Positions 1 to 64,000 of a stretch of DNA of 64,000 bases are shown here, in pieces. Location: positions 186,001 to 250,000 of IMG/VR virus record IMGVR_UViG_3300029893_000001. The stretch is one strand, 5' to 3'. A model generated the notes under the pieces. The model worked only from the letters and a program-made list of their open reading frames with translations, had not been told where the DNA came from and ran no database searches. Position 1 is the first letter of the stretch, and every line of letters begins with the position of its first letter. The translations under genes and the position numbers were made by a program.

Positions 1-1412
1 GCAAGCTGATCCGGATCCACGGCAAAACCGTTCATTGACATCTTGGTCAAGAGCGGAGAAATCCGGCCATACCACCGAAGTGCGAACCGAAGAGCGCCAT
101 CGTAGCCCTGTCGCTCTAACCAACGCCTGTAGAAGTAAAACAAGCGGAAGGTGATGTAAGCATCAGTTCCACCGTATTCAGCCAAACGGTCGAGAGACAG
201 CTCCCAAAGACTGCCTCCGTTCGCGCCGTGGCGGGCCGCCATGGCATCAGAAAGCTCTGTATCATAGAGATAGAACCCTAAGTGCTCTCGGGCCAAATCC
301 TTGAGACGAAAAGCATTGAAGTCCTTCTTGCCCTTAGAGCCGTCGTCCTCGCCGGCCTGGTTCTCATCCTGCAGGTACGCCAAGAACTGAGTGTCAATGA
401 CAGGCTTTCCGAATGTCTTGACTCGCAGAAATTTCAGAGCAATTGATATATCGAACTGAGAGTTGTGCGCGATCCAAAAAGGGAACTTAGATGCCCTGGA
501 GGAGAACAGCTTGAACAGCGCCTTCTTGACGTGCCTCTTCTCTTCTTTGGTAGTCCACGGAGCACCCCAGTGGTCTACGGGAAAAACGTAAGCAAGATCA
601 GAATCTGCCGAAAGCTGCAGAGTGGCGATTTTGTTCTTTGCCACCCTATTCAAGTTTCTGGTTTCAAAGTCGAACGCAACCGGATGTGTGCACTCGTTCA
701 TGAAATAGTTGACTGCTTTGTCAACCTTCTCCAGAGTATCACATACGACTACGCGACCCTTACGAGACCACTTCGTCTCCTCTCCCGTTAAAAGCCTGTG
801 GACGGACTTGATATGGCGAAAGAATCTCCGCTTCTCAGGGCCGTTGTTCGATCGGAGGTAGGCACCGTTGTTCGATCGGAGGTAGGCAGAAGGATGGACC
901 GTAGCAAGATGAATTCGACCGTTTTTCTCGTAAATCTGGCCCTTGATGGAGCCGATCTTCTTGCCCTTCCATTCAGGGTTGGTAGAAAGCGCCTGAACGG
1001 CTTGATTTCCAACAAAAACTACAATCTTAGGATTGAGTTGCTCAATGTCTTTCTTTATGTAATTCGAGCAGGCTGCCACCTCTTCAATTGTTGGTGGTCG
1101 ATTATTGCCGCTGTCATCCACGGGCCGACAACGAACGGTATTGCCAATAGCATAGGAGTCTGAAACTCCAGCCTTAGAGAGCGCAGCTCGTAGCTCCGCA
1201 CCCGACTCGCCAGCAAAAGGGTAGCCAACTTGGTCTTCTGTTCGTCCTGGAGCCTCCCCTACGAACAGGATATCGACTTTGGGTGTCTCACCGTCTTCGC
1301 CGACGTCGTTGTAGACGACATCAGTAGGCACGTAAGTAGTACGGTGGCGTTTATCGCGGAAGAGGGGACAGCCTTGGCAGAAGTCCTGCTCTTGACGTAG
1401 CAGAGCACGCAT
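1..1412 (-). CDS. polA: Family A DNA polymerase with N-terminal family-4 uracil-DNA glycosylase and 3'-5' exonuclease domains (partial, runs off window start)
   Basis: Translated by hand; open from ATG 1412 to base 1. UDG-4 motifs FCQGC, LFVGEAPG, GNTVRCRP, AACS, HPSAYLR; Exo I AFDFET, Exo II AHNSQFD, Exo III YGGTDA; then MSMNGFAVD, matching the PolA 'ME.NG..VD' start of the polymerase domain. Confidence 0.93.
   Translation of the reverse strand, partial: MRALLRQEQDFCQGCPLFRDKRHRTTYVPTDVVYNDVGEDGETPKVDILFVGEAPGRTEDQVGYPFAGESGAELRAALSKAGVSDSYAIGNTVRCRPVDDSGNNRPPTIEEVAACSNYIKKDIEQLNPKIVVFVGNQAVQALSTNPEWKGKKIGSIKGQIYEKNGRIHLATVHPSAYLRSNNGAYLRSNNGPEKRRFFRHIKSVHRLLTGEETKWSRKGRVVVCDTLEKVDKAVNYFMNECTHPVAFDFETRNLNRVAKNKIATLQLSADSDLAYVFPVDHWGAPWTTKEEKRHVKKALFKLFSSRASKFPFWIAHNSQFDISIALKFLRVKTFGKPVIDTQFLAYLQDENQAGEDDGSKGKKDFNAFRLKDLAREHLGFYLYDTELSDAMAARHGANGGSLWELSLDRLAEYGGTDAYITFRLFYFYRRWLERQGYDGALRFALRWYGRISPLLTKMSMNGFAVDPDQL
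841..888. repeat. Perfect 24-bp tandem duplication inside the UDG domain
   Basis: ccgttgttcgatcggaggtaggca at 841-864 and 865-888; in frame, encodes AYLRSNNG twice. Confidence 0.97.
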
Positions 1413-1430
1413 CGCGTGACCTTTACATGG

Positions 1431-1796
1431 TCAGAATCCGCGCAATATTTCGCGAAGGAAGCCAAGCTTTATGTTCGACGAAGGTAATGCGGCCTGAAAT
1501 CGAGCCCGCGTTGCCGGCGACAAGAAGATACTCATTAACTTCGTGTTTGCAGCAACAATTGCCTGAGAAAAAGGCCCGCGACAACCAGAGCTGGAGAGAA
1601 GCGACACTACAGGAATATCCGAGCTACGAGGGGCTGTTAGGTACAGCCTACCGTCAGGGCTCACTCGAATAGTAAGGTTATTCCCGTCCGCTTCCACGTT
1701 CGCGCAAAGCGAGCGCGATGCAGTTGTTGTCACAACAGGTTCAACGAAGGCCTTTGGAGAGGCCTTGCGGACTCCCCCACGGCACCCACAACCCAT
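1431..1796 (-). CDS. Hypothetical protein (MGCGC N-terminus)
   Basis: 121-aa ORF with GAGGT RBS; fits the minus-strand gene tiling. Confidence 0.7.
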   Translation of the reverse strand: MGCGCRGGVRKASPKAFVEPVVTTTASRSLCANVEADGNNLTIRVSPDGRLYLTAPRSSDIPVVSLLSSSGCRGPFSQAIVAANTKLMSIFLSPATRARFQAALPSSNIKLGFLREILRGF

Positions 1797-1805
1797 ACTT
1801 ACCTC

Positions 1806-4800
1806 TCAATTTGAGTTGTAGACGAATTGCGTCAGCTCTCTATACTCTGGGTATTTACGGAGTAGCTGTGCCATTCGGACCATGGCCGTGATTTCTTCCT
1901 TAGGGAAGACCTTCTCAATTTCAGCATCAGTAAACCCGACGTCCCGCAGCATCGAAATGTACTCATCAGGATTTCCAATCGTGTACCACGTGTACACGAT
2001 GCGAGAAAAGTCGTCCAGGCGCGATTTTGCTTGAGCACGCGTCTCTCCCAAGAAGAGCCAGCGTAAACTGGAATCCTTTCTTTGGAAACCCGAGCCCTGC
2101 AAAATCTGAATTGCCTGGTCCATCAGGCCTGGTGCCATGAACGCAGAAGTATCGCGGATCATGAAGGCAGGCGACGTAATCAACTTACCGGCACGTATCC
2201 GACCCACAATTGAAACACTGAGCTGAACCGGAATTCCGACGGGGCTGGGAGAAATGTCCAGACCAGGAATTTCAGAACTTTCCTCTTCGGCCGCCGGAGC
2301 GACCGCGGCCGGACTTTCTACAGCGGAGGAAAGCTGGTCCTGGAGAATCTTTTTGTTCTGAGTGAAAATGGTGAATCGCTTTGTCTGACGATAGAAGTTC
2401 TTCAGGTCAATCGTCTGTGGGTTAAGATTGAATAGGCCGAGCACCTTCGCCGCAGCAAGAACATGTAAGTCAGACACATCCTTATCGTTGAACAGATCTC
2501 GCGCGGCACGCGTGAGAAGGTCCCGAGCAGCCTTCAGGTTGTCCTGAGATGGGTTGTAAGCGAGAATCTGTTTACTAGTAGGGTCTCCGGGACGGAAGTT
2601 GGGCATCTCCGTGGCCAACACAGTAACAGCAGCAGTACGAACCAACTTCTGGTAGTCAATCCTAGACTGGGGAAATGCCGGGTCAATCGGCACTTTCCCC
2701 ATGATCTTTGCGTAAAGCTCCTGCTGATTGACTACGTGAATACCCTTCTCACGAAGGGCAGCGAGCACCTCAAACGCCTCTTTGGGAGTCCGGAAAGACT
2801 TCATCATCACTCCTTCCGTTTCCATCTTCTCGAAGCTCTCTAGAATGAACTTCATCCCACTGATGTACTCCATCGTAAGCCAATACCCTCCGTTGAAGTA
2901 CACGAGCTTTGGATTGATCACACCCTTCTTCATTCTATCGGGTTTGACGGTCCAAGGGCCACGATTCACGTCAGACTCCACGTATGGAGTCTCAATCTTC
3001 TCGGACCCAGGCATTTCCTCCCCCGTAGCAAGTGTTCTCGTATCGGTGCCGAACACACTAGGGGCTACACGAGCCTCTTCCTTCTCGTAATCCCGCATCT
3101 CCTTGAAAGCATCAATATGTCGTTGAACAGCAGAGAATGTGTTGAAACTCTGCATGTTCTCAAGACTCATGCCCACCAAGCGGAACCGTGCTCCAGAGGT
3201 GTACCCGGAGATGAACTGACGAACAGCGTGCATCTTCGAGACCATGCGAGCAAACTTTGTCAGCTCCGCAGTACCTTCACAGAAAATCAGCTCGATGTAA
3301 ACTGTCGAATAGCGAGGCGCGTCAGGATCTTTCGGGGGCAAACGATACGCACGAGCAATAGACTGCTCGTAATTGCCAGGATTCCAGGGGAGATCCACAC
3401 GAATGATCCGATTTGCCATCTGCAGATTCTGGCCTTCCTGGATAGACTGCTCTACAGCAACAAGGATTTGAACACCAGGATCTTTCTTAAACCTGGATAG
3501 GTTCTTCGTCTCGTCTCTGTCGTAGTAAACAGCACGATCCGACATCTGAATGGACTCGGCAATGTGCCGGGCAACTTCCTTGTAGTGAGTGAAGATGATT
3601 ACCTTTCCGTTGTTAGGATCGGCGAAGTGCTTAGCAAGAATCTGGTCAATCACTCTAATCTTGGGGCTCTTCCGATCTTCTTCTTCAACAAGGAAATGCT
3701 GGCCAAATTCATCGCCAGGGGGATAGTTGAGGAACTTGTCTACGGCAATGAATTTGGTAAGGAGAGGCTTGAAATCTTCGACATCAGGAGCGTCATCCAG
3801 CTCTCCTTGCAAAGCTTCGTACTTTTCCCAGTGCTCGCGAAGGCGCCTTTGGGCCAACTTGAAGGCCTCCATCCGCTCCTTATCCGTAACTGGACCTCCT
3901 TTGGAACGCTCCTTCCAGATGGACTTTAGGGCCTCTTCCTCCTGCTTTACTTCTTCAAGGTCATACTCAACGTCAACGAACTCGCCACTTTGGTCATCGT
4001 ACTCTGTAATCGTAGCCGATGAAGGCTTCTGCCACTTGGAAATCTTATCCCGCGCAAGTGGGTTGCTGGCGTACTGGTCACGCATGGCCCGCTGAAGCTC
4101 CAAGCCAATCGTTCCTGGCTCCAGCTCTCCCAACAACTCTTCGCGAATGATGCGGTCCATCAAACGCTCGTATACAACCCGCTGAGGTCCAGACAGCGTC
4201 GCTTTATGGTAGTTGACCTGCATGTCTGGAAGTTCATTAAGCCAAGCGCTGCGCCGGATGGATACCCCGACTCGACGACTTACGATCTCACGAATCTGCT
4301 TAATCGCCCCAGGCTTGAATTCTTCAACCTTCTTTGATCTAGTTGTACTGAGTGCGAACTTATCGAGGAACTGCTTCCGAGAACCTAGCACCGATGGGTC
4401 TAGGAAGGACATCTGAAGGAAGATGTCATCAGGGCTTCCAGGGGTAATTGTGCCAGAGTAACAACGCTTGTATGGAACAAGCGAAGCCATCTGAAGAATG
4501 GCCTCAGCCTGTCCGGACGCCTTACCACTCGCATTAATGCGAACTTTGTGGGATTCGTCTAACACAAGCATGTCAACACCGACACGCGTAGTAAGCCAAC
4601 TCGGATGCCTGTAGCGAGTCCCGGAAGCGGTCTTTACGTTATCCTCCTGACCGCCACGAAGCCACTCATAGCTCGTCAGCAAAATGGTATTTTTAGGTGC
4701 CTCACGAATCATCTTCGTAAGAGCCATTAAGCCAGCCGACTTGCTTCCCTCTCCAGGCAGACCCTTACGCACACCGCGCTGAAGCCTGGGGGCCTCCGGA

Positions 4801-6014
4801 TCCATCTGCTTGACGGTTTGAGTGTTGATCACGATGAAGTTGATGGTCCCCTGCGTCCACTCCTCCAACTCCGCCTTCTGATCACTGAGAAGAGCGTTAG
4901 GCATTATGATACAGGGCCGACTTACCAACCCCCGATTCATCTTGTCAAGGATGTCAGCAAGAAGCATCAAGGTCTTACCGGCGCCAGGATCGGCGTCAAC
5001 CATAGCTACCTTGCGATCCTTCAAAAAAGCAAGAGCATATGATTGATGGGGCAAGAAACGGGTGTCTGGCTTAACATGTGGGACTTCGGGTGCATCCTCC
5101 GGATTCACAGACAAAGCCTTGTCTTCCTCCGAAATGAGCTGCTTGAAGAAGTCGCTATGCTTATCTGCGAACATGACAGCAGTGATGAGCTGCGCGTAGT
5201 ATTCGCCAAGCATGTCATTCTTAACAGATGCTGTTCCTGCCTTGAACTTAGACTCAAGCTTGCGCAGCTCAGAGTGGATGTACTCCCTAAACTCCGCATT
5301 CTTGGAATACATGAACAGAGGAATTCCTCCGTCACGTTCGAAGTCCACATTGGACATCGCCTTCAGACGCTCGCGTCTGGAATCTGCTTCGTGAGAGTTA
5401 TCCTTGGGATCCACATAGAACAAAGCCTCAAGTCGAGAAGCATTCCATGTTTGTCTGAGACCTGACGGTGTTTTGAAGTGGTCTTTGACTGGGATCTTGG
5501 TATCGAGAATAGAAAGGATCAAATTTCGATTCTCTGATAGCTCTACCAGATGACCGAGCTGAACAGAATCAATCATTCCTGTCTTGTCCACGAAATAGAC
5601 AAGACCATGAGCAGGATCAGAGTAGATGATTTGGTTTCTGATCGCCCTCTCCTGCATCACAGAATCAATCTGACGCAGTTCCTCACCGGTGTCGGGGTCT
5701 GTCTTCGTCCCCAACGGAAACGTCTTTTTGGTCCTGGGGTTGACCATCGCATCGCTTGGAGGCGGGGGAACAGGGACCTTGATCTTCAAATTGGAGTAAT
5801 CGTACTCCGCAGGTATAGGCAACGCCTCTTCTTTCTCGCGCCGCTTCTGGTCTTTCATCTCGACAATTCGCTCTTGAAGCGACTGAGGATCGAGAGAAAG
5901 CTGATTCAGCACGTCCACATGAGGAACGTACACAACAGACCCGTACGCAGCCTGAAATAGGTTTTCAGACTTGTAACGGTCTTTCACGTTTGCCGCCTTC
6001 TGTACTGGCATCAC
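1806..6014 (-). CDS. Large SNF2-family (SF2) helicase/ATPase
   Basis: Q motif PHQ, Walker A DADPGAGKT, LDESH, SGT, and EGQNLQMANRIIRVDLPWNPGNYEQSIARAYR (motifs V/VI); long N- and C-terminal extensions. Confidence 0.92.
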   Translation of the reverse strand: MMPVQKAANVKDRYKSENLFQAAYGSVVYVPHVDVLNQLSLDPQSLQERIVEMKDQKRREKEEALPIPAEYDYSNLKIKVPVPPPPSDAMVNPRTKKTFPLGTKTDPDTGEELRQIDSVMQERAIRNQIIYSDPAHGLVYFVDKTGMIDSVQLGHLVELSENRNLILSILDTKIPVKDHFKTPSGLRQTWNASRLEALFYVDPKDNSHEADSRRERLKAMSNVDFERDGGIPLFMYSKNAEFREYIHSELRKLESKFKAGTASVKNDMLGEYYAQLITAVMFADKHSDFFKQLISEEDKALSVNPEDAPEVPHVKPDTRFLPHQSYALAFLKDRKVAMVDADPGAGKTLMLLADILDKMNRGLVSRPCIIMPNALLSDQKAELEEWTQGTINFIVINTQTVKQMDPEAPRLQRGVRKGLPGEGSKSAGLMALTKMIREAPKNTILLTSYEWLRGGQEDNVKTASGTRYRHPSWLTTRVGVDMLVLDESHKVRINASGKASGQAEAILQMASLVPYKRCYSGTITPGSPDDIFLQMSFLDPSVLGSRKQFLDKFALSTTRSKKVEEFKPGAIKQIREIVSRRVGVSIRRSAWLNELPDMQVNYHKATLSGPQRVVYERLMDRIIREELLGELEPGTIGLELQRAMRDQYASNPLARDKISKWQKPSSATITEYDDQSGEFVDVEYDLEEVKQEEEALKSIWKERSKGGPVTDKERMEAFKLAQRRLREHWEKYEALQGELDDAPDVEDFKPLLTKFIAVDKFLNYPPGDEFGQHFLVEEEDRKSPKIRVIDQILAKHFADPNNGKVIIFTHYKEVARHIAESIQMSDRAVYYDRDETKNLSRFKKDPGVQILVAVEQSIQEGQNLQMANRIIRVDLPWNPGNYEQSIARAYRLPPKDPDAPRYSTVYIELIFCEGTAELTKFARMVSKMHAVRQFISGYTSGARFRLVGMSLENMQSFNTFSAVQRHIDAFKEMRDYEKEEARVAPSVFGTDTRTLATGEEMPGSEKIETPYVESDVNRGPWTVKPDRMKKGVINPKLVYFNGGYWLTMEYISGMKFILESFEKMETEGVMMKSFRTPKEAFEVLAALREKGIHVVNQQELYAKIMGKVPIDPAFPQSRIDYQKLVRTAAVTVLATEMPNFRPGDPTSKQILAYNPSQDNLKAARDLLTRAARDLFNDKDVSDLHVLAAAKVLGLFNLNPQTIDLKNFYRQTKRFTIFTQNKKILQDQLSSAVESPAAVAPAAEEESSEIPGLDISPSPVGIPVQLSVSIVGRIRAGKLITSPAFMIRDTSAFMAPGLMDQAIQILQGSGFQRKDSSLRWLFLGETRAQAKSRLDDFSRIVYTWYTIGNPDEYISMLRDVGFTDAEIEKVFPKEEITAMVRMAQLLRKYPEYRELTQFVYNSN

Positions 6015-6325
6015 TCCATCCCTCTGGAGTCGAAGACCTTATCCGGGTACTCAGGGTCTTTTGCGACCTTCTCCCATAACCGAAAAGCGTCAGAATCCTT
6101 TAGTTCTGGAGCCAACTTCTTTGCAAGGGAAAGGAGCATCTTGCAAAGCTCCTTACGTCGATCTGGCTCTAAACGATAGAGCTTCACGAGACGCCAGTTG
6201 TACTGTGCGTAGTAGACCTCGTCCACAGTAACCTGGTCTTCCCTTGAGCCTGCTCTCAAAGTGATAAGGTCCACCACAGGTCGTTGGGGAACATCAAGGT
6301 CATCTACGGCGTCGAAAGCTGCCAC
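6011..6325 (-). CDS. Hypothetical protein
   Basis: 104-aa ORF; stop overlaps the SNF2 start. Confidence 0.65.
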   Translation of the reverse strand: MAAFDAVDDLDVPQRPVVDLITLRAGSREDQVTVDEVYYAQYNWRLVKLYRLEPDRRKELCKMLLSLAKKLAPELKDSDAFRLWEKVAKDPEYPDKVFDSRGME

Positions 6326-6328
6326 GAA

Positions 6329-6952
6329 TTAGCCCCGTGAGAAAGAATAACCATCAGACTTCAAAGCTTCCCGAAGTTTCTTGGTCAGTCGAACGATTTT
6401 GTGACGTCCTGTATGACCGTCCTCCTTGAGCTGGTCAAGAAGCTCAGATACCAGATGCTCGGATTCATTTCTGTACCCGTGACCGGCTCGGGCTACACGA
6501 TCCAAGCGTGAAAGGTTTCTTACGGTACGATGTACACGCGCCAGTCGAAGCTTCAGATCCTCACGCATAGCAACTCTCCGAACGAGGTCTTGAAGTTCTG
6601 GGATTCGCCGCAGGCCAGGATAAGCAGGGTTTACATCGGGAGAACGAGCAGGACCATCATGATGGCGTCGTGCCTTACTCGGGTAGAAACCGTATTCATC
6701 AGTATTTTGGGAAGGGGTCCGAGGGGTCCTCTTCACATACTGTGACCCGGAGCTTAGAGGGTCCTCCCATGGAACAAATGCTTGGCCAGACAGTTTCTCC
6801 TTTAGAACCTCCTCATCTGGGTGAAGAACAATCCGCACCTCATAGCTATCATCAGACTTCAAATGAACCAATTTAGGATAGCTCTGAAAGCCATTCCTCT
6901 CCAGCTTGCTGCTTAGGGACTCCCTAAGTTTTTCTGCCGCTTCATGGTTCAT
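6329..6952 (-). CDS. Hypothetical charged protein
   Basis: 207-aa ORF, ATGA-coupled to the upstream gene. Confidence 0.65.
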   Translation of the reverse strand: MNHEAAEKLRESLSSKLERNGFQSYPKLVHLKSDDSYEVRIVLHPDEEVLKEKLSGQAFVPWEDPLSSGSQYVKRTPRTPSQNTDEYGFYPSKARRHHDGPARSPDVNPAYPGLRRIPELQDLVRRVAMREDLKLRLARVHRTVRNLSRLDRVARAGHGYRNESEHLVSELLDQLKEDGHTGRHKIVRLTKKLREALKSDGYSFSRG

Positions 6953-7233
6953 GAAATCTTCAAAGACCCACCAACAGTGATCGGAAGCCGAATGTTGACT
7001 CCCCCGGCGGAAGCCGCCTCACCTGAGGCGGATACTGACTGCTGTTGTGGCTTAACCTCAACAAAGCCCAGAGTCCCCTCAACCTTAATCAATACAGCGT
7101 TGACCTCGTAAGTGGATCTTGGGGCCAAAATAGCCCCAGGCTTTCCAGCCATAGGTGCCTCTACAAAACGAACCGCGTCGCCAGGCTTAGCTCCACTGAA
7201 GCCTATTACACCGTACTTGAATACCTTTCTCAT
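6949..7233 (-). CDS. Hypothetical protein
   Basis: 94-aa ORF with ATGA overlaps on both sides. Confidence 0.65.
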   Translation of the reverse strand: MRKVFKYGVIGFSGAKPGDAVRFVEAPMAGKPGAILAPRSTYEVNAVLIKVEGTLGFVEVKPQQQSVSASGEAASAGGVNIRLPITVGGSLKIS

Positions 7234-7577
7234 GCCAACACCTGTTGCAGCCGAGAAAGGCGCTCTACCTGCTTAACCTTACGAGCAGCAGAGAGAAGAC
7301 GAGAGTACAAACGAACCATGGCAGCTCTAGATTTTTCGAACTTCTCAACTGCCGCATCGAACAGGGGCCTAAGTACCGGCTCAACACGGTCTAGGTATCC
7401 GCCTTCATATGCAATCTTATAGAGCATGCGGCAGCCAATCGTCACCCCTCTCCAATCACCCTTCTCGAAGAGGCTTTTAACGCCAGCAAGCTGTGCCATG
7501 AATCTCTTGTCACCCGCCTCTTGGGCGACCTTTCCCATGGCAACAAATGGATCGTTGGCGTCGGCCTTTCTCTTCAT
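7230..7577 (-). CDS. Hypothetical protein
   Basis: 115-aa ORF in tiled series, GAGGA RBS. Confidence 0.65.
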   Translation of the reverse strand: MKRKADANDPFVAMGKVAQEAGDKRFMAQLAGVKSLFEKGDWRGVTIGCRMLYKIAYEGGYLDRVEPVLRPLFDAAVEKFEKSRAAMVRLYSRLLSAARKVKQVERLSRLQQVLA

Positions 7578-7578
7578 G

Positions 7579-8067
7579 TTAGTCCTCTTCGTCTAGAAGT
7601 GCAGCAGTGCTTGGAAAAGGAGTCCCGGCCGGAGGTTCCTGTAGAGGTAAAGCGTCAAGTTGGACAATCACGCAGTATGCACCCCGTTCCTCCGCCATGA
7701 TTCTCTTATGAGTTAACGGAAGAATCCAATTCGTATCCCGCTTCCTGGGAATCACCAGCAGACGACCGTTCACAAGCTTCTCGTCATACCACCCTGGAAT
7801 TAGATGTAGAATGGATTGATCGTCTACCTTTTGAACCGGCTCAACAATGAAGCAGCCGCGGTTCTTTCCTGAACTGATTTCTTTGACAATACGGCACTTC
7901 CACAGCTCACCGTGCTTTGGCATCAATTCTGGATGCTTTTGCCGATAATGCCGCGAAACCACAGCAATCTTCAGAAGGGTACGGCTGATAACTTCATTCT
8001 CGTTATCACTGCTACCCTTTTTGTCTTTGTAGTTTGTGTTCTCGAAGAACTTCAGAATGCAAAGCAC
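7579..8067 (-). CDS. Hypothetical protein
   Basis: 162-aa ORF, GTG start with GGAG RBS. Confidence 0.65.
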   Translation of the reverse strand: MLCILKFFENTNYKDKKGSSDNENEVISRTLLKIAVVSRHYRQKHPELMPKHGELWKCRIVKEISSGKNRGCFIVEPVQKVDDQSILHLIPGWYDEKLVNGRLLVIPRKRDTNWILPLTHKRIMAEERGAYCVIVQLDALPLQEPPAGTPFPSTAALLDEED

Positions 8068-8081
8068 GGTGAGTTACTCCA

Positions 8082-8987
8082 TTAAGGCAGGGGATCGTAA
8101 TTGATTGTGAGGGACTGTAGATCTACGGAATCCAACGATGGAGTCCGAAATGTAAGTTCTAGCGTGTAGATATCGCCCCTCGTAAATACGCCAGAACTTG
8201 GGTCTACACTAACTGTAAGGTCCGAAAATGTGGCAACGGGGGATAACGTCGATCCTGTAAGCGTCACAGCGTTACCATCCGTATCTCGCATCGAGACCAA
8301 CATCTGAGAATTTGGGTCGATGATTGCTCTAACGACCAAATTCACAGGACGAAATTCCCCTGCTATCACCGGGACCACAACAGTAGTTGTTTCAAATCCG
8401 GGCGGAGCTGGTCCTAAGCCACCGGTCTCAATGCGAGTGAAGGCGTTCGGGGCAGCCCAAACCTCAGTAAGCGTAGTGTTTGGTCCCGTTACTGAACTTA
8501 TCCACTTGTAAGTAAAAGGGGGGAGAAAAGTTGTGGGGACGAGATGCGGGCTGTCTTCAGCCTGAGCTAAAACCTTTCTCGCCTGGGTGATGAAGTGGTC
8601 CGCCAAAGCGACCGCACCTCCAGGATACCGGATCCAGGCGAGAGGAACTCCATTAGAAATGGCAGCTTGCGTGAGAAGACCTACCTCTACACTGTAGAGG
8701 GCAGCCTGACCTCCCATAACATCAGCGTCTGTATGACGAACTACAACTGTGTAGTTCGTAGCAGTCGCAGGGAGGGGTGAAATTGTGAGTTCAATTGCAG
8801 TCGACTCACCTACAACAATTCCGTTTGGTAACAACACCCATCCTGGACTGAGCTGAAACGTGTCCGTGTCAGTGAGGGTAATGTCGTATCCGATATACAC
8901 ACCCGGCTCATGAAGCGCGGCAGCCGAGGTAATAGCCCGCTCAGAGGTGAACGTGTCGCCGAAGTTCCAGATACGCCTCTGTGTCAT
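8082..8987 (-). CDS. Putative tail/baseplate structural protein
   Basis: T/V/P-rich, beta-type composition; N-terminal 'FQLSPGWVLLPNG' segment resembles neighbouring fibre-attachment domains. Start moved to the ATGA overlap at 8987. Confidence 0.6.
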   Translation of the reverse strand: MTQRRIWNFGDTFTSERAITSAAALHEPGVYIGYDITLTDTDTFQLSPGWVLLPNGIVVGESTAIELTISPLPATATNYTVVVRHTDADVMGGQAALYSVEVGLLTQAAISNGVPLAWIRYPGGAVALADHFITQARKVLAQAEDSPHLVPTTFLPPFTYKWISSVTGPNTTLTEVWAAPNAFTRIETGGLGPAPPGFETTTVVVPVIAGEFRPVNLVVRAIIDPNSQMLVSMRDTDGNAVTLTGSTLSPVATFSDLTVSVDPSSGVFTRGDIYTLELTFRTPSLDSVDLQSLTINYDPLP

Positions 8988-10498
8988 GGCATTTCCTCGT
9001 AGAATCCCTGAACCCAACCCCGAACAGCGCCGGTGTCACCCCCGGTCCCCGTACAGATGAACGTTACCGAGAATGAGCTATCCACCGGAACATCAACCTC
9101 AGCAGTAACCATGTGGTCAGGATCAACCTCAGATACTCGATACACGTTGAAAGGGACAGACATATCAGATCTAAAGGTGAAGTTCATAGGTCCAGCAGAA
9201 GTGGAAACGTTCTCAAACTGAAGCGAAAGGCGCACCAAGCGACAATGAGGAGGAACGGCTTCTAAAGAATCCCCATCTGGATTGATGGTGCGTGTAATGT
9301 CAGTTCCTGGCGTTATCAGGCTTCCGCCGGCATTGTGGATTTTACCTTGTGTTGAAGCCCCAGAAAGACCTGCAGAAGACTCAAAGGCCAAGGCGGTATA
9401 TCCACCAGACTTCCTAAAAGGAAGAGGTGTCATCGTACCGCTGTTGTCGTACAGGCGTACGGCACCCATATACAATGCCGGAGCAGATGCATCCGTGGTC
9501 GGCCAGGGAACAGGAAGGTCGAATGACGAAGAAGGGCGACCCCTATCATCAGAGTCGTCAGAAATTGGAGCTACGTTTGTAAGCACCATTGAGGTGTGGC
9601 CACAATTTCTGGTTGGGCGGTAAGCGTAGATATAGTACCACCTATTCACCTGAAGAGTCAGGCTAGCCGGTTTGTCAGTGTTAGGATTGATTTGTGGACG
9701 GTTAATGGTGCTCTGCTGTGTGGTTGCTCCGATGGGGCTGTGGTAACCTCCCATCCGAACCCAATTTTGGGCCACACTGATGGTGGCACCATTACTCGAC
9801 ATAGCAATTGGCTTGTCGAAGCCATCCTGATTATCATTCTGAATGAATGACCTTCCAGGAGAACAATAGGAGAAGAGCTTCCTAAGGTCCAGAATCTTAT
9901 TGCCTGAAGCAGTCAAGTCTCCAGGGGTAATTAAGATTCCACAAACAGGAAGCCAAGCCGGGTCCGGTTGAAGAGCTGGAAGCCTTGCACTGTCCAACGC
10001 AGCAGGAGTCCCGGAGCGAATGCGAAATTTCAAGTTTGACGAAACTGTCTTCGGAACGACTGTGGGTACGAGCGCACGTGTAGGACCGATGGCCGTAAGT
10101 ACCTGACGAGTTTCGGTCGCAGTAATCTCTTCTGCGGAAACCTCCAACAAATCCCACCTGTACAGAGAAGAGTGGGGCAAAGGCAAGGTCACATTAGTAG
10201 AAGAGGTAAGCGATGCCAATCGATATCTGTTGTTAAACGTAAGGTCACCACCAAACGAGAAAATGCCCATTCCCGGTGTGATATCCAAGGACAAATTTGT
10301 CGCAGAACCGTTTACGAGCAACCCAGTCAAAATGGCGCCAGCAGTAATCTGCCCAGCCACCCCTGAGCCAGCTAGAAATGTGGCCCCAAACATGGCCTCA
10401 AGAGCCCTGTTCAGGTCCTGGCTTCGCCAGTCCTGAGCAGCGGAGACGTCCTCGTTAAAGACAACCTCGTTGTCATTGAGAATGATTTTCTTAGACAT
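8984..10498 (-). CDS. Putative tail fibre/baseplate-attached structural protein
   Basis: N-terminal 'GLLVNGSATNLSLDITPG...VTLPLPHSSLYRWDLL' domain typical of fibre anchoring regions. Confidence 0.65.
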   Translation of the reverse strand: MSKKIILNDNEVVFNEDVSAAQDWRSQDLNRALEAMFGATFLAGSGVAGQITAGAILTGLLVNGSATNLSLDITPGMGIFSFGGDLTFNNRYRLASLTSSTNVTLPLPHSSLYRWDLLEVSAEEITATETRQVLTAIGPTRALVPTVVPKTVSSNLKFRIRSGTPAALDSARLPALQPDPAWLPVCGILITPGDLTASGNKILDLRKLFSYCSPGRSFIQNDNQDGFDKPIAMSSNGATISVAQNWVRMGGYHSPIGATTQQSTINRPQINPNTDKPASLTLQVNRWYYIYAYRPTRNCGHTSMVLTNVAPISDDSDDRGRPSSSFDLPVPWPTTDASAPALYMGAVRLYDNSGTMTPLPFRKSGGYTALAFESSAGLSGASTQGKIHNAGGSLITPGTDITRTINPDGDSLEAVPPHCRLVRLSLQFENVSTSAGPMNFTFRSDMSVPFNVYRVSEVDPDHMVTAEVDVPVDSSFSVTFICTGTGGDTGAVRGWVQGFYEEMP

Positions 10499-10510
10499 GG
10501 AATTCCGCTA

Positions 10511-12754
10511 TCAAGTAAAGGCTCCGTTATCCCAGACACCAGCGTCAAAGACAAATGCCGACGCTCCAAGCCCAGCCCCGTCAGTCACATATGTCGTAAT
10601 GAGCCCCTTACACTGACCAGACACAACGACCTGCCACTTAATCAAAGGGGGGACAATGGCACTCAAGTCAATCGTATAGTTAGGTAATACGAAGCCGCCC
10701 AAATCCACCCAATCCGACCAAGATCCGGCACCGTCAAAGTACCGAGCAAAAAGCTGAAAATCGCGGTCTGGCTCGATCGGAGTGAATCTAATTGCAACAG
10801 GATTGCTATCATGGGGACGAACAGCCATCGGCCGTCCCACATAAACGTCAAATCTGTCCAAGCCCTCGAAGATCTTCCTCATCTTTGTCGAAGAAGGATC
10901 TAGGGAGGGTGAGGTTGAATCGTCCGTCCATTCCGTAGAAATGAATTTGGGCCGATCGAAGTCGTCGACCCAAAAGTTGAACAAGAATCCAGGACGATAG
11001 ATCAACGTGCCCTCGGCCAACGCCATTGCACCTGCAGCATGCTTCGTAACAGAAGGAAGATGCATACTAGTACTGATTGGCCTAATATCCTCCAAACTAC
11101 AAACTTGCAAACCATCCCAAATAACCTCAACAACGGGCAAGATGTCTGCCAGCGCAGAGGTAGCCTCGGGCGTTACATCCCCAAAAATAGCGATGGACGC
11201 ATCGGGCCCGCTAGCGACGTTGTTGGTAACGATGTAGTTTGTTATGGACGCAAATTCATTGGTAGTGAACCTGAACTGCTGGGATTCTTCGCTGCAGGTT
11301 CCAGGTAAATTGTTGATCCAAGTACTGTCGAATGTCACCGTCTCAGTGACAATCGACCCAGAAGAGTCGGTGCCAGTAATCTGAATCTGAACGTTCAGAG
11401 TGGCGCCAGGGACAGCATTCTGAAGACCTACTTTTAGACGAGCAGGAGAACCTCTTAGTGCCTGATCGAACGACTGAAGCGTGAAGCCCAAGTCGGTTAG
11501 GCGCTTGTAACAAGCGCAGGTTTGAGGGTATCTTTGAAAGAATCCGTCAGAGTCCAGGTAGACGATAAATCGTTGAGGGATTGGGCTAGCATCTTCAAAC
11601 GTGAACTCCAAGTCCACAATTTGGTCCACAACAATCCCACCTGAAATTAAGGTCTCCCGGTCCGAAGGCTGCTTGAACGTCAGACTAGTCAGTGGAACAC
11701 CGGTTGGGGGTTCTGCAGCGTCGGTCGACATGTAGTAGATAGTTAGATCCGTGCCTCCAACATATTGGTCGTTGGGGAGCAAAAAGACGATATTCTTCCG
11801 CGGCAGAGTAACGGGCGCGTAGTCAAACGTCTTTGTGGCTGCGTCGGTGCAACGCAAAACCTGTGTTGGGAACTTTGTGGTCTCAAAGTAGTACGCGTTC
11901 AGGATTCCTGTAATAGAACCAGTGACGTCCACACTAACAGCTCCGGAGAGAATCGTCTCCTCACAGATCTTCCCCGGAACCTTAGCCATGTCCCTGTCTT
12001 TAGACACGATCATGCCGTGATCTAGGTGAAGTTGGAATAATGTCTGCGAACCGGACGCCGAGATATCGTTGAGCGACATTCCGTGAGGATTCGACGAAGA
12101 AACAACGCCGGAACCCACGAAGCTACGATGTTCGATATCTACAGGAGTAAACCACATACGATTCGTAGATAGCTGGTCCTGGGTCATATCCACGACCAGC
12201 TCTGTGGTGGTTCCTCCTCCAGACACAACCTCCTGCACTGTAATGTGCGCAAGAGGTATAGTTAAAAGCTTCTCGTCAAACGAGAGCGCATCATAGTCAT
12301 TTCTCGTCAGTACCTGAATATAGTCAGAGTCATTCTGCAGGAAATCAACATAGGTATTTGCCAACGTCTCATAGCGAGTAAGACGTGGACCTGCTTCCAG
12401 TTCACTGAACCTGAGGAAAACGACGCTTTTCGTTCCAATGCCACCAGGTACTGCAATACGAGACGCGCCGTTCTCCAGAAAGATTACTTCTCCGCTCGCA
12501 AAAACTGCTGTACCTGGAGATACATCGACCGTAGCAGGGTCTGACGAATTGATGCTAACGACCAGAGGTCGAGTAGTTTCGGAGGGAAGAGCGGTACGAG
12601 GGTCTTCGCTATCTACGATCCCGTACCGGTTCAACGTCGAGTCGATCTCCCCAAACAACAGACGAGTGCGCTTCAGGATTTCGTCAATGAAAGCCTGCCG
12701 CTCGAATTCGAGCAGGTCCAGCGTAATCGGTGCTGCAAGTAAGATTCTACGCAT
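10511..12754 (-). CDS. Putative baseplate/tail structural protein
   Basis: 747 aa; 'VDVSPGTAVFASGE' domain and 'NPHG' fibre-type motif; structural context. Confidence 0.6.
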   Translation of the reverse strand: MRRILLAAPITLDLLEFERQAFIDEILKRTRLLFGEIDSTLNRYGIVDSEDPRTALPSETTRPLVVSINSSDPATVDVSPGTAVFASGEVIFLENGASRIAVPGGIGTKSVVFLRFSELEAGPRLTRYETLANTYVDFLQNDSDYIQVLTRNDYDALSFDEKLLTIPLAHITVQEVVSGGGTTTELVVDMTQDQLSTNRMWFTPVDIEHRSFVGSGVVSSSNPHGMSLNDISASGSQTLFQLHLDHGMIVSKDRDMAKVPGKICEETILSGAVSVDVTGSITGILNAYYFETTKFPTQVLRCTDAATKTFDYAPVTLPRKNIVFLLPNDQYVGGTDLTIYYMSTDAAEPPTGVPLTSLTFKQPSDRETLISGGIVVDQIVDLEFTFEDASPIPQRFIVYLDSDGFFQRYPQTCACYKRLTDLGFTLQSFDQALRGSPARLKVGLQNAVPGATLNVQIQITGTDSSGSIVTETVTFDSTWINNLPGTCSEESQQFRFTTNEFASITNYIVTNNVASGPDASIAIFGDVTPEATSALADILPVVEVIWDGLQVCSLEDIRPISTSMHLPSVTKHAAGAMALAEGTLIYRPGFLFNFWVDDFDRPKFISTEWTDDSTSPSLDPSSTKMRKIFEGLDRFDVYVGRPMAVRPHDSNPVAIRFTPIEPDRDFQLFARYFDGAGSWSDWVDLGGFVLPNYTIDLSAIVPPLIKWQVVVSGQCKGLITTYVTDGAGLGASAFVFDAGVWDNGAFT

Positions 12755-12769
12755 ATTTGCCTTCGTTGA

Positions 12770-14608
12770 TCAGAGAGCCAGTAGCCCGCCGTTGAATCTA
12801 GAGTACAAATCTGTCTCTACCTCAAGGTAAGTAAGCCGCAGCCAGTAAGGCTTTGCGAACGCAGAACTAGAACCCCATACGTTCCGACCTGTCACCTTCG
12901 CGATCGTTGCGTGAGAAATGAAAGCCGTGGTCTGGATTCCCCGAATTTCCCAGCTCTCCATATCGATACGACTTCCCGCATTTGGAGTACCTGGAACTAC
13001 CTCAGTGTCGAACATCAAGTGAATTCTACTGATATCTTCGCTTCCCGAAGGAAAATCGATGTTTACTGACGAAGTCACGCCACCAGGCAGAAATACGCCC
13101 CCACGCGGAGGAGGAGGCGGCGGGGGAGCGCCTGGGGGCCGTGTTGTGAATGGAGACATAACGGGATTTGGCTCAAATTGAACGACCATGTAAGTATCAT
13201 TCTGCGGCGTAATCTGAACCCGCCACCCTTCAAAATCCTTAATGTGTGGTATCTCTGGAATGCAGTCGAAGTGTAGGTGAAACTTGCCCTTCTCGTCCGT
13301 GAAAGCTACGAACGTCTTACTCGTTCGTGAGTAGTTCAACCTCCCTGTATCTAGATCCCAAAACAGGAAAGAGTCAGGAGAAAGCGCCACATTGTAGACG
13401 AGATAGTTCTTTCCGGAGTTTTTCTGTCTCAAGATTCGAGAACCCGAAGCATTGTATAGGGATACAACATCGATCTCTTCCACTTCCAGATCCTCAAAAA
13501 ATGATCCAGACAATCGATCGTACAAAAACGGACCGACGTTGTTCTCTGTGAGGGGGATATTAGGAAGAGGTCTAAGCCCTGACTCGTACGCCGGATAAGC
13601 CCTCAAGTACACCTGAGTGGTAGAACCGTCTTCCAATATATCTGGAATTCCTACATCAACCGTCACCTGGTACGTTGTGCGCCCGTCCGGCAAAGCTCCT
13701 ACTGGGAAGGCTTCGGCGACATCGTACTCAAAGAAGCGATAGTTTATGACATCCCCTGGATAAATCGGATGGTCAGAATGCACCACAAACGTGGTAACTG
13801 TTGAAAGTTGCGCCCAAGTTAGAGGGTCCCCAGGAATTGCGGAAGGCAGGGCAAACGGATCGGAAACCTTGTCTATACCTTCAGTGGCAGTACAAACCCA
13901 AGAGGTACCTGAATACGTAGAACCACCCGTTGCAAAGACTTGCGCACGAGCAGCAGAACTGCCGCCGTCAAAGTCAGTAGGTCGACTCCACGAAAATACA
14001 GACACGACCCAAATGCCATTTTCCGTTGGATCTGTCTGGCCTGTAAGCAAAACCCGATTCCCAGAAATCGTCACCACACCGTCGATGGTCAGCTCTCCTA
14101 CTAAAGGCTGATTCGTATCGGCAACGGCAACCACAGAATCCTTCGGGTCCAAGGACCGAACAAAGTCGTCCGGAACATGTGTACTAGACGGTGTGGGAGT
14201 AAACGTGCCATTTAGCTCCAAAGGATGGCCGTAGAGATCCACGGTAGTACCCGCAGGGTACCCCGTAATCAAAGGCTCCGTGAGGGCCAACGTTTTGCCA
14301 TCGTTCAAAACGTCATCAACGAACGCAAATGCTCGCCCATCTAAAAGGAGCTTACTGCCAGGTTGGATCCAAGAGATTATGTCTTCGACGTCAAGGCGGT
14401 CTTTGGTCGCAGAAATCGCAGAAGAAAGTACAGTCTGGTTGTCCGGCAGCCAAATAGGGAGGGGAGATCCGATCTTCCTCGCAAAGCGAAGACGGCCTGA
14501 AAGAAATACGTCTAACGGATGTGCAATTCCCCTCAACTTTAGAAAAGCACTGTTATACGACGGAAGTTTGCCGTTGATGACTTCAAAGATCTTTCGAACT
14601 CTACCCAT
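12770..14608 (-). CDS. Tail-fibre-related structural protein
   Basis: Contains the common phage fibre module KDSV...TIDGV...GNRVLLTGQTDPTENGIWVV...WSRPTDFD; polyproline stretch. Confidence 0.7.
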   Translation of the reverse strand: MGRVRKIFEVINGKLPSYNSAFLKLRGIAHPLDVFLSGRLRFARKIGSPLPIWLPDNQTVLSSAISATKDRLDVEDIISWIQPGSKLLLDGRAFAFVDDVLNDGKTLALTEPLITGYPAGTTVDLYGHPLELNGTFTPTPSSTHVPDDFVRSLDPKDSVVAVADTNQPLVGELTIDGVVTISGNRVLLTGQTDPTENGIWVVSVFSWSRPTDFDGGSSAARAQVFATGGSTYSGTSWVCTATEGIDKVSDPFALPSAIPGDPLTWAQLSTVTTFVVHSDHPIYPGDVINYRFFEYDVAEAFPVGALPDGRTTYQVTVDVGIPDILEDGSTTQVYLRAYPAYESGLRPLPNIPLTENNVGPFLYDRLSGSFFEDLEVEEIDVVSLYNASGSRILRQKNSGKNYLVYNVALSPDSFLFWDLDTGRLNYSRTSKTFVAFTDEKGKFHLHFDCIPEIPHIKDFEGWRVQITPQNDTYMVVQFEPNPVMSPFTTRPPGAPPPPPPPRGGVFLPGGVTSSVNIDFPSGSEDISRIHLMFDTEVVPGTPNAGSRIDMESWEIRGIQTTAFISHATIAKVTGRNVWGSSSAFAKPYWLRLTYLEVETDLYSRFNGGLLAL

Positions 14609-15385
14609 TCAACAACACTCTGAGTCAAAAGGAAGCGCAATAGCACGAAGAGCTTGAGCATGAAGAGCTAAACGAGATGGAATATACAGCCCGGAGTCTA
14701 CACGGACGTACGAAGCCCCTCGAATCTCCTCCTCATCGTCATCCTCTAACTGTTCTGGTTGATCGGTTTCTGTTGGGGTTTCTTTTGGCTCTTCACGAGG
14801 CTTTATCTTCGGAATTTTAGGTACTTCTCGAACTGCAGGCTCCTGCACAGCCCGTTCTTCTGGGGCCTCTTCGGACCACGAAGAGATTGCAACCGGAATT
14901 GCAGCGTACAAATGCTTACAAAGAGTTCCGATTCCGCGAGGATTGGTAAATCTGGCTGGGCGCCCGTTGCTGTAGATAATATCGGAACTTCCATAACGAG
15001 AAAGAGCCCACTCACACACATACCTAAAGTAGTTGCAAGAGCAGGAAACCCAGACGGGAGTCTCCGGCCCAGGACGTCCTGGAGCGACTTCTTTCGACCG
15101 AAGGCCAGGTTGCGGCTGACTCGCCCAACAGATGATTACTTTCTTGGGCTTGCCCCGCCTCATGGCTTTGCCAGGATACTGCACGGTGCACTGAACGCGG
15201 AAAAATTGGCGATAGACCGGGCCTAACGCAGAAAGCCTCCGATATTGAGAGGGAGCCTCCCAGTCAGAGGCCTTACCCACTGGACGAATATCCGTACAGC
15301 CACTGCTGTACCCAATTACATTAGGGGCCGTGTTCGCGAGCAAGACCCGCGGAGACAAAGGCCTGAGATTCCCTCGAACTGGCAT
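14609..15385 (-). CDS. SWIM-type zinc-finger protein
   Basis: WVSCSCNYF...TNP.GIGTLCKHL (CxC...CxH); acidic/Pro-rich tail. Start uncertain (15385 or 15466). Confidence 0.75.
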   Translation of the reverse strand: MPVRGNLRPLSPRVLLANTAPNVIGYSSGCTDIRPVGKASDWEAPSQYRRLSALGPVYRQFFRVQCTVQYPGKAMRRGKPKKVIICWASQPQPGLRSKEVAPGRPGPETPVWVSCSCNYFRYVCEWALSRYGSSDIIYSNGRPARFTNPRGIGTLCKHLYAAIPVAISSWSEEAPEERAVQEPAVREVPKIPKIKPREEPKETPTETDQPEQLEDDDEEEIRGASYVRVDSGLYIPSRLALHAQALRAIALPFDSECC

Positions 15386-15416
15386 CCCGCCCCAAATAAC
15401 CCGCGCTGAACAAGCT

Positions 15417-15719
15417 TCAGATTTCGGGAGACTCCTCGATCCTTTGAAGGATGGCGTCAAGAGCACCCGAGACTGCTACCCCAGCGAACGCGTAAGCTAC
15501 GAGCCCCCGGACGAAAGTAGCCCAATCCCCATGAAAAGGAACGAGGAGCAAATAGGTAATCCAGCCCGAATGAAATCCTACGCAATAAGCACAACTCAGT
15601 AAGTCGCAGAAGAACTTACTTCGGTCTGCAATCCATTGACGTGGCCGCGAAAAGAGTTTGGCGTCCTTAATGCCGAAGGTGATGCCGTACATAACCGCAA
15701 TTGTTAGGAAAAGGGTCAC
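15417..15719 (-). CDS. DUF1360-like small membrane protein
   Basis: Hydrophobic segments and LLSCAYCVGFHSGW motif. Confidence 0.6.
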   Translation of the reverse strand: MTLFLTIAVMYGITFGIKDAKLFSRPRQWIADRSKFFCDLLSCAYCVGFHSGWITYLLLVPFHGDWATFVRGLVAYAFAGVAVSGALDAILQRIEESPEI

Positions 15720-15985
15720 TCCTCTACCTTTACGCTGGGCCCAAAGATCACGGTGCGCTTTTGGAGGTTGAATCCCTTCAGCTCCATACCCTCTGCCTCG
15801 GACTTGTACTTTTCGAGCAAAGAGCTAATCAACGCGTCCAGTTCTGACTGTCGCACCTGTTGTAGTAGAGAAGCTGCAGTCACCGCTTCTCTCGCCGACA
15901 CCACACGTTCGTTCAAGAGCTGAACGCGCAGCAACTCGGTTTCTTCAAGAGGGATTTCAATTTCGTGAGTATTTGTTGAAGTCAT
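15716..15985 (-). CDS. Small coiled-coil protein (possible tail-fibre chaperone)
   Basis: Directly downstream of the long fibre gene; start moved to ATG 15985 with AAGGA RBS. Confidence 0.55.
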   Translation of the reverse strand: MTSTNTHEIEIPLEETELLRVQLLNERVVSAREAVTAASLLQQVRQSELDALISSLLEKYKSEAEGMELKGFNLQKRTVIFGPSVKVEE

Positions 15986-16017
15986 TTTAGGTACATTCCT
16001 TGAGTCGGTAAGAAGTT

Positions 16018-19000
16018 TTACAACGCCGAGTTCTTTATAACACAATGACGAACGGAGGCATGCCAATACGTGTCCTGATTTGCCGATCCGGTCACCTTAA
16101 GTATCACATCACTGGCGCTCACGTCGCCCTGAACAAACCAGTTCACGTCAGTTTGATACGTGTCAATTGCCTTAGCATGTCGAAGCACGGCATTCACACC
16201 ATCGTGGTAGGCCACAATATGAAAAACTTGGCCTAGTTGCTCTGAACCAGAATCGTCCTCAGCAATAACCTGAACTAAAACATCGATCGCCTGGTCGGCG
16301 ACAAGTGTTCGACTCCACAACGTGGTTGCCCCTGCTCCAGCCGGCGTTGTAACGTTCGCAGTTTCAAGACGCGCATCGCTATCCGTGTAGCCGACAGCAG
16401 TCGTTTTTGTGACTCTCTTTTGGTTGTGAGACTCACTCCAGCGCTGCGTAGTTGAACCTAGTGTGTAAGTAGCGTCAGAGTTAGGTAAGAGGTTTTTGTG
16501 GCTGGAAACTGATGTAGTCGTCCACGTCATTGCTGTTCCAGCGCCTGCAACTGCTCGAAGCTGGTCAGCACCAGGACGGTAGAATCCCGTGTCGTTATCG
16601 CTATTAAACGAGTACCCTGGAGCGCCTTCAGAACCAGACGACACCCTAATCGGCACAGTTGTAAGAACTTCTGTCGACGCAAAATTGACACGAAGAGAAC
16701 CGCCTGCACTGATTGCAAGTTGATTTGCTCCTGGGTTATAGAACCCAGTGTCTGGATCGGAGAAGAAGGTGTAAACCGGCTGCGCAGCAGTACCCTGAGC
16801 TGACTGAATCTGCGGAATGCCAACATTGATTAGAAGCCTAGCGATCTCGGTTCCGCCCGCTGAAATGCCCATTGTGTCGGCTGCAATTCTCCAAAGACCT
16901 GTGTTAGGGTCCGAGCTGAACCGAAGCGCCGGCGTCCCAACGGCTCCATCAGCGAGAGCGACGTGGCTGCTGGACTGGACCGCACCGACGTAGAGGTTGC
17001 TCCACTCCACGCCAGGTCCGCCGAGGTTCTGGGTGCCCGACGGCATCCAGTTGCTCGCCAGCGTCGAGTCGACCTCGCCGAAGAGCGCCCGCAGCGTGCC
17101 TTGCACCGAGATCCCGACCTGCTTGGCGCCAGGTCGGTAGAGGCCAGAGGAAACGTCGCTGATGAAGGAGAACGTCGGGGTCGCAGCAGATCCGTCGGTG
17201 CTACGCGTCTGTCCGGTGTTCGTGATGTAGGTCTGCGACACGGCGCCGACCTGAAGATCAAGCAGTCGGTTGTCCGTACCGCCCAGCGTGGTCTCTGTCA
17301 CGTCCACCGTGAGGCCGGTGTACTCGGCAGTGCCACTCTGGTTGACGACAACAGAGAACCGGCCAAAGGTCTGTCGCCCGCTCGACGCCGAGAATGGCGT
17401 ACCGAACGCAGAGTTAGAGAACAGGTGCGCCTCGGTGGCTGTGGCTGTGGTGAGTCGGCTGGTGTACCGGAGACCTACACCATCATTCGCAACTTGGAGT
17501 GTCCACTTCCCCGCCGAACTTCCGACCCCCTGAGCAACAGCGTTGGTATTGATTCGCAACCCAGTATTGTCGTGAGCGAGAACCGCAATCGTGCCTGACG
17601 TCCCAGCCGTGATCTCAGGCTGTCTTGCGTTCGTCCCGTCCCCCGAGTTGAAGAACAGGCTGCGCGTCGCGCTGGCCGTGGATCCTGGAGGTCCAAGGTG
17701 GGCGTTCCCAGTGCTCCCGACGTGGAACATCGAGGAACCGCCCACCAGTAGATCGATGAGCCGGTCGTCGGTACCAGGCGCAAGAGTCTCAGTGACGTTC
17801 AAGCGGATTCCGGTGTAATTGCCGCTCGCCTTGTTTACGTCGATGGCAAAATCAATGCCTACTTCGTCGCCAGTAGCCTCGGCCAATAGACCAGTGAATG
17901 TGGCTGCCCACCATCCGCCAGTTGAAATCGCCACCTGATCGAACGTGGGAAATCCGATCCCCGTATTCGTGTCATCGATGGCCGCAATCGCAGGGTCGTT
18001 GTCAGACCTGTTCCCCGGAGTCACATGGAACTGGATCGCAGTACTCTCGCCTTGCCCTCTGTAGAAAAGCCAGCGGGAAGTCCCAGACAAGGAAACGCCG
18101 ATCACCTCATGCGAAAGGAGGGTCTCCGTGAAGTAGAAGCCGGACGCAATGTCGCGCCCGAACGAGTAGTGCGGCGCCGCAGCTAGACCATTCGTCGCAC
18201 TGTCCCCTGCGCGAACCAGGCCGTCATTTGTGATGTGGAACTTCGAGATGTTCCCCACCAGAAGATCGATCAAGAGATTATCGGTGCCGGGTGCCGACGT
18301 CTCCGTCACATTCAACTTCAACCCGGTGTAATTCCCTGAAGTCGCCTTGTTGACAGTAGTAAAAAGGCTGATCGAGGTCTCGTCACCTGTGGCTGCAACC
18401 AAAGCTTGCTGAATCAGCGCCGCTTGAACCCCTCCGGTCGAAACAGCTAACTGATCGGATGCCGGACGATAGATCCCCGTGTCCGTGTCGCCGGTGAATG
18501 TGACAGCAGGCGCCCCAGCAGATCCGTCGGGGAACCAGATTGGCTGATAGGACACAGTAGCGCTACCCGCGAACTGCATCTTGTCCGCGCCCCCAGCAAG
18601 CACGAACACTCCACCACCTGCGTAGCGCATTCCGGCTGCAGACGTAACTGTGAATCCAAGCCCAGCCACGCCTGGCGATCCTGCGTAGGCGCGGACCGCG
18701 CCATCTCGGGTAACATGCATCCGCGTCGTACCGCCCGTCCGAAGATCGAGAAGACGATTATCAGAGCCTGGGATGCTGGTCTCAGTGACGTCCAAGCGGA
18801 TCCCGGTGTAATTACCACTCGTCGCTTTGTTCACGACAGTCGTGAAAAGAATCGAAGTCTCGTCGCCGGTGGAGTTGTCGAGACTGCGCATGAACGTCGC
18901 AACGTCGGCACCCGCACTAGTGAAGTGAAGCTGATCGGCCCCCACCAGATACATTCCGGTGTTGCCAGCATTGATGAATCCGTGCGCCGCAGCCGCTGCA

Positions 19001-19755
19001 CTGCCATTCCCAGTCAAAACCTGGTTGATGTACCCAGTACCCCAGGCCTGGGATGCAGCACCGAGAGCAAGCCCTTGGTTAGTCGTAGGCGAGAACTTGG
19101 AGCCGTCGAGTATCGCGCGGTCGAGGCCACTGATGCTGAATCGAATCCCACTACTGTAGAAAAGTCCTGTCCCGCTCTGCGCAGAAAACCCGATCGACGG
19201 TGCCGACGCCGACCCACTCACAAGAAGTATCTGTGGCTCAGCGCCCAATGGCGCCTGAAAAGTGGCAACAGGAACGCCTGCTGCGGTAACAGATATTTGG
19301 TCACTAGCCCAATACAGGCCGGTGTCGAGTTCAGCCAGACCTGACAAGCCGGGTGCTGCAGCCGAACCTGCAGTCACACGAAGCTGTGCGCTCTCGCCTT
19401 GTGACGCACTAAATTGCGCGATGAGTATACCCTCAGAAGAAACTGCAGGATAACCACCGTTGAGTAGAAAGCCTGAACTAGCAGAGTCCCTAAACGAGTA
19501 ACTAGGCTGAGCGACGCTTCCTGCAATATTTAGGATTCCAGTAGGCGCAACAGACACTACTGTACTTTTGCCTGCAGAGACCTCTAAAATATGGTCACTT
19601 CCTGTAACAGGAGTCACAGGCAAAACGACCAAAGGCCCGGCAGCTCCTCCGGAAGGGCCGAGCGTATTGATTAGCAAGCGATCTGCAGCGGGGTCAACCT
19701 GACGCTGCAGCCGTTCGGAGGGGTTGTTTATGCCAAGTGGCTTCAGGTCTGACAT
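16018..19755 (-). CDS. Long tail fibre protein
   Basis: 1245 aa, G/A/T/S-rich; many GS/TAAAPxxxFxxDxDTGxY repeats plus four copies of a ~60-aa 'YTG..L.VTET...G.D..L.DL..G' module. Confidence 0.85.
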   Translation of the reverse strand: MSDLKPLGINNPSERLQRQVDPAADRLLINTLGPSGGAAGPLVVLPVTPVTGSDHILEVSAGKSTVVSVAPTGILNIAGSVAQPSYSFRDSASSGFLLNGGYPAVSSEGILIAQFSASQGESAQLRVTAGSAAAPGLSGLAELDTGLYWASDQISVTAAGVPVATFQAPLGAEPQILLVSGSASAPSIGFSAQSGTGLFYSSGIRFSISGLDRAILDGSKFSPTTNQGLALGAASQAWGTGYINQVLTGNGSAAAAAHGFINAGNTGMYLVGADQLHFTSAGADVATFMRSLDNSTGDETSILFTTVVNKATSGNYTGIRLDVTETSIPGSDNRLLDLRTGGTTRMHVTRDGAVRAYAGSPGVAGLGFTVTSAAGMRYAGGGVFVLAGGADKMQFAGSATVSYQPIWFPDGSAGAPAVTFTGDTDTGIYRPASDQLAVSTGGVQAALIQQALVAATGDETSISLFTTVNKATSGNYTGLKLNVTETSAPGTDNLLIDLLVGNISKFHITNDGLVRAGDSATNGLAAAPHYSFGRDIASGFYFTETLLSHEVIGVSLSGTSRWLFYRGQGESTAIQFHVTPGNRSDNDPAIAAIDDTNTGIGFPTFDQVAISTGGWWAATFTGLLAEATGDEVGIDFAIDVNKASGNYTGIRLNVTETLAPGTDDRLIDLLVGGSSMFHVGSTGNAHLGPPGSTASATRSLFFNSGDGTNARQPEITAGTSGTIAVLAHDNTGLRINTNAVAQGVGSSAGKWTLQVANDGVGLRYTSRLTTATATEAHLFSNSAFGTPFSASSGRQTFGRFSVVVNQSGTAEYTGLTVDVTETTLGGTDNRLLDLQVGAVSQTYITNTGQTRSTDGSAATPTFSFISDVSSGLYRPGAKQVGISVQGTLRALFGEVDSTLASNWMPSGTQNLGGPGVEWSNLYVGAVQSSSHVALADGAVGTPALRFSSDPNTGLWRIAADTMGISAGGTEIARLLINVGIPQIQSAQGTAAQPVYTFFSDPDTGFYNPGANQLAISAGGSLRVNFASTEVLTTVPIRVSSGSEGAPGYSFNSDNDTGFYRPGADQLRAVAGAGTAMTWTTTSVSSHKNLLPNSDATYTLGSTTQRWSESHNQKRVTKTTAVGYTDSDARLETANVTTPAGAGATTLWSRTLVADQAIDVLVQVIAEDDSGSEQLGQVFHIVAYHDGVNAVLRHAKAIDTYQTDVNWFVQGDVSASDVILKVTGSANQDTYWHASVRHCVIKNSAL

Positions 19756-19827
19756 TCTTCGCTACTTACCCTCGCTTGCTCAGCGCGAATGGGTGTCAGA
19801 AGAATATACTCAGCCCGCCAAAGGCAT

Positions 19828-20238
19828 TTAGTTGACTGCAAGGCCTACTACAAGTGCGCTTATCGCCACGCCAAGAATCACCCCGAGACCCAGCATGAAA
19901 ATGTTTCCATTCTCATCCCACCAGCTTCTACGGCTCAATTCCTCAATGCGGGCCCGCTGTTCTGCAATGAATTGGTCTCTCAATGACGAAGAAACTTCTA
20001 GCTCTCGGGTCCGAACATTTACCTCAACCGTAAGCCGCTCTACAGCAGCAGCATCTTCGATGCACTGAAAGGCATCACTCTCTGTGATGAGAAGCCCTTG
20101 AAAAGGAGCTGGCTGCCCCTCAAGTAGAGGGACAGATAGCTGAAAATCCTCGCTCGCTTCGTGCTGTGTTTCTTGTGCGAAAGCAACGATAGGAGCAAAG
20201 GCCACCAACACAGCCATGAAACTAGAAAGGTACTTCAT
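19828..20238 (-). CDS. Exported, C-terminally anchored coiled-coil protein (spanin-like candidate)
   Basis: Sec signal peptide (AFA/QE), GQPAPFQG motif, coiled coil, C-terminal TM helix. Confidence 0.5.
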   Translation of the reverse strand: MKYLSSFMAVLVAFAPIVAFAQETQHEASEDFQLSVPLLEGQPAPFQGLLITESDAFQCIEDAAAVERLTVEVNVRTRELEVSSSLRDQFIAEQRARIEELSRRSWWDENGNIFMLGLGVILGVAISALVVGLAVN

Positions 20239-20597
20239 CTAGGATTCCACCAATCGGGCTTACCAACACTTACATCTTTGGGATGTGGGCCTTTCCTGCG
20301 CTCTTTCTGGGGAAGGGCTCCCATTGGGAAACCGGCGAATGCTTCAACATCTTCGTCTTCTTCATCGTCAGATTCGGGAGCCTCCAGTTCGCCGTCACCA
20401 TCCGAGTCGACAACCTCAATGGGAGGCTCGTCCTCCCTCTCTTCTTGAAGAGCGTTGTCCAAAAGCCCATCCGTATCAGTTCTGTCAGACCTAGCAACGT
20501 GCTCTGCCAAGTGCACCAACCGCTTAAACAGCGTAGGGTGCCCCCGGTGTAACACCACGGAAGCAATTCGAAACAACTTCTCGGAGGAAGAGGTCAC
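20235..20597 (-). CDS. Hypothetical acidic protein
   Basis: 120-aa ORF overlapping both neighbours. Confidence 0.6.
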   Translation of the reverse strand: MTSSSEKLFRIASVVLHRGHPTLFKRLVHLAEHVARSDRTDTDGLLDNALQEEREDEPPIEVVDSDGDGELEAPESDDEEDEDVEAFAGFPMGALPQKERRKGPHPKDVSVGKPDWWNPR

Positions 20598-21022
20598 TCT
20601 TCATCGTCCTCCAGCGGAGGAACTGAGGCCGACGAAGCACCGGGAAGCTCTAAATCGATACCTTTCTTCTTCAGGTATGCTTTGGCGAATGCCCAAGCGA
20701 AAAGCGATAGCACTCCTGCTCCTGCGAAGTAAGCCGAGCTGCCTAAAATTCCCCACGCAGACCCTTCGGGGTTTTGCCAACCAAGGCCCAATAATGCTCC
20801 CGTTACGATTGGGTGCAGGGGAAGAGTTTCTCTTCCCCACCACCAGAAATTCTGCGTGTCCCAAAACTTATACCAGGGGGACGACCTTTTCTTGTACGCC
20901 CGCTCTCGCGTAAAGACGCTTTTACTCATGAACTGACCGATAACGGCCAGAATACCAGTCACCACCAAGAAGGGCCAGTGGGGCAAAACGTACTCGCCCA
21001 ACATCGAAAGGATCTCGTCCAT
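20594..21022 (-). CDS. Membrane protein (holin candidate)
   Basis: About 3 TM segments, charged C-terminus. Confidence 0.5.
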   Translation of the reverse strand: MDEILSMLGEYVLPHWPFLVVTGILAVIGQFMSKSVFTRERAYKKRSSPWYKFWDTQNFWWWGRETLPLHPIVTGALLGLGWQNPEGSAWGILGSSAYFAGAGVLSLFAWAFAKAYLKKKGIDLELPGASSASVPPLEDDEE

Positions 21023-21023
21023 G

Positions 21024-21293
21024 TTACACCGTCCAAGAAGTTGTTACGGTCCAGCGATATTCACGACGCGCATCAGACATGATCGAGACAGATACAAGAT
21101 TGCAGGCTAACGCAGCAGAAGACGGCGCACTGACCTCGGAACGAATCCGATCGGCCAGTTGTGTTACCAAGTAGTTACACGGGTCTACAAGAGTATCAAA
21201 CGTCCACAGAACAACAGAAATGATCTGTGACGTTGTGGTGGAAGAAATAGTAGCAGTCAGTTCACTGCCTCTGGGACCTGACGACGCCATCAC
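21024..21293 (-). CDS. Hypothetical protein
   Basis: 89-aa ORF filling the gap, overlapping the upstream stop. Confidence 0.5.
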   Translation of the reverse strand: MMASSGPRGSELTATISSTTTSQIISVVLWTFDTLVDPCNYLVTQLADRIRSEVSAPSSAALACNLVSVSIMSDARREYRWTVTTSWTV

Positions 21294-22843
21294 TCCAGCT
21301 CGCCAATGACGATCACCTCTCGAACCGAATTTTCCTGAATGATGTCGCGAAGATCTGCATTGATCTTCAGCCTAAACTGGAAAAACGAAGAAGCGGGAAC
21401 GCTGTCTGTTTGACTAAGAACTTGCCAGGGCCCCGAAGACGATGTCCTGAATTCCATCTGAATCTTCGAGGAAGCAATCGTTCCCTTCACAAGATATCCG
21501 TGCAAAGAGACCGGCACCGTGAATTCCATCGAGTCGAAAATAACTACGTTTTCGCCCTCATAGGAGTTCTCCCCCACACGAACAAGTCTGTTGTTTGTGC
21601 TGTCATTGAACAATGCAAAATTGACCAGAACACCGTCGACCGAAAGAACGTCGGCCGCGACAGCCTGAACCTGACCAGTTAGGGGTGCGAACACCGGAGA
21701 GTTTCGGTTTGAAGCGTTTTCGTCGTTGCCAAAATAGCCAAACGTATAGAGATGCTTCATTGTGACGACGTCAAACACCTCTACTCCAGGAGAATTGGTT
21801 AAGTAAAGCCGACGACGTCCGACATCTACGTGGATCTTACTGGCAGCATTAACAGAGAATGAGCGGCCTCTAAATTCAATGTACCCTTTCAAGAACCTAT
21901 TGCTGTTCGGGCCCGTCACCGACAACGCACCCAACTCAAAAGGACGTGCAGTATTTGCTGGATCAGCAGACAAAATCCACAAGGACTCCAAAGTCGAGTC
22001 GTAGAATAGACCAGAGGGAGTTACCACTTGACCTTGATGCAGGGAGCCGCCACTATTCACTGCGACATATTGACCAAACGCAGGAACTGCAGGATTAGAA
22101 AGGTCGAAGGACGCCACAAACCCAGGATCGGTAGCTGTAGGAGGGGTCGAAACGCCACCACACGCAACGTATAGCGTTGAGGTAGCTGGGTCAAACGCCA
22201 GGTCCAACGGGGTATCCAACGCAGCAGCGTCTGGAAGACCGGGGGCACCAGCAGTTCCAAACGTACCAACCTGGGTGAAGGTGGCTGTATCGAAAATACG
22301 GAGTAGGTGCTCAGAACAGACGATTGCGATGTACTCTGCGGCCGTAACCGTAAACGTAATCGCCGCCGTGGGAGTTCCGTATCCGCCTGCCGCTGTACTC
22401 CCAAAACCAGGCACGGCACCAATGATCTGACCGTACTCGTTTAGGTAGAAAACTCCGGCAGCAGAGTCGGTGACGTAGTAACGACGACCATCAGCTAAGG
22501 TTCCATACGGGACAGCGGTAACAGTGCCAGCCGCGTCATCAGAACGCTGCCAAATCTTTCTGACGTCAGAGATATTGGCTTCTAGGTGACCCTGGACGAT
22601 CTTGTCGGAACCTTTGGGTTCGAATCGAATCTCGCGCTGATTCTCGTCTGCGACGAGAAGTCCTGAAGCAGAGTCCACATTCGTGGTATTAAGACGAATG
22701 TTGTAATCTGGAGTCAGCGCACTGATATGGTTAGCTACCGCCTGTGCATACGCCGCATTCGAAAGAACCACGTTCTGACTGACTGTCTGCGCGTTGCTTA
22801 CGGTCAACTGCAGGAATTGCTTGAAAGTGTCGAAGAGGACCAT
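21290..22843 (-). CDS. Beta-propeller (NHL/YncE-like) structural protein
   Basis: Repeated P..LAFD...LYVA / PSGLFYD...LWI / IHVD..RRRLYL blades; start at ATG 22843 after GGAAGG. Confidence 0.65.
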   Translation of the reverse strand: MVLFDTFKQFLQLTVSNAQTVSQNVVLSNAAYAQAVANHISALTPDYNIRLNTTNVDSASGLLVADENQREIRFEPKGSDKIVQGHLEANISDVRKIWQRSDDAAGTVTAVPYGTLADGRRYYVTDSAAGVFYLNEYGQIIGAVPGFGSTAAGGYGTPTAAITFTVTAAEYIAIVCSEHLLRIFDTATFTQVGTFGTAGAPGLPDAAALDTPLDLAFDPATSTLYVACGGVSTPPTATDPGFVASFDLSNPAVPAFGQYVAVNSGGSLHQGQVVTPSGLFYDSTLESLWILSADPANTARPFELGALSVTGPNSNRFLKGYIEFRGRSFSVNAASKIHVDVGRRRLYLTNSPGVEVFDVVTMKHLYTFGYFGNDENASNRNSPVFAPLTGQVQAVAADVLSVDGVLVNFALFNDSTNNRLVRVGENSYEGENVVIFDSMEFTVPVSLHGYLVKGTIASSKIQMEFRTSSSGPWQVLSQTDSVPASSFFQFRLKINADLRDIIQENSVREVIVIGELE

Positions 22844-22856
22844 CGCGAACCTTCCC

Positions 22857-23429
22857 TCACAAAGCAATAATAATCCGGTACGAGGTAACGTGGTTCAACG
22901 TTTTGACGTTTAGCGGTTGGTGCGCTAACGCAAACATGAATTGGCTCCCCACTTCAAAGGGAAACGGAGAGCTTAAAATCGTTGCAAAAAGAGCAATTTC
23001 ACCGATACCTGCCGCTAGTTCATCTCGGGCAATCCGAGCCACGAAACTCTTGGCAGTCCCGTCCAAAGTAGCCGTCTCAACCAAGTCAATCGTATCTCTA
23101 TAAACCTCTGAAGTAAGAGAGGTAGCAGTAGGGTCTACAGCAATAGCGGACAGAGGGTTCGCAGGATCATAGCCAGACGTACCCACAGCGTAATGAGTGA
23201 TACGAATTGAAGTACCGTCTGTTAGAGACCTCGCAAGGTACTGCCTGGCAAGGTCTGTAACCGTCGCCACTACCCTAGAAACCGAACCACCAGGACCCAC
23301 AGACCCACTGACAGACAGACCGACGCATCCCGCCTCGGGCGGCCAATGAACCGTGAAGCTGGCGTCCAACGCACTCCCTGCCCCAACAAAGGGGGAGGAA
23401 GCCGAGAAATCTGAAGAGAAACTCGTCAT
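22857..23429 (-). CDS. Tail collar/fibre-attachment protein (DUF3751/P2 gpH N-terminal-like)
   Basis: VTDLARQYLA...ITHYAVGTSG...IGEIALFA pattern; paralog of 35072..35548. Confidence 0.6.
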   Translation of the reverse strand: MTSFSSDFSASSPFVGAGSALDASFTVHWPPEAGCVGLSVSGSVGPGGSVSRVVATVTDLARQYLARSLTDGTSIRITHYAVGTSGYDPANPLSAIAVDPTATSLTSEVYRDTIDLVETATLDGTAKSFVARIARDELAAGIGEIALFATILSSPFPFEVGSQFMFALAHQPLNVKTLNHVTSYRIIIAL

Positions 23430-23821
23430 CCGGTCACATCTTCGGGGTCAAAGTCGTCGTACACGTGATAGATGAAGCTATGAAAGGGCCCACCAATCGA
23501 ACACTCAGGAACAGAGCCAGTATCCAGCAGATAAAGTAAGCAGCACCAAAACACGTCGTCGTATCTGGTTTTCCTCGAAATCCTTGAGGTCACGTGCTTA
23601 TGAATGTAATTAGCCATCGATTGTGGCGAATTATGACGAGGAGGAGACGCGGCAATATCACGAGCAATAGAACGAGCTTCCTCAAGCTGAGGGAACCCGC
23701 CCCGACGAGCAAGTTCATAAACGCGTCGAATGCCTGGTGCTTGATCGATAGCTGAAGCATAGAAATGCTGAAGCTTCAGCAGTTCTTCCGGACTAGCTAA
23801 GGCGTGACGATACTGCATCAC
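23426..23821 (-). CDS. Hypothetical protein
   Basis: 131-aa ORF overlapping both neighbours. Confidence 0.6.
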   Translation of the reverse strand: MMQYRHALASPEELLKLQHFYASAIDQAPGIRRVYELARRGGFPQLEEARSIARDIAASPPRHNSPQSMANYIHKHVTSRISRKTRYDDVFWCCLLYLLDTGSVPECSIGGPFHSFIYHVYDDFDPEDVTG

Positions 23822-24939
23822 GGCTGCGGAGCCTTACCGTTCCAGGCGGCCCCAATTCCATTACCCAGAACGTATGTATTGTTGCTATTGATGGGGGTAC
23901 GATTGGCTACTGAATCATTGAGTACTCGAACTCCGTGAAGACGGCCACGCCATGCCATGTTTGGGGCCCGAAGAAAAACGACAGCGTCATAGTCGTCTAT
24001 CTGTACCGATCTTGGGTTGGTCGCTGCTGCAGCTACGGAAAGCATATCGACGCCACTGGACAACAGCCTCTTCTGTGCGACATAAGCATTGATCACACCA
24101 CCTGACAGGTCCAGCATCTCCCCAACAACAAAGTTGTCGGCCACGGTTGTGTCCCTGGACAGATTATTTGCCGGTCCCGGAGATGTCGTGCTGCCAAAAA
24201 TCGCGCTGTATTCGAGGTCCTTGGGAACCCCCGTCTCTGCTGGAGAATGAAATGGACTCAATGCGCCAACCCACAGAGCATTGCGATCTGCACCTGCGCC
24301 ACCAGGAGGTCCCTCAGACCAAATGAAGAAATACCCCAAGGCAGAGTCCGCAACGCAGAACGTACGCTCGACAGCAAGGGGGAACCAATGTGAGGTAGAC
24401 ACGGGTAAAACCCAAGTACTGGTCCCCACATCCCAACCTCCCGTGAACCCAAGTTGCCACTCCAGCGCAGCAGGCGCTGCGCTAACTACACAACGGGCTT
24501 GCCACGAAGGTCCAGTTGTAGCTGGGGTCTGAATTACGAAGTAATCTCCAGCAGCGGGAGAAGCCGCTGTGTCGAAAACGATGTATTCGATATCCGTGGA
24601 GTCTACATTCAAAATCGCAGAAGCATCTAAGTTTACCCGAGTCGGAGAAATAACTGCCGTAATCTCTGCGATGAAGCAGTTCGTGGGATTTGCAGCATCC
24701 CTAATTGCGATATGCTTATTGACAAATGTGGCATCAAAAACAGCATTCGCGTCATAAAACGCCGATGGTGTTGTGGAATTCACAATGCCGGTCGAGCTTG
24801 AAAAATGGAGTGGAGTCCAGTTAGCGCCTGATGTCTCAATGACTGTGAAGGGGTTAACGAAAGTAAGCCAATGGTACAAAATGTGTGCTTGTACCTGATA
24901 GGTTGGCGTAGCGGTATTGTGAAGATGCTTAGCGACCAT
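23818..24939 (-). CDS. Virion structural protein (paralog of 28910..29974)
   Basis: Shared WQAR.VV, GGW...W.LPV and C-terminal LGNG...W.G motifs. Confidence 0.65.
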   Translation of the reverse strand: MVAKHLHNTATPTYQVQAHILYHWLTFVNPFTVIETSGANWTPLHFSSSTGIVNSTTPSAFYDANAVFDATFVNKHIAIRDAANPTNCFIAEITAVISPTRVNLDASAILNVDSTDIEYIVFDTAASPAAGDYFVIQTPATTGPSWQARCVVSAAPAALEWQLGFTGGWDVGTSTWVLPVSTSHWFPLAVERTFCVADSALGYFFIWSEGPPGGAGADRNALWVGALSPFHSPAETGVPKDLEYSAIFGSTTSPGPANNLSRDTTVADNFVVGEMLDLSGGVINAYVAQKRLLSSGVDMLSVAAAATNPRSVQIDDYDAVVFLRAPNMAWRGRLHGVRVLNDSVANRTPINSNNTYVLGNGIGAAWNGKAPQP

Positions 24940-24957
24940 GATCAGCCTTTTACGTAA

Positions 24958-25968
24958 TCATTCTTCAGCAACTTCCTGACCCTCGGACCGTTGCTCAGTT
25001 GCCTTCTGAAGCGCCTTGAGTTCTTTATTAAGCTGGGCTCGCTGAGCCCGATTCAAGGCCACTGACTGAATTACAATGGTGTTGGTTGCCATGATGGCCG
25101 CCAGCAATGATTTGCAGGCGATGTAAGTGCCTGGCTGAAGGGCGTCCCTAGAAGAAGCCGCAGCGACATTCAATGCTTCAGCCAACGCTACAGCCTTGAG
25201 TGATGAGTTCCTAATAAGGGAGAACACTGCGTCAGTTGAATACACAAGACATTCTGTTAGCTCAGACTTTTGTCGTGTCACAGCAACCCGAGAGTTGTCA
25301 ACCTTGGCCTCGTGCAAACCAACAAAGCTGCGAAACTCTTCAGCGTCCTTGGCGGAAGACGTTTGCTTCGAGCGCCTTTGCTGATTCTTGAAATTTGTGT
25401 CCGTCTTTCTTTGAACTTGGTCTTTGCCCTCTGAGGGCTTCACTTCCTTTTCTATACCAAGAATTGCGGACTCCAATTCAGGATCAAACTCTTCAGGGTC
25501 CTTCTCTTCTAAGTCCTCGCCGTCCACGTCTTCAGGCGCAGACTGACTGATCAGAGATTTTGAAGCTCCGACAATTGATCTGAAGATCACAGAAAATGAG
25601 GCAAGTGCCAGCCGAGAAACTGCATTGATCTGGTCTTCTGTTTTCCGCTTCTTTTGCATAAATGGAACAACGCGGTAAACAGTTCTCCAAAACAATCTCT
25701 TGTACGCTTTGTTGCGGTACTCTCCAGGAACTCTGTCTTGAATGACTTTTTCGAGCTGGTCTTTTATTGGAGTCGACGAAACTAATCTCTCTGCAACCTT
25801 GTCATAATTCCGGAGCGAACGCTCCAAAGCGTCAGTAGCAGACTTAAGTCGACGTAGAGACGTTACGTCCATGGCGCCTGTAAGACGCACAGCCGCACCA
25901 AAAGCCTGACGAATATTGTCGTTCAGCTTCTCAGGCAACCGACTGGATATCTTCCCAGGTAACGCCAT
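24958..25968 (-). CDS. Hypothetical helical protein
   Basis: 336-aa charged ORF. Confidence 0.65.
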   Translation of the reverse strand: MALPGKISSRLPEKLNDNIRQAFGAAVRLTGAMDVTSLRRLKSATDALERSLRNYDKVAERLVSSTPIKDQLEKVIQDRVPGEYRNKAYKRLFWRTVYRVVPFMQKKRKTEDQINAVSRLALASFSVIFRSIVGASKSLISQSAPEDVDGEDLEEKDPEEFDPELESAILGIEKEVKPSEGKDQVQRKTDTNFKNQQRRSKQTSSAKDAEEFRSFVGLHEAKVDNSRVAVTRQKSELTECLVYSTDAVFSLIRNSSLKAVALAEALNVAAASSRDALQPGTYIACKSLLAAIMATNTIVIQSVALNRAQRAQLNKELKALQKATEQRSEGQEVAEE

Positions 25969-25972
25969 GAAA

Positions 25973-26386
25973 TTACGCCAGTTTCCAGGTACGGATTACA
26001 GGGGACCCCTTACCTCTGGTAAACTTGAATTGGGAGCACTCTTGCTCAAACATTTCAAAGGCCTTCCGGAAAACCTCGGTAACGGGGGACTCCAGAGAGG
26101 GCTCCGGAATTAAGAACTTGTCGGTGTTGTCATCTGCCTCACGGCGAGGATCCCTGTTTCTCGCCGCAACAATCTCCTGAACAACAAGAGGCACGGATTT
26201 CTCATCGGCTGGCTCAACAGCAGGAACCAGTTGTTGCGATTCGCGAGAAATACGACGGACCTTTCGCAGCGTGTCATTTATCTGCCTAACCTGCCTCGTC
26301 GCCAATTCGCGGTTCTCTCGCTCAATCGCCCCCACGTCTACTGCCTCTTCAAGAAGAACTGCTGCAGCACCATCTCTTTCAGTCAT
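25973..26386 (-). CDS. Hypothetical protein
   Basis: Start moved to the ATGA overlap at 26386. Confidence 0.6.
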   Translation of the reverse strand: MTERDGAAAVLLEEAVDVGAIERENRELATRQVRQINDTLRKVRRISRESQQLVPAVEPADEKSVPLVVQEIVAARNRDPRREADDNTDKFLIPEPSLESPVTEVFRKAFEMFEQECSQFKFTRGKGSPVIRTWKLA

Positions 26387-26679
26387 TTCCGAATACCCCA
26401 TAGTCTTTCGGCAAGGTCATGAGCCTGGTCAACCGCAGTGACAACACTGCCTCCGTAAGACTGCAGCATCGCTGATACTTCTTTTTCCCGTTCTGTTTGT
26501 GCTTTCCTAATCTCGTCCAAAGCCTTAGCGTGGCCTTCTAGAATTTCCTGAATCTTCTTGTTGAGTTCTTCCACGTCCTTTTTGGCCTGCTCGTCCTTCT
26601 TGGTATAAGCGAGCCACAAGACCGCACAGAAAATTCCTAACGGACCATACGTGAGGAGGGCTGTAAGAATCTCTACCAT
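26383..26679 (-). CDS. Single-TM coiled-coil protein (BhlA-like holin candidate)
   Basis: YGPLGIFCAVLWLAY TM segment followed by a coiled coil. Confidence 0.5.
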   Translation of the reverse strand: MVEILTALLTYGPLGIFCAVLWLAYTKKDEQAKKDVEELNKKIQEILEGHAKALDEIRKAQTEREKEVSAMLQSYGGSVVTAVDQAHDLAERLWGIRK

Positions 26680-28904
26680 TAGGCTGCTCTAGACTCTTCA
26701 GATCTCAACGCCTTATGAAGGGCATCATCGATGGCCAAGAACATATGGCCGTATGCTTGAATGGTGGGAGGAAGATTGGGGTACTTTGCTTTTGCCTTAA
26801 AGCTCTCTTGAATCATGCGTTGTGCAGCTTCAGCAATTCGGGAAGACTGCCGAAGCAATTCACGTTCAAGCGCCGCATCGTCTGGGAGCCCATTCTTAAG
26901 GAGGTCGACCAAGGTAGGCACGTTTTCGGACAGCAATCGAACGGCTTGTTCAAAGTCGCTCTTAGGCCTCTGAGCCTTCTGCTCTTGGCCCTGCATCATG
27001 CCGGGCTCTGGCTTGTGTGCCAGGCCCTTATTGAGGAGGTCCTTGCGCTCTCCAACCGACTTCAACTGATCCTGCAGACGAAGGATTGTGTTTCTTGCTT
27101 TACGGGCAGAATCGGCGTCACCTTCTTGTTCGAACTTGGCTTGAAGCTTCTGAGCCAACTCAAGCTGCTTCTTCAGAGAAGACTCGATCTGTTGCAGCTC
27201 TCTAAGAGCAAGCTGCTGTTTCTTCAATGATAGAGCAGGGTCTCGCCGCGGGCCTTCGTCCTGGAACTTGCGTCGGTCCAGTTCTTCACGACCACGTTCA
27301 ACAAGATCTGCGATACCGCGGCCAACTTGCTGACCCTTCTCCTTTGTCCAGGTAGTTGCCTTACCCAAACCACGGCCAATGGCCTTGGATGTGTCGATGA
27401 TCTGCTGAAGATCAATGGCCTCTTTGACCATCCCAGCCTCAATAAACGCTGCATGAAGGCGCTGAGCTTCATGAAGCCGCGTCATCGCCTCTCTTGTCTC
27501 GGGGGTAACCACCCCATCCATCGTGGATGCCAAAAATTCATACAAGGAAGGAACCAAAAGAATCGCAGAACGATGCATCGGATTCCGACTATAAGGGACA
27601 GCAAGCTTCTTTGCCTCATGCGCCCGCTTCAAAATTGCAGCATTTGCTGTTTGAATGAACTGCTCGACCTTGGGGTCAGAAGGAATATCAGGAGCAAGGA
27701 AAGAGATTATGAAGTCGCCATAGTGCTGAGAAACTTGATCCACAAAGGCTAGCATCTCGTCTGCGCGCTTTTTGTAACGCTGTGGCTTAGAAGCAATCTC
27801 TTTTCCAACATCTTCCTGCTGAATATCTTCCTTTGCCTTTTCCTTCAATTTCTCGACAGTGTCGGAATCATCTGGGAGGTCTCTGAGTGCCTCGTCTAAT
27901 TCCTGGAGCCTCTGCTCGGTCTGGATATCCCGTAACCTATCCTCGTGTCGAATGATTTCTTTTACGAGACTTCGCTGCTCCTTCTCTGCCTCGTCGACCT
28001 CTTTTTGCAGGGATTCAGCAACCTCTTTAAGGGTGTTGATCTCGTACCTAGAACCCTTCATGTCTATGAGTTGAGCAATGTCTCTGTGGGTTCGCAGAAG
28101 CTTCTCAAGCTTTTTGTCAAGGACCTTTTGGACACCAAACAGCTTCTTCCTCAAAGCCGAGATCTCTTCCAGCTCCGAAAGTTTGTTCTTCATGAGCTGT
28201 TCGATGATTTCGTCGTCCTCTGTCCCTGGGGTTACAACAGCGGCGTCATTTGCCTCCTGAAGTTCATCAATCAGACCGTCTTCCGTCTTGGTGATGGACG
28301 ACACGAGCTTGTCGATCGCTTCAATTTCTCGACGAATAGCAGCTTCTGCTTTTTCTGCACGATCGATGTGTAACTGAATCCACTCCGACTTCTTCCGCAG
28401 TCGTTCTTGCTCCTCTGGATCATTAGAGGCCTCTCGCTGCTCCTCAACCTCAGCTAGATTCGCATCGAGCTTCTCGACTTGGTCGTGTGCTTTTTCGAGT
28501 CGGGCCTTGGCGAGATCTAGTCTTTTCTTAAGAGCATCAAGGTCCTCAAGGACCTTCTCTTCCAGAGAGTCAAAAAGCTTCTCTCTTTTGGCAGCGGCCT
28601 GCTCGCGCTTTTCCTTCGTTACACCACTATTGATGATATCATGAGCCGCTTCGGGCGTTAGCTGCTTGATATCTGCGGCAGAGTAACCAAGATCGGCCAG
28701 TTGCTGACGCATATCCTTGGTAATGAGGACTGGTAAGGTGGCAATTTCGTCTGTAGAAGCAAGGGCGGGCTCCTCGCCCGCAGTCCTCTTATGGCGTAGC
28801 TCTTGGCGAACTTCGGCCAAACGCAGGCGCCTCTTCCGTGCGTGTGCCAAGTTAGCAACAGAAGACTGGAGAAGAACCTTTGCGTATCGGTCCGAAAGAG
28901 ACAT
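26679..28904 (-). CDS. Long coiled-coil protein
   Basis: 741 aa, E/K/L/Q-rich heptads; no ATPase motifs; small N-terminal 'PVLITKDMRQQLADLGYS...LTPEAAHDII' module. Confidence 0.7.
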   Translation of the reverse strand: MSLSDRYAKVLLQSSVANLAHARKRRLRLAEVRQELRHKRTAGEEPALASTDEIATLPVLITKDMRQQLADLGYSAADIKQLTPEAAHDIINSGVTKEKREQAAAKREKLFDSLEEKVLEDLDALKKRLDLAKARLEKAHDQVEKLDANLAEVEEQREASNDPEEQERLRKKSEWIQLHIDRAEKAEAAIRREIEAIDKLVSSITKTEDGLIDELQEANDAAVVTPGTEDDEIIEQLMKNKLSELEEISALRKKLFGVQKVLDKKLEKLLRTHRDIAQLIDMKGSRYEINTLKEVAESLQKEVDEAEKEQRSLVKEIIRHEDRLRDIQTEQRLQELDEALRDLPDDSDTVEKLKEKAKEDIQQEDVGKEIASKPQRYKKRADEMLAFVDQVSQHYGDFIISFLAPDIPSDPKVEQFIQTANAAILKRAHEAKKLAVPYSRNPMHRSAILLVPSLYEFLASTMDGVVTPETREAMTRLHEAQRLHAAFIEAGMVKEAIDLQQIIDTSKAIGRGLGKATTWTKEKGQQVGRGIADLVERGREELDRRKFQDEGPRRDPALSLKKQQLALRELQQIESSLKKQLELAQKLQAKFEQEGDADSARKARNTILRLQDQLKSVGERKDLLNKGLAHKPEPGMMQGQEQKAQRPKSDFEQAVRLLSENVPTLVDLLKNGLPDDAALERELLRQSSRIAEAAQRMIQESFKAKAKYPNLPPTIQAYGHMFLAIDDALHKALRSEESRAA

Positions 28905-28909
28905 TCATC

Positions 28910-29974
28910 TTACCTAGACAAACTGCCATCCCATTCAATGGCAAGTCCATTACCAAGACTTAGAATAAGGCGTCCGTTATCAACGAAAGACCTGTAGGGA
29001 ACCTGATCTGAAATGTACCGGAGCCCGCGAAGATATCCGCGGTCGTCCTCCTGAAACCCGGCGACGTTGTTTCCGATAGGAATCTTTGCAGAATCGTTCC
29101 TAAGGTCGAATTGGCTAGGAGGCAACGAAGTGAACATATTCTGCTGTACTGAGTCCCCGTAGCTTATGGCGGAATAGGACAAGTTCGTCGTAAGTGCATC
29201 GTCTAAGCATTGAATGTCGGCCAATGCACCGCCGGGGCCTAACACTGGGGTACCACCGAAAGCGCACACAAATCTAGTGTCTTCAGTTGGGCGCCGGGTC
29301 TCCCCTGCACCAAAGTATGCAATCCTAAATACCCCTGTCCCGGCAGCGTTCTGCGTCCACATCCGAACGTGAGTATCGTCAATCAAGACGTACCATGTCT
29401 GAGTAGCATCTGCCTGAATCTGCTGTGTGTTGAGCACTGGAAGTGTCCATCCAGCACCCCACCCACCCTGAGGGGCCACTTCTAGTTCAATCGTGTCTGT
29501 CACAGCCGCTTGGACCACTAAACGGGCCTGCCACAATGGAGCAGCGGTACCCGATTTACCCTGAACTACGTAGTAGTTCGTCCCTGCGGCATTCAAGGTA
29601 GGATCAACAACTCGAAATTCGACATTGGTATCGTCAACGAAAGACGCACCGTACAAACCTCCCTCCAGCACTACCTCAGTAGCAGAAGGGACCCCAATGA
29701 TCTTGTAGACACCATTATTGACGAATTCAGACCCATGAACTGTCAGCCACATGTTTACGTGGCCAGGCAAGAAAGGCCCTGCCGTGCTTCGAAAACGATT
29801 TGGTTGTGAACCACTTACTTCCCCGTCTACACCTGTAACGAGAGGAGCTTCGAAGACACCAAGAGGGTTAACTTCTACGTCGCCCCATCCAAGGGCGTAT
29901 ACCAGAAGCTCTCGAAGAAGGACGTGAATAGTCCTAGCAGGCTCGTTAACTCTCTTTAGGATCTTTGTAGGCAT
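28910..29974 (-). CDS. Virion structural protein (paralog of 23818..24939)
   Basis: Same motifs as its paralog; structural context. Confidence 0.65.
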   Translation of the reverse strand: MPTKILKRVNEPARTIHVLLRELLVYALGWGDVEVNPLGVFEAPLVTGVDGEVSGSQPNRFRSTAGPFLPGHVNMWLTVHGSEFVNNGVYKIIGVPSATEVVLEGGLYGASFVDDTNVEFRVVDPTLNAAGTNYYVVQGKSGTAAPLWQARLVVQAAVTDTIELEVAPQGGWGAGWTLPVLNTQQIQADATQTWYVLIDDTHVRMWTQNAAGTGVFRIAYFGAGETRRPTEDTRFVCAFGGTPVLGPGGALADIQCLDDALTTNLSYSAISYGDSVQQNMFTSLPPSQFDLRNDSAKIPIGNNVAGFQEDDRGYLRGLRYISDQVPYRSFVDNGRLILSLGNGLAIEWDGSLSR

Positions 29975-29989
29975 GAAGAAAGCCTCTAA

Positions 29990-32900
29990 TTAAGTGCGGC
30001 GGAATACCGGACGCCCCACCGGGTAGAACGCATCGACCGCCTGACCAGCACGAACAACCGCCGTGCCATTTGTAATGGTGGTGTAACCTGAAGATACGCC
30101 CATGTACATTGAATTCTCATCCGTGTGTACAATGTAGGCCAGAGCAGTTCCTACAGAGACGTCCGGAGCGGTAGCTCCTGTCATTACTACCCGAGGTTTC
30201 TGATTGAAGCGGGGAGCTGTCGCCCTCCCGGTGGGAGAAGGAGCAGCAGAATAGCCGTTAAGCAGAAGAGCGCCTAAAACCACGTCTCCCCCGGGGACAT
30301 ATCCGATAAGACCACCAGCTCCGTAGGAGTCAATTCCAGCAACGCTCCCAACCAGGGAGCGTCCACGAGAAAAGGACACCCCAGGATAATCCTGGCGACC
30401 GTCTTGAATCAAAACGGATTCGTAAGAAGCGAATTCTGTGGTCCAAGATGACGGAACAGCGATACGTGTTCCTTTACGCAAAGTCCTTCCAATTCCCCCC
30501 ACCAACACGTCATCGTAAGGGTACCTAACGATCGTTGTAGCCCCGGAAATAAGGAACGTATTGGGAACAACGCTGATCGTCACCTGACCCACGCGCAAGT
30601 TCGAAGTCGAAGCTACAATGACCAACAAAGTCTCAGAGCTTGGACTGGAGGAAGCCCCGACAGCCACCTCGTGCAAACTACGAGTGTTTGCTGGACTGGT
30701 GACAGACGCGTGGAATTCGTTTGAAACAGCGGAGAACGCGCCGGTGAGTCTGTCCCTAGTAACGAATCCGCAAGCAAGATCTCCAGAGGGTCCAGCCGAC
30801 TCCGTTTCGATAGTAACTCCGACGATGCTCTCACCAAGATTTACCGGAAGAGGAACGTAGAGCGTCGTTCCAGCGAGCTGAGACCGCCACATTGCCTCAT
30901 CTGGAGTCCCGCCAGAGTACTCCAGAACCCAAGGAGACGCCTCACTCCGTGGATAAGCAACAGTCGGAGGAACCGGACGAACAACAGGTGCATCCATAAG
31001 AGCCGTATGAGAAAGGAAGCTCTCAGGAGAGTACCTAGAACCGACACTTGCGCCGTTCGCTGCCTTCTTCGGGAAGGGCAAGCGTTGAGAAACTGCTAAT
31101 GGGGGCCGGTCTGCAGGACGATAGAATTTGGCCGTATCATCCTGAACAAAATAACCCCCATAATTCGGGCCGTCTGAGGATTGCAGGTATCTATCCGTGA
31201 CTCGACCCTTCGAGTACAGTAGACCCATGTCAAATCCAGAAGACGTAACAAACCCGTACACCCCTGGTGGACTGCTAGAGTGAGCATCCCGTCGAAGGGA
31301 CGTACCTAGCAACCGGTAGTCTAACCAGGGCTTGTTTGGCCCATTGGTGAACAAGATCTGATCGGAAATGCCCTCGACTGAACCATTCAGTCTAGTCTCC
31401 AAAGACTGGGTAATTCCTTGATACGGGGTGTATTCGTAGTAGATTCTCGCACGCGCCCCGGTTACGAGAGGCACTCGCACCGGGCCAACAACGATGGTGT
31501 TATGAACACCAGTGGCACCGCCCGTATGTTCGTAACGACACGAGAACATAGAGCTGTACGCTCCGATATTCATCGGAGTCCCAGAAGTATCTACAGCCTC
31601 CTGAAGAGAAACTGATTGGCCGGTGCCGATATTACGAACAGGATCACGATCAGCAGAATCGAACCAAATCTCCCACGCAGCATTTCCCGTCCCTGCTGAG
31701 TAGAAAGACAAGTCCGTGAATCCAGGGAATGCAACGTTGCTGAAGATCCCAGCGGTGAATTCATTGCCGCTACGTACACCACCCATTACAGATATGCCGC
31801 AGTCAGCCCAAGGACACAGAGGATTCGGAGATTCAAAGGTCTTGTGAACTGTTGAAGCGTCGATCTGGAACTGATTCGAACCGATCTGATAGGGCCCGCG
31901 AACTTGCTTGCTTCCTGGATCAATTTCGAACCAGCGGTCGACGATATCTCCCAAAGAAACCAGCGTAACACTAGCTGTAGTTCCACCAGGAACGGTACCC
32001 GGCTTAAATTCGATTCGAACTCGCTGGAACGCGGGGGATGCACCAGCGTCATCTGTGAATTGAATGTAACGAATCTTGTCTTGGACGGAGGTGGTATCCA
32101 AGCTAAGACCCGCTACTGCATAGTTTTGCAACGCACCTGCAGCAGAAGCAATCTGAGACGAGACAGAACCGTTTGCGAATAGAGTCGCACGGTCAATCAC
32201 GACTTCATCCCCAACAACAGGAACGTTAATGACGTTGAGAGGTACTCCGATCCACGCACGGCTAAACGGGGCAGCACCTGTCAATGAATACTCAATCCGA
32301 TGCACCCGGTCAGGAACCGCTAACAAGCCACGATTGTTGACATACGTGTTAAGCGACGATGTCCGACCAGCCTCATGATTTCGCTTAACAGCCCATACAC
32401 CAACCAAAACGCGAGCGCCTGCAGCGGCATATGCCGCCAACGCATTAAGAGTGAGTTGGACTTCCGTCTGCCTAAGAGGCTGCGGCGATACTTGGTCACC
32501 CTGAACAAGCCAGCCAAGCGGAATGCCGCCACTGAAGTACGTATGGTCCATAGGAATAGGACGACGATCTCCTGCAACGTTGCCGTCGATGGAGTACGCA
32601 ACAAATCCCTGAGGCCCATAGGGACGAACGCGTGTCTGCGGGTCAATTGAAAGCATGTAACCTTGAGGCAAATTGATGCCCAAGGTATTTGTGGCTGCAG
32701 TCCACGTGAAAATGCCAGTAGCATCGGTATGGTCTACAGTCAAATTCAAGAAAGTCCACGTAAACAATTCTGCTTCATCTGACTCCGCCCAGACCGTTTG
32801 ACGACTATTGGGAACGTTTGGAATCAGATGCGCACCTGCGGTGGCAGAGGGCCCGATTTCGTCCACTTGGAGTAGACTGGTACCCGCTACGTTGGACGCA

Positions 32901-35053
32901 ATTGGATGCGTCCTCATGTTAGTACGTAGTTCACCCGCGATGAGCTTATCAAAGCTCTCGTCCAAAATACGCTGAAGCTCTTCGGGGTCTGAGATCGAAC
33001 GAGAACGAACATCCAGGACTTCTCCCTCATAGGGAAACGTTGCAGCCTGGTTGGGGAGTCCGGGGAATGCGCTTCGATTCGCCCCATTCTGTCCAGCTAC
33101 AGTTAGTGCGTAGGCGCCTGTATTTCGACGATGAACCAAGCAAACTGGAAGTGCCCAGACCGCAGAAGCAGGGTCCTCTCCCACGAGAGGGTCAGATGAC
33201 CTAGACCACAAAGAAGGCTCCCCGCTAACCGCAGCGTAGACGCCCGTCGCAGTCATCGCTCCTTCTGCAGCGGTCTCAAGTGCCCCGAGTGGAAGGCTGA
33301 AGAACCTGAACTTGCCCACCCACTGCGCTCGTCGTGGTCCAATTCTCGCCCTAAACTGAAGCTCAGGCCCTGAATCAGCATCAGGAGACGGCGGAGTGAA
33401 CATGGTCTGGAAGACCTCCAAAACCAGAAGGTCTGTACGTCCCGATGTGGCCGGAGGTGCCGGAAGAGCAACGTTTGCTGGCGAGGTCCAACGAAGATAA
33501 CGACCAAGCACCTGAACCAATGACGAAGGAATGTCCAAAGACCCATCGTTGATTTGAATCGGGTCATTGGTCCCGGTGATGAAACCGGCTGGTCTTTCAA
33601 GCTGAGCAGCCGCAGCAGCGGCTGAAGCACCAGCGACGAGGGCCTCCTCCACCTCCACTAAACCAATACCAAGTTCGGCACGTGGGGCTACGTCAAAGAC
33701 GTAACGCTCACCATCCCGGAAAGTATCAATGAAGGGTGGCCCAGCTAGTTCGTCACTTGTTCTGCGAACTACAACGAGTGGAATAGCCCACGAAACCCCG
33801 TCGTGAGAGGAAACAGCGGCTGTTGCCTGCCACAGCTTTTGGTCCGTATTAGAAACAACGCTAAAAGCGTTGCCATCTACGTTCGTGATGGCGGCAGCAA
33901 CTGTCGACGTATCCGTCAACACACTTACGTTAACGTTCTGGATAATCCGGTACTGGTATCTCGTGACGACGAACGTAGTGGAGTCATACACCTCCATCTC
34001 AGACAAGTCGAAAGAAGGTGCTAGGGTCCCACCTTGCTCTGTCATCTGCTCCAAAGCAGTTCGAACAACGGAGAAGCTCCTCGCAACGGCTCCTTCGTCG
34101 TCGTAGGTCTCTGAAGAAGGCACTGCGATCGTTTCGCGCCAAGCCTCAAGGATTAGAAGGTCGAAGCGTTCACCTGCACCCGGGGCCGCAGGAAACGACA
34201 GGCTTGTTGCATGTGTTTTGATGAAGTGGCCGTTCATCAAGTAGTGGCAGCCGGGCAACAATGCGGTGTTTGCAATTCCGTTCAAAGGGATGAACGGAAA
34301 TTGAACCACGCCAGGCCCGCGAACCGCTGAGCCAGCAACAGAAGCACCCGAGGTTGCTTGGGGGATCTCGTTTAGAAACCCAGAACCGCTTGTAACCCGG
34401 TGCCACTGATGACGAGACTCAGCGTTCCTGGAAGAAATCTCGCCAAGGTCAACCGCACCTCCAATAGGTGCCCAAGCCGATGTAGAAGCATTCCACTGAT
34501 AAGCGAGGCGAGTATCAAATGCGATACGAACGTCCCCGTCTCGGTTGTGGGTGGTCGGAAGAGAGGCGACAGTAGATACTGGCATCCGCCAGCCAGTCTT
34601 TCCAAGCTTGTCTGCCCAGTCTCCAACTGAATAGTCGATCTCAACTCCGGGATCAGTCAATGCTGTCGCCCCAAAGGGAATTGAAAACTTGGCGAATGTT
34701 ACGAAGTAGTTACGACTTACACTAGTCGACCAGGTTGTCTCTGGGATAACCTGCAGATTAACGATAGGACTAGTAAGGCTTCTGTACTCCAAATGGAGAA
34801 CCAGGTAGCTGACCCTGTCGGGTCCAGCAGCAGCAGGAGCCGGAATAGAGCGCGTTTCTGTAGAATCAGAAACGGCCACCATACCATCATATCCTGTGAC
34901 GATAAAGGGCGCGATTGAAACCTGAAGAGAAACTGCTGATGGTGTCAGCGTTCCACCATCGAAGATAGCCCGATCAACAATTCGAGCTTGGGTGGTGTTC
35001 AGGTCAAGAGTGCTGTCCTGGTTCCGAAACTGGAGAATGGGCTTGATTGCCAC
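29990..35053 (-). CDS. Large baseplate wedge/tail-fibre scaffold protein
   Basis: 1687 aa; internally repeated 'PAxP...R.DLL.LE' and 'WA.P...V.RR' domains. Confidence 0.7.
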   Translation of the reverse strand: MAIKPILQFRNQDSTLDLNTTQARIVDRAIFDGGTLTPSAVSLQVSIAPFIVTGYDGMVAVSDSTETRSIPAPAAAGPDRVSYLVLHLEYRSLTSPIVNLQVIPETTWSTSVSRNYFVTFAKFSIPFGATALTDPGVEIDYSVGDWADKLGKTGWRMPVSTVASLPTTHNRDGDVRIAFDTRLAYQWNASTSAWAPIGGAVDLGEISSRNAESRHQWHRVTSGSGFLNEIPQATSGASVAGSAVRGPGVVQFPFIPLNGIANTALLPGCHYLMNGHFIKTHATSLSFPAAPGAGERFDLLILEAWRETIAVPSSETYDDEGAVARSFSVVRTALEQMTEQGGTLAPSFDLSEMEVYDSTTFVVTRYQYRIIQNVNVSVLTDTSTVAAAITNVDGNAFSVVSNTDQKLWQATAAVSSHDGVSWAIPLVVVRRTSDELAGPPFIDTFRDGERYVFDVAPRAELGIGLVEVEEALVAGASAAAAAAQLERPAGFITGTNDPIQINDGSLDIPSSLVQVLGRYLRWTSPANVALPAPPATSGRTDLLVLEVFQTMFTPPSPDADSGPELQFRARIGPRRAQWVGKFRFFSLPLGALETAAEGAMTATGVYAAVSGEPSLWSRSSDPLVGEDPASAVWALPVCLVHRRNTGAYALTVAGQNGANRSAFPGLPNQAATFPYEGEVLDVRSRSISDPEELQRILDESFDKLIAGELRTNMRTHPIASNVAGTSLLQVDEIGPSATAGAHLIPNVPNSRQTVWAESDEAELFTWTFLNLTVDHTDATGIFTWTAATNTLGINLPQGYMLSIDPQTRVRPYGPQGFVAYSIDGNVAGDRRPIPMDHTYFSGGIPLGWLVQGDQVSPQPLRQTEVQLTLNALAAYAAAGARVLVGVWAVKRNHEAGRTSSLNTYVNNRGLLAVPDRVHRIEYSLTGAAPFSRAWIGVPLNVINVPVVGDEVVIDRATLFANGSVSSQIASAAGALQNYAVAGLSLDTTSVQDKIRYIQFTDDAGASPAFQRVRIEFKPGTVPGGTTASVTLVSLGDIVDRWFEIDPGSKQVRGPYQIGSNQFQIDASTVHKTFESPNPLCPWADCGISVMGGVRSGNEFTAGIFSNVAFPGFTDLSFYSAGTGNAAWEIWFDSADRDPVRNIGTGQSVSLQEAVDTSGTPMNIGAYSSMFSCRYEHTGGATGVHNTIVVGPVRVPLVTGARARIYYEYTPYQGITQSLETRLNGSVEGISDQILFTNGPNKPWLDYRLLGTSLRRDAHSSSPPGVYGFVTSSGFDMGLLYSKGRVTDRYLQSSDGPNYGGYFVQDDTAKFYRPADRPPLAVSQRLPFPKKAANGASVGSRYSPESFLSHTALMDAPVVRPVPPTVAYPRSEASPWVLEYSGGTPDEAMWRSQLAGTTLYVPLPVNLGESIVGVTIETESAGPSGDLACGFVTRDRLTGAFSAVSNEFHASVTSPANTRSLHEVAVGASSSPSSETLLVIVASTSNLRVGQVTISVVPNTFLISGATTIVRYPYDDVLVGGIGRTLRKGTRIAVPSSWTTEFASYESVLIQDGRQDYPGVSFSRGRSLVGSVAGIDSYGAGGLIGYVPGGDVVLGALLLNGYSAAPSPTGRATAPRFNQKPRVVMTGATAPDVSVGTALAYIVHTDENSMYMGVSSGYTTITNGTAVVRAGQAVDAFYPVGRPVFRRT

Positions 35054-35071
35054 AGTGACACCTGTTCGTTA

Positions 35072-35548
35072 TCAGAGTTGGACAAAGACTTCGTAGACGA
35101 ACCGGTCGGTCGGTGTCTTAAACTTCAGGGGAAAATTGGCGATGGCGAACAAGAACTTTAGACCAATCTCTGGATCTCCTGGAATAGGAGAATACACAAT
35201 CGTACCCAGCAAACAGAGAGAGCTTACAGCTCCTGTGGCCTCTCCGGGCTCAACAGAAGCTGTGAAGACAGGGCACGAAAAGCTCGCGAATGAGACACCG
35301 TCAATTGTATCCACCAAAGAACAGCCACCCGCAGTAGTGATTGCTTCCACGGGAGAGCCTAGTGGACCACAATAGCAGCCTGTCCGAGACGGGTCCGGAG
35401 TAATAGCCAGCGTAGGGTCGGCTGGGTCATGGCCGTTTGCACCTATTACAAACGTATCCACGGCAAAGCTCTTTCCCGTAGCCAGCATCTCCGCGATGCG
35501 GGCCTTCCCCTGATTTGTGATAAGAGCTAATGCTTCGATAGTAGGCAT
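35072..35548 (-). CDS. Tail collar/fibre-attachment protein (paralog of 22857..23429)
   Basis: ITNQGKARIA...FVIGANGHDPADP...LFAIANFPL. Confidence 0.6.
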   Translation of the reverse strand: MPTIEALALITNQGKARIAEMLATGKSFAVDTFVIGANGHDPADPTLAITPDPSRTGCYCGPLGSPVEAITTAGGCSLVDTIDGVSFASFSCPVFTASVEPGEATGAVSSLCLLGTIVYSPIPGDPEIGLKFLFAIANFPLKFKTPTDRFVYEVFVQL

Positions 35549-35605
35549 TTTATGTACCTGTACATAAGGACGAAGAACGGAACCCTTTTAGGGTGTGGAT
35601 GGAAT

Positions 35606-36802
35606 TTATGAGATTCGCTCCACACAATAGTCCGAAGTATCTACTCCAAACGTACCAGGTCCGGGGTAAGATGTGCCTGCTGTATCAGCAATTGAAGTAT
35701 CCCAGCGCACGTGGCCACCAGAAACCGTATCCCAGACTCGATTGCGATAGGTGAGAGAAACACCTCCACCTCCGGCAGAACCTTCAATCTCCACCGGAGT
35801 GTCAATTGGAGGATCAAAAATGATAGCACTGCGCGCTGCTCCCGTACCTCCGGAGGGAGTTGTCGCCGCTGGAAACGGAAAGCCGTAACTAGAATTGGTG
35901 CCAACAGGAACCCAAATATTACCCTTCTGATCGGTGATTACGTCTGGATAACTGCGTGCGCCAGACATGATTTTGACGATATCGGTCGAAGAGCCCAAAA
36001 CGAGTGAAGTCATGGCGTCAGACGTCTGTGTCAGTGGGATAACCCGCACCAGAACGTCCTCGCCTCCCTGAGGCATCACGGATACCGTTGCATCAGGTTC
36101 TGGAGTGCAGGCGCTGGCCCAATACCCCGCGCGCTCCGAAGCAAGGAAAGTGGCGCCATCTCGAAACCAAACACCATCAGTGTCGGGCCCGTCACCGTTC
36201 TCACATGACGAAAAGATCAAAGAACGAGACAAAGCGCCGGCCGAGGTGACCATTACCCAGCCAAATCCGGCTAATCCATTAACTTCAGAATCATGTACCC
36301 AAAAATGAACAAATCCATCGGTGTAGAAGCCAAAAATATCGTTGTCTGAAGACCTGGATCCAACGAGAAATTGTTCTCCAGACGCAGCACCTGGGATTGT
36401 ACTGTGGGCGGCTACACTGCCATCAAAGCCCCCTGACCTCGCATACGCAATCTTCCCATAGCCGTTCCAGCTAGACGCAGGCGTCTGGTCGGTATCGACA
36501 AAAAGTACCTCTCGCCCATTCCCATCCTGAAAAACGCACCATCCACCAGGTCCCCAATCTCCTGCACCACCAGCATCACCCCCGGTGGCAGTCTTAAGAC
36601 AGTCGTACGCACCTCCACTACCTTGGTCTGCGGGGTCAAGTGCTGCAGTGACTCCGCTGTAAGCGAAAGTTGTAGAGCCGTCTCCAGAGCCAATAACAGT
36701 CCAATGCCCCGAAGCAATCATCATCTCTTTGATTTCGAATAACGGAGCGCTAGCACGTACACCTGCCGCCTTCGCCCAGTTAACTGTGAAAACTCGTGCC
36801 AT
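35606..36802 (-). CDS. Virion structural/receptor-binding protein (paralog of 36806..37831)
   Basis: GSGDG..FAY.GVTAALDPADQGSGG.YDCLKT shared with the neighbour. Confidence 0.65.
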   Translation of the reverse strand: MARVFTVNWAKAAGVRASAPLFEIKEMMIASGHWTVIGSGDGSTTFAYSGVTAALDPADQGSGGAYDCLKTATGGDAGGAGDWGPGGWCVFQDGNGREVLFVDTDQTPASSWNGYGKIAYARSGGFDGSVAAHSTIPGAASGEQFLVGSRSSDNDIFGFYTDGFVHFWVHDSEVNGLAGFGWVMVTSAGALSRSLIFSSCENGDGPDTDGVWFRDGATFLASERAGYWASACTPEPDATVSVMPQGGEDVLVRVIPLTQTSDAMTSLVLGSSTDIVKIMSGARSYPDVITDQKGNIWVPVGTNSSYGFPFPAATTPSGGTGAARSAIIFDPPIDTPVEIEGSAGGGGVSLTYRNRVWDTVSGGHVRWDTSIADTAGTSYPGPGTFGVDTSDYCVERIS

Positions 36803-36805
36803 TTA

Positions 36806-37831
36806 TCACCTCGAAACCGGCAGCGGATCGGTTGTAGGCCAAGGCACACAATACCCAGCCTGGGTGCTAGAACCAGCGACAATAAAGCGCTCTTTTGTGC
36901 CCCCAGAACCGCGAGTAACAATCATCGGAGCATCAAGAAATGAAGACAGCCGCTTGTAACAACGCCCGGTCCAGCCTTTGTAATACTGGTCAGGAGCTGA
37001 CCCAATTCGAGCCAAAATAGATTTGATGCCGATTGTGTTGTCGGAGTTAAAAGCTCGTGTCGCGTTGTACCGGCAATCTTCTAACGTAACTGATTGCCAT
37101 ACCTGATTAGCCGTGGAGTATTGATTCCATGCTTGAACCGTAGTGAGACCGCTACTCCCGTATACAACAATCGCTGGATCATTATCCCAAGACGGGGCCT
37201 CGTGCACTGGACAAAAGATGACACCTCCAACACTTCGATTTTGAGGACCGATCCAAATAGCACCCCAACCAGCAACAGTACTCTCCAGTGCCTGGTCCGC
37301 AAACACGTGCACTGCTGCGCCTTGAAAAGTAATAACTTGAACCCCTGTTGATGTAGCTCGATTTCCAAAAATCCACTGCTCGTCTGTGGCCGCCCCAGGG
37401 ATAGTACTATGGCCGGCTGTGCTCCCATCAAAGAAAGCCGTGGCACCAAGCCCCGCGTTATACGCAATCCGACCGTATCCCCACCAACCACCTGAAGTCT
37501 GGTCAGTGTTGCAAAATAGCCATTCCCGTTGGCCCCCGACCTGCCGCAACACACACCACGCGCTGCTTTGAAAATACCCATTCTGCTTCACGGCTGTCTG
37601 TTCAAACTGCGGCGTCTTCAAGCAGTCGTAATCGCCACCTGAGCCTTGATCCGCAGGGTCAAGCGCCGCTGTTACACCGTTGTAGGCAAAGATCGAGTTT
37701 CCGTCACCAGACCCACGAACTTCCCACAACCCAGAATCTACCAAGGTCTCCTTAATATTCCACAGGAACCCACCCAGGTAACCATGGTTCTGATTCTGCT
37801 TGAGGATATTCGTCGTGAAAGAAAAGGCCAC
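36806..37831 (-). CDS. Virion structural/receptor-binding protein (paralog of 35606..36802)
   Basis: Same conserved block; GAGGTG RBS. Confidence 0.65.
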   Translation of the reverse strand: MAFSFTTNILKQNQNHGYLGGFLWNIKETLVDSGLWEVRGSGDGNSIFAYNGVTAALDPADQGSGGDYDCLKTPQFEQTAVKQNGYFQSSAWCVLRQVGGQREWLFCNTDQTSGGWWGYGRIAYNAGLGATAFFDGSTAGHSTIPGAATDEQWIFGNRATSTGVQVITFQGAAVHVFADQALESTVAGWGAIWIGPQNRSVGGVIFCPVHEAPSWDNDPAIVVYGSSGLTTVQAWNQYSTANQVWQSVTLEDCRYNATRAFNSDNTIGIKSILARIGSAPDQYYKGWTGRCYKRLSSFLDAPMIVTRGSGGTKERFIVAGSSTQAGYCVPWPTTDPLPVSR

Positions 37832-37839
37832 GAATCACC

Positions 37840-38526
37840 TCACAATGAGCTGTCGACCACAATTCCGCCCCACAAACAAAGCAACTCATCCCCAGGGGCA
37901 GCAGCGGCACTAAGGAATAGACGTAGCTCATACATCCGAGCTGAATTCAAGATCTCATCTGGGTTTGCCAAAACAGCCACCGGAGTAAGAACATTGCTTG
38001 CAGTGAAATGGATATTCGCGCTTCCGTTAGGAATAGCAACCGAAGAAACGATAACACCAGCCGCAGGTGCTCCAGGTGCGCCCATGTCATAGAGTCGAAG
38101 TCTACCCTCACCGGCACCAGCCAACGTCATCACGCCAAAAAACTCCAGAGAAATAGTAACAGTTGACGCAGTGTAGTCCGTCGGATCAAACACAAAACCC
38201 CCAACTACCTGTTCCGAAGCAATTAGAGTAGTTGTTTGGTTGGTAGAACCCGTTACATAGATTCTTGCGCTGCCACCGGACCCACTATTTATCAACTCCC
38301 ACGTTGGACCTGTGTGATCCGTAAGAACATAATAGTCGTAAGGCGCTGCAGCTCCTACTTGAGCAATTCTACCTACGTCCGACGCCGCGAAAACAACTGC
38401 ACCAAGCAAGGTGTCTGTGCCTGCGTTCATTGCCGCTACGTCGTTGAACGTGTAGTAGTGCAGAACGTGTGCTCCAGCCAACGGATCGCCAGCTACAGGC
38501 TTAATGTCCTTGTGCAAAATGGTCAT
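37840..38526 (-). CDS. Putative short fibre/structural protein
   Basis: 228 aa, A/G/V/T-rich, GSGGS linker between two domains. Confidence 0.55.
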   Translation of the reverse strand: MTILHKDIKPVAGDPLAGAHVLHYYTFNDVAAMNAGTDTLLGAVVFAASDVGRIAQVGAAAPYDYYVLTDHTGPTWELINSGSGGSARIYVTGSTNQTTTLIASEQVVGGFVFDPTDYTASTVTISLEFFGVMTLAGAGEGRLRLYDMGAPGAPAAGVIVSSVAIPNGSANIHFTASNVLTPVAVLANPDEILNSARMYELRLFLSAAAAPGDELLCLWGGIVVDSSL

Positions 38527-38541
38527 ACGTTGCCTTGAATA

Positions 38542-40113
38542 TTAGAAGCCATCGAAAACCTGATCCGCGCTGTCAAAAACGTCGTCAAAAGCAGCAGAGT
38601 CCACAACCGCTTCTGAACCAGAACCTCCCGGAATCACATAATACCCCGCAGTGACCGTAGAAGTAATTGGAAGCTCCAAATCCCAGTAGCTAGCAACTGC
38701 CAAGGTAGCCTGGGGCCTAGAAAAGCAGCAGTCTAAATCTTCGAACAGAGAAACCTCAGGTACTGTCGAGTCAAGACAGTGTCCGCCGTCAAACCGGTCC
38801 ACAAGCGGCAAGCCATACCAACCGTCGGTCAGAGGATCCGCTTCTTCTGGGGAGTCTAGGGGAAGTCCACTATCGAATGCAATCGACCCCTCGTAACGAA
38901 CACTGACCGGCCTCCCAGGGTCCCCGTCGGGAAATACAATTCTCCTAGTCCCAGGAATGTGGAACGCAGCTACTATTCTTGAGCCCAACGGCTCGATTGT
39001 AGTAGCGGAGACTACTCTCTCGATCGGCGAAGAAACATCGAAGTAAGCAGCCCCCACCAATCCTGTCTCCGAACCTGTGGGGTCGAGAGACAAGGATCCT
39101 GCAGAAATAACTTCAGTGAGCGGAGCCAGACTGTCCAACCGCAAACGGCCTAAAGCCAGCTCAACAACTCGGTCAAACGGGTAGCGCCAGGCGCAAAACG
39201 CAAGTTCAGACTCCGTTGTCAGGACAACCGAAACTACAATTGGAAGACAATCCTGGCTGAGAAGTGAGGTGATGCTGCAGAAACCCGTCTCAAAATCAAA
39301 CGTGTGCGTTTCAGGTCGCCCCATGAAGTCTAGGCTGACTACCTCGTCGCTGACGGATGTAAGCTCCGCTATCGCCGGCTCTAGATTGTCCATCAACTTC
39401 ACAAACGCCGCCCACGTCCCAACGCAAATGTTAGGGATCCACACGTGGAAGGCGAATCCACCCTCATCATGAGCGGTAGAGTAAAGCGTCCTAGAATCCG
39501 GCTCGAAATACTCCAAATCAACGGTGGTGGGACGGACGACAGGTGTCGTATTCGACGCAGCAGTTGCTATGTCATCGACGCCGCGTGTCGACCCTGTCTC
39601 GTTAATCAATGAACGTACTGCCATTTTTCCAGCCAGGACACGCATAGCCCTTGTGGGAGGCAGCAACTCTTGGAATGCAATCTGATGTTCTGTCGCACGA
39701 AGCGACAGTTCACTGTTTAATTGGCGTTCTGCGTCCTCAAACTTCACGCCGACATTGAAGAAGAACTCTTGTGTATACCCGCGTAACAAGGTCGCATAGT
39801 TAGTTGCGACCACTAAGAGCAAATACGTCTCGTTACTAGTTCGAACTTGAATGAAGTTCTTGCCGGGGGCGAGGTTCAAATTCACCTGAGTTGACGGCTC
39901 AGAAAGAACTAGCGTCGTCACCAAAGTGTTGTTGTTGAAGACCTCGACAGTGTCTCCCGGATCCCCTTGGACCAAAAATGGGGTGGTATCCGATGACGAA
40001 AGCGGGAGGACTACTGGACCCTTATGCCATTGGGTACCCGCAGGAATACTGTCTAGGATTTCTTGGTAGAGATCCTCATACGCGTCAACATTGGGCGTGA
40101 TCCTCAGCGCCAT
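38542..40113 (-). CDS. Putative baseplate wedge protein
   Basis: 523 aa downstream of the baseplate J-like gene; 'GSTRGVDDIA' resembles the 'G+..GV' motif of tail protein I/gp7-like proteins. Confidence 0.5.
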   Translation of the reverse strand: MALRITPNVDAYEDLYQEILDSIPAGTQWHKGPVVLPLSSSDTTPFLVQGDPGDTVEVFNNNTLVTTLVLSEPSTQVNLNLAPGKNFIQVRTSNETYLLLVVATNYATLLRGYTQEFFFNVGVKFEDAERQLNSELSLRATEHQIAFQELLPPTRAMRVLAGKMAVRSLINETGSTRGVDDIATAASNTTPVVRPTTVDLEYFEPDSRTLYSTAHDEGGFAFHVWIPNICVGTWAAFVKLMDNLEPAIAELTSVSDEVVSLDFMGRPETHTFDFETGFCSITSLLSQDCLPIVVSVVLTTESELAFCAWRYPFDRVVELALGRLRLDSLAPLTEVISAGSLSLDPTGSETGLVGAAYFDVSSPIERVVSATTIEPLGSRIVAAFHIPGTRRIVFPDGDPGRPVSVRYEGSIAFDSGLPLDSPEEADPLTDGWYGLPLVDRFDGGHCLDSTVPEVSLFEDLDCCFSRPQATLAVASYWDLELPITSTVTAGYYVIPGGSGSEAVVDSAAFDDVFDSADQVFDGF

Positions 40114-40118
40114 TTAAC

Positions 40119-40706
40119 TCACCTCGGAGGCCCAAAAACTAAGGCCGGAGGCGGCATGGGTAACGCCGAGAAAGGAGGTGGAGGAAGAGGGGCGCTGACT
40201 GGAGGAGACAGCGGAGCAGAACTTGGTCCTTCCATCTGCTGACTTCTGCGTTCAAGGAAGTACACTAACGTCTCCAGTTCGTTTGCTGTAGAAGCAAGGA
40301 GATCATCTAGACCATAGGTTAGGAATCCCTCGGTGCGCATCTTCGAGGACAGAGACCTAAGCTTTCGAGTCAGACGAAGAAGGTGTTCGTAGAAAAACGT
40401 AGCTGCTTGGTTTGCGTCCAAAAGGGCAGCCTTAAGCTCTGGCCCCAATTTCCTCATGCGCACGAACACATACTTTGCTTGCTGCACGGGATCTACGTAG
40501 CGCTCATCATCGAATTCAGAAAAGGCAGTCAGCCGTTCAGCCATCGGGTCTAACAGCTCGTCCAACTTCTCGTAGATTCGACCGAAAAGAAGATGATCGC
40601 TGTAACTTGTAGGCCCAAAGACACGCCAATGTGCAGTCTGCGCTGCCATCGACAGAAAGCGCAGCTCCCAGACAACGTTGGCAAGTACCTGAAGATTATG
40701 AGCCAT
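40119..40706 (-). CDS. Dps/ferritin-like protein with Pro-rich tail
   Basis: AHWRVFG...DHLLFGRIYE...LDPMAERL matches the Dps ferroxidase signature (H, H, D, E). Confidence 0.8.
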   Translation of the reverse strand: MAHNLQVLANVVWELRFLSMAAQTAHWRVFGPTSYSDHLLFGRIYEKLDELLDPMAERLTAFSEFDDERYVDPVQQAKYVFVRMRKLGPELKAALLDANQAATFFYEHLLRLTRKLRSLSSKMRTEGFLTYGLDDLLASTANELETLVYFLERRSQQMEGPSSAPLSPPVSAPLPPPPFSALPMPPPALVFGPPR

Positions 40707-40711
40707 GAAGA

Positions 40712-40996
40712 CTACCTCGGAACAGCTCTCGGCGGGATAACATTTTGGACAGAACGAAATTTTGACGTTCCACCTGTACCAGTACCCTTTTCAAGGTCGG
40801 AGACGTCCTTCACATAATGCCCTGGGCCTGTTCGTGAATCCCCTCCGGGGAGATCGTTCATAGGCCCAGACCACCGGTCCTCCTCAGGAAGAGCGCCAGA
40901 AGAGTCATGGGGCAAAGAATCCAAGCCAGGTCCGGGCCCCTCGTCAGGACGACTAATTCTATCAACCTTGTTGAAATCTAGAAATCGGTGGCTCAT
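40712..40996 (-). CDS. Hypothetical low-complexity protein
   Basis: 94 aa, G/P/D-rich; GAGGAG RBS, ATGA overlap. Confidence 0.6.
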   Translation of the reverse strand: MSHRFLDFNKVDRISRPDEGPGPGLDSLPHDSSGALPEEDRWSGPMNDLPGGDSRTGPGHYVKDVSDLEKGTGTGGTSKFRSVQNVIPPRAVPR

Positions 40997-42393
40997 CTCC
41001 TCACCTCAATTGTGATAAGAGAATCGCTAGTCTCCGGGTACTCAAATGGGCGGAATTCAAGTGTTTCTACGGGAATGGTCCCCGTCAGATCACGCGTGAA
41101 CTCAAGAATAGAAATGTTTGAAACCCCAGCCACGTCAGCAGAAAGTTGCGACCTAAGGTCGTTAGCAAACAAGACCGAAATAAATTCAGTTCTGTTTATG
41201 AACGAGGACACCGAAGCAAATGCAGCACTAGCAGCCTCAGTTTCGTCAAAAGAGCTAAGAACCTGTACCAACACTCGTGCCCTAATAGGAACAGGAATTG
41301 CCTTTCGAACCAAAATGTCCGCTCTATAGAGTTGAACCCCTAGCCTGTTTACGTAATCTTGAGCGTCACGAATGAGCTTATCGTAAGTGTAAGTAATAGT
41401 GACCGTTTCGTTCAGCCCAGGAATGACGTCAAGCTCCACTCGGTCATTTGCTTGAGTAGAGGACCTATACTGAAACGTGCTGTCTGGAAGGAAACTAAAC
41501 CCAACGGGTGTACTCCCGACACGAACGCCCTGAACAGCTAAAGCTGGGGAGAGGGGAAGTCTAAAGGTCCGCTGAACAGCATTACCGACGTACGTTACCT
41601 CTGCCGTCTCGGTCACCGATCCAATGATGTAAACGTCCCAGGCTGACCGTCGGGTTCTACGCCTAAAGTTGTCAGTGTCGGTGCTGAAAATCATCTGAAC
41701 AGCGTCTATAGACGACGTATTGAACGATTCAACAAGTTGCTTTAGACCGTCACCCGAACCCAGCGCCAATCCATTGAATTTAGAACGAATGCGTGCACCG
41801 AAACGAGAAGCACTTTCGAATTCAGTACTACCAGAGATCCGTTCTCGGTTCACTACCCCGTCAATCCCTTGAACGGTAGATTGAACCCGAAGAATTCTAT
41901 TGGGAGGGACCTCAAACAAGGCACCCGCACCTAGTGCTTCGACAGGGACGCGCACCTCATACCGGCGGGCGGCAGCATTAAAAAATGCGCCTAGACTTGA
42001 ACCGAGGATGAAAGCGTCCCGTAAAGTCCTAAATGAAATCGTGGGATCTGAAGTGGAGACAACGGTACCTGCAGGTACGACGACAACCTCATCAGGTCCG
42101 GGAGCCTGATAAGTGTAGAAGGTTACATTCCCGCGCGCGGCCCTACCCAGCGACCGACGAAGCCCGTGATTTGCTCCGTATAGCTGAAGAACCGTCTCGT
42201 TCTGTGAGAGAACGTAGTCCAAGCTATATCTACGACTAAGGTCATCAAAAAGCAGTTCAACAGCACGAATTTGGGCAGCCTGAGGACGAATGAATATGTC
42301 AAAAACGGGGCCCTTAACCGTGTCAATGGAAGAGTCCTGCGTCTCAATTGCATCCGCTAAAGAAAGCTCAATCTGCCGTAAAGTCCGTGCCAT
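40993..42393 (-). CDS. Baseplate J-like wedge protein
   Basis: GLRR..G..ARGNVTF, VPAGTVVST, VEALGAG...VPPN.I, V.N...ISG....ES motifs. Confidence 0.88.
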   Translation of the reverse strand: MARTLRQIELSLADAIETQDSSIDTVKGPVFDIFIRPQAAQIRAVELLFDDLSRRYSLDYVLSQNETVLQLYGANHGLRRSLGRAARGNVTFYTYQAPGPDEVVVVPAGTVVSTSDPTISFRTLRDAFILGSSLGAFFNAAARRYEVRVPVEALGAGALFEVPPNRILRVQSTVQGIDGVVNRERISGSTEFESASRFGARIRSKFNGLALGSGDGLKQLVESFNTSSIDAVQMIFSTDTDNFRRRTRRSAWDVYIIGSVTETAEVTYVGNAVQRTFRLPLSPALAVQGVRVGSTPVGFSFLPDSTFQYRSSTQANDRVELDVIPGLNETVTITYTYDKLIRDAQDYVNRLGVQLYRADILVRKAIPVPIRARVLVQVLSSFDETEAASAAFASVSSFINRTEFISVLFANDLRSQLSADVAGVSNISILEFTRDLTGTIPVETLEFRPFEYPETSDSLITIEVRR

Positions 42394-42890
42394 CAGATTG
42401 CTCTAGTATCGTCCGTCACGATCGATCCAGGGAGATTTGGTTTAGCTCCGGGAAGAAATTGATGCCTGAGCTGGATGTAGAAGCTAGTAGGGATCACATC
42501 TGGTCCGTCGAATGGAGTAACATTGACGAAGAATATGTAACCCGTACGAGAGAACTGAATGACTCGAATCGTGCCAATCGACTGAATCGCCTCGAAAGAA
42601 GTCAACTGGTCTAAGCGCGTATTTTGAAGCTGCTGCAATCTCTCCAGCGCCTCACGGACTAAAGTCTTGATGTATCCTCTATTGATCAGCCCAAGAGGGC
42701 CCGAACGACGAGAATTAATCTGATCGAGATTAGAAATCTGAGACCCATAACCCCTCTCTGGGTCGTACTCTGTCATCAGCGCGTCAGGAACGTCCTGAGA
42801 TAGCTTCTCGATCCCTTGAATGTAGACCGGACGCCCGTTGCTAGATCGAATTACGATATCCCCATCTCGCTTCTTCAACGTCTTGGACAT
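42393..42890 (-). CDS. gp25/GPW-like baseplate wedge protein
   Basis: DGDIV...G..KLSQ...LMT...YGS pattern, immediately upstream of J; TAATG overlap at 42890. Confidence 0.7.
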   Translation of the reverse strand: MSKTLKKRDGDIVIRSSNGRPVYIQGIEKLSQDVPDALMTEYDPERGYGSQISNLDQINSRRSGPLGLINRGYIKTLVREALERLQQLQNTRLDQLTSFEAIQSIGTIRVIQFSRTGYIFFVNVTPFDGPDVIPTSFYIQLRHQFLPGAKPNLPGSIVTDDTRAI

Positions 42891-43426
42891 TAATCGTACT
42901 CCACTAGAACGCGCACCCAAGAACGAAGTTCTTGGGTGAAGTCTCCCGAACCAGAAGCCTCGAAACGAGACGCCAGCACCGAGAGTGCCGCATAGTTAAA
43001 TGCATGTTTGTCTCGGGCTGAGATAATGTCTCCCATACTCTTGGTCATGGCTTCTTGAAGAAGAGTAGCCTCTGTTACATCTTCAAAACCATCCAAGGAA
43101 GAGGAAAGGTCCGAACGAACCTGATCGTAGTAATCCGCAAGTTGCTCATACATTCGCTGAGACTCTAGTTCATTTCGCTTTTCTTCCTCCAAATACTCCG
43201 TCAAAAGCTGATTGCGGACTTCAACTTGATTTGGGTCGTTATCCAGGATCACCTGAAAAAAGCTGGAAACAGAGCTTCTAACGGAAATGGGAGTAAGAAT
43301 CAGGTAGGCCTCAAACTCTGTAGAAATGCTCTCTTCCTGCCCTGATTGTGCGTTGAAAAACGTGGGCCTATCTTCCCGCACCGAGGAGGCGACAGTATCA
43401 GCTTCTTCTAGGGTTAGACGTCTCAT
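42890..43426 (-). CDS. Hypothetical protein (baseplate module)
   Basis: 178-aa acidic helical ORF. Confidence 0.6.
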   Translation of the reverse strand: MRRLTLEEADTVASSVREDRPTFFNAQSGQEESISTEFEAYLILTPISVRSSVSSFFQVILDNDPNQVEVRNQLLTEYLEEEKRNELESQRMYEQLADYYDQVRSDLSSSLDGFEDVTEATLLQEAMTKSMGDIISARDKHAFNYAALSVLASRFEASGSGDFTQELRSWVRVLVEYD

Positions 43427-43428
43427 AA

Positions 43429-45267
43429 TTATGTCGTGGAACTAAATCCAGCAATAGAACGAGCCACCAAAAGGGCGGCGAGTCGAGTCGCTTCCGGTGG
43501 TGCACAACCCGGGCTCCCTAAAGGACTAGGAAGAGATGATGCAGACGAGGCGGAATTTCTTCGTTCTAGACTTACACGAAGAGACAAGCTTAGCGAGCTG
43601 ACAGTAGTCCGTAGCCCCCGCAAAGCTGTACGAACAGTGTCGAATAGTGACGTGAGTACGTCCATCACCACCTTAGTGATACCTAAAGCCTCCTGAAACT
43701 CAGTTGGAAGCTCAAATCCAGCCTGGCGAGCTAGATCGCCCTGACAAGGCAAGGACCCGCCGAAAGAGGGCTGCGTTGCTGAGGACGAACTTACAAGACT
43801 AGAACCACAAGAGACGTCAGAAACAATACCAAGCAAGTTCCCTACAGCACGTAGGAATTCTGTGATGTTCGATGCCTGGGTCTCGATCGTAGATAGAACA
43901 CCGTCAAATGGATTTGAGCTGGAACTACCGGGGGTACCCGGTGATCCTGGACCTCCAATTCCACCAATCCCCACTGTGGTGGAACTTCCTACAGAGGCAA
44001 AACTTCCACTCGATGAGAAAGCCGGTCCGAGTAAGCAGTCTAGGAGACCGTTTGCCATATCATTGAACAGCATATTCACGAGACTGACCAAGTTCGTGAT
44101 CTCATTTAAAACTCCCGTAATCACGCCCTGAGCCTCTGCGATGATCGTAGACAAAACCGCCAACTGCGACTTGATCGCATTGCCAACAGCTTCTGCATAT
44201 TGGGCAGCGGAAGGGTTGTCTCCTCCCTGTGAGATCAATGACTCCGCAAGAGCATCTAACCCAAAGGTTCGGTTGATGTCCAATGTACTGAAGATAGCGA
44301 CACCAGGTGAGGAAAAATCAGGCATACCAGAGGGGCCTGCACTCCCCGGGGTGCTTCTTCGTAGCGAGTCCCGTATCAGGGCCGCAGTATCTTCAGGTGT
44401 AGGGAACAATTCAACAGGCCCCGACACGCGCCGTAATACCGCATCAGCATCTGAGCCAAATGCACCTGCAACTCTAGCAATTTCAGACGGATCAGGGATG
44501 ACAGAAACGATGAAGTTCTCTCTGCTGGTTTTCGCAACGGCATCGACGAATTGAGAATTAGTAAGGCCCAACATCCGAGCTTTTCGACGCGTGGATTCAG
44601 TGGCCTCCGGACGTCCAACCCAAAAAACGTAGATCCGGACTAAGTCCGAAGATATGCTGACAGACTCAGCAGCCGCACTAATTGGGCGGTCGATTCCAAT
44701 TGTGATTTCTTCCTCAACGGTAACTTCGGGGGTACAAGAAGTTGCTGCTGTTACTGACTTCTTCATGTAAGTGGTAACAAGCACAAAACGAGGAGTGATC
44801 TCTAAAGGGGTCGAATACGTCCGAAAATCAGTGTCGTCGGTGATGGGAATCGAAGCGAGGTCAGGCAGGACCCGAAAAATCTCCTCAAAACCTCCCAAGA
44901 CTCTGGAGAACAACTGGATTGCACTTAGGTCACGAGTCCCTGGAAGAATCAAACGACCGTTAACGATCGTCATGTTGAAGCGGTCGGCAATGGCAGCTTC
45001 CACGTCCTCAACAGAATCCCCCTCAATCAGTCGAGTAGCGTCGATCAGCCCCTCTGTAGTAGTATCAGCGGAGGCAAGAATAGCGTCAAGACTGCCTCGG
45101 AGAGGCTCAGAAAATGTAGATGTCAAACTGTCGCCGAGGGTTCTTATACTTTCAAGCTGAGCCCGGGCCAAAAGGAGCTGATCGCCTAAGCGCTCCTGAT
45201 AGTCAAACAGGGCCGCGTCCAGGCCAGGGTCCAGCCGGCATCTAATCGTTGACAAAGAAAACGGCAT
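43429..45267 (-). CDS. Hypothetical structural protein
   Basis: 612 aa, helical with G/S/P linkers; baseplate context. Confidence 0.6.
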   Translation of the reverse strand: MPFSLSTIRCRLDPGLDAALFDYQERLGDQLLLARAQLESIRTLGDSLTSTFSEPLRGSLDAILASADTTTEGLIDATRLIEGDSVEDVEAAIADRFNMTIVNGRLILPGTRDLSAIQLFSRVLGGFEEIFRVLPDLASIPITDDTDFRTYSTPLEITPRFVLVTTYMKKSVTAATSCTPEVTVEEEITIGIDRPISAAAESVSISSDLVRIYVFWVGRPEATESTRRKARMLGLTNSQFVDAVAKTSRENFIVSVIPDPSEIARVAGAFGSDADAVLRRVSGPVELFPTPEDTAALIRDSLRRSTPGSAGPSGMPDFSSPGVAIFSTLDINRTFGLDALAESLISQGGDNPSAAQYAEAVGNAIKSQLAVLSTIIAEAQGVITGVLNEITNLVSLVNMLFNDMANGLLDCLLGPAFSSSGSFASVGSSTTVGIGGIGGPGSPGTPGSSSSNPFDGVLSTIETQASNITEFLRAVGNLLGIVSDVSCGSSLVSSSSATQPSFGGSLPCQGDLARQAGFELPTEFQEALGITKVVMDVLTSLFDTVRTALRGLRTTVSSLSLSLRVSLERRNSASSASSLPSPLGSPGCAPPEATRLAALLVARSIAGFSSTT

Positions 45268-45268
45268 A

Positions 45269-45862
45269 TCAGATCAAGGTCGGCTCTTGAATATTCAGGA
45301 CGAACTGAAGAGTGTTCTTTGCATATCCAATTTCCTGCAAGTACCCGCCGCTCTGTGGGTTTGGATTGTCTGTGATTAGGCCCAAACTACCAACGTAATA
45401 CGTCGTGTCTGGGGTAAATGGCAAGAACGGAAACTGCTGCGGCGTGTACAAAAAGCTCCCAATATTTTGAACGGCCACAGTAGACTGTGTGGGATTTGAT
45501 ACCACCACGCCGATTGCGGGCCCCGTAGATATAGAAGAGGAATCCGCCAGATCAACAGTGTCACTGGAGACCTGGTAGACCCACTGGCCAATAAATAGGG
45601 GAGACGCCGCGTTGAACAGAAGAGTACCCGGTGCCCCGGCGCCCGACTGCTGCAAAAGACTGTACAACGTGTCCAGATTTTCCTGGAACCAAGCGTTTGA
45701 CGGGTTTTGCGTGGCTGTGATCGCTTCGGCCCAGCCCCTCATCACCTCCAAATAGTTCGCAGAGCTACCATTTGCCAGAGCTTTTACATTCTGACGTGCG
45801 GTGATGTAGGTCTTGAGGGCCTGAAGCAAAGTCTCGGGATCTACTTCTGGAAACTGGGGCAT
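45269..45862 (-). CDS. Structural protein with DUF2190/cement-like C-terminal domain
   Basis: GQWVY...LAD...PAIGVV...YYVG..G.IT...Q.IG.A pattern; GGAGGAG RBS. Confidence 0.55.
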   Translation of the reverse strand: MPQFPEVDPETLLQALKTYITARQNVKALANGSSANYLEVMRGWAEAITATQNPSNAWFQENLDTLYSLLQQSGAGAPGTLLFNAASPLFIGQWVYQVSSDTVDLADSSSISTGPAIGVVVSNPTQSTVAVQNIGSFLYTPQQFPFLPFTPDTTYYVGSLGLITDNPNPQSGGYLQEIGYAKNTLQFVLNIQEPTLI

Positions 45863-45898
45863 GGCACTCCTCCAGAATAGATACGGCTCCTAGACGCG

Positions 45899-46348
45899 TT
45901 AACTCCAATTCACCGTAACGCCACTGGTCGTATCCGTTGCCAATCCGGTTATCATCCATCGATGAATGGCCTGGGCGAAACTGTGAGCAGCCTCCCGATG
46001 ACTCAACGGCCTGGCCTCAAATAGAGGCAAGAAGCCAATCAACCCAACGGGGGGCGTACTAGACCAATCTGGTGCCATCCCAAGCCCTACAGAAGTAGCG
46101 AAAACAAGCCAAGCGGCTTCCATGGCAGAAGCAGTAACGACCTCTGAGAGAGAAGTCTCAAAAACTGGAGTTAGAGTAGCAGCCAACACTTCTGCTGCTG
46201 TGACTACGGTGGTTGAAACGGGGACGATGGGAAGAGTATAGTCTCTCATCGCGTCAGCCCACTCCCGGGCACACAAAGCTGCAGTTTCTGGAGGATCTTC
46301 AAAGAAGGCCACCAACGAGTTCTCAAGATCTGATTGAATCAGGGGCAC
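45899..46348 (-). CDS. Hypothetical protein downstream of the spike gene
   Basis: 149-aa ORF; position typical of spike-associated proteins. Confidence 0.55.
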   Translation of the reverse strand: MPLIQSDLENSLVAFFEDPPETAALCAREWADAMRDYTLPIVPVSTTVVTAAEVLAATLTPVFETSLSEVVTASAMEAAWLVFATSVGLGMAPDWSSTPPVGLIGFLPLFEARPLSHREAAHSFAQAIHRWMITGLATDTTSGVTVNWS

Positions 46349-46354
46349 AGTAAA

Positions 46355-47497
46355 TCACTCCACAAAGCACTTTGTGCTTAGTACCTGAGTAAACCTTACT
46401 TCTACGTCAGAGGTAAGAAATTTTGCAGGACCAGTAGCAGTCAACACTACGGCGTCGCGTAGCCACTGACGCATGTCCTCACCTCTCATCATAGGGTCCT
46501 CTGCATTTCGTCCGGCCTTGATTCTCTGCGCCTCCAACTCAACCGTTTGTTCAGCGTCCACCAAAAAGTTACGGTCCACATTGTGGATCTCATCACGTCC
46601 AGCCGCCATTTTTATGTCTGTGCGGCTGACGCTGATGTTCAATCCGTAAGACGCATTGTCAGGAATGATCCAATTGACATTGCCCTCAACATCAACCTCG
46701 GTAATTGTTTCTTCCAGGCGTACTGTACCGTACACCGTACGGCTCCGGAGCTTTTTTCCAGTAATAGGCGAAGTTGGCTCTGTGCCGTCATTTGCCACAA
46801 CGTGGCCCTCCCGATGATCGATCAACGTGTAGGGAGGTGCTTTACTTGAAAGATGGCGCAGGTATTCTTTCGCAAAAACTTCATCACCGCCGTCTGGCGT
46901 AACACGAATCCACAACTGCTGGGGCTGATCTGTATCAGTGAATCGCTTCACCACACCAAAGCGCATCTCGTTAGAGATCTCTGAGACATTGTTATCCAAT
47001 GTGCGATGAACGATCGTAGGGGCCTTCGTGTTCGCCTCCAAATTCGGTACGTCAAGCGTATTCAAGATCGGACCACCACGTAGCGAAAGAGTGCCGTCTT
47101 GACCGAAATGCGCAGCAGCGAGACCCCTAGAAGTGATATCTATTTCGCTTTCCTGAAGTCGTCGATAGTAAAAACGGTTGTCCTCATACGTAGCTCGGAT
47201 GAAGTTCTCTGCCGCATCTTCAGCCATGTAAGCAGAAGTAAATGTCTCACCCGAATCCGAACGAGAATCCAAGATCATACGCGTGCTACGCTCAGGCATT
47301 ACGCGGATCCAGCTCGCTGGACCTAAATACGGGTGTGTAATTGGAACTGTTCGTCCGGCACGCGGGCCGGTGTAAGTAATCGTATCCGTCGCTGGATTTG
47401 TCGCTGTAGTAACAACACCATAAGGCCGTGTCGCATACTGCAACTCTGTTGCGTACAGGCGACGCCCATCACGAATAAAACGACCCGCCCCACTCAC
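46355..47497 (-). CDS. Baseplate central spike-like protein (gpV/gp5-like)
   Basis: N-terminal OB-type 'GVV...PITHPY...WIRVMPE' region, C-terminal beta-strand repeats; follows the hub gene. Confidence 0.6.
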   Translation of the reverse strand: MSGAGRFIRDGRRLYATELQYATRPYGVVTTATNPATDTITYTGPRAGRTVPITHPYLGPASWIRVMPERSTRMILDSRSDSGETFTSAYMAEDAAENFIRATYEDNRFYYRRLQESEIDITSRGLAAAHFGQDGTLSLRGGPILNTLDVPNLEANTKAPTIVHRTLDNNVSEISNEMRFGVVKRFTDTDQPQQLWIRVTPDGGDEVFAKEYLRHLSSKAPPYTLIDHREGHVVANDGTEPTSPITGKKLRSRTVYGTVRLEETITEVDVEGNVNWIIPDNASYGLNISVSRTDIKMAAGRDEIHNVDRNFLVDAEQTVELEAQRIKAGRNAEDPMMRGEDMRQWLRDAVVLTATGPAKFLTSDVEVRFTQVLSTKCFVE

Positions 47498-50400
47498 GAT
47501 GAACGTCTCCTTGCTGCTTCAGCAGTTTCTCGTGTCAAACGACGACGGTTTGGAAGCGGCTCGCCAGCCTGTCGAGGAATACTACCCTCATACCTTTCAG
47601 GTGGGCACGTATTGGGAGGCACCTCATTCGCAAAGATAGCAACTTGCTGGTTTCTGGAGGTGGTGTAAGCCGCAGCGCGTGCAGCCAAGCGCTCATTTCG
47701 AGCAATGATTGCACTTCGCTCCTGTTCCAGCCTACGGCGTCGTCTATCAGACACCCCGGAGGGGATCTCAGGAACAGGATCTGGAGCGAAGCGTGTGGGC
47801 TCGGCCGCCATCCTCAACGCTGGGATCCCCTTGAGACCAAACTGATCGTAATATTCTTGAAGAGAGATGACGTCAGAATCGGGTCCTGGGCGCCCCACAG
47901 TCTCTGCACGCGAAAAAGGTTCGCTGTTAGGGATGGGGTTGTAGAACAATACGAGGCGTGCGCCCAGCCCCAATGAACCATCACGCATACGTAAAAATCC
48001 TAAGTTGAATCGAGAAACGAGTTCTGGGTCCCAACGGGTCAAGAATTGAGCAAACTCGTCTCCAACACCACAGACCACTCTCATGCTTCCCTGAGTTCTA
48101 GCGCGCTCCGTAGCATCTGCCGCGGGTGTAGTCCCTGCGCGCCGCCGTTCTGCTGCAGTAACCACACGGAACTGTTTTCCTTCTCCAACGTAGCGCTGAA
48201 AAGCCGCTGACCCGAAGATCGCACCCGTTTCAAAGTGCAAATGAGTCTGAGTTTCTCGCTGTTCTGTCCCAGAAAACCCTGTATATGACACGATTTGATT
48301 TCGCTTCACCGTGGCGCCCAGCTCTACACCATCTGCAAGCCTGTTCTGATGCCGATAAAAGGTGACGAAACCATCTGCATGAATAAGACCCAACGACATT
48401 CCCTGACCAGGACGACCATTACGAGCTACCGACGGATGTGTGTAGAAGACAATACCATCGGCAACAGCGTAGCACGGCTCATCCAAATCCATAGGAATGT
48501 CGACACCAGGGTGCCAACCTCCCCCGCGAAGGCCAAAACCTGAGGTAACAATCCTGGGGAATTCGCCGGCAAACTGCCAGGTCCCTACACCACGATCAAT
48601 TTCTTCGTCAGGCAGTTGCCCGCGAGCATATCGATCAAGAATTGACCTACGTTCTCTACCTCCGGGTAGAGATCTCTTCCATGCCGCCCATCTGGGAACA
48701 GTCCTAACCGAGGGCCCCGTCGGAGCACTAAAGAAGCGTGGGTCTCCGGGGGAACACGTTGGTTCTTCGGAAGCCTCAGGGGGGTCGGCCGGCTCGACAT
48801 CATCAGACGGAGTAAGTGTCGACCGTACTCCTGTAACCCCTACACGGGGTCGCGCACCAGCCGGAGTATGAGTAGCCGAGGAGTCAAGTCCTCGCTCCCG
48901 TAGTGTTGCTTCCAGCTCTTCTACACGAGCACGAACTGCGTCCAAACGAGATGCTCGTTCTTCTTCAGTCAACGCGCCAGCGTTGCGAGTCAGTTCATCT
49001 AGCTCAGCCTCAAGCGCTCTGAGTTCTGTGACGACTGAGTCTTCCTCTCCTTCAGGACGCGAGGGAGCCCCCGAAAAAGCGGCGTCAATTACGTTGTACG
49101 TCGCCTGCCCATTTGGAATGATTGCGCGGTAGCGATCTTGAAGGGCCTGAAACTCCTGCTCCGTAAGAGACCTACCGTCGGTTCGGATCGTTCGGATCGC
49201 AGATTCGAAATCTCGCACTCTCTGCTGCAGAGACTGCACAACCGAGCGTCGTGGGTCCGCAGGAATGGCAAAGTACATAGGATGGGCAGGCCCACCTGTG
49301 ATGTAACGAGGAATACCAAGTTCGTCGTATGATCTAGTGTAGTTCAAAGTAATATTCATGGACGGAGGCTGCTGCCCGGCAATTTGCCCCGCCGTGACAG
49401 GAAGTGTCCAAGACAATCCGTCAACCAACGCAATTCTCTCTCTGTAGAGATTAAAAATGGGGCGGTTCAAAGTCAACCAAGGACGAAAAACCACACCAAG
49501 TTGATACCGGTCCGCAGCAGCCAAGAGCTTTTGGAACTCCAAAGTCGCTACCTGCTCCAACCTAGAAACATCTGTGATCTGTGGGTACGTAAGCACCTTG
49601 ACATTTAGTCCCAGACGAGATGCCAAATTTGGCGACCAGATGCCAACAGATCTGTCGGGATTGAGTGGCGTTATCTGTCCCTCATCAATATTCCCAATAC
49701 CAACGAACGAACCGTTTGCAAGGACAGCAGTAACTACCTCACCGCCTTCCTCGTCCATGCTTTCGTTTGTCAGATGATGATCCAGAGTAAGAATCTCAGA
49801 CCATGCTCCGTAATCCTCAGGGGCAAAGTCATACTGAGCGAATTCGAAAATCAGGTCACCACATCCAGAAACCCAGAATCTGTAGTCCGCAGTTTCACAT
49901 GCGTCAGTGAGGAGTTGTAGACGATTGGTCCAGTTAAGGTTGGCTGCAACATTGCCTGCACCGACTACTTCAATCGTCCACAAAAGGTCGTTCGGCGTAT
50001 TACGACCAGGAGACAAGAAATGAACTGCTTGTGCTTCTGGATGCCAAGCGCCTTCACGTCGTGTACTACGACCTGCTTCATGTACCTCTGCCTCTGTCCA
50101 GTATCTGCGGTTGCCGATGGAATGGTCTGGTGGTGCGTCCTCCACCAAAAGCCCCGCCCCTGAAGAAGGAGTGAAGTTATGACGACGAGGAGTACCAAAG
50201 ACACAGAGACTATACCAGTTCTGCATCCGTTGCTGGATCTGTCTGTTGGTGACAGCTCGACTAGCGCCGCGAGCAGCCGAAGGAAAATACGTCTCTAGAG
50301 CATAAGGCCTAGGTGGGTCGCCAAAGAGAGAGCCAAAGAAAGGAAATACACCAGGACGCATTCGACCAATCCGTCCTGCACCGCGGTGAACGGCTACTTC

Positions 50401-51936
50401 CCGTGACGTTCGAGCCGGGTCTACGGTAGACCCCTGCTGGGCGCCCGGCGGCGGCTGGGGAGCCGACGGATCCTCAGCCTCATCCTCTTCGACGGAGGTT
50501 CCTTGAAAGCTGCCCCTAGCGACATTAGCGGCTGCACTAGGTTCGACTCCGTAGCCCCTCAGAACTACCAACAGTTGTCTATACCGAGACCTTTCTGACT
50601 CAGAGAGAGTTGCTTCTCCACCCTCCTGCACTCGGCGGTGAAGAGGCTCAAACTCTGCTGCAGCGGCTCGAAGCTCTTCCTGTGCGGCCGACCTAGCCGT
50701 AGATCTTCCTCGAAACGCCCGATCTGCAGAAGCCTGCAGCAGCGAACCAGAAGTACTAGGCAAAAACGTGAGAGCGGAAATGAGTTCCGGAAGATTCAAA
50801 CTAGACCACGGGTTTGAGAGGCTTGAACCCGCGACCAAATCTGCGAAGAAGCCAGTGTTAAATTGACGATTGCCCTGCTCGGTATACGTCCTAAATACCT
50901 GAATCCCTGAAATAGGGCTCTCGTTTGTTGGGTCGGCTGCTGCAGTTGTCTGTGACCCAGGAAGGACCGCGAACATTGTGTTCGTGTTCACGCGCATCTT
51001 CGACATCAGAAGGCGAATATCAGCGCATGAGACAGAAATCGTGTTCAGGCCGTCAATATAGTTCTCTGTTACTGGCTTAGAAACAATGAATCCGGTGAAG
51101 ACAGGGATCCATTCGTCCAACTCAGACGCAGGGTTATGGATCCAAACGCGCACTGCGTCGTGTTTGTGAAAGACGGTACTCCATAAATGCAGGGGAAATC
51201 TCCGACCTCCTGAATCTGGGTCCACCGGATTGTAGTCCTCACGGCTTTTTCGTGAGTACATGTTGTACTTGACAGTCTCGTCGTAATCGAATGCGTTACC
51301 ACTACCCAGAGGAGAAGCCGTACGGAACTGTCCCTGCAAATTCTCTGGAGTAATAGTGAAACGATGCCCCGCATTGTCGAGCGTGAAGTCACACTTGTTG
51401 TAGTCCGTACCGAATCCATAGGTTACGGAAATCGTGCCGGTCAAAAACGGGGTAACATCCTCACCTTCGATGTATACGACTGCATCGTGATAGAAAACCT
51501 GATGAGGTCTCTCCACGAAGTAGTGCGGAGCGCTCCCACCGCGCACAGTCGGATCTGCCTCGCGTGATGCTGTGAGATCTGCCGAATCGCGTCGGACGTC
51601 ATCACCCTCAGATACGCGCGAAGAACTATCACTACCTACCTCGTCAGGAGAACGACGAGGGTCAGGAGCGCGCCCGTCCGACCCTTCTTCGTTGCCGGAC
51701 GAGTTAATGATCGATGAAGCAAGAGACTGCGCCTGCTCCCTCTCTTGTCGAGGAGTCGTTCCGTCTGCAGTCTGAGTGGTATCTACAACGGAGGGAGGAC
51801 TAAGAACACCATCAACAGGATCGGAGGGTACCTGCTCAATAACCTCAGGAGACCTAATAATGGCTTCGCCAGGTTCCGGGAGAAACCTGGCCTGACCTCC
51901 GCCGATTCTTCGATTGCTATCGCCGCCACCAGGCAT
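47494..51936 (-). CDS. Baseplate hub-like tail protein with M23 peptidase domain
   Basis: N-terminal hub-like 'VYIEGEDVT...F.LDN...VFTGFI'; M23 motifs TSGFG, HPGVD, YAVADG, YRH, HLHFE (~48230-48560). Confidence 0.85.
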   Translation of the reverse strand: MPGGGDSNRRIGGGQARFLPEPGEAIIRSPEVIEQVPSDPVDGVLSPPSVVDTTQTADGTTPRQEREQAQSLASSIINSSGNEEGSDGRAPDPRRSPDEVGSDSSSRVSEGDDVRRDSADLTASREADPTVRGGSAPHYFVERPHQVFYHDAVVYIEGEDVTPFLTGTISVTYGFGTDYNKCDFTLDNAGHRFTITPENLQGQFRTASPLGSGNAFDYDETVKYNMYSRKSREDYNPVDPDSGGRRFPLHLWSTVFHKHDAVRVWIHNPASELDEWIPVFTGFIVSKPVTENYIDGLNTISVSCADIRLLMSKMRVNTNTMFAVLPGSQTTAAADPTNESPISGIQVFRTYTEQGNRQFNTGFFADLVAGSSLSNPWSSLNLPELISALTFLPSTSGSLLQASADRAFRGRSTARSAAQEELRAAAAEFEPLHRRVQEGGEATLSESERSRYRQLLVVLRGYGVEPSAAANVARGSFQGTSVEEDEAEDPSAPQPPPGAQQGSTVDPARTSREVAVHRGAGRIGRMRPGVFPFFGSLFGDPPRPYALETYFPSAARGASRAVTNRQIQQRMQNWYSLCVFGTPRRHNFTPSSGAGLLVEDAPPDHSIGNRRYWTEAEVHEAGRSTRREGAWHPEAQAVHFLSPGRNTPNDLLWTIEVVGAGNVAANLNWTNRLQLLTDACETADYRFWVSGCGDLIFEFAQYDFAPEDYGAWSEILTLDHHLTNESMDEEGGEVVTAVLANGSFVGIGNIDEGQITPLNPDRSVGIWSPNLASRLGLNVKVLTYPQITDVSRLEQVATLEFQKLLAAADRYQLGVVFRPWLTLNRPIFNLYRERIALVDGLSWTLPVTAGQIAGQQPPSMNITLNYTRSYDELGIPRYITGGPAHPMYFAIPADPRRSVVQSLQQRVRDFESAIRTIRTDGRSLTEQEFQALQDRYRAIIPNGQATYNVIDAAFSGAPSRPEGEEDSVVTELRALEAELDELTRNAGALTEEERASRLDAVRARVEELEATLRERGLDSSATHTPAGARPRVGVTGVRSTLTPSDDVEPADPPEASEEPTCSPGDPRFFSAPTGPSVRTVPRWAAWKRSLPGGRERRSILDRYARGQLPDEEIDRGVGTWQFAGEFPRIVTSGFGLRGGGWHPGVDIPMDLDEPCYAVADGIVFYTHPSVARNGRPGQGMSLGLIHADGFVTFYRHQNRLADGVELGATVKRNQIVSYTGFSGTEQRETQTHLHFETGAIFGSAAFQRYVGEGKQFRVVTAAERRRAGTTPAADATERARTQGSMRVVCGVGDEFAQFLTRWDPELVSRFNLGFLRMRDGSLGLGARLVLFYNPIPNSEPFSRAETVGRPGPDSDVISLQEYYDQFGLKGIPALRMAAEPTRFAPDPVPEIPSGVSDRRRRRLEQERSAIIARNERLAARAAAYTTSRNQQVAIFANEVPPNTCPPERYEGSIPRQAGEPLPNRRRLTRETAEAARRRSS

Positions 51937-51984
51937 AGAAAGACCTCAAGATCACCAGCAAGATAACCTAGGCGGTTAGAATAG

Positions 51985-52614
51985 CTACTGTTTAGAGGGT
52001 CCTGACTCCTCCGCGGGCTCAGATTTGTCTGAAAATCTCGCTCTGGAGGCCAGGACAGCAGGCCTCAACATTCGCAAGTACGTCAAACACATCTGACTTT
52101 TGACAATAGCATCCAGGTGATATTGGTACCAAGGATCTTGGACCGGGCTATCCGAAACGCCCACCGTCTTCACACAATGGTGAGCGTAAACCGCCTCCAT
52201 TCCGCACCTAGCACGACCCAACAAATCACAGTCTACGACATAAACGTCGGACCTAGACAGTACCCAAAGGTCAAGCAAAATGCGATATTCAGTGCTAAGG
52301 GGATTTTCGGTCGCCAAGATAGCCAGCTTCTCGATTTCAGGAGACAAAAGAGCGTCTACTAGCCTGGACGTGTACCCCTGAGCGAGCTTCAGCGACATGA
52401 GCTGGGCGCCCGTCTGAGAACTAGAGCGAGATTTCAAGAGTTCTAGAAGCTGCGGAGTAAGTGAACCTCCTGAAAGGAAGAATCGGAACGAGGAATTTGC
52501 TGCATCCTGGGCCTCTGCTCGCAAAACAGAGTCTATCCAGGACGGAGGTTTGGCCAGAACCTCCGAAGGATACCCGATGTACACTACGACTTTCTCATCT
52601 GCGTAGGACATCAA
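51985..52614 (-). CDS. Nucleoside 2-deoxyribosyltransferase-like (NDT/Rcl fold) protein
   Basis: VYIGYP...DLWVLSRSDVYVVD...GMEAVYA...PW pattern with the conserved Glu. Confidence 0.6.
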   Translation of the reverse strand: MMSYADEKVVVYIGYPSEVLAKPPSWIDSVLRAEAQDAANSSFRFFLSGGSLTPQLLELLKSRSSSQTGAQLMSLKLAQGYTSRLVDALLSPEIEKLAILATENPLSTEYRILLDLWVLSRSDVYVVDCDLLGRARCGMEAVYAHHCVKTVGVSDSPVQDPWYQYHLDAIVKSQMCLTYLRMLRPAVLASRARFSDKSEPAEESGPSKQ

Positions 52615-52617
52615 CCA

Positions 52618-53238
52618 CTAGTCTTCCTGCTCTCTCCTTCGGAGAGGCGCAAATTCCTTAGAAATCACGTTCCTGACGATAGCGTCCAGATCGTCTGAGA
52701 ACAACCCTAATGAGATCCCCAGATTTCGAACGAAGTCAACTTCGTCGAGACCAGTCAACGTCTTTTGGATGGCGTCGAGTGACATTTCTAGGGCATTTGG
52801 GTCTCCGATTTCTCTGTTGTTCTGAGAGATTTCTTCTTCAGCCCTCCGTAACGCATGATAGTAGCCAAGTGTACGACGAACTCTGTCTGCAATAAGGTGG
52901 TACACAGCCTCTTCGTAGAATCTAGAGGAGAACTGAGACCTGGGGTCCTTAGAGTCCAAGAAAATGTGTCGCAGAGATTCGTACAACAACTCTCTAAGGC
53001 GCTCCTTTTCCTCTTCAAGGAACTCAGGAACAGGACTGACAACGCCTTCAGCGTCCTCATCGTCGGAAGAATCATCCAAAACCGCTGAAAGCAGTCGAGT
53101 CTCAAACTGCAAAATAGCGGACATAGCGGCGTTACGCAGTTTTGCCGCAGCTCTTAAGTCCTCTTTGGGGTCCCTCAGGTCCTCATGGCCTTCGTCTGCT
53201 GCTTCGGGAGAGAAACTAGCATCGTCTTCAAATGTCAT
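52618..53238 (-). CDS. Hypothetical acidic protein
   Basis: 206 aa, GGGAG RBS, ATGA overlap. Confidence 0.65.
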   Translation of the reverse strand: MTFEDDASFSPEAADEGHEDLRDPKEDLRAAAKLRNAAMSAILQFETRLLSAVLDDSSDDEDAEGVVSPVPEFLEEEKERLRELLYESLRHIFLDSKDPRSQFSSRFYEEAVYHLIADRVRRTLGYYHALRRAEEEISQNNREIGDPNALEMSLDAIQKTLTGLDEVDFVRNLGISLGLFSDDLDAIVRNVISKEFAPLRRREQED

Positions 53239-53804
53239 GGCCGGTCTCCCTTAGTTACTTTCGCTAAGCCACCCTCATACATCATCTCCCTAACAATCTC
53301 CACCTGCAGCTTGAGGATGTTGTAAGATTGGTTCACGTTCTTCGTCACCGTCTCCGCAGCAGCTAAGATTCGTTTCACTGCAGAAAGACGGTCTTCGATC
53401 TCGGGACATGTCATTGCCACGACCGCCAAGCGTTGTGGATCGTTCTTCAAGAGCATGACTTCCTTCTTAAGGAAGATGTTAGTGCGGACGATATCGTGCA
53501 GACGCTCCAGCTTCCCACGAATATTGTCATACCTGAGCGTCACCTCCGCTGCTCGATCTTTGATCGCCTGCAACTCCGCGCTGACAGCTAGGCCCCGATT
53601 AAGATCAGCCGGTCCACGAATGGTACGGGCATTCTCTTCCTGCTCTCGCAGGTAAGGAAAGCTATTATGCAACTCTGAGATCAGAGAGGTGTCGGGCTTA
53701 AAAGATGACTTCTTCGCAGTCAAAATTGCACGTTCAATTGCAGGCTCGTCTCTATACTGAGAGACTCTAGCCTGCCAGATGCCATCATCGATGATCTCGA
53801 TCAT
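53235..53804 (-). CDS. Coiled-coil protein, possible UvsY-like recombination mediator
   Basis: All-helical, in the recombination cluster; start moved to the ATGA overlap at 53804. Function is inference. Confidence 0.45.
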   Translation of the reverse strand: MIEIIDDGIWQARVSQYRDEPAIERAILTAKKSSFKPDTSLISELHNSFPYLREQEENARTIRGPADLNRGLAVSAELQAIKDRAAEVTLRYDNIRGKLERLHDIVRTNIFLKKEVMLLKNDPQRLAVVAMTCPEIEDRLSAVKRILAAAETVTKNVNQSYNILKLQVEIVREMMYEGGLAKVTKGDRP

Positions 53805-54085
53805 CGCAACACCATGATCTTCATGTTGGGTCTCTGTGGAAAGGCAGGTGCAGCAAGTAGAGGACGCACGCACAGCCACGCATCATTTACCATTCTAAAA
53901 TCCGTCTTCCCACAGCGATCCTTGACAATAGTCTTGAACCAATCGTAGATCTGCTCCACCTTCGTCTCAAAGAAATCGATATCGTATCCACCACCAGCAC
54001 GATTTGCGGGATCCTGATGGGTATCGACCAACAACAAAACGTGAGACTTGTTCAACGCTTCCCAAACAGGCGAAAAATCATCCAT
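53801..54085 (-). CDS. Hypothetical protein
   Basis: Likely start ATG 54085 (MDDFSPVW), GAGG RBS. Confidence 0.55.
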   Translation of the reverse strand: MDDFSPVWEALNKSHVLLLVDTHQDPANRAGGGYDIDFFETKVEQIYDWFKTIVKDRCGKTDFRMVNDAWLCVRPLLAAPAFPQRPNMKIMVLR

Positions 54086-55130
54086 CAGAAGCCTCTGCCA
54101 ATAGCGCAAGCTCAAGCAAAGATGAGATCTCAATCTCGGCTAAAGCCACCTCTTCCTCCGAGGCACCCTGCTGTTTTACACCAGCCAGAAGCTTGTCGCG
54201 AAGAGATCCGTCGACTCCCAACGAGAGCGAGTTGTCCCGAGGAACCAGTGCCACCTTCACTACGTTAGAAGGTAGTTCACTGGGAATATCCTCCTTAGAG
54301 TCGAACTTCCACTTAACGTACGAGTTAGGAGGAAGAGGATCTCCCTTCTTCGCCTCCACGAATCTGTTGGACTCAATAGGTACGAATTGAGGATCTTCAG
54401 GAGTAAGAGTGTCCACTACAAGAACACCCTTAGGCCAGGTATCGCTAAACTTCGTCTGCAGAGGCGAGCCACTATAGAAGGCATTCTTGCTTACCGCCTG
54501 CACCTTGTGAATGTCACCAAGGGCCCAATATGTCACCGGTAGAGCAGAATCCGGCGCATCCACACCATCCTTGAGTCTGTAATAGCTTCCATCTTTCATT
54601 TTGATGTCTGTCTGCGACCCCCGAACCGTCTCATGGGCTACGACCACAAAGTGATCGTGCGGAACCATGATAGATGAGGCCCTAAAACCTTCCACTGCAG
54701 ACCGAACATCCTCCTGGAACCTATGCTTACGATGGCACAAGAGACAAAAGACTGTGTCTCGGACAGAAACATAAGCAGTCTCTTCAGTCACGCACGAATG
54801 CTTGAATTTACCGTGCTTGTACAGCAAAGCCAAATAGTGAATGGCCGTATACCCGGTAGCATCAATCAGATCGTGATTACCAGGGATAACAAATATGTGA
54901 AAACCGGCTGCATCGTACTCCAGCAGTTTACGTTCGACCATCTCCCTCTCGGCCTGAGTAGTCGTTTCTGGGTCATCAAAGATATCCCCAGCAACCACAA
55001 CCGTATCGATGTCGTGGTCGTACGCTACGTCGAAGATGGAGTCAAACATCTCCTCTTGCCGCTTGAGGTAATTAGAAAGATAGCGGTTCGCTCCCACATG
55101 AAGATCTGCTGTATGGACAAACCTCATCAC
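54078..55130 (-). CDS. SbcD/Mre11-like metallophosphoesterase nuclease (gp47-like)
   Basis: HTADLH, AGDIFD, PGNHD, AHE, LGDIH, YSGSP motifs. Confidence 0.9.
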   Translation of the reverse strand: MMRFVHTADLHVGANRYLSNYLKRQEEMFDSIFDVAYDHDIDTVVVAGDIFDDPETTTQAEREMVERKLLEYDAAGFHIFVIPGNHDLIDATGYTAIHYLALLYKHGKFKHSCVTEETAYVSVRDTVFCLLCHRKHRFQEDVRSAVEGFRASSIMVPHDHFVVVAHETVRGSQTDIKMKDGSYYRLKDGVDAPDSALPVTYWALGDIHKVQAVSKNAFYSGSPLQTKFSDTWPKGVLVVDTLTPEDPQFVPIESNRFVEAKKGDPLPPNSYVKWKFDSKEDIPSELPSNVVKVALVPRDNSLSLGVDGSLRDKLLAGVKQQGASEEEVALAEIEISSLLELALLAEASDG

Positions 55131-55771
55131 AACTCCGGCAGAACACCTTCGTGTTTGAGGTAGTTCAGAATAGTTGCAGATGCCTGCTCCCGAGAGAAGA
55201 ATCCTCCGCCCTGTTCTCGATGAACGAGATACCGCTCTCCCGCCCGCTCCCAGAGCCTAATTTGGTCAATGCCAATCTGGTCTGTTGCAATCCTCATCTT
55301 GAAGCGAACCATGACAACTGGATGTCTTTTGCACATCAAGACAAGACCAAACCAACTAGCAACCCCGTCAGCAACCTTAGTTTTGTGGATGTTAAGAACG
55401 ACGAATAAGCTTCTATCCCGCAAAGCCTGAAGAACTCTCTCATACGCAGTTTCATCTATGACCGTGATTCCAATTGTATCCGCAATAAATTTGGCCATAG
55501 GCAGAATGAATCGAGCCTCAGCCGTCTTTACTGGCGGAGGTACCTCCGGATACGCTTCCGGCGTTCTATAAGAGAACTCATACGTATCATCGGGTCCAAT
55601 GATATCAGGATCCGTATTGCCCATCTGAATAGGCTGGTTCGTAACTGGGTCATAAATCCTAGGATCCAGACGAGCCTGAGGGTCTTGGGCCAAACGCCCA
55701 GCCCGGATCAAATCCAAGACAGAGTTCTCCGAACCCGTTGGGGGAGCAGGACGCTCATCGCTTGTACTCAT
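55127..55771 (-). CDS. Hypothetical protein
   Basis: 214 aa, overlapping both neighbours. Confidence 0.65.
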   Translation of the reverse strand: MSTSDERPAPPTGSENSVLDLIRAGRLAQDPQARLDPRIYDPVTNQPIQMGNTDPDIIGPDDTYEFSYRTPEAYPEVPPPVKTAEARFILPMAKFIADTIGITVIDETAYERVLQALRDRSLFVVLNIHKTKVADGVASWFGLVLMCKRHPVVMVRFKMRIATDQIGIDQIRLWERAGERYLVHREQGGGFFSREQASATILNYLKHEGVLPEL

Positions 55772-56292
55772 GAATTCCCCTGAATGTACGTCCTTACGAA
55801 GGATCTCCCAACCTTAGCGGCTGACTTTCGAGTCGTGCAGCGGGTATACTCGTCCTGAGTCTCACGACGCAGGGTAAGACCAGTAAGTCGTGCACCACCG
55901 TTGCCATAACTGGCGTGCAGACTGAACACGCGCTCGCCTCTTACAAAGATCGCGAACGGGATCCAGCGTACCCGCAAGAATCCCCTCTCTCGACGAGTTT
56001 TCACGTCTAAGAAATCAAAGACGCAGTAAGCTCCAAGTGTCAACTGGTTCTCATCTTTAGAGGAGAGGTCATCCAGACACGAAAGAGGAACACCCACCTC
56101 AGACGCCAACTCTGTTGCCAGCGGTTTCACTGACTCTTGGAATCGGAGAGAGTGAATTCTGAATCTGGTCTCCTGAAAATCGATGAGACGACGACCGGTA
56201 TCAATCGATACGATGGGATTTGCTCCCAAAGTCAAAGTTACCGATCGTCGCTGCATCGATTCAGGCTCAACACTGTGAGATGTGGTGGACAT
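55768..56292 (-). CDS. Hypothetical protein
   Basis: 174 aa downstream of recA. Confidence 0.6.
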   Translation of the reverse strand: MSTTSHSVEPESMQRRSVTLTLGANPIVSIDTGRRLIDFQETRFRIHSLRFQESVKPLATELASEVGVPLSCLDDLSSKDENQLTLGAYCVFDFLDVKTRRERGFLRVRWIPFAIFVRGERVFSLHASYGNGGARLTGLTLRRETQDEYTRCTTRKSAAKVGRSFVRTYIQGNS

Positions 56293-56309
56293 TCCACAGC
56301 TTTTACAGG

Positions 56310-57650
56310 TCAGTCCCTCAGGATTTCTCCAAGGTCATCCTCATCTGAAACAACTGGCACCTTACGCCGCTTCTTTGGGACTTCCGTCATTTCCGACTCT
56401 AGAGCGACCTTTCCCTTTTTCCGCTTTGGACGAACTTTAGACGCCTCTGGCTCCGCTGGTGTTAGAACTGAGGCAATAGCCTCTAGCTCATTCTCTGCAT
56501 CCTCAGCAGCTTCCTCGTCAAAGTCATATAGAGACTCCCAATTGTTAGCACTGAAAAAGAGCTTGTACGCTAAATCAGATTCCAACTGAGTTCTGCAGGC
56601 AGACCTGAATTCGTTGGTACAGAGAACTCGCATCAAGTCGTCGGTGAAAAAGGCTTGATTATTCCACTCGAAGTCACCGTCTACCTGAAGACGGATCATT
56701 CTCTTGTTACCACTCTTCTCGACTTGACCAGTAAGCTCCAAGTAGCCCAAGCCATCACGGCCTCGCTCGTACCCCCGTCCGAAAGCCACGGTCATAGTTT
56801 CCGTGCACTCCAAGAAGGGAGGGAATTGCTTGTTCTTTTTGGTTGCAATATTGACGTACCTCATCGACCTATTACGTTCGACGAATGGCTGCTTAACGGC
56901 GCTCAAGCGGAATTTCAGATCAGGGTAGAACTTCCATGCCTGACCGCCAGGTTCGTACTCTGGATTACCAAACATCTGCCCAGGATTTAGTCGAGTTTGG
57001 TTTGTGGCGAATAACGACACATTCTTTCTACCCAGTTTCGACTTGACCAGGGGCAAATACATAGAGTGAACGGCAGCAGCCGCCGCCATTCTGACGTTCT
57101 CGTCGTCTTCTTCGATGGCCTCGGGGAGCATCGATGCAACCGAGTCAACAACGAACAAAGCCTGAGGAAGGGGACGCCCGCCCTCATTCGGTGTATAGTT
57201 CGGCAGAGCCCTAAGCAGACGAGCCATGGTTCTATAGGTTTGCTCTGCAGTATCGGGCTGATAGTAATGAAAGTAAGGATTCTTCCTACCGTCAGATAAG
57301 CGCATGCGGACTCCAAGGGCACGGAAGTACTTAGCGTCTGATGCTGTCTCGTGGTCGAAGAAAAATACCGGGATCTTCTGTCTGGTAGCATTGGCAATCA
57401 AATGACCAGCAGCAGTAGACTTACCACTTCCTTCCGGACCATAAGCATTAGTAACTTTCCCTGGTGGGAGCCCGCCCCCGGTCAAAAGATCGAGGATTAG
57501 AGAACCAAACGAAATTGCACCCTCAACATAAGAGCCACGGTCCAGCGAAACAGGTGGATTATCGGTGTCCTTACCAATCGTTTCAGCAAGCGCTGCAAGT
57601 TCATCAATATTTGTAACGTAGTTACGTTCAACGGTCTTCTTTTTTGCCAT
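56310..57650 (-). CDS. recA: RecA/UvsX-like recombinase
   Basis: LDLLTGGGLP.G, GPEGSGKST, DHE, VVDSVA, TNQ.R, PGG.A.KFY, KKNK..PPF; start set at ATG 57650 (AGGA RBS). Confidence 0.95.
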   Translation of the reverse strand: MAKKKTVERNYVTNIDELAALAETIGKDTDNPPVSLDRGSYVEGAISFGSLILDLLTGGGLPPGKVTNAYGPEGSGKSTAAGHLIANATRQKIPVFFFDHETASDAKYFRALGVRMRLSDGRKNPYFHYYQPDTAEQTYRTMARLLRALPNYTPNEGGRPLPQALFVVDSVASMLPEAIEEDDENVRMAAAAAVHSMYLPLVKSKLGRKNVSLFATNQTRLNPGQMFGNPEYEPGGQAWKFYPDLKFRLSAVKQPFVERNRSMRYVNIATKKNKQFPPFLECTETMTVAFGRGYERGRDGLGYLELTGQVEKSGNKRMIRLQVDGDFEWNNQAFFTDDLMRVLCTNEFRSACRTQLESDLAYKLFFSANNWESLYDFDEEAAEDAENELEAIASVLTPAEPEASKVRPKRKKGKVALESEMTEVPKKRRKVPVVSDEDDLGEILRD

Positions 57651-57681
57651 GTGAAGTTCCTGTGGGGGTATTAGTGTGAGT

Positions 57682-57713
57682 GAAGGAGTAAAGGAGTAAA
57701 GGATTGAAGGATG
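57682..57713. repeat. Four tandem 8-bp repeats in the recA leader
   Basis: gaaggagt aaaggagt aaaggatt gaaggatg on the + strand. Confidence 0.85.
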
Positions 57714-57736
57714 GGTCAACAGACCCTAAACTACGA

Positions 57737-59491
57737 CTAAGACTCTTCATCTTCCGAAGAGGGAACGATCCTGCCTTTTTCGTCGAAGACGACAAAGGAT
57801 CGCCAATCTTCACCAGAAGCACTTACATAGGGTCTTCCTGATTCCTTATCAATCAGGACACGAAGCCGGCTTCCAGACTCAGGGGAGCGAAAGGAGGGCC
57901 TCAGGCTCTTTTTGGCCATGAAAACTGCTGTTTCAGTAGCCCACTGCCAAAGGTCGTTGAAGAACTTCTCGAAGGTGAGATCTCCCCGCTCTACGGCAAG
58001 GATTTCTTCTTCAATCTCTGCGCAAAAATCAGGGTCTATTAAATCTGGGGCGGTTCGTCGGACAAAGGTCAGCACCGCCTCTCCCTTTGGAGTTATGCGA
58101 AGAAGGCCTCCTCCCAACGATTCTACGTACGAGTTGTGGTGAAGAAACTCAAGAGCGGGACGGTAGACCCAAGGTCGACCGATAAAGTGGGCATCTAACC
58201 AAGCAACTAACGTACCGTGAGTGTGGCGCTTAGGGGGTTTGGATGTCACTTCGAAAACTGAAGCTTCGACAACTGTGGAATCCGGCTCTAACGGACGAAT
58301 CGTGGGCTCAAACAGCCGCGAGCTAAGCTGATGCCACCCAGGCTCTACGAGCGAAAGACCTTCTGCACGGAAGACCTCTTCATCATCAAGAGCATAAGAA
58401 CAGTTATGCCGCTCAAATTGAGCAGGACGACCCTGAGAACCTAGAGTTCGAAACCAGATAGCCGAATAAATAGACTTCAGGTCTCCTGATAGGTCAAGCT
58501 GAGACGGTGCAAGGGAGATGTGGACTGGACGAATCGCTTCTAGCAACGAGGCAGAAGAAAACGTTGTTGGACTTTTCTCTGCCAGCTCAGCCGCCAACTT
58601 ATGGGTGACATGATCATGGATCCGTCGAGCAGCCTCAGGCGAGAGCCATGTAGAATCGGTGTACGGATAAGTAATTAGTCCCATCTCATACAAAGTGTCA
58701 CACACCCTAACGCAGGTAAGTGCGTCAATCCCATACCTCCAACTAGCAAACTGAATTATGGTGCTAAGAGTAAAGGGAGGTTGAACAGGGGCCAGTTCTC
58801 GTGCAGAGATAAACGCAGGCACTGCTGCTGCAGCTCTGCGCGCGATTTCCTGAGCGCGATTTTCAGACAGCGGTCCTGATTCTGCAGTCGAGCCATCAGA
58901 TAAGAGTGCTCGAACCACGAAGTACGAGTCAGATTTGAATTTTCTAATCTTCCGCTCGACACGAGCAAGCTCAGACAAGAGTGGAATGGCCGTACGATTT
59001 ACTTGTAGGCCCTCACCGAGTCGGGCTGCTAACACCGGAGACAGAGTGAAGTGGACAATCCGATCGGCTGCCTCCCTGGCAAGGTAGCTATTCAACGAAT
59101 TGGTGTTCAATTCTCCCGAGTTTTCTATTGCAGATTTCAAGCTTTCAACGTCCAAAGCCGTCAGTCGAATACGGCGGAACATCTTGTTGGCGTAAGAAGC
59201 AGTGATACTAATCTGATTCGCAATAGCTTCACCTTCGGGTGAAGAATCCGTTGCTGCGTAGACCACGTCAGCACGAGAAACCGCCTTCTTGATTCGTTCG
59301 AACGCCTGGATATTTCGAACCTTCCAAGTGAAGGCCAATGTTTTGGGGTCAATCCCTAATTGTGATTTGGGCAGCCCACAATAGTGTCGGTTACACGACA
59401 CCGCAACCCATCCGTCCAACGACGCTTTTCGGATGAGATCGCTGAAGAATCTCTTCTTCCCCTCAGACTCTACAACGATTAGAGAAGACAT
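57737..59491 (-). CDS. Type IA DNA topoisomerase-like protein with degenerate catalytic motifs
   Basis: LIVVES, ATDSSPEGEAIA, R..ADRIV, PFTLST, LYE.GLITYPYTDS, EAIRP, IGRP, ITPKG; TGATG-coupled to the thioredoxin-like gene. Confidence 0.9.
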   Translation of the reverse strand: MSSLIVVESEGKKRFFSDLIRKASLDGWVAVSCNRHYCGLPKSQLGIDPKTLAFTWKVRNIQAFERIKKAVSRADVVYAATDSSPEGEAIANQISITASYANKMFRRIRLTALDVESLKSAIENSGELNTNSLNSYLAREAADRIVHFTLSPVLAARLGEGLQVNRTAIPLLSELARVERKIRKFKSDSYFVVRALLSDGSTAESGPLSENRAQEIARRAAAAVPAFISARELAPVQPPFTLSTIIQFASWRYGIDALTCVRVCDTLYEMGLITYPYTDSTWLSPEAARRIHDHVTHKLAAELAEKSPTTFSSASLLEAIRPVHISLAPSQLDLSGDLKSIYSAIWFRTLGSQGRPAQFERHNCSYALDDEEVFRAEGLSLVEPGWHQLSSRLFEPTIRPLEPDSTVVEASVFEVTSKPPKRHTHGTLVAWLDAHFIGRPWVYRPALEFLHHNSYVESLGGGLLRITPKGEAVLTFVRRTAPDLIDPDFCAEIEEEILAVERGDLTFEKFFNDLWQWATETAVFMAKKSLRPSFRSPESGSRLRVLIDKESGRPYVSASGEDWRSFVVFDEKGRIVPSSEDEES

Positions 59492-59796
59492 CAAACAAGA
59501 ACCTTGCAAGCAGCGTCAATTACAGCTTCATCAAACAGACCTACAATCTTATGTTGTAGCTTCCCTTTAGCAAAAAGACGTAGTTGAGGTACCCGAACAC
59601 AAGCCAGCTCCTCAGTGGCTTGTGTTCGGGCGGAAACCTCGATAATCACTACCTGAAATCCTGAGGATCTAAGGCGACCCTCAACAGCAAAAAGCATTTG
59701 CCGGGATCTCATGCAAAGCTCATCATCGGGGTCAATGATGAGAACTGCTAGGTTTTCCTTTTGGCGAATTTGACTAAGAATCTGTTCGGCTTGCAT
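59491..59796 (-). CDS. Thioredoxin-fold protein lacking the CxxC motif
   Basis: C-terminal half VRVPQLRLFAKGKLQHKIVG matches Trx 'V.SIPT..F..G.....VG'; active-site position reads DDELC. Confidence 0.75.
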   Translation of the reverse strand: MQAEQILSQIRQKENLAVLIIDPDDELCMRSRQMLFAVEGRLRSSGFQVVIIEVSARTQATEELACVRVPQLRLFAKGKLQHKIVGLFDEAVIDAACKVLV

Positions 59797-59798
59797 AC

Positions 59799-59831
59799 AA
59801 AAGAGGGGCGGTTGATTACCGCCCCTCTTTT
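59799..59831. terminator. Intrinsic terminator hairpin after the SSB gene
   Basis: aaaagaggggcggt-tgatt-accgcccctctttt; perfect 14-bp inverted repeat with A4/T4 ends. Confidence 0.85.
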
Positions 59832-59839
59832 ACATATGC

Positions 59840-60928
59840 TCAGAGATCTCCGAAATCGTCATCGAAGTCATCATCGTCCTCTACCGGCGGACGCTTCTTC
59901 TTCTTCGCCTTAGGCGGAGGAGAATCTTCCTCATCATCGTCATCGTCCTCTACCGGCGGACGCTTCTTTTTAGGTGGAAGCGAGTCTTCGTCGTCCTCGT
60001 CATCTACTGGACGCTTCTTCTTCGCCTTCGGCGGCGGAGGAGAATCCTCCTCCTCCTCGTCGTCGTCCTCGAAGTCGTCGTCCTCTACCGGCGCACGCTT
60101 CTTCTTCGCCTTCGGCGGCGGAGGAGAATCCTCCTCCTCGTCGTCCTCGAAGTCGTCATCGTTCACTGGCTTTCTCTTGGAAGGCTTGCCCGCCGAAGGC
60201 TTAGGAGACTCAAAATCATCCTCGTCATCATCTACTGGACGCTTTTTGGAGCCTTTTCTCGGAAGAGACTCTGTTTCCTCGTCATCCGATTTAGTATCGA
60301 AGTAGCCATGCCTCTTGAGGTCTTCACGAATCTTGTGAATGTCGGGCTCTTGATAGAACTCGTCAAACGAGATAAGCTCAAGAGACGTCTCCTCCTCGGA
60401 CAGAGGAGAGCGATCTCCTTTCTGGACCTGCCACTCTACACCGCCACGCTTCTTACTGCGCTGCTTCTGCAGATGGATATCGCACCCAAGCTTTGGGTGC
60501 GCGATGGACTTAGGCTCGCCTTTGACCATGTTCAGCTTCTTGAGGTCAAGGAGCTGTCGCATGACAGTAGGAGGGACATCCAGTGCTCGAATTGGATCCG
60601 CATCGCCACGATTCTGTGCAGTCCGGTCAATGACATTCATCATGTAACGAACACTAGGGCGCAGGCCCACTTCACAAGCAGGGCATCCTCCCTTTTTCGA
60701 AGAGGATTCGCTATCAGGATCCCAGTTCGCGCAGTCTACGGGATAGCGCTTCTTTTCGCCCGTCTTATTGACGAACTCGATCCAATGTTGTGCGTAACTG
60801 AATACGCCGCCCACGATCCGGAAGGGATACCATTCATCCATCTTGGGTAGCTCAGCTACCGAAATGTCTTCCTTCCAGTTTTTGTCGCGGGTACGAGGGT
60901 TTGTATCATCGAAATCTTTGAGTGCCAC
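59840..60928 (-). CDS. Single-stranded DNA-binding protein (gp32-like) with repetitive acidic/basic tail
   Basis: FRIVG...QHW...C...CPAC...YMMNVIDR...GCDI core with Zn ligands; ~150-aa D/E/K/P tail ending DFDDDFGDL. Confidence 0.8.
   Translation of the reverse strand: MALKDFDDTNPRTRDKNWKEDISVAELPKMDEWYPFRIVGGVFSYAQHWIEFVNKTGEKKRYPVDCANWDPDSESSSKKGGCPACEVGLRPSVRYMMNVIDRTAQNRGDADPIRALDVPPTVMRQLLDLKKLNMVKGEPKSIAHPKLGCDIHLQKQRSKKRGGVEWQVQKGDRSPLSEEETSLELISFDEFYQEPDIHKIREDLKRHGYFDTKSDDEETESLPRKGSKKRPVDDDEDDFESPKPSAGKPSKRKPVNDDDFEDDEEEDSPPPPKAKKKRAPVEDDDFEDDDEEEEDSPPPPKAKKKRPVDDEDDEDSLPPKKKRPPVEDDDDDEEDSPPPKAKKKKRPPVEDDDDFDDDFGDL
59843..60290 (-). repeat. Imperfect coding repeats (about 5-6 units) in the SSB tail
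   Basis: Units such as EEEDSPPPPKAKKKRxPVEDDD; nucleotide motifs tcctctaccggcg and cgcttcttcttcgcctt recur. Confidence 0.9.
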
Positions 60929-60992
60929 GGGTTTTACCTTTTACGTGTCAACGGGTTAAATGGGGACTGTGTACGTATGTACAAAACGAGAT

Positions 60993-62225
60993 TTAGAGGG
61001 CAGATACCTGCCTAAGTCTTTCTGCCTTGACCTTTTGGGGGTCGAGCTTCTGAGAAACATACTCTGTTAGGCCATAGGCCAAACAGACTAGGTTCCGAAG
61101 GTTGTCAGGGAGCGAGTCAAGAAGGACTTTTACAGAATCAGAAGGATCATAATCAAGTGGGTCTGACTGTTCTTCTTGGGATTCAATGATAGAGGAAATA
61201 GGAGTTGAGGATCCATCTGGTTTGAGGGGGTAGTCGAGAGATCGAACCTGTGACGTCCGAACTGTACTATAGATAGCGTCTACATGGCTTCTCGAATACC
61301 CAGAAACACGAGAAAGTTCTTCAGTAGTCAGAGGACCAGACTGAGATTCTTGCTTTAGTCGAATAGCCTCTAACTTAGCGTAGTGTTGCCAGGTGTTCGA
61401 TGATACCCGGATCAAATTAGAGTCTTCTTTCAGGTAGTACAGCATACTTTGCCGTATCCACCACCGAGCGTGACCCACAAATCTCGCGTTTGAGACTTCG
61501 TCGTAAGACGAAATAGCCCGAAGCAAGCCGAAGCTTCCATTCTGGAAACAGTCGAGCGCGTGGTCCTCCGAAACAGCTTGGGCTTTCGCCTGCTTCAGGA
61601 TTACCCTTGAGTATGCGTTGAATACTCGTTCATAGATCTCTTGAAGTGCAGCTAAGCGTTCAGCAATATAGCGAACGATCCCAAAAGCTGTTCTCGGATC
61701 CAGGCGGCAATCCTGTTCTAAATAATGACACGCGGCATCCGCTGCGGACGCTTCCTCTAAGTCGTCGTTCAAATGAGCCAACAAACTTCGGTGGGAGGCT
61801 TCCTGGTACTGAGAAGCCTTAGAGCACCAGTCCTTCAAGAATTGTTCAAACACCATCCGAGTAAGAGGGAGGGCCAGAACAATATCTAGCTGGCGGTCTT
61901 TATCTCCGTCTAATGTGGCAGCCTGCAAGTCCATGCAAGCGCACAAAAAATCAGCCTCTCGCTGCTCCGGGTCCACCGGGACGTCCTTCACGGACCCATC
62001 GATAAAGGCGATCGATCTTCGATAGATTGCTTTATTGCGGTCTAGGTTGGAAGCTACTTCCGCCCCCAGAGCTATTACACCTAGTTGGATGTAATCATTT
62101 TCTCTCAACAGCAAACGAACGCAATCATAGACAAGCAAAGACGCTCGACTGAACAGGGGAAACAATTCTTCTTGGGTAAGCGTATCCCCTGAGTTGACAG
62201 TCTCGATCAACGTCCGCGCAGTCAT
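60993..62225 (-). CDS. Sigma70-family RNA polymerase sigma factor, region 4 degenerate/truncated
   Basis: Region 2 DCFQNGSFGLLRAISSYD...RFVGHARWWIRQSM; region 3 LIRV...T.EELS...SLDYP; start at the TGATG overlap 62225. Confidence 0.88.
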   Translation of the reverse strand: MTARTLIETVNSGDTLTQEELFPLFSRASLLVYDCVRLLLRENDYIQLGVIALGAEVASNLDRNKAIYRRSIAFIDGSVKDVPVDPEQREADFLCACMDLQAATLDGDKDRQLDIVLALPLTRMVFEQFLKDWCSKASQYQEASHRSLLAHLNDDLEEASAADAACHYLEQDCRLDPRTAFGIVRYIAERLAALQEIYERVFNAYSRVILKQAKAQAVSEDHALDCFQNGSFGLLRAISSYDEVSNARFVGHARWWIRQSMLYYLKEDSNLIRVSSNTWQHYAKLEAIRLKQESQSGPLTTEELSRVSGYSRSHVDAIYSTVRTSQVRSLDYPLKPDGSSTPISSIIESQEEQSDPLDYDPSDSVKVLLDSLPDNLRNLVCLAYGLTEYVSQKLDPQKVKAERLRQVSAL

Positions 62226-62686
62226 CAAGTTAGCTGCCTTAGGCGGTCGTTTATAGACACTCTGGGAGATTGCTGACGCAGTCGCTGCATCTCCGTTGAG
62301 TTCGTTGCAAGCAGAGTCTCGGCTAATTTGAGCAAGTGCGGGCATAGTCCTGGTTTCTGGAACCCCCTGAGTTTTTCAGGGATGTCTTCCGGTCCGACTC
62401 TCATGTCTGTGGCCCCCATAGTGTAGAGAGCAGGGGCACATCGTACCTTGAAGTACGCACAGGAACACGAAACTTTAGCGGACGCAGCCGGATCAATCTC
62501 CTCAGAATAAATCCTGATCACGGACTTACGCGGATCCTTTCCCCCGGAAATTACCGCAAGGAATTGGATAAAGTCCCCCAAGTTATCAGACTCTTTACGG
62601 GTTTTGAGGGCCTCAACCTTGTACTCCGTCTTAAAACGACGGCGGTCCGGCTGAGTAACGACCAAAAGCTGACTCAATGTAAGCAT
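62225..62686 (-). CDS. SWIM-type zinc-finger protein
   Basis: KVSCSCAYF...PGLCPHL; paralog of 14609..15385. Confidence 0.75.
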   Translation of the reverse strand: MLTLSQLLVVTQPDRRRFKTEYKVEALKTRKESDNLGDFIQFLAVISGGKDPRKSVIRIYSEEIDPAASAKVSCSCAYFKVRCAPALYTMGATDMRVGPEDIPEKLRGFQKPGLCPHLLKLAETLLATNSTEMQRLRQQSPRVSINDRLRQLT

Positions 62687-62925
62687 TAGATCGAAAACAC
62701 CTTGTTCAAAAGAGAAAGCACAGCCTGTAGCTTTCTAATCGCGAAGCGATTTCTCTGCGATTTCAACGCAAAGGAAATCTTCTCTACAGAAGTGTCATGA
62801 ACCAAAAACGCCAAGATCTGAGCCAGGTAGAAAATGTCTTCGCCCTCATCAAGGCCGTAGTTTTCTTTCAGGTACTTCCGAATCTCCTGAGCTGAAGCTC
62901 CGGTAATTCGATGAGACGTATTCAT
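62686..62925 (-). CDS. Hypothetical protein
   Basis: 79 aa; TAATG overlap with the SWIM gene. Confidence 0.55.
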   Translation of the reverse strand: MNTSHRITGASAQEIRKYLKENYGLDEGEDIFYLAQILAFLVHDTSVEKISFALKSQRNRFAIRKLQAVLSLLNKVFSI

Positions 62926-63052
62926 TACTAAGCCTCTTTGCGACCATGCGCTCGTAACAAACCAAGAGATTTGAATAGTTAGAGTACGGATCCAAGCGGA
63001 ACGCCTGAGCCGCCTTCTGATACCTAAGGTGGATGTCCTCTTCCTTTGTCAT
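62849..63052 (-). CDS. Hypothetical protein
   Basis: 67 aa; starts 2 nt after the DUF2400 stop but overlaps the next gene by 77 nt. Confidence 0.4.
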   Translation of the reverse strand: MTKEEDIHLRYQKAAQAFRLDPYSNYSNLLVCYERMVAKRLSNEYVSSNYRSFSSGDSEVPERKLRP

Positions 63053-63053
63053 G

Positions 63054-63869
63054 TTACAGTTCGTCCCAGGCCCCCATGGAAAAGAGCAAGAAGTCGTACT
63101 TCAAAGGGTCACGTGAATCAAGCTGAAGTAGACTATGGGTGATATCTTCGGCGCATCTCCAGGTGCTACCAGATCTTGCCGTCAATCCCAGCTTAAAACT
63201 CACCCTGCGGACGTGTGTGTCGAGTGGAACAATTAGCTTGTCCAAAGATATACCAGACCACAACCCTAAGTCTACCTCGTCTTTCCTGAACATCCATCTC
63301 ATCAACATGTTCAAGCGCTTACACGCCCCTCCCGCGGCAGGGTTTGGCAACAAGTAGGCAAACCCTGCCGACCCTCCTGAAGGAGCGCCACACCCAGAGA
63401 AGTCGAGGGTACGCAGAGTCCTCACAAAAGAGGTAAGTTGTGTTTTGGTCAAAGAAGGGGCAGTAGGGCAGGCATCCGCAACCAACACGCTCTCCAAAGA
63501 ACCAAAAACTTGAAGTACATGCTGCACAGAAAAGAGCAAGCACCTCAAATCCTCTGGCTTGTTGAATCTATAGCAAAACCAGTCAAAGCTTCTCTTATAC
63601 CCGCCACTCATCACAAAGTCATAGGGAGAAGAACCCATCTCCTGAAGTATCTTAGACACCACAGGAATGAACACCTTCCTCTGCCCGTAAGCAAGCGATG
63701 AAGCAATCAGTGCGACGACCTCTGCATCGTGAGGAGAATGGGCATAAGGATAAACAAGTCCAACAGGGTCCTCCTTCTCAGCGTGAAGGCGGAGTGACGT
63801 CCCCAAAGAGGCGAGGCGCCCGTCGAGAAGATCTCGAAGGCGCCCCAATTGCGTCTGATTCAGCTTCAT
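63054..63869 (-). CDS. TIGR02757/DUF2400 family protein (HhH-GPD glycosylase-like)
   Basis: DP...D.E..ALIASSLAYG, YRF, ACKRLNM.MRWM.R.D.VDLGLW, LIVPLDTHV, DPLKYDF.LF motifs. Confidence 0.88.
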   Translation of the reverse strand: MKLNQTQLGRLRDLLDGRLASLGTSLRLHAEKEDPVGLVYPYAHSPHDAEVVALIASSLAYGQRKVFIPVVSKILQEMGSSPYDFVMSGGYKRSFDWFCYRFNKPEDLRCLLFSVQHVLQVFGSLESVLVADACPTAPSLTKTQLTSFVRTLRTLDFSGCGAPSGGSAGFAYLLPNPAAGGACKRLNMLMRWMFRKDEVDLGLWSGISLDKLIVPLDTHVRRVSFKLGLTARSGSTWRCAEDITHSLLQLDSRDPLKYDFLLFSMGAWDEL

Positions 63870-64000
63870 GAAGCCATACGAGCAGGCGAAACTAGGTCAA
63901 CTACCTCGCAGGTTCCGCCGGCACAAGCCAGGGTCTGAGACCCTGATGTATTGTCGTTGGTCTCGTAGTCTTGGAGCGCCGCCCAATCCACTGTTTTTGG
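63866..64000 (-). CDS. Ribonucleotide reductase catalytic subunit, C-terminal fragment (class II/NrdJ-like tail)
   Basis: Hand translation PKTVDWAALQDYETNDNTSGSQTLACAGGTCEVVDL...*; C-terminal CxxxxC redox pair; ATGA overlap with DUF2400. Class cannot be fixed from 44 aa. Confidence 0.8.
   Translation of the reverse strand, partial: PKTVDWAALQDYETNDNTSGSQTLACAGGTCEVVDLVSPARMAS

What the first reader, a model, noticed from the sequence alone, without database searches (positions are those of the whole stretch)
60993..62686. Sigma factor with a crippled -35 recognition domain, translationally coupled to a SWIM zinc-finger gene
Seen: region 2 is RpoD-like (WWIRQ kept, Y430-equivalent changed to H). 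Region 4 is about 4 residues shorter in the first HTH helix and the protein ends 4 residues after ERLRQ. The upstream SWIM gene overlaps its start (TGATG). Known: T4 gp55 lacks region 4 and relies on co-activator gp33. Inference: the SWIM protein could be a co-factor of a -35-independent phage sigma, which would give a role to a phage SWIM family for which I know no assigned function.
Basis: partly seen in the sequence, partly recalled or inferred. Interest (0 to 1): 0.65.

Follow-up and report, generated by a model that had tools for sequence, protein, structure and literature searches.

The report
Huge-phage sigma with truncated region 4
A 392-kb phage from subsurface metagenomes carries one RpoD-like sigma factor whose -35-reading domain is cut short in its whole family, and a small SWIM zinc-finger gene is almost always fused onto its start, which gives a testable lead on how such phages redirect host RNA polymerase without a -35 element.

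Summary
Window 60993-62225(-) encodes a 410-aa sigma-70-family protein. Region 2 is intact (WWIRQ kept, Y430-equivalent is H252). The first helix of the region 4.2 HTH is 4 residues shorter, and the protein stops 4 residues after ERLRQ, about 20 residues short of E. coli sigma70. Its ATG shares a base with the stop (TGATG) of a 153-aa gene with an invariant CxC...CxH motif and a SWIM-like predicted fold.

The truncation is not a local accident. About 34 relatives from huge phages, and more distant members, all end 1-24 residues after E/H-x-x-R/K-Q. The SWIM-then-sigma junction (-4 to +5 nt) is kept in 10 of 11 loci examined. A distant SWIM relative lies directly upstream of a further-reduced sigma in cultured Vibrio phage GR7B.

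I detected no second sigma, gp55, gp33 or phage RNA polymerase in the genome. Promoter-like motifs are abundant and none has a conserved -35. TGTAAA is shared by all seven sigma-bearing genomes tested.

The cofactor idea is still untested. The SWIM family also occurs in phages with their own polymerase, a SWIM paralog sits among virion genes, and the -35 contact residues E/R/Q are conserved. Verdict: a new variant of a known kind, with moderate to high interest.

The parts
60993..62225 (-). Sigma factor gene, 410 aa (stop codon 60993-60995). Architecture like a primary sigma: 1.2/NCR-like N-terminus, region 2, region 3, 3.2 linker, 4.1, and a truncated 4.2.
61425..61622 (-). Region 2 (residues 202-267), including H252 (Y430-equivalent) and W255-W256-I-R-Q259.
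   Evidence: Pfam PF04542 above its cut-off; alignment to E. coli sigma70
61374..61406 (-). Region 3.0 helix V-S-S-N-T-W-Q-H-Y-A-K (residues 274-284). It is invariant or nearly so in the family and differs from sigma70 I-P-V-H-M-I-E-T-I-N-K: the extended -10 readers H455 and E458 are replaced by N and Q.
60996..61133 (-). Region 4 remnant (residues 365-410). The 4.1 helices are present, the first HTH helix is reduced to one turn, and the recognition helix ends 4 residues after E402-R-L-R405-Q406.
62223..62227 (-). TGATG junction: the SWIM stop (TGA) and the sigma start (ATG) share one base.
   Evidence: similar junctions of -4 to +5 nt in 10 of 11 loci
62225..62686 (-). SWIM-type zinc-finger protein, 153 aa: an N-terminal four-stranded sheet plus CxC-x38-CxH, with a conserved C-terminal tail I-S/N-D-R-L-K/R that is predicted disordered.
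62336..62467 (-). Segment holding the putative zinc ligands C74, C76, C115 and H117.
   Evidence: Invariant in 23 sequences
62686..62925 (-). Conserved 79-aa protein (motif N-R-F-x-x-R-K-L). Its stop overlaps the SWIM start by one base. It is the first gene of the tightly packed run 79 aa, SWIM, sigma.
   Evidence: weak sub-threshold winged-helix/HTH hits only
63054..63869 (-). DUF2400 gene, upstream neighbour conserved in most relatives.
   Evidence: Pfam E 1.6e-62; synteny
59840..60928 (-). SSB-like gene, the conserved downstream neighbour of sigma. Sigma followed by SSB is also seen in Sen-NF and Peetri.
   Evidence: phrog_15004 E 1.5e-19
14609..15466 (-). Second SWIM paralog, 285 aa, among virion genes. 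It is closer than the sigma-linked copy to the cultured-phage family phrog_18980.
   Evidence: conserved in G001-G003

Best explanation
This is the only sigma factor I could detect in a huge phage (392 kb, subsurface metagenomes) that has no detectable RNA polymerase of its own.

Shown:
- It is a sigma-70-family protein with an intact core-binding and -10-reading half (regions 2 and 3, the 3.2 linker and 4.1).
- Its region 4.2 is shortened in the whole family.
- It is co-transcribed with, and start/stop-overlapped by, a SWIM zinc-finger gene.
- This pairing is old.

Inferred:
- The sigma loads onto host core polymerase and starts transcription at single-element phage promoters that need no -35 hexamer.
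- The best candidate promoter is (C)TGTAAA, which resembles the T4 late TATAAATA and often sits 8-9 nt before an ATG, suggesting leaderless or very short-leader mRNAs.
- A second candidate class is GAACCCnGCy-GATAnTA.
- The conserved E-R-x-R-Q stub of region 4 probably serves to anchor on the beta flap, make unspecific DNA contact or hold a partner, rather than to read a -35 hexamer.

Inferred from gene order only: the SWIM protein, made in step with sigma, acts on the same holoenzyme. The likeliest role is an accessory subunit that supplies what the missing C-terminus of region 4 normally does (a gp33-like role). Less likely, it is a zinc-dependent regulator of sigma.
For: Sigma identity and anatomy:
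- Family and profile hits.
- Whole-chain fold match to E. coli sigma70.
- Region 4 modelled without a full first HTH helix.

The truncation is family-wide: 8 and 30 aligned members and distant members L088, L089, L091 and L092 all end 1-24 aa after the R/K-Q.

No other transcription machinery detected in G000:
- Second Sigma70_r2 or any r4.
- gp55 phrog_234 and gp33 phrog_254.
- T7-type RNAP and beta/beta' domains.

Linkage:
- 8 of 8 IMG/VR loci keep 79 aa, SWIM, sigma, SSB in that order.
- Eight further contigs appear to hold both genes, judged by equal contig lengths.
- Distant SWIM representatives P0077 and P0087 overlap a sigma-family gene by 4 nt. P0113 is 74 nt upstream of one. P0094 is 1.3 kb from one.
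- In Vibrio phage GR7B the SWIM relative is directly upstream of its only annotated sigma.

Promoters:
- 71 copies of GAACCCnGCyGATAnTA, all on the gene strand, with at most 0.4 bit of information upstream of about -24.
- Related variants occur in G001, G003 and G002.
- TGTAAA ranks 0-8 among orientation-biased hexamers in non-coding upstream DNA of all six huge-phage genomes and of GR7B, with 7-16-fold enrichment.
- CTGTAAA is followed by an ATG-ORF at 8-9 nt in about 20% of sites, against 4% for permuted words.
- No upstream conservation around these sites.
- No excess of sigma70-type promoters at the operon.
Against: - No experiment or RNA data links any motif to this sigma. No RNA runs exist for it.
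- The 71-copy motif lies mostly among small genes that look early, where host sigma would be expected.
- Its upstream extension differs between phages whose sigma region 3.0 helix is identical.
- About ten copies are palindromes, which hints at a nucleic-acid structure.
- TGTAAA lacks a conserved T at the -7 position expected for a canonical region 2.
- E402, R405 and Q406 (sigma70 E585, R588, Q589) are conserved, so some sequence reading by region 4 is not excluded.
- The SWIM family is also found in phages without sigma, and as a paralog elsewhere in this genome.
Confidence: 0.55

Rival explanations
1. The SWIM gene is only a neighbour. It belongs to the conserved replication/recombination module (primase, exonuclease, SSB, RecA, topoisomerase, SNF2 helicase) and acts on DNA or DNA-metabolism proteins, not on transcription. 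The tight junction reflects compact phage operons.
For: - In Sen-NF, JA29 and Peetri, 1-7 genes lie between the SWIM gene and sigma, and the block is flanked by primase, exonuclease and SSB.
- The fold also matches the SWIM module of bacterial SNF2-associated helicases (TM 0.52).
- SWIM-type relatives occur in BcepSauron, which uses its own RNAP.
- A conserved paralog lies among virion genes.
- One distant representative shows no sigma in its 3.7-kb contig.
Against: Direct adjacency with overlap or a spacer of at most 5 nt survives down to profile E-values of 1e-18 for SWIM and very low sigma identity, and recurs in GR7B. Other neighbours (DUF2400, thioredoxin-like, topoisomerase versus RecA) change between loci.
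Confidence: 0.3
2. The SWIM protein is a zinc-dependent anti-sigma or timing factor. It would be made 1:1 with sigma and hold it inactive until a signal (redox state, replication, or a later phage protein) releases it.
For: Translational coupling of sigma with a small Zn-binding partner is the hallmark of sigma/anti-sigma pairs (established knowledge of ZAS pairs such as RsrA-SigR). Cys/His ligands are invariant. The conserved disordered C-terminal tail could be a docking peptide.
Against: The ZAS signature HxxxCxxC is absent: the protein has a single His, H117 (sequence). The gene order is partner-then-sigma, the reverse of most anti-sigma pairs. No similarity to anti-sigma domains appeared in Pfam, PHROGs or NCBIfam.
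Confidence: 0.1
3. Region 4 is short but working. The retained E-R-x-R-Q helix still reads an upstream element, so the promoters are two-part after all, with an unusual or degenerate upstream element.
For: Positions equal to sigma70 E585, R588 and Q589 are invariant in the close clade, and R/K-Q is kept in distant members. The region 4 model has moderate confidence, pLDDT 77-79.
Against: No information above 0.4 bit between -45 and -24 in 71 sites, and none in the G003 or TGTAAA logos. The first HTH helix is reduced to one turn, and the C-terminal half of the recognition helix is missing. In L089 the Glu is His.
Confidence: 0.15

Closest known systems
Primary (group 1/2) sigma-70 factors such as E. 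coli RpoD and M. tuberculosis SigA
   Same: Same order of regions. The profile aligns family positions 107-409 to sigma70 residues 278-593. W433, W434 and Q437 are kept. Region 3 and the 3.2 linker are present. The whole-chain fold match gives E 2e-8.
   Different: About 20 C-terminal residues are missing (sigma70 594-613). The HTH is 4 residues shorter. Pfam r3 and r4 models are not matched. The extended -10 readers H455 and E458 are replaced by N and Q. NCBIfam scores lie far below every curated cut-off.
T4 gp55 with co-activator gp33 (late transcription)
   Same: A phage sigma that works, or is inferred to work, without -35 recognition. The candidate promoter TGTAAA(T) resembles the T4 late TATAAATA. 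A small co-expressed protein could take the place of region 4 on the beta flap.
   Different: There is no sequence relation: phrog_234 and phrog_254 find nothing in G000. This sigma keeps regions 3 and 4.1 and half of 4.2. SWIM is a zinc finger, whereas gp33 is a helical protein. No interaction has been shown.
phrog_17569 sigma with phrog_18980 protein of cultured jumbo phages (Vibrio GR7B/GR11A, P. putida Peetri group, Salmonella Sen-NF, Dickeya JA29)
   Same: The N-terminal domain and region 2 are homologous (E 2e-9 and 5e-8 to the family profile). The SWIM relative has the same CxC...GA(A/S)D...CxH motif. The same SWIM, sigma, SSB neighbourhood is present.
   Different: Those sigmas are 311-345 aa with no detectable region 3 or 4.2. 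The SWIM gene is often several genes away. The closer homolog of phrog_18980 in this genome is the paralog at 14609-15466, not the sigma-linked copy.
SWIM zinc fingers (PF04434; ZSWIM8, MuDR/FAR1, bacterial SNF2-associated SWIM)
   Same: CxCxnCxH ligand pattern. Predicted strands, CxC, then a helix beginning at CxH. The best solved-structure match is the SWIM region of ZSWIM8.
   Different: The spacer of 38 residues carries an extra helix. The Pfam model is not matched. The protein is a stand-alone 150-aa module with its own N-terminal sheet, found almost only in phages.

Membership tests
Sigma-70 family | Region 2 (core binding, -10 recognition and melting residues) | tested here: met
   PF04542 31.6 bits against a 24-bit cut-off. 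W255-W256-I-R-Q259 aligns to sigma70 433-437.
Sigma-70 family | Region 3 and the 3.2 linker | tested here: inconclusive
   Pfam Sigma70_r3 is not matched. However, profile alignments to SigA and RpoD run through regions 3.0-3.2, and the model has the helices.
Sigma-70 family | Complete region 4 HTH (PF04545) | tested here: not met
   No PF04545 hit on the protein or at its genomic place. There is a 4-aa deletion and the end corresponds to sigma70 K593. The first HTH helix is modelled as one turn.
Primary sigma (RpoD, group 1) | Score above curated RpoD/SigA family cut-offs | tested here: not met
   Best NCBIfam hit 61.5 bits against a 384.5-bit cut-off.
T4 gp55-type late sigma | Homology to gp55 (phrog_234) | tested here: not met
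   The sigma matches phrog_351, not phrog_234. No phrog_234 match anywhere in G000.
T4 gp33-type co-activator | Homology to gp33 (phrog_254) | tested here: not met
   No match in G000. The control genomes did not ring either, so absence is not proven.
T4 gp33-type co-activator | Binding to the beta-flap tip in place of region 4 | not testable with these tools
   Needs biochemistry or a solved structure.
SWIM zinc finger (PF04434) | CxCxnCxH ligand signature | tested here: met
   C74, C76, C115 and H117 are invariant in 23 sequences. The spacer is 38 residues, longer than I recall as typical (own knowledge, unverified).
SWIM zinc finger (PF04434) | Match to the Pfam model | tested here: not met
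   No hit at E up to 0.1.
SWIM zinc finger (PF04434) | SWIM fold | tested here: inconclusive
   ZSWIM8 is the top hit but only Z 5.1. BFVD proteins annotated as SWIM-type score E 5e-5 to 8e-5. An Atlas cluster with 12% PF04434 membership gives TM 0.69.
ZAS anti-sigma factors | HxxxCxxC zinc motif | tested here: not met
   The protein has a single His (H117), which follows C115 (sequence).

The most novel reading that the evidence does not exclude
The small SWIM protein is a new kind of sigma-associated subunit. It would bind the truncated region 4 and/or the beta flap and let a widespread lineage of jumbo and huge phage sigmas, including those of cultured Vibrio and Pseudomonas phages, start transcription at single-element TGTAAA promoters. 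That would be a zinc-finger counterpart of T4 gp33, and would give the phage SWIM family its first function.
Probability: 0.25. Interest if true: 0.8.

Novelty: new variant of a known kind. Interest (0 to 1): 0.6.

Why it matters
Huge phages without their own polymerase must reprogram host RNA polymerase, and how they do it is known in detail for only a few model phages. This locus defines a large, uncharacterised sigma lineage in which the -35-reading module has been progressively lost:
- complete in cellular sigmas;
- half present in this family;
- not detectable in cultured relatives.

The lineage also has a persistently linked zinc-finger gene and a shared candidate promoter word. The full-text searches I ran found no paper linking SWIM proteins to sigma factors.

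Relatives exist in culturable Vibrio coralliilyticus and Pseudomonas putida phages, so the idea can be tested directly at the bench.

Tried and rejected
- **Co-folding of sigma and SWIM.** No verdict (score 0.11, mark 0.32). I do not use it as evidence either way.
- **Split region 4.** I asked whether the 79-aa upstream protein (motif R-K-L) is the detached C-terminal half of region 4.2. The hhalign probability against canonical region 4 is 0.5%. Rejected.
- **General hairpin at the 71-copy motif.** Stem lengths are no greater than in an upstream-side control (5.6 against 5.4). It is therefore not a general feature, although about ten copies are clear palindromes.
- **Exact search for the G000 motif in relatives.** It found nothing, because the relatives carry variant extensions. 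These were found later by k-mer counting.
- **Foldseek of the SWIM model against PDB.** Nothing significant.
- **Partial contigs G002, G004 and G005.** Their over-represented 10-mers were coding tandem repeats.
- **Vibrio phage 2.275.O sigma.** No SWIM neighbour, and it belongs to a different sigma family.
- **RNA evidence.** Only DNA runs from subsurface, rock and landfill metagenomes hold the sequence, so I did not use read laying.
- **Literature.** Nothing links SWIM proteins with sigma factors.
Full report
**Context.** The window is G000:C1:186001-250000 of a 392,328-bp IMG/VR virus record rated complete. Nearly all genes in the window lie on the minus strand. Near-identical DNA occurs only in subsurface and rock metagenome runs, and no RNA run holds it. 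The window holds virion genes (tail-fibre-like proteins and an M23 peptidase protein of 1480 aa), an SNF2 helicase, and a replication block that contains the finding.

**Check of the observation.**
- Gene coordinates: the SWIM-like ORF is 62225..62686(-) and the sigma ORF ends at 60993.
- Junction: on the minus strand it reads AACTTGATGACT, so TGA and ATG share a base. Relatives begin at the matching Met, which makes the protein 410 aa.
- Pfam finds only Sigma70_r2, above its cut-off. PHROGs places the protein in phrog_351, 'RNA polymerase sigma factor'. NCBIfam RpoD/SigA/RpoS models align over residues 200-407 but score far below their cut-offs.
- A profile of 30 family members finds solved SigA and RpoD chains at E 2e-20 to 1e-16.
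- The alignment to E. coli sigma70, taken from the MG1655 record, covers family positions 107-409 and sigma70 residues 278-593. It puts H252 opposite Y430 and keeps W433, W434 and Q437. It replaces the extended -10 readers H455 and E458 with N and Q. It needs four residues of deletion between FGI and ERIRQ, and it ends at about K593.
- The window protein ends KAERLRQVSAL. It therefore lacks the sigma70 residues ALRKLRHPSRSEVLRSFLDD.
- The AlphaFold2 model (mean pLDDT 77, about 78 in region 4) shows helices 365-370 and 374-383, a single turn at 387-389, and a last helix 396-409. The HTH is therefore not modelled as complete. The whole chain matches E. coli sigma70 by Foldseek.

**The truncation is a family trait.**
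- Seven IMG/VR loci (40-68% identity) and about 34 database clusters form the family. Many of these lie on contigs of 265-424 kb.
- All members stop 1-20 residues after E-R/K-x-R-Q, with unconserved tails.
- More distant members found through their SWIM neighbours end the same way: FERAKQILAATVI, WHRIRQTTARHLIAEA, VECARQTGGLGR, and KERLRQ followed by 24 residues.
- The positions equal to sigma70 E585, R588 and Q589 are invariant in the close clade. The stub is therefore under selection, and 'crippled' is an interpretation, not a finding.

**The SWIM protein.**
- No Pfam, PHROGs or NCBIfam hit.
- C74, C76, C115 and H117 are invariant.
- The model is confident (pLDDT 86, pTM 0.78). It has a four-stranded sheet, CxC at the end of the last strand, a helix, a long loop, and CxH at the start of the next helix.
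- Foldseek against PDB gives nothing significant. VIA-align ranks ZSWIM8's SWIM region first, at Z 5.1.
- The ESM Atlas gives viral clusters at TM 0.69-0.75, one partly carrying PF04434, and a bacterial SNF2_assoc+SWIM cluster at TM 0.52.
- BFVD gives 'SWIM-type domain' proteins of BcepSauron and Motura.
- A profile search of 1.8 billion representatives finds 532 relatives. Nearly all are stand-alone proteins of 125-220 aa, and none is an evident fusion to sigma.

**Linkage.**
- All eight close loci, the window included, keep the order: small protein of about 80 aa, SWIM, sigma, SSB-like, thioredoxin-like.
- The SWIM-sigma junction ranges from a 4-nt overlap to a 5-nt spacer.
- Eight further contigs appear to hold both genes, judged by identical 'longest contig' lengths.
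- I sampled distant SWIM representatives:
  - P0077 and P0087 overlap a family sigma by 4 nt.
  - P0113 lies 74 nt upstream of one.
  - P0094 lies 1.3 kb from one in divergent orientation.
  - P0176 shows none in a 3.7-kb contig.
  - Two contigs were too short to judge.
- Among cultured phages, the SWIM relative of Vibrio phage GR7B lies directly upstream of its sigma. In P. putida phage Peetri one gene intervenes. In Salmonella Sen-NF and Dickeya JA29 three to seven genes intervene, with SSB following sigma.
- Those sigmas (phrog_17569) are homologous to the N-terminal domain and region 2 of this family. They are only 311-345 aa, and no region 3 or 4.2 is detectable in them.

**Complications.**
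- G000 has a second SWIM paralog at window 14609-15466, among virion genes. It is the closer match to the cultured-phage family phrog_18980, and it is conserved in relatives.
- SWIM-type relatives exist in phages that encode their own polymerase.
- The wider SWIM family therefore cannot be solely a sigma cofactor.

**Other transcription machinery.** In G000 I found no second Sigma70_r2 and no region 4 above cut-off. I also found no gp55, gp33, T7-type RNAP or beta/beta' domains. For PF00940 and phrog_254 the control genomes did not ring either, so those two absences are weak. GR7B also lacks a gp55 match. Iyer et al. 2021 (PMC7824862) describe RNAP-less jumbo phages with minimal or RpoD-like sigmas plus gp33, and do not mention SWIM.

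**Promoter-like motifs** (my own gene calls and k-mer statistics on the laid genome).
- *Class A.* (Y)GAACCCnGCyGATAnTA occurs 71 times, always on the gene strand. It lies mostly at 1-148 kb and 340-392 kb, often 10-70 nt upstream of an RBS or start codon. No column upstream of about -24 carries more than 0.4 bit.
  - G003 has CCAACCCTGGCCATACTAG (about 30 copies). G001 has AAAGTCCGACGATAsTA (about 10). G002 has GGGACACTGGCATACTA.
  - The GATAnT part has the A and T spacing of a -10 element.
  - The extension varies between phages whose region 3.0 helix is identical.
  - About ten copies are palindromes of the form GCyGAT-AnTA-ATCrGC. This is unexplained.
- *Class C.* CTGTAAA is strongly strand-biased: 31/35, 44/48 and 37/50 copies on the main gene strand in G000, G001 and G003.
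  - It is followed by an ATG-ORF at 8-9 nt in about 20% of sites, against 4% for permuted words.
  - TGTAAA is 7-16-fold enriched in gene-oriented non-coding upstream DNA.
  - TGTAAA ranks 0-8 among all orientation-biased hexamers in each of six huge-phage genomes (GC 37-57%) and in the first 50 kb of GR7B. In GR7B it often follows terminators, as yTGTAAAT.
  - No upstream conservation is seen around these sites.
- *Class B.* TTATCT is similarly enriched in five of the six huge-phage genomes but not in GR7B.
- Sigma70-type two-hexamer promoters are not enriched at the operon.

TGTAAA is the one word shared by every genome carrying this sigma lineage, across very different base composition and hosts. 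I therefore take it as the likeliest cognate promoter. This is an inference, not a demonstration.

**Mechanism, with status.**
- Shown: a sigma-70-family protein with truncated 4.2; conserved start/stop coupling to a SWIM-type protein; no other sigma or RNAP detected; abundant -35-less promoter-like motifs.
- Inferred:
  - The sigma directs host core polymerase to single-element promoters.
  - The region 4 stub serves flap anchoring or unspecific contact.
  - The SWIM protein works on the same holoenzyme.
- I put the sigma function at about 0.8, assignment to TGTAAA at about 0.45, and a direct SWIM-sigma or SWIM-RNAP partnership at about 0.35.

**Comparison and novelty.** In what it may do, the system resembles T4 gp55/gp33, but it is not a member of those families. 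It belongs to the sigma-70 family on the evidence of region 2, but fails the region 4 test. I rate it a new variant of a known kind.

Noticed in passing
G000:C1, 71 sites between 919 and 392220 (minus strand). The nearest to the window are 181003 and 184097. None lies inside the window.: A highly conserved 17-nt promoter-like motif, (Y)GAACCCnGCyGATAnTA, always on the gene strand and without any conserved -35. Related phages carry variants: G003 CCAACCCTGGCCATACTAG, G001 AAAGTCCGACGATAsTA, and G002 GGGACACTGGCATACTA four times in tandem near 110.0-110.1 kb.
   Followed up: yes
G000:C1, for example 362490, 364208, 364690, 369940, 381249, 30558 and 349986: About ten copies of that motif are near-perfect palindromes (GCyGAT-AnTA-ATCrGC) with apparently compensatory or wobble changes. 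One copy at 919 forms an 18-bp stem in the RNA fold. Overall, stem length is no greater than in controls. The meaning is unknown: RNA hairpin, DNA structure, or duplicated cassettes.
   Followed up: partly
window 56302-56308 (G000 242308); also inside the sigma gene at window 61129-61135: CTGTAAA sits 9 nt before the ATG of ORF 55768-56292. The same word lies within the conserved D-S-V-K codons of the sigma gene in G000, G001 and G003, about 140 nt before the sigma stop. It could be an internal promoter for the SSB gene, or a coincidence of coding.
   Followed up: partly
window 14609-15466 (-): A second SWIM-type protein (285 aa) lies among virion genes. It is 59% identical over 49 aa to the GR7B SWIM relative and is conserved in G001-G003.
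   Followed up: yes
window 59840-60928 (-): The SSB-like protein (phrog_15004) has a long C-terminal tail of acidic runs alternating with SPPPPKAKKKR repeats. Relatives have similar low-complexity tails ending in a Cys-rich motif (CF..C.SCP.K..C).
   Followed up: no
window 59797-59839: A GC-rich hairpin with a T run (AAAAGAGGGGCGG...CCGCCCCTCTTTT) between the SSB-like and thioredoxin-like genes looks like an intrinsic terminator. The simple scan did not list it.
   Followed up: no
window 62686-63052 (-): Two small overlapping ORFs (67 aa and 79 aa) lie upstream of the SWIM gene. The 79-aa protein is conserved in all relatives (N-R-F-x-x-R-K-L) and shows only weak, sub-threshold winged-helix hits. 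It is not a detached region 4 (hhalign probability 0.5%).
   Followed up: yes
window 63054-63869 (-): A DUF2400 protein (E 1.6e-62) is a conserved upstream neighbour of the cassette in most relatives. Its function is unknown.
   Followed up: no
G000:C1 about 179.6-180.6 kb, 306.5 kb and 365-370 kb: tRNA-like sequences (GGTTCGAATCC arms) in intergenic DNA indicate several phage tRNA genes outside the window. ARAGORN found none inside the window.
   Followed up: no
L094 (GR7B 2257-2384): A cluster of direct and inverted repeats (GGTGGGGTATCGAAAATTAAGACCTCCCCATCG...) lies in a 360-bp intergenic gap of Vibrio phage GR7B. It may be an origin or a regulatory array.
   Followed up: no
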